Origin: a virus | Taxonomy: Duplodnaviria > Heunggongvirae > Uroviricota > Caudoviricetes | DNA length: 18,579 nucleotides | Reading direction: 5' to 3' (one strand) | Virus record (IMG/VR): IMGVR_UViG_3300039366_000108 | Part shown: positions 1 to 18,579 of the stretch, one piece after another | Layout of the letters: every line of letters starts with the position of its first letter | How positions within the stretch are numbered: the stretch's first letter is position 1 | Notes under the pieces: generated by a model | What the model was told of the DNA's origin: nothing | Seen by the model: the letters and a program-made list of their open reading frames with translations, nothing else | Database searches by the model: none | Translations under genes and position numbers: made by a program

Positions 1-2
1 AC

Positions 3-716
3 CGTGCGCTGGTCAGTGAAATGCTGCGTATGGATAAATACATCGACATGCTGATCCCGCGTGGTGGCGCTGGTTTGCATAAACTGTGCCGCGAACAGTC
101 GACGATCCCGGTGATCACAGGTGGTATAGGCGTATGCCATATTTATGTTGATGAAAGTGTAGAGATTGCTGAAGCATTAAAAGTGATCGTCAACGCGAAA
201 ACTCAGCGTCCGAGCACATGTAATACGGTAGAAACGTTGCTGGTGAATAAAAACATCGCCGATAGCTTCCTGCCCGCATTAAGCAAACAAATGGAGGAAA
301 GCGGCGTGGCATTACACGCAGATGCAGCTGCGCTGGCGCAGTTGCAGACAGGCCCCGCGAAGGTGGTGGCTGTTAAAGCGGAAGAGTATGACGATGAGTT
401 TCTGTCATTAGATTTGAACGTCAAAATCGTCAGTGATCTTGACGATGCCATCGCCCATATTCGTGAACACGGCACACAACACTCCGATGCGATCCTGACC
501 CGCGATATGCGCAACGCCCAGCGTTTTGTTAACGAAGTGGATTCGTCCGCTGTTTACGTTAACGCCTCTACGCGTTTTACCGACGGCGGCCAGTTTGGAC
601 TAGGTGCGGAAGTGGCGGTAAGCACACAAAAACTCCACGCGCGTGGCCCAATGGGGCTGGAAGCACTGACCACTTACAAGTGGATCGGTATTGGTGATTA
701 CACCATTCGTGCGTAA
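3..716 (+). CDS. proA: gamma-glutamyl phosphate reductase, C-terminal part (5' end lies outside the window)
   Basis: Open frame from position 3 to TAA at 714-716; translation ...[52 protein letters not shown]... recognised as enterobacterial ProA C-terminus; typical core GC content. Confidence 0.9.
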
Positions 717-765
717 ATAAAACCGGGTGATGCAAAAGTAGCCATTTGATTCACAAGGCCATTGA

Positions 766-833
766 NNNNNNNNNNNNNNNNNNNNNNNNNNNNNNNNNNN
801 NNNNNNNNNNNNNNNNNNNNNNNNNNNNNNNNN
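766..833. other. Run of 68 N (assembly gap or masked sequence)
   Basis: Seen directly; it removes the 5' flank and first two nucleotides of the tRNA. Confidence 0.95.
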
Positions 834-907
834 CGATATAGCTCAGTTGGTAGAGCAGCGCATTCGTAATGCGAAGGTCGTAGGTTCGACTCCTATTATC
901 GGCACCA
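832..907 (+). tRNA. thrW: tRNA-Thr (anticodon CGU), thrW-like; first 2 nt fall inside the N-run
   Basis: Visible 834-907 reads CGATATAGCTCAGTTGGTAGAGCAGCGCATTCGTAATGCGAAGGTCGTAGGTTCGACTCCTATTATCGGCACCA, with D-loop, anticodon loop containing CGT, T-loop GGTTCGA and CCA end; location just downstream of proA. Confidence 0.85.
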
Positions 908-909
908 TT
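891..909. repeat. attL core: tRNA 3'-end segment tcctattatcggcaccatt, repeated at attR
   Basis: 18 of 19 nt identical (one G missing) to 17775-17792. Confidence 0.55.
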
Positions 910-998
910 CTAACGTCTCCCCAAGTCTACTCAAGTATTTAAAAAACTCTTATAATCCGCATGTTAGCGCCCCTTTTAGTCTTTTGATGTCTACTTAA

Positions 999-1073
999 GT
1001 ACCCCAAAATCTACAGTCAATTGGGGGTACTTTTGGGGGTATTTGCTGTTCGGTTTAGTGGAGGTACCCCCAA
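999..1073. promoter_or_regulatory. Left arm-type site cluster: GTACCCCAAAA (999-1009), TTGGGGGTAC+TTTTGGGGGTAT (1021-1042), inverted GTACCCCCAA (1064-1073) abutting the int start
   Basis: Repeated GGGGGTA-containing motifs in both orientations between the tRNA and the int start codon; the identical 22-mer recurs at 17693-17714. Confidence 0.5.
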
Positions 1074-2288
1074 GTGAAACTCAATGCCCGTCAAATAGAC
1101 ACTGCCAAGCCAAAAGAGAAGGCTTACAAGCTGGCTGATGGTGGTGGTCTGTATCTCTTGGTAAAACCTAGTGGAGGAAAATATTGGCGCTTCAAATATC
1201 GTGTAGCTGGTAAAGAGAAGCTGTTAGCACTAGGTGTGTATCCTGAAGTTACCTTGGCTGATGCTCGTGCAAAACGTGAAGAAGCTAAAAGGGGGATCGC
1301 TGGGGGTATCGATCCGATGGAAGCGAAACGAGAGGAAAAGATTGCCCGGGAAACGCAGTTAAACAACACCTTCAAAGATATTGCCCTTGAGTGGCACAGC
1401 AGCAAATTAAAAAAATGGTCTGCTGGTTATGCTTCAGACATCCTCGAAGCCTTCAACAAAGATGTGTTCCCTTACATTGGCAAAAAACCAATCGCCGAAA
1501 TCAAACCACTTGAACTGCTGAATGTGCTGCGGCGCATCGAGGGGCGCGGTGCTACCGAAAAAGCCAAAAAAGTGAGGCAGCGATGCGGGGAAGTTTTCCG
1601 CTATGCAATTGTCACTGGACGTGCTGAGTATAACCCTGCACCGGATCTCACCAGCGCGATGCAAGGTCATGAATCTAATCATTATCCTTTCCTCACAGCC
1701 AAAGAATTACCTGATTTTTTCAAGGCATTGTCCAGTTACTCAGGAAGTGCATTGGTTGTTATGGCGGCTCGTCTACTGATTATCACCGGTTTGCGGACTG
1801 GCGAACTGCGCGGTGCATTATGGGATGAAATCGATCTCAACAAGGCTATCTGGGAGATACCTGCTTCACGGATGAAAATGCGTCGCCCTCATGTGGTGCC
1901 TTTGTCTAAGCAGGCTCTTTCGCTTATTGGGCAGATTAAAGAATTAACTGGCAATTATCCGCTTATGTTTCCCGGCCGTAATGATCCAAGGAAAACAATG
2001 AGCGAGGCTAGCATAAACCAAGTATTTAAACGCATCGGCTATAACGGAAAGGTTACTGGTCATGGATTCCGGCACACCATGAGCACCATTTTGCATGAGC
2101 AGGGCTATAACACCGCGTGGATAGAGACACAGCTCGCACACGTCGATAAAAACTCAATTCGTGGCACATACAACCATGCGCAATATCTGGATGGTCGCCG
2201 GGAGATGCTCCAGTGGTATGCCGACTATATGGATTCGCTCGAGCATGGCGGAAATGTGGTGCATGGTGAGTTCGGAAAATGCGGGTGA
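1074..2288 (+). CDS. Tyrosine recombinase/integrase, P4-type (IntA-like)
   Basis: GTG start 9 nt after GGAGG; N-terminal arm-binding-like region (KLADGGGLYLLVKPSGGKYWRFKYR); C-terminal catalytic motifs HGFRHT...LAH...RGTYNHAQY; transcribed away from the tRNA. Confidence 0.9.
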   Translation: MKLNARQIDTAKPKEKAYKLADGGGLYLLVKPSGGKYWRFKYRVAGKEKLLALGVYPEVTLADARAKREEAKRGIAGGIDPMEAKREEKIARETQLNNTFKDIALEWHSSKLKKWSAGYASDILEAFNKDVFPYIGKKPIAEIKPLELLNVLRRIEGRGATEKAKKVRQRCGEVFRYAIVTGRAEYNPAPDLTSAMQGHESNHYPFLTAKELPDFFKALSSYSGSALVVMAARLLIITGLRTGELRGALWDEIDLNKAIWEIPASRMKMRRPHVVPLSKQALSLIGQIKELTGNYPLMFPGRNDPRKTMSEASINQVFKRIGYNGKVTGHGFRHTMSTILHEQGYNTAWIETQLAHVDKNSIRGTYNHAQYLDGRREMLQWYADYMDSLEHGGNVVHGEFGKCG

Positions 2289-2386
2289 CTGGTTGAGTAT
2301 ACAGTAGTAGACTTTGAGCACCTAAAAAGGCTGATGCAAACAGAGCTGGCTCGGCCTTAACATTAGACCGCTTGAAGGGGGAGAAT

Positions 2387-3103
2387 ATGCCAATTGTGGA
2401 AAACATTCCTGACTTATCCCACTGGCGAACAGTACAGGAGTTTTCTATCACCCAGGCCGCTTTATTGTTGGCCGGAATTGATCCTTATGATTACCCTACT
2501 CTTGAACATGTCAGAGATAATAAACATGAACGTTGGAAAATGGCATGGGGGTTGGCTAATGGAATGGTAACAGCCATCCGTCGTGGTGTCTTAACTCCTG
2601 TTGAATGTACCTCTGAAATAGTTGAATACGATAATTGGGGAAATGTTTGTGATATTGAGTACAAACGTCTGACATCAGCGCAACTGACCGATCGTGCATA
2701 TGAGATAAGCAAGGATAAAACTTTAATTAGTCGCCATTCTTTATATGAGTGGATAAAAAATGAGAGCGTTGATTTTGCGAGATGCCCTCGCCCTATACCT
2801 GTTAAGGAAGTTAATCCGCCAGCAATCATTGAATCATCTCATCAGGTAATTAATCCTGACGAGTATTTGTGTACTTATGGGCATAAGAGTGATGGGTTGG
2901 AGTATGTGCAGGATGCTATAAGAGAACTATGGTCGACGTATGACCCAGATGACCCACAGACGGCTCCGACAGAGCATGAGGTACTTGAATATTTGAAAAA
3001 AAGGGGGGCGGGTTCTAATGTTGCTAGGGCTGTGAATCTGATTTTAAGGCCTGAACATCTGAAGCGTATTGGTAGAAGACCAAAAAAACAAAAAGTTAAA
3101 TAG
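2387..3103 (+). CDS. Hypothetical protein (238 aa) between int and alpA
   Basis: ATG preceded by AAGGGGGAG; ORF track extends to TTG at 2372; lysine-rich basic C-terminal tail; no family recognised. Confidence 0.55.
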   Translation: MPIVENIPDLSHWRTVQEFSITQAALLLAGIDPYDYPTLEHVRDNKHERWKMAWGLANGMVTAIRRGVLTPVECTSEIVEYDNWGNVCDIEYKRLTSAQLTDRAYEISKDKTLISRHSLYEWIKNESVDFARCPRPIPVKEVNPPAIIESSHQVINPDEYLCTYGHKSDGLEYVQDAIRELWSTYDPDDPQTAPTEHEVLEYLKKRGAGSNVARAVNLILRPEHLKRIGRRPKKQKVK

Positions 3104-3358
3104 TGGTCGCTATTCCAGAAAAATGGTGGTTTCCTTTCAAAAAAAAGTAACCACCAATGCAGATTAAATCGTAAGAACAGTAATTTTTCTTCGTGTTTCA
3201 CGTCAGCATGATACTTAAAATAGTAAACGCCATTATTAAAAAAAGGTGGAGCTATTTCACTGAAATGGTATTCGCCATTCATAATGGTAAGCATCTATAA
3301 ATATCACTTTTCTTAATGCAAGCTATGTACACCTTTATAGACGTTACAAGGTGAATAT

Positions 3359-3556
3359 ATGGCAAACTCTCTTATTCGTTTAACGGAAGTTCAGCGTAGA
3401 ACTGGATATAGCAAGGCATGGATTTATCGCCTTATGGGGCAAGGTAAATTTCCTGCATCAGTTAAAATTGGCTCGCGAGCTATTGCTTTCGTTGAGAGTG
3501 AAATTGACGAGTGGATTAATCAGCGTATTGCGGAATCACGCGGAACAGCTACCTGA
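3359..3556 (+). CDS. alpA: AlpA-family phage transcriptional regulator/excision activator (small HTH)
   Basis: 65 aa; motif LTEVQRRTGYSKAWIYRLMGQGKFP...EIDEWI typical of AlpA family; SD AGGTGA upstream. Confidence 0.8.
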   Translation: MANSLIRLTEVQRRTGYSKAWIYRLMGQGKFPASVKIGSRAIAFVESEIDEWINQRIAESRGTAT

Positions 3557-3634
3557 TTAAATGGCTACGGGGCCAGAAGCCCCAACTATCCACCAGCAAA
3601 TAAAAAGTAACTTAATTCGAAAGCAGGAGTTTTT

Positions 3635-4483
3635 ATGAAACAGCGAAAAACGCCCGTACAGGGGCAGGGCTTCGTTCGGCCTGAAAACCAGAATCTGCAA
3701 AATTTCGGCGAAATTATCCCGGTTATTTCCGGCGTTATTGGCGGACGTGAAACCAATATTGTTAGCGCCAGAGCGTTGCATAAGGCGCTGGGTGTGAAGC
3801 GTGATTTCACAACCTGGATTAAAGGACGCATTGATGAGTACGGATTTAAAAAGGGCGTGGATTTTGAAGTTGTAGATAATTTGTACTTTGATTCCCCGAA
3901 ACGGGGGAACCAAAGTGTAAATATTGAACAGTTTGATTTTGATTGGACAACAAAGCGCGGCGGTGATCGTCGCAGTGAAGACTATTTGATCTCCACGAAC
4001 ATGGCGAAAGAACTGGCGATGGTCGAGCGCACCGAACAGGGCCGCGCCGTTCGTCAGTACTTCATCAAATGCGAGGAGGAGCTACACAAGGTAGCGCCAG
4101 TGCGTTCCGCAGCGTTACGCCGGGAACTGAAAGCCCGTATCTCCGTTGCCAGCTACTTTAAGCCGATGTGTGCCGCGCTGGAGGCGTACCGGGCTGAACT
4201 GGGTAAAAACACACTCCAGCACCACTACACCACGGAAGCCAATATGCTGGCGCGTATCGTGCTGGGTGGCATGACTGCAAAACAGTGGACGCAGGCGAAC
4301 GGCATCACAGGCGAACCACGCGACCACATGAGCACGTTGCAGCTTGAGCACCTTTCTTACCTTGAGCAGAGCAATATCACGCTGATTGAGTTAGGCCTGG
4401 ACTACCACCAGCGGAAAGCTGAATTAATTCGTCTTTCGCAGCGTTGGTTAGCCCGTCGCATGGAGGAAAACAGCCATGTGTAA
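3635..4483 (+). CDS. Phage antirepressor-like protein (AntA-like N-terminus, KilA-C-like C-terminus)
   Basis: SD AGGAG 5 nt upstream; FTTWIKGRIDEYGFKKGVDF motif (AntA-like) and DYLISTNMAKELAMVERTEQGRAVRQYFIKCEEEL (KilA-C-like). Confidence 0.7.
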   Translation: MKQRKTPVQGQGFVRPENQNLQNFGEIIPVISGVIGGRETNIVSARALHKALGVKRDFTTWIKGRIDEYGFKKGVDFEVVDNLYFDSPKRGNQSVNIEQFDFDWTTKRGGDRRSEDYLISTNMAKELAMVERTEQGRAVRQYFIKCEEELHKVAPVRSAALRRELKARISVASYFKPMCAALEAYRAELGKNTLQHHYTTEANMLARIVLGGMTAKQWTQANGITGEPRDHMSTLQLEHLSYLEQSNITLIELGLDYHQRKAELIRLSQRWLARRMEENSHV

Positions 4484-5155
4484 CGCTCTGACCGTTACAA
4501 AAAGAGAAAGCGCCCCGTTGCCGGAGCGCCTTTGTGAACGAATAGCCTACTGCGCCATATTGCTTACTGTCTACGAGGCAGATTATAGCGTTGTGGTCGC
4601 ACAGAGTGAAGGCGCTGATCACCGTTACTACAGCACGCCAGAAATGCAGAATATTTTGCTGCAAAATGTCGTTGGTCACGCTGTCCGGAAAGCAAAAAAT
4701 TTTGCTGGTGGCGCGACTGATGCGATTTTGTCAGGTCGCAAGGTGATGATCAATCTGATGTCTAATTTCGTTCTGGATAAAACAAAGGCGACCGCAGAGG
4801 GCCACCAGTGGGAAAGCTACACACTTGAACACATCGCCAACAATGCCAGATTTGCGGCTGGTGGGCAATGTGATCAGTGTGCTGGCTTGCTGGTGGGCTA
4901 TTCCTGCTCTTTAACATTGCCATGCCGCGATGTTTTCCAGGTATGCGACCCCATTTTTGTGCGCCTGTACTCTTTAAGGAATTTCTCAAGGATAAACGCA
5001 CAGGGCGCGAATCTGTCTGACTCATATTCGTACGTTATCTTTCTGCGCTGTCTTTTCCGTGCCGGTGATGGTGTATTGGTCGATTCTTTGTTGGTCATTC
5101 TGTGTACCTGTAAAGCAATGCGCCGGAGTTCCTCACACCACGGCGATGATAGTTA

Positions 5156-5461
5156 TTATTCTGATTCTTTGGCCTTGCGGCGCTGGAGTTCTTCACGTGC
5201 GACGGTGACGAGCTGCCCGATCTCCTCGACAGCTTTGACTCCGATTTTTTCCACCTGCGCCAGTGCATTGAGCGAAGAAACCAGGGGATTTTCTCCGCTT
5301 CCTTCTGCCTGGCGGCGGGCGATCTCACCACGCATGGCGGTTACTATGAATCCGGCGTTGCTTTCGCCGTCCAGTTTTACGGATTCCATGCCTTCAAAAG
5401 CATCATGTGGGATACGAATTGAAATCTGTTTTGATTTGTCGTTGATAGTGTTTTTTGCCAT
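5156..5461 (-). CDS. Putative ribbon-helix-helix DNA-binding protein (candidate repressor), 101 aa
   Basis: Strong SD AGGAGA 7 nt before ATG (MAKNTINDKSKQISIRIPHDAFEGMESV...); beta-strand-helix-helix-like N-terminus; divergent from the rightward operon with operator dyads between. ORF track start at 5500 is probably too long. Confidence 0.6.
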   Translation of the reverse strand: MAKNTINDKSKQISIRIPHDAFEGMESVKLDGESNAGFIVTAMRGEIARRQAEGSGENPLVSSLNALAQVEKIGVKAVEEIGQLVTVAREELQRRKAKESE

Positions 5462-5483
5462 GTGCATTCTCCTAAACAAAAGA

Positions 5484-5560
5484 TGTGATTCAGTATACAC
5501 AAAAAAGAATCACAAAAAATACTTGACCTGTGATTCAGTTAAATTTAATTTAAATCACAC
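5484..5560. promoter_or_regulatory. Operator/promoter region: four TGTGATTC half-sites in alternating orientation, overlapping a candidate rightward promoter (TTGACC 5523-5528, TAATTT 5546-5551)
   Basis: TGTGATTCAG at 5484-5493 and 5529-5538; inverted GAATCACA at 5507-5514 and AATCACAC at 5553-5560; about 23 bp periodicity. Confidence 0.45.
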
Positions 5561-5648
5561 CTCAGTAAGAGGATATAAACGACAACGCCCCGAACTGTTT
5601 GCGGCAGTAGCGGGGCGTCTAACCAAACCGTTAAATGAGGTAACGATT

Positions 5649-6014
5649 ATGGCTGGGGCACAGCATACCCAAACTCACCCTAAATTTATATACACCTTCC
5701 TGGCGGTGCACCGTGATTGCATGGCTGACGGTAAAAACACTGTTCATGTAGCCGCCGATACGCTGGTTGATGCCTGCGAGATGCTCAATGACATGGGCTA
5801 TATCTCGGCAACATGGAAAGGGCGCGAAGAAAACACGTTGTTTATTCAGAAATGCGAAAACAATTTTATCTGGCGTTTTATCGCCCTGAGTACGGCACAA
5901 CCGCGCGTGATTCACATCGAGGCCACCAGCGAACAGGAAGCACGCCAGCAATCTCCTGATGGCTGCGTGATGGTATTCGCTGCCCGTATTCGCCAGGAGG
6001 TGGAGCATGTGTAA
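5649..6014 (+). CDS. Hypothetical protein, first gene of rightward operon (121 aa)
   Basis: SD GAGGTAA upstream of ATG; stop overlaps next start (ATGTGTAA). Confidence 0.55.
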   Translation: MAGAQHTQTHPKFIYTFLAVHRDCMADGKNTVHVAADTLVDACEMLNDMGYISATWKGREENTLFIQKCENNFIWRFIALSTAQPRVIHIEATSEQEARQQSPDGCVMVFAARIRQEVEHV

Positions 6015-6231
6015 TGCAACATGGCCTGATGCAGCGGTAGACGCTATCAAAACGCTGATGGATTCACTTATTGAGATTTCTGCTATCGCTGGTGTGGCGC
6101 ATAAACACGCAGCCAGAGAATCAGAATGCATCTCCCATTATTTAGCATTTGTGCAGTTGAAAGCCGATCAGGCACTGGATAAGGCCGGAAAAATTATCAT
6201 GGCTGATGTACAGGAGGTGCACCATGCATAA
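6007..6231 (+). CDS. Hypothetical small protein (74 aa)
   Basis: Start overlaps upstream stop; same frame-chain of coupled ORFs. Confidence 0.5.
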   Translation: MCNATWPDAAVDAIKTLMDSLIEISAIAGVAHKHAARESECISHYLAFVQLKADQALDKAGKIIMADVQEVHHA

Positions 6232-6589
6232 CCTGTCAATTTCTGACCTTAACAGCATTCAGTTTGACGAGATATTTTCCGGGCAGCTACTGGTCAACGT
6301 GGAGAATGGACGCGTGGTAAGTAATTATCACCTGCCGGATGGTGCAATTGCCGGAAGCGTTGAAGCATTGCTGGAACTGGCGGAACGTGCGCGACTGATT
6401 AAGCCGTCAACGTGCCATCACGATGATGATCTGCATTTTACCGGGTGTATGGTGAGTCACTACGAAAACGGCGTTGAAGTATCCTGCGAACGTCTGCGTG
6501 ATGATTGCTGTTTCGGCACACTGCCGGAATTTATCGAATTGCTGACCAGTTGCGGTTATCAGGTCATTCAGGGGGGTAAACATGCGTGA
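6224..6589 (+). CDS. Hypothetical protein (121 aa)
   Basis: ATG preceded by AGGAGG; overlaps upstream stop (ATGCATAA); ORF track start at 6206 is probably too long. Confidence 0.55.
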   Translation: MHNLSISDLNSIQFDEIFSGQLLVNVENGRVVSNYHLPDGAIAGSVEALLELAERARLIKPSTCHHDDDLHFTGCMVSHYENGVEVSCERLRDDCCFGTLPEFIELLTSCGYQVIQGGKHA

Positions 6590-6815
6590 TGATCGTTTTA
6601 ATTCCCTGAAACAGGAGTTTGATGGCGCACCGGAAGATACATCGGGCGCATTGTTGAGCATTGCTGACATGATGAAAGCTGCATATTTTCTTATCAATAC
6701 CAGTGGCTACAAGTCAGAGGGTGAAATGATTCTTAGTATTGCGTCGGACTATGCTGAATATGTGGCAGAGACGCGTTACAGAAGAAAATCTCTGGAGGAT
6801 GTAAGCCATGCATAA
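6582..6815 (+). CDS. Hypothetical small protein (77 aa)
   Basis: Start overlaps upstream stop; coupled operon. Confidence 0.5.
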   Translation: MRDDRFNSLKQEFDGAPEDTSGALLSIADMMKAAYFLINTSGYKSEGEMILSIASDYAEYVAETRYRRKSLEDVSHA

Positions 6816-7008
6816 TCATGAAGCGCATGTACCCGTAGTGCTTAATGTGCCAGATGATTTCACCGGACGCGTGCTGGTTTACCTTGATAAAGAAAAAGTG
6901 AAATCACAATGCCGACTGAAAAGTAATGAGATTGTTGGTTCTCCTGAATTTTTTTCTGAACTTTGTATTCGTGCGGAAATAAAACCGGAACTGCTGACAG
7001 GAAAATAA
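6808..7008 (+). CDS. Hypothetical small protein (66 aa)
   Basis: Start overlaps upstream stop (ATGCATAA). Confidence 0.5.
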   Translation: MHNHEAHVPVVLNVPDDFTGRVLVYLDKEKVKSQCRLKSNEIVGSPEFFSELCIRAEIKPELLTGK

Positions 7009-7012
7009 AACC

Positions 7013-7303
7013 ATGAAAAAGAAAAATTCTGGCTTTACTGCCAGCGGCCTCTCTCGGCCTGAAATCCGCCCCGGTGATATTTTCCGGGACACCAGACGCG
7101 GGGGACGGGTGGTTATTCGTCACGTTACGCCAGGCAATATCACCTACCGCCGTGAGGCTTACGAATATGACTGCGTAATGCCGCGCCGTCAGTTTGAGCG
7201 TGATTTTATTCTGGTGGAAAACAAACAACAGGCAGTGGCGAGACGTGCAGCCACGAATATTAAAAAAATCCGGGCAATGTTGGTTGCGGGAGGTAAGAAG
7301 TGA
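7013..7303 (+). CDS. Hypothetical basic protein (96 aa)
   Basis: SD AGGAAAA upstream; stop overlaps primase GTG start (GTGA). Confidence 0.55.
   Translation: MKKKNSGFTASGLSRPEIRPGDIFRDTRRGGRVVIRHVTPGNITYRREAYEYDCVMPRRQFERDFILVENKQQAVARRAATNIKKIRAMLVAGGKK

Positions 7304-18579: not shown

Follow-up and report, generated by a model that had tools for sequence, protein, structure and literature searches.

What are the short repeats at the two ends of this island, which protein reads them, and does the inverted copy directly before the integrase gene also act on its expression? The window, i.e. the whole stretch of 18,579 nucleotides analysed here, comprises the proA-thrW region of the E. coli chromosome and, next to it, a PICI-type satellite island of 16.9 kb (Table 1). 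We conclude, with a probability of about 85%, that the repeats are arm-type (P and P') sites of the island's own P4-family integrase, a reading that includes a probable repression of int. This reading is based on the arm-binding domain of the integrase, on a layout shared with P4 and KplE1/Sf6, and on the co-variation of the two ends with each other and with the N-terminal domain of the integrase.

The island and its attachment cores

The 3' end of thrW holds the attL core, and the island is inserted there. In E. coli K56-43-un, which carries an identical stretch, a tRNA-Thr is annotated after proA, and in E. coli genomes without the insert the right flank matches the window from position 17776 on, with the tRNA adjoining. 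The attR core equals the attL core minus one G. Since this deficit recurs in every element seen, including the loci L005, L007, L184 and L103, we place the crossover to the right of that G, within CACCATT.

Besides the integrase, an AlpA-family protein, a D5-type primase with adjacent iterons and a GapS1 family protein, the island encodes AntA-type, ProQ-like, PerC-like and small-terminase-like proteins, and there are no virion or lysis genes in its gene set. Judged by gene content, the combination of int, alpA, a primase with an iteron origin and the lack of virion and lysis genes fits a Gram-negative PICI. The PICIs EcCICFT073 and EcCIMP1 (PMC6092414, PMC11773190) share int, alpA, antA, a D5-type primase followed by iterons, perC and a size of ~15 kb with this island, are likewise devoid of structural or lysis genes, and differ from it in cargo, which here includes GapS1. 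EcCIMP1 is described there as located between proA and yagU with an adjoining MarR/Vat island, as at the K56-43-un locus, and helper-phage induction and packaging have been shown for both elements. The passages considered from these two papers do not describe arm sites.

Table 1 Features of the window with positions, strands and supporting observations.
Feature	Position	Strand	Remarks
proA 3' end	21-716		
Masked N run	766-833		
thrW, tRNA-Thr(CGU)	832-907	+	Integration target; ARAGORN; Rfam tRNA 60.7 bits
attL core	891-909		TCCTATTATCGGCACCATT; direct comparison with 17776-17793
RTCTAC units (three), between core and arm sites	925-930, 989-994, 1009-1014	+	Candidate sites of an AlpA-type excision factor
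Imperfect inverted copy	999-1009	-	GTACCCCAAAA on + (four C), TTTTGGGGTAC on - (four G); 9/10 match; probably not a functional arm site
P'1, putative arm-type site	1021-1030	+	TTGGGGGTAC; position equals IntS P'1 and the annotated P4 repeat
P'2, putative arm-type site	1033-1042	+	TTGGGGGTAT; 12 bp past P'1
P'3, putative arm-type site, inverted	1064-1073	-	GTACCCCCAA on + strand
int, P4-family tyrosine integrase	1074-2288	+	404 aa; GTG start
Extra arm-like copy in int	1300-1309	+	CTGGGGGTAT; codons A-G-G-I; kept in most close relatives
AlpA-family gene	3359-3556	+	65 aa; Pfam Phage_AlpA 2.4e-19; PHROG 'excisionase and transcriptional regulator'
D5-type primase	7300-9105		Iteron-like repeats next to it
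Replication iterons	9133-9474		GGTAGACAGTT
GapS1 family protein	15403-17001		
P1, putative arm-type site	17693-17702	+	TTGGGGGTAC
P2, putative arm-type site	17705-17714	+	TTGGGGGTAT
IHF-like site, between P sites and core	17747-17758	+	TATCAATGTATT; 12/13 of WATCAANNNNTTR
attR core	17776-17793		TCCTATTATCGCACCATT; attL core minus one G

Repeats at both island ends

The original prediction had pointed to an identical 22-bp repeat inside both ends (TTGGGGGTACTTTTGGGGGTAT, 1021-1042 and 17693-17714). This repeat can be read directly from the sequence, and the identity runs one base further: the 23-mer ATTGGGGGTACTTTTGGGGGTAT occurs exactly twice, at 1020-1042 and 17692-17714. Even with up to three mismatches, the 22-mer has only these 2 matches, compared to 0 in 200 dinucleotide shuffles. 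Each 22-mer consists of a 10-mer in tandem with a 12-bp period, TTGGGGGTAC followed by TTGGGGGTAT. With up to one mismatch, this 10-mer has 6 matches in 18.6 kb (expected 0.98; shuffle maximum 4), all of them located at the island ends within 165 bp of the att cores.

It is extremely improbable that the repeats are functionless, i.e. due to chance or a relic of the recombination that made both ends. Apart from the shuffle statistics of the 10-mer and the 22-mer, the layout persists in different genera, in P4 and in Sf6 although the motif changes (see below). The distances of 61 and 111 bp to the duplicated core also place the repeats beyond the crossover duplication. As expected for arm-type sites, they occupy both arms, on element DNA and outside attB, at distances of 61 bp and 111-164 bp to the cores, and their motif TTGGGGGTAY differs from that of the core. 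At the right end, the similarity among thrW elements with unrelated cargo starts approximately at the repeat (17690-17707 in the window).

An inverted copy between the Shine-Dalgarno sequence and the GTG of int, also part of the original prediction, is indeed a perfect 10-mer. It is the exact reverse complement of copy 1 and fills the gap from GGAGG (1060-1064) to GTG (1074). No start codon precedes this GTG in the open reading frame, which has an in-frame stop codon at 1056-1058, and in alignments the GTG coincides with the M/V/L-KLNARQ start found in all relatives. A GTG rather than an ATG start would fit a low level of Int synthesis.

A second inverted copy had been proposed at 999-1009, and this claim was not supported. 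The copy contains four C instead of five, matches in 9 of 10 positions, and was rejected as a genuine arm site since it is unconserved in L002, L004, L003, L091 and most of the 80 relatives. E. coli relatives with 92% identity carry GTCCCTCAAAA at this position. More generally, the relatives show a TCTAT unit followed by TTGAAA there, and the sequence aligns with a unit of the RTCTAY repeat class.

The integrase and related recombination systems

In phage lambda, attP contains the arm sites P1, P2 and P'1-P'3, and the heterobivalent Int binds these with its N-terminal domain, separately from the core sites. IHF assists the bridging between arm and core, with the direction of recombination depending on an Xis-type factor. 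The island would follow the same principle with a different family of arm-binding domain (Arm-DNA-bind_3) and with other site numbers and orientations. Transcription of lambda int does not start within attL, so the arm sites are clear of its promoter (PMC2951348).

Residues 1-88 of the island integrase match Pfam Arm-DNA-bind_3 (PF13356, 3.6e-29), and the protein also matches Phage_int_M and Phage_integrase. This N-terminal domain also matches the solved arm-type binding domains 3JU0 (1e-27) and 3JTZ, both from island integrases. Compared to P4 Int, the identity is 43% over 405 aa (BLASTP 2e-117) and 67% in the first 60 residues; compared to the IntS/Sf6 Int group (Sf6, HK620, KplE1), it is 49%.

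The P4 record NC_001609 annotates an 'attP arm sequence repeat', which in int direction forms the order tandem pair, 53 bp, core, 112 bp, pair and inverted copy. One arm reads GGGGGCAC-AAAA-GGGGGCAT with the motif GGGGGCA, the other TTGGGGGCATAATTGGGGGCAT ... GTGCCCCCAA-ATG-AAG-CTC with the inverted copy at 3915-3926. P4 resembles the island in its homologous integrase, in the pairs with 12-bp period in the P and P' arms, in the inverted copy directly before MKLNARQ, in the spacings (53/112 bp compared to 61/111 bp here), in an in-gene copy and in an AlpA/Vis-type factor. It differs in one base of the motif (GGGGGCA instead of GGGGGTA), in target tRNA and core, and in a second in-frame ATG upstream, due to which the P4 inverted copy is annotated as coding. 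P4 Int moreover has E29 and an Arg aligned with residue 50, where the island integrase has L29 and L50, and the host element is here a PICI-type satellite.

A similar arrangement is found in Sf6, where TGGGTAAAATA occurs twice, at a distance of 57 bp to the core, and another pair is found 114 bp past the core. Two inverted copies follow the P' pair, and the last one overlaps the ATG (TTTTACCCATG; 790-798). These sites correspond to P'1-P'4 of IntS in KplE1, which were studied by mutagenesis and in which the shared TAAA is the mutated element (Panis et al. 2010, PMC2951348). The IntS systems (KplE1, HK620, Sf6) agree with the island in the common orientation of tRNA and int, in int abutting attL, and in P and P' pairs 57 and 114 bp from the core. 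In contrast to the island, they have an unrelated motif (GGGTAAAA), carry four P' sites (two inverted) instead of three, integrate at argW and use TorI as directionality factor rather than a member of the AlpA family, and there is a strong mapped promoter (TTGACA / TAAAAA), whereas none is recognisable at this place in the window.

IntI of PAI I-536 is likewise a P4-like island integrase of E. coli, which is autorepressed and has an IHF site in the promoter region (PMC7286903); its target is selC instead of thrW, and arm sites are not described for it in that paper. A literature search with the motif returned unrelated primer matches only, and a search on arm sites of P4-like integrases yielded no description of the site analysed here. 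We therefore regard the sites of this thrW integrase as newly described, of the known P4-family attP type.

Co-variation of the repeats with the integrase N-terminal domain

Eighty loci with relatives of the integrase (61-100% Int identity, many Enterobacterales genera) were fetched, and 79 of them together with the window formed a set of 80 sequences. Of these sequences, 67 contain a pair of 7-mers at the exact 12-bp period together with its reverse complement at most 12 nt from the start codon, a raw count that overstates independence because of shared descent. Shuffled upstream regions give a pair with an inverted copy in 10 of 4000 trials. In the relatives, the two members of the pair lie ~50 and ~38 nt before the start. 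Conservation in related islands, which had been suggested as a check of the original prediction, was thus found for the layout as a whole and not for the copy at 999-1009.

The 7-mers fall into the classes GGGGGTA (n = 37, window included), GGGGGCA (n = 21), TGTATAG (n = 8) and a few others. Within a locus all copies switch together, direct and inverted copies being GGGGGTA/TACCCCC, GGGGGCA/TGCCCCC, TGTATAG/CTATACA or GGGGGCC/GGCCCCC; an E. coli locus with a 71%-identical integrase, for example, carries TTGGGGGCATAAGTGGGGGCAT and ATGCCCCCAA. The motif also agrees at both ends in all ten elements that were seen whole, namely the window, L090 and L091 (GTA), L089 and P4 (GCA), L184, L103, L138 and L202 (TGTATAG), and Sf6. 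L184, L103, L138 and L202 are viral contigs, at thrW or another tRNA gene. The scan of viral contigs with TGTATAGNNNNNTGTATAG gave mostly chance matches; 8 of 120 loci had a full-length Int relative, and four gave both ends.

The motif class is associated with single residues of the integrase. Residue 50 is Leu in 37/37 sequences of the GTA class, Arg in 21/21 of the GCA class and Met in 8/8 of the TGTATAG class, and residue 29 is Leu in the GTA class compared to Glu or Gln in the GCA class. In a tree of Int residues 96 to the end, a quick neighbour-joining calculation without support values, the classes are interspersed. L020 (GTA) and L021 (GCA) are 92% identical past residue 95 and 70% in residues 1-60, and P4 Int shares 74% identity with the GCA class in the N-terminal domain and ~40% elsewhere. 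Motif class hence tracks the N-terminal domain and not the remainder of Int, which indicates that this domain and its presumed sites travel together, independently of the catalytic part. All of this comparative evidence favours the predicted reading, in which arm-type sites of the integrase flank the core on either side.

Based on these sequence comparisons, the N-terminal domain and the arm sites may form an exchangeable specificity module, which we consider more likely than the double use of P'3 in DNA and RNA discussed below. Such a module would allow islands in tandem at a single tRNA gene to use mutually orthogonal integrases. Residues 29 and 50 (L/L, E-or-Q/R and L/M in the three classes) would read site positions 6-7. 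The resulting residue-50 rule, by which GGGGGTA, GGGGGCA and TGTATAG correspond to Leu, Arg and Met, is testable for P4-family integrases. In an AlphaFold model of the N-terminal domain calculated without an alignment, both residues are located in beta strands. Their placement on the strands of the DNA-contacting sheet is only an indication because of the low confidence of this model (pLDDT 55), and the suggestion that they face the DNA is derived from the arm-binding fold of the lambda/Tn916 type.

Candidate excision-factor and IHF sites

The repeats could also be bound by a protein other than Int, such as the AlpA-type factor, a replication protein of the island or a host factor. AlpA-family proteins bind repeated sites in the att region of related elements, and PICI excision needs AlpA, as described for EcCIMP1 in the thrW region (PMC6092414, PMC11773190). 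The island's AlpA-family gene, whose product shares 37% identity with P4 Vis/ORF88, is accordingly a candidate recombination directionality factor and activator. Nevertheless, the motif class follows the Int N-terminal domain even in cases where both the remainder of Int and the adjacent upstream DNA stem from a different lineage. The type of AlpA is unlinked to the arm class, close AlpA homologues occurring with all three classes. Moreover, the homologous repeats of KplE1 are mapped IntS arm sites (PMC2951348), and the replication iterons differ in sequence from the arm repeats. We therefore think it very unlikely that a non-Int protein is the main ligand of the repeats.

A better candidate for AlpA binding is the RTCTAC repeat class, of which three units lie between the attL core and the arm sites. 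The relatives have 3-4 units with a ~10-bp period, which change together per locus (TCTAC, TCAAC, TCCAC, TCCGT). The unit type loosely follows that of AlpA: a close homologue accompanies TCTAC, and loci with TCAAC have a distant homologue or lack one. We thus treat the RTCTAC units as candidate sites of an AlpA-type excision factor and as a lead.

On the opposite side of the core, the IHF-like sequence between P2 and the core is a probable IHF site. L005 contains a perfect IHF consensus, AATCAATTGGTTA, at the equivalent place.

Proposed organisation of attP

In the excised circle, attP would consist of P1 and P2, 61 bp with the IHF-like site, the core, 111 bp with the three RTCTAC units, P'1 and P'2, 21 bp, the inverted P'3 and the start codon of int. 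The N-terminal domain of Int (residues 1-88) would bind the five 10-bp arm sites, and its C-terminal domains the core in the 3' end of thrW. Arm-core bridging together with DNA bending may then lead to the integration intasome (attP x attB), and the AlpA-type factor is expected to join for the excision intasome (attL x attR).

The analysis provides a working att site for a widespread thrW satellite island with anti-phage cargo, in this case GapS1. It defines the exact borders, five probable Int sites, a probable IHF site and a candidate set of sites for the excision factor. This information may be of use for building integration vectors and for predicting excision. The accepted picture of such integrases is unchanged by it. 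The additions are modest and comprise the residue-50 rule, the apparent modular exchange of the N-terminal domain with its sites, and the second repeat class.

Regulation of int

IntS of KplE1 represses its own promoter, which is located in attL with P'1 overlapping the -10 element (PMC2951348). P4 Int (Piazzolla et al. 2006, as cited in PMC2951348) and IntI of PAI I-536 (Chitto et al. 2020, PMC7286903) repress their own promoters as well, and in the relatives with measured autoregulation the effect is transcriptional. In the window, thrW and int are co-oriented and int lies directly beside attL. Since int begins at the end of the P' arm, Int bound to P'1-P'3 would also cover the int promoter, the 5' leader and the ribosome site, and would probably lower int transcription, by occlusion or as a roadblock. 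No single P' mutation relieved repression in KplE1 (PMC2951348), and the operator may therefore comprise more than the inverted copy.

By analogy with these systems, we lean towards negative autoregulation of int in this element. It is called likely and no more than that because the promoter-like -35 element of relatives is absent from the window and no promoter on the + strand passed the scan. In 34 of the 80 sequences (window in the set), TTGAAA-18-TACATT/CATAAT scores best as a sigma-70-like promoter, its -10 element falling between the direct copies; the window and its closest relatives have CCAAAA instead of the -35 element TTGAAA. A consensus scan of 700-1300 revealed no + strand promoter. 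A weight-matrix scan of the window gave weak candidates only, the best being TATAAT at 951-956 with a poor -35 element and far upstream. A scan for a terminator after thrW found none.

The position of the inverted copy could alternatively reflect selection for an RNA hairpin in the int leader. Pairing of P'2 (or P'1) with the inverted copy would then mask the region from the Shine-Dalgarno sequence to the start codon, and the DNA repeats would be a by-product. For a transcript containing P'2, pairing of 1032-1044 with 1062-1074 is predicted at -26.5 kcal/mol, and long leaders of this kind could arise from TATAAT 951-956 or from thrW read-through. If the transcript starts after P'2, the ribosome site is predicted to be unstructured. 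The co-variation of direct and inverted copies fits a stem equally well. However, the hairpin leaves unexplained the identical, co-varying pair 16.7 kb away, downstream of everything, as well as the link to Int residues 29 and 50. The fold is also ordinary given the base composition (z = -1.56; an equally good fold is reached by 12 of 200 shuffles), and there is no complementarity past the arm motif. The IntS transcript starts 28 nt before the ATG (KplE1; PMC2951348), a position that in the homologous Sf6 sequence lies inside the direct pair or immediately downstream of it, so that native IntS mRNA is without the 5' half of such a stem. Searches of both ends against Rfam at a permissive threshold matched the tRNA only. 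We therefore regard the hairpin as a quite unlikely primary function and, judging from the predicted fold, as a possible secondary use.

Such a secondary use would mean that the inverted arm site serves twice, as P'3 for Int on the DNA and, in RNA, as pairing partner of P'2 when transcription enters from upstream, either by read-through from the strongly expressed thrW or from TATAAT 951-956. We think this double use improbable but worth setting out. If it applied, a free ribosome site would be confined to transcripts that start within the Int-repressible pair, and int would be insulated from outside transcription. It would also explain why the site is held 0-4 nt from the start codon in most aligned relatives, P4 and Sf6.

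Further arm-like sequences

For the arm-type reading of the repeats, two additional sequences were considered. CCCCAAG at 920-926, near the core, was rejected as a further arm site since relatives of the GCA class do not show a switch to the GCA form there. The arm-like copy within int has counterparts in the other motif classes, which contain in-gene arm-like copies at other places, and P4 has an annotated in-gene arm repeat.

Recombination at the attachment cores and arm sites

The attR core TATCGCACC always contains one G fewer than the copy in the tRNA gene, TATCGGCACC. This comparison comprised the window (891-909 vs 17776-17793) and the related loci L005, L007, L184 and L103. The missing G reflects a constant attP/attB difference and not decay, and it places strand exchange within CACCATT.

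Ahead of the pair of proposed integrase-binding arm sites, the related loci L020 and L021-L023 have nearly the same DNA sequence, and from residue 96 to the C-terminus their Int proteins share 92% identity. In contrast, the arm motif differs (GTA, i.e. GGGGGTA, vs GCA, i.e. GGGGGCA) and the N-domain (codons 1-60) shows 70% identity. A junction of recombination is therefore located at the arm sites.

Arm-like sequences were also found within int (see table). The copy CTGGGGGTAT is retained in most close relatives, and the position of such in-gene copies differs by motif class, being +159 for GTA, +70 for GCA and +51 on the minus strand for TGTATAG. Similarly, an in-gene arm repeat is annotated in P4. 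Upstream of int, the block TTGCTGTTCGGTTTAGTGGAG is kept as TGTTCGGTCTAG or GGTTCAATGAAA in relatives from many genera, a conservation that none of the tests made here explains.

Of the RTCTAC-type units, which in the window occur in attL only, the relatives carry three to four with a period of about 10 bp; these switch together between the forms TCTAC, TCAAC, TCCAC and TCCGT. Among the relatives compared, the TCTAC form accompanies a close homologue of the AlpA-family protein. The RTCTAC units are regarded as candidate sites for the excision factor.

Features of the window and of related loci, with coordinates.
Feature	Location	Position	Description
RTCTAC units	window	925-930, 989-994, 1009-1014	attL only
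Block TTGCTGTTCGGTTTAGTGGAG	window	1043-1063	between P'2 and the inverted arm site
Arm-like copy CTGGGGGTAT	window	1300-1309	inside int, codons Ala-Gly-Gly-Ile
512-aa ORF	window	4476-6014	without annotation in the identical RefSeq locus
GGTAGACAGTT-like units	window	9133-9474	at least 8 copies, both orientations, directly 3' of the D5-type primase gene (7300-9105)
CGCGAAAAAGTGTCAA repeat	window	13311-13326, 13373-13388, 13500-13515	two exact copies and one 81% copy
Cargo next to attR	window	15403-17001	GapS1
Cargo next to attR	L090	550-2506	AAA ATPase and DUF4435
Cargo next to attR	L091	2747-3724	Abi protein

Probable replication origin

The array of GGTAGACAGTT-like repeats after the primase gene corresponds to the iteron origin expected of a PICI-type satellite. 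A 25-mer in this region, AAAAATCATTAATTATCAATGTATT (9340-9364), is identical at 23 of 25 positions to AAATATCATTAAATATCAATGTATT (17734-17758), which lies in that part of the P arm that separates the arm sites from the core. Both contain TATCAATGTATT, which matches 12 of the 13 positions of the IHF consensus, and the two 25-mers may have a host-factor site in common. Alternatively, their likeness may have arisen by chance in AT-rich DNA.

Cargo and further island genes

The cargo position by attR is occupied by differing probable anti-phage genes in related islands (the window, L090 and L091) and looks like a defence hotspot. The 512-aa ORF matches Icd-like/repressor PHROGs only in its last ~50 residues. 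In place of this ORF, the annotation of the identical RefSeq locus shows a pair of short genes on the minus strand together with a partial pseudogene that is Icd-like. The CGCGAAAAAGTGTCAA repeats are situated just 3' of a small-terminase-like ORF (12765-13310) and may constitute a packaging or regulatory site.

The thrW locus

Some strains harbour tandem elements at thrW (L001 34621-34956; L090 16371-33000). In L001, an integrase remnant and then the MarR/Vat island come after the PICI of the window. In L090, a lambdoid prophage adjoins a PICI, the int gene of which is split by IS3. In the proA-thrW interval of the window, a run of 68 Ns (766-833) masks the region of the thrW promoter and extends over the first two nucleotides of the tRNA.

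Follow-up and report, generated by a model that had tools for sequence, protein, structure and literature searches.

The question raised by this locus is whether a Gram-negative PICI carries a dedicated repressor and, if so, how that repressor would act. The presence of a global repressor in these islands has been called "unclear," and the induction model has been built on AlpA alone (PMC6092414). In EcCICFT073, the reference Gram-negative PICI, AlpA activates the island, and AlpA overproduction alone triggers replication, which is harmful to the cell (PMC6092414). In the literature, we found no master repressor described for Gram-negative PICIs, no functional description of an RHH protein in PICIs, and no function assigned to YlcI/YnfO proteins. 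A candidate switch matters because Gram-negative PICIs have been described without a clear repressor. On the basis of sequence comparisons and a predicted fold, we consider it likely that the locus encodes an Arc/Mnt-type RHH repressor, with operators lying over the rightward promoter of an island resembling EcCIMP1 and EcCICFT073.

Setting of the island and features of its control region

The window, meaning the whole 18,579-nucleotide stretch of DNA that was analyzed, contains an integrase gene, a hypothetical gene, an AlpA-type regulator, an AntA/AntB-type gene, and two minus-strand genes. The remainder is on the plus strand and consists of an Icd-like gene, four small open reading frames (ORFs), a DUF4222 gene, a primase gene, ProQ/FinO and PerC genes, further ORFs, and GapS1, with the Icd-like gene, the small ORFs, the DUF4222 gene, and the primase gene forming the rightward operon in that order. 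The island fits the EcCICFT073/EcCIMP1 type of Gram-negative PICI (integrase, alpA, and primase genes in one orientation, a length of about 10 to 20 kb, a specific attachment site, and no full virion gene set), and there is synteny with EcCICFT073. A 3-kb part of the window (4400-7400) is identical to part of the chromosome of E. coli APEC E123, in the annotation of which the island adjoins tRNA-Thr, downstream of proA. EcCIMP1, a helper-dependent PICI, has the same attachment site and gene set as this island (PMC11773190), and helper-phage induction and transfer have been shown both for EcCIMP1 (PMC11773190) and for EcCICFT073 (PMC6092414). The GapS1 defense gene lies near the right end of the island (15403-17001), and the Ant protein has a PADLOC match, to candidate PDC-S22, in its C-terminal part (1.7e-10). 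The features of the control region, in window coordinates, are the following.

3359-3556, plus strand: alpA (Pfam PF05930, 2.4e-19), convergent with the RHH operon
3635-4483, plus strand: antA/antB-type gene (PF08346, 7.8e-24), convergent with the RHH operon
4476-6014, plus strand: stop-free frame of 512 codons from its ATG, reaching from the stop codon of ant to that of the Icd-like gene
4507-4532, minus strand: terminator-like hairpin and T tract at the end of the leftward RHH operon
4787-4806, minus strand: second terminator-like hairpin of the leftward RHH operon
4898-5098, minus strand: gene for a 66-aa protein, following the RHH gene and co-transcribed with it
5156-5461, minus strand: gene for the predicted RHH protein, YlcI/YnfO family (101 aa; head at about residues 9-54, long helix 59-100)
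5484-5514, no strand assigned: left candidate operator (sites 1 and 2), TGTGATTC-N15-GAATCACA, bracketing the repressor -10 and at the same positions in all classes
5492-5497, minus strand: putative repressor -10, TATACT, with no good -35
5523-5551, plus strand: putative rightward promoter, TTGACC (5523-5528), 17-bp spacer, TAATTT (5546-5551)
5529-5559, no strand assigned: right candidate operator (sites 3 and 4), TGTGATTC-N15-AAATCACA, covering the rightward spacer, -10, and expected start
5585-5646, no strand assigned: conserved structured leader, with hairpin 1 (5585-5618), linker TCTAACCA (5619-5626), and hairpin 2 (5630-5646)
5649-6014, plus strand: Icd-like gene heading the rightward operon (121 aa from ATG 5649; NF033153, 81 bits)

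RefSeq places the start of the Icd-like gene at 5793. We take ATG 5649 as the start, giving the 121-aa product, because a Shine-Dalgarno sequence and ATGGC are conserved there and because the intervening stretch (5649-5792) has a codon-position signature of 38/14/95. With that start, the divergent gap, which exists as the first-pass annotation described it, measures 187 bp and not the 190 bp given there.

The predicted RHH protein, its candidate operators, and their covariation

The minus-strand ORF noted earlier for its RHH-like N terminus (MAKNTINDKSKQISIRIPHDAFEGMESV) proved to be a real gene. An AGGAGA Shine-Dalgarno sequence (5469-5474) lies 7 nt before its ATG at 5461, and RefSeq annotates the ORF identically, as a "YlcI/YnfO family protein." The proposed orientation, away from the replication operon, was likewise confirmed. 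The NCBIfam model of the YlcI/YnfO N-terminal domain (NF041551) matches residues 9 to 50 with 64.9 bits against a cutoff of 30. An AF2 model based on 34 homologs (pLDDT 84) places a strand at about residues 11 to 17, followed by helices at 19 to 28, 35 to 54, and 59 to 100, and the first three elements give the beta-alpha-alpha topology of an RHH fold within about 45 residues; in the single-chain model, the N-terminal segment is extended, without a formal beta-strand. Also as expected of an RHH fold, the strand motif Q-I-S-I-R-I-P alternates polar and hydrophobic residues, and a G32-E33-S34 turn precedes helix B. R16, P18, and E33 are invariant among the 34 homologs, and R16-x-P18 resembles the x-x-R-x-P end of the Arc/Mnt strand. 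An hhalign comparison set QISIRIPHDAFEGM in register with HFNFRMPMEVREKL of Mnt, at a probability of 1%. No Pfam family was matched at E 0.01, a curated RHH family match being lacking; 25 of the 34 homologs had subthreshold matches to the antitoxin transcription-factor family PF07704, with a best E of 0.001. Neither sequence searches of the PDB nor a Foldseek search of the PDB gave an RHH protein or any structural match, respectively. The PHROGs entry for the protein is listed as of unknown function. The RHH assignment of the head is nevertheless well supported by the predicted fold, though it lies below curated family thresholds.

The C-terminal half (residues 58-101; 5159-5290) is highly conserved across all variants of the protein, and L67, E71, I73, and G74 never vary. 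In the AlphaFold model it forms a single unbroken helix, residues 59 to 100, with pLDDT above 90; by profile, the segment also weakly resembles the Hef helix-hairpin-helix (1x2i, E 0.006). The long, 101-aa form is found in 654 of 5426 complete E. coli genomes (12%); a tblastn search of 50,697 phage genomes with it gave no match at E 1e-3.

The four alternating half-sites reported upstream of this gene were largely borne out. TGTGATTC occurs exactly at 5484 (plus strand), 5507 (minus strand), and 5529 (plus strand), that is, three times within 53 bp against 0.76 expected for the whole window. The fourth site begins at 5552 and not at 5553 (5552-5559, minus strand, TGTGATTT) and matches at 7 of 8 positions. 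The periodicity of about 23 bp stands, the start-to-start spacings being 23, 22, and 23 bp. The sites appear better described as two candidate operators, since they pair up as two 31-bp inverted repeats of the form TGTGATTC-N15-RAATCACA (5484-5514 and 5529-5559), a pattern with no match in any of 200 window shuffles. An 11-nt direct repeat, TGTGATTCAGT, is present in two copies 45 bp apart. No further paired sites were found elsewhere in the element, for example, near alpA.

The proposed rightward promoter, TTGACC/TAATTT, is present but is a weak match, agreeing with the consensus at 8 of 12 positions, and a consensus promoter scan listed neither it nor the repressor promoter. On the leftward side, TATACT (5497-5492) is suitably spaced from the repressor gene's AGGAGA and ATG. 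By our reading of the sequences, TTGAC between sites 2 and 3 and TAAnnT 17 bp farther on are kept in all classes of the module described below, and in all of them TATAAT, TATACT, TATATT, or TATAGT stands at the repressor -10 position, inside the left operator. The earlier placement of all the half-sites over the rightward promoter thus holds for the right pair; the left pair overlaps the repressor's own -10, which implies autoregulation.

The module was compared across 103 loci for which the gene and its upstream region were available, 12 from a species-level genome set, 11 from exact-protein look-ups, and 80 from IMG/VR. They represent about ten enterobacterial genera, the named genomes being from Escherichia, Enterobacter, Erwinia, Xenorhabdus, Photorhabdus, Serratia, and Phytobacter, with one record labeled Martelella; the exact-protein look-ups also came, by source names, from Edwardsiella and Klebsiella. 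The Martelella record (L005, NZ_SZPQ01000078.1) is a 7.5-kb scaffold labeled Martelella alba, and the presence of an enterobacterial-type module in a scaffold labeled as alphaproteobacterial suggests contamination or a mislabeled assembly. Each of the 103 loci has four sites, placed about 99, 75, 54, and 30 nt before the start of the RHH gene. Eleven variants of the strand go with at least seven types of site, with no discordant locus. The classes that pair a strand with a site are listed below.

KQISIRI/RQISIRI: sites TGTGATT
QLTTVRV/QLFTVRV: sites TGTGTTTC
QSLTARI: sites GTGTAAG
QQ(L/I)NARF: sites TGG(T/G)ATTC
Q(L/V)KN(I/V)RI: sites GTGTGTAT
QMTTIRV: sites GA(G/T)ATACA

The half-sites thus keep their sequence inside a class, and from one class to another they change in step with the protein head. 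Within a class the sites are fixed and the spacers drift, most clearly in class C, with members from Xenorhabdus, Photorhabdus, Serratia, and E. coli. Specificity is not a matter of the strand alone, as QLTTVRV and QMTTIRV are near-alike yet have different sites. The order of the sites alternates in most classes; in Q(L/V)KN(I/V)RI and QMKNIRF (L003, L005, and L021), two direct sites are followed by two inverted ones. A fifth site lies farther upstream in L014/L015. The protein alignment is mosaic, with residues 1 to 35 falling into blocks and residues 36 to 101 nearly constant. The synteny int-alpA-(ant/bro)-[RHH]-icd-like-DUF4222-primase is constant, the Ant/Bro zone and the primase type varying. 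The Ant-like protein had been suggested as part of the control layer, and we rejected it as a partner of the repressor, because many repressor-bearing loci (L019, L021, L023, and L024) have no Ant/Bro gene.

From this arrangement we infer binding, repression, autoregulation, and a route of induction. The N-terminal beta-strand of RHH dimers, in which residues 12, 14, and invariant R16 align with Q9, N11, and R13 of Arc, would read the four 8- to 9-bp sites with their spacing of about 23 bp. With sites 3 and 4 occupied, RNA polymerase would be blocked at the rightward promoter, and the island would stay nonreplicating because that promoter would drive the operon from the Icd-like gene through the small ORFs and the DUF4222 gene to the primase gene. 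Occupation of sites 1 and 2 would limit the repressor's own leftward promoter. The variable head and the operators would together form an exchangeable, immunity-like specificity cassette, and the existence of at least seven matched protein and site classes suggests such specificity among co-resident satellites. The conserved C-terminal helix would probably serve oligomerization or signal reception, and repression would probably be bypassed or lifted downstream of AlpA. Some observations run counter to the repressor reading. Both promoters are weak, and that of the repressor has no recognizable -35; at 23 bp, the sites are far apart for RHH dimers to be in contact; and a 59-aa form of the protein in EcCICFT073 has no C-terminal helix.

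Possible transcription across the operators and other readings of the module

Instead, the main effect of the occupied sites might be to block or slow transcription arriving from the alpA side, or the protein might be a Cro-like modulator; in either case, it would not be the primary off-switch of the rightward promoter. The repressor operon is indeed convergent with alpA and ant, no plus-strand terminator was predicted between ant and the operators (two minus-strand ones close the repressor operon), a stop-free frame joins both operons, and AlpA alone induces EcCICFT073. However, the conserved promoter-like element has its spacer, -10, and start exactly where sites 3 and 4 lie in every class, which is the geometry of classical promoter occlusion. 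A roadblock as the main role is therefore unlikely in our judgment, although the two roles can coexist.

The stop-free frame deserves description in its own right. The Icd-like frame is open for 1197 nt upstream of ATG 5649, back to 4452, crossing an unannotated stretch, the 66-aa and RHH genes in antisense, both operators, and the leader. Its first ATG (4476) is preceded by GGAGG and shares bases with the stop codon of ant. Within the 187-nt intergenic region, each of the remaining plus-strand frames contains 5 to 8 stops. EcCICFT073 (L106, 8752-10053) likewise has 1101 nt open, its other frames containing 19 and 28 stops. Eight of the 11 strand variants have no stop in the intergenic part; by dinucleotide shuffles, the chance of this is 0.9 to 5% per locus for the stop-free representatives. 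The intergenic lengths of stop-free loci (181, 187, 190, 193, 196, 199, and 208) all equal 1 modulo 3. The exceptions are L003, L005, L004/L006, L057, L083, and L099/L104. Across unrelated contexts, the first start of the frame abuts the stop of the upstream gene, which is Ant in E. coli, Serratia, and Klebsiella and elsewhere a 309-aa protein (Xenorhabdus and Photorhabdus), a 203-aa Bro-N ORF, or AlpA itself. We rejected the 512-aa frame as a conserved protein, as its nonoverlapped parts have no excess of third-position mismatches (88/64/50 and 40/48/38). It seems from the sequences that the openness of the frame is kept and its product is not.

Read-through from the alpA side may reach the replication operon. 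We tentatively suggest, at a level of confidence well below that for the repressor itself, that helper-induced and AlpA-driven transcription, which continuous translation of the frame would protect from Rho, runs antisense over the repressor gene, through the occupied operators, and into the replication operon. It would both silence and override the repressor, and a cis-antisense RNA would form a third layer. AlpA of P. aeruginosa is a processive antiterminator (PMC7969949). If the suggestion is correct, it would explain how AlpA alone can induce Gram-negative PICIs despite a carried repressor, and the frame would be an unusual ORF, kept open for being translated and not for its product.

The possible antisense RNA relates to the leader of the Icd-like gene, the conserved region of which spans from the right operator to ATG 5649 (noted as 5575-5656). 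The linker TCTAACCA is invariant, hairpin 1 is GC rich with an inner stem, and the loop of hairpin 2 holds the Shine-Dalgarno sequence. RNAalifold gave compensatory changes in 7 of 12 leader pairs, with the inner stem 92% and the second hairpin 96% paired, and the covariation score was reached by none of 500 shuffles. The outer-helix register of hairpin 1, 42.7% paired, was discarded, support being confined to the inner stem and hairpin 2. The region folds better on the minus strand (z of -4.44) than on the plus strand (-2.69); in all classes, the minus strand has a T-rich tail, and most noncanonical cells would be G-U on it. For these three reasons, the element could be a cis-antisense RNA ending at hairpin 1, over the Shine-Dalgarno sequence and start of the Icd-like gene, or else a leader structure. 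Rfam has no family for it, the best being the antisense RNA of plasmid R1162 (RF00043), with 19 bits where the gathering score is 55, which is chance level. At gathering score, the whole window yielded only a tRNA, with no C4 or isrK match, and neither of these was matched in 5400-6100 at E values up to 10.

The gene downstream of the repressor raises a further possibility, namely, that the RHH protein is a type II antitoxin and the 66-aa protein its toxin, with the sites serving only autoregulation of the pair. The 66-aa gene stands at a fixed offset of 58 nt after the RHH stop, has a coding signature of 13/21/34, and encodes a basic protein (SPARKRQRRK...RFAPCAF; PHROG 21027, unknown function). 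However, the adjacent gene is present in only 45 of about 105 loci, EcCICFT073 included, and is absent from loci of Xenorhabdus, Photorhabdus, Edwardsiella, Serratia, and Klebsiella that keep the RHH gene and the four sites. Its product has no Pfam, PADLOC, toxin, or defense family match, and the core of the opposite promoter holds two of the sites, an arrangement that an autoregulator of a toxin-antitoxin pair would not need. We regard this possibility as quite improbable and have rejected the toxin-antitoxin module for its patchy 66-aa gene and the lack of a toxin or defense match.

A different factor, such as AlpA, the primase or another initiator, or a host or helper protein, might read the repeats, the covariation then being hitchhiking within a recombination block. 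The head codons and sites are no more than 100 bp apart, and the mosaic has breakpoints at about codons 35 to 50 of the RHH gene and right of site 4. Linkage does contribute to the covariation, since the head codons adjoin the sites (30 to 100 bp). It does not explain why all four copies change in concert from class to class, nor why they stay constant while spacers drift. In addition, identical TGTGATT sites accompany different first ORFs and unrelated primases, of the D5_N/DUF5906 type here and DUF927/Toprim in L014 to L017. We have for that reason rejected initiator iterons as an identity for the sites. The confinement of the paired sites to this one region also speaks against another factor, which we consider very improbable. 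Finally, that the protein is not a DNA-binding RHH protein and that the repeats are promoter-associated sequence with no dedicated binder is hardly to be credited, even though curated family and Foldseek matches are missing and the AF2 monomer has no formal beta-strand.

Comparison with EcCICFT073 and with known systems

An Arc/Mnt-type repressor module of the kind preferred here would be no oddity of one island. The first-pass annotation had raised the prospect of a different or additional layer of control beside AlpA; a candidate for such a layer was found, but a shorter form of it is already present in the model island EcCICFT073. There, a 59-aa RHH form (L106, 9474-9653; locus tag C_RS30120) consists of the head and an RRKAKEQE tail without the middle helix. 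It looks like an internal deletion of about residues 51 to 92 of the long form. The EcCICFT073 module also has GTGTGGCCCAC sites, the same promoter hexamers, an Icd-like first gene, and a homolog of the 66-aa gene. Both small genes were probably absent from the 2018 annotation, given their late PGAP locus tags. As AlpA overproduction alone induces replication in EcCICFT073, its repressor would have to be overridden or not be dominant. The module thus offers, for the stated gap, a concrete candidate repressor with defined operators, carried by EcCICFT073, by islands like EcCIMP1, and by 12% of the complete E. coli genomes. Its relevance extends to the engineering of PICIs for delivery, since replication that leaks or escapes control does harm there. 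No earlier description of it as part of Gram-negative PICIs seems to exist. As a type of system, it is familiar, with Arc/Mnt, CopG, and Stl as analogues.

The closest relatives by sequence family are YlcI (DLP12) and YnfO (Qin) of E. coli K-12, which share the NCBIfam N-terminal domain. They differ in being shorter, in coming from cryptic lambdoid prophages, and in having no reported function. The leader and first gene recall P1 c4-icd-ant and P4 CI, in that an Icd-like ORF heads a regulated operon with a structured RNA just upstream. In P1, translation of icd governs downstream transcription. RNAs of the C4/isrK type have been reported in some PICIs, in the "Bro zones" of Gram-negative PICIs (PMC10111431). 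Unlike P1 C4, P4 CI, and IsrK, the leader here has no C4 or isrK match in Rfam, and the candidate protein repressor does not figure in those papers.

Plasmid pMV158 offers a likeness in the pairing of controls. Its copy number is controlled by CopG together with antisense RNA II. The module here would similarly place an RHH repressor on the promoter of a replication operon, possibly together with a short antisense RNA that would cover, in cis, the leader and Shine-Dalgarno sequence. However, CopG is cotranscribed with repB and binds one pseudosymmetric site, and the antisense RNA of the island is a prediction from its fold.

With Stl (of SaPIs) and Rpr, master repressors of Gram-positive PICIs, the module shares a divergent repressor gene between the integrase side and the replication operon, as well as many specificity variants. 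Stl proteins are helix-turn-helix proteins. They are inactivated by helper proteins that bind them, and, as with Stl, the repressor proposed here would be expected to hold its island silent in the absence of an active helper phage (PMC6092414). The differences from Stl are that the fold here is predicted to be RHH and that induction in this group of islands needs AlpA.

A further analogue is the immI region of P22, where Mnt and Arc are likewise small RHH repressors, acting on P-ant, with an x-x-R-x-P strand and operators over back-to-back promoters, and where mnt is divergent from the operon that it represses. Mnt also carries a C-terminal helical oligomerization domain after its RHH head. 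There is no significant sequence homology between Mnt and the protein here (probability of 1% by hhalign). In P22, there is one operator of 17 to 21 bp; here, there are four sites about 23 bp apart. The P22 repressors control ant, whereas the repressor proposed here would control replication, from the Icd-like gene to the primase gene, with ant on its other side and not conserved with it.
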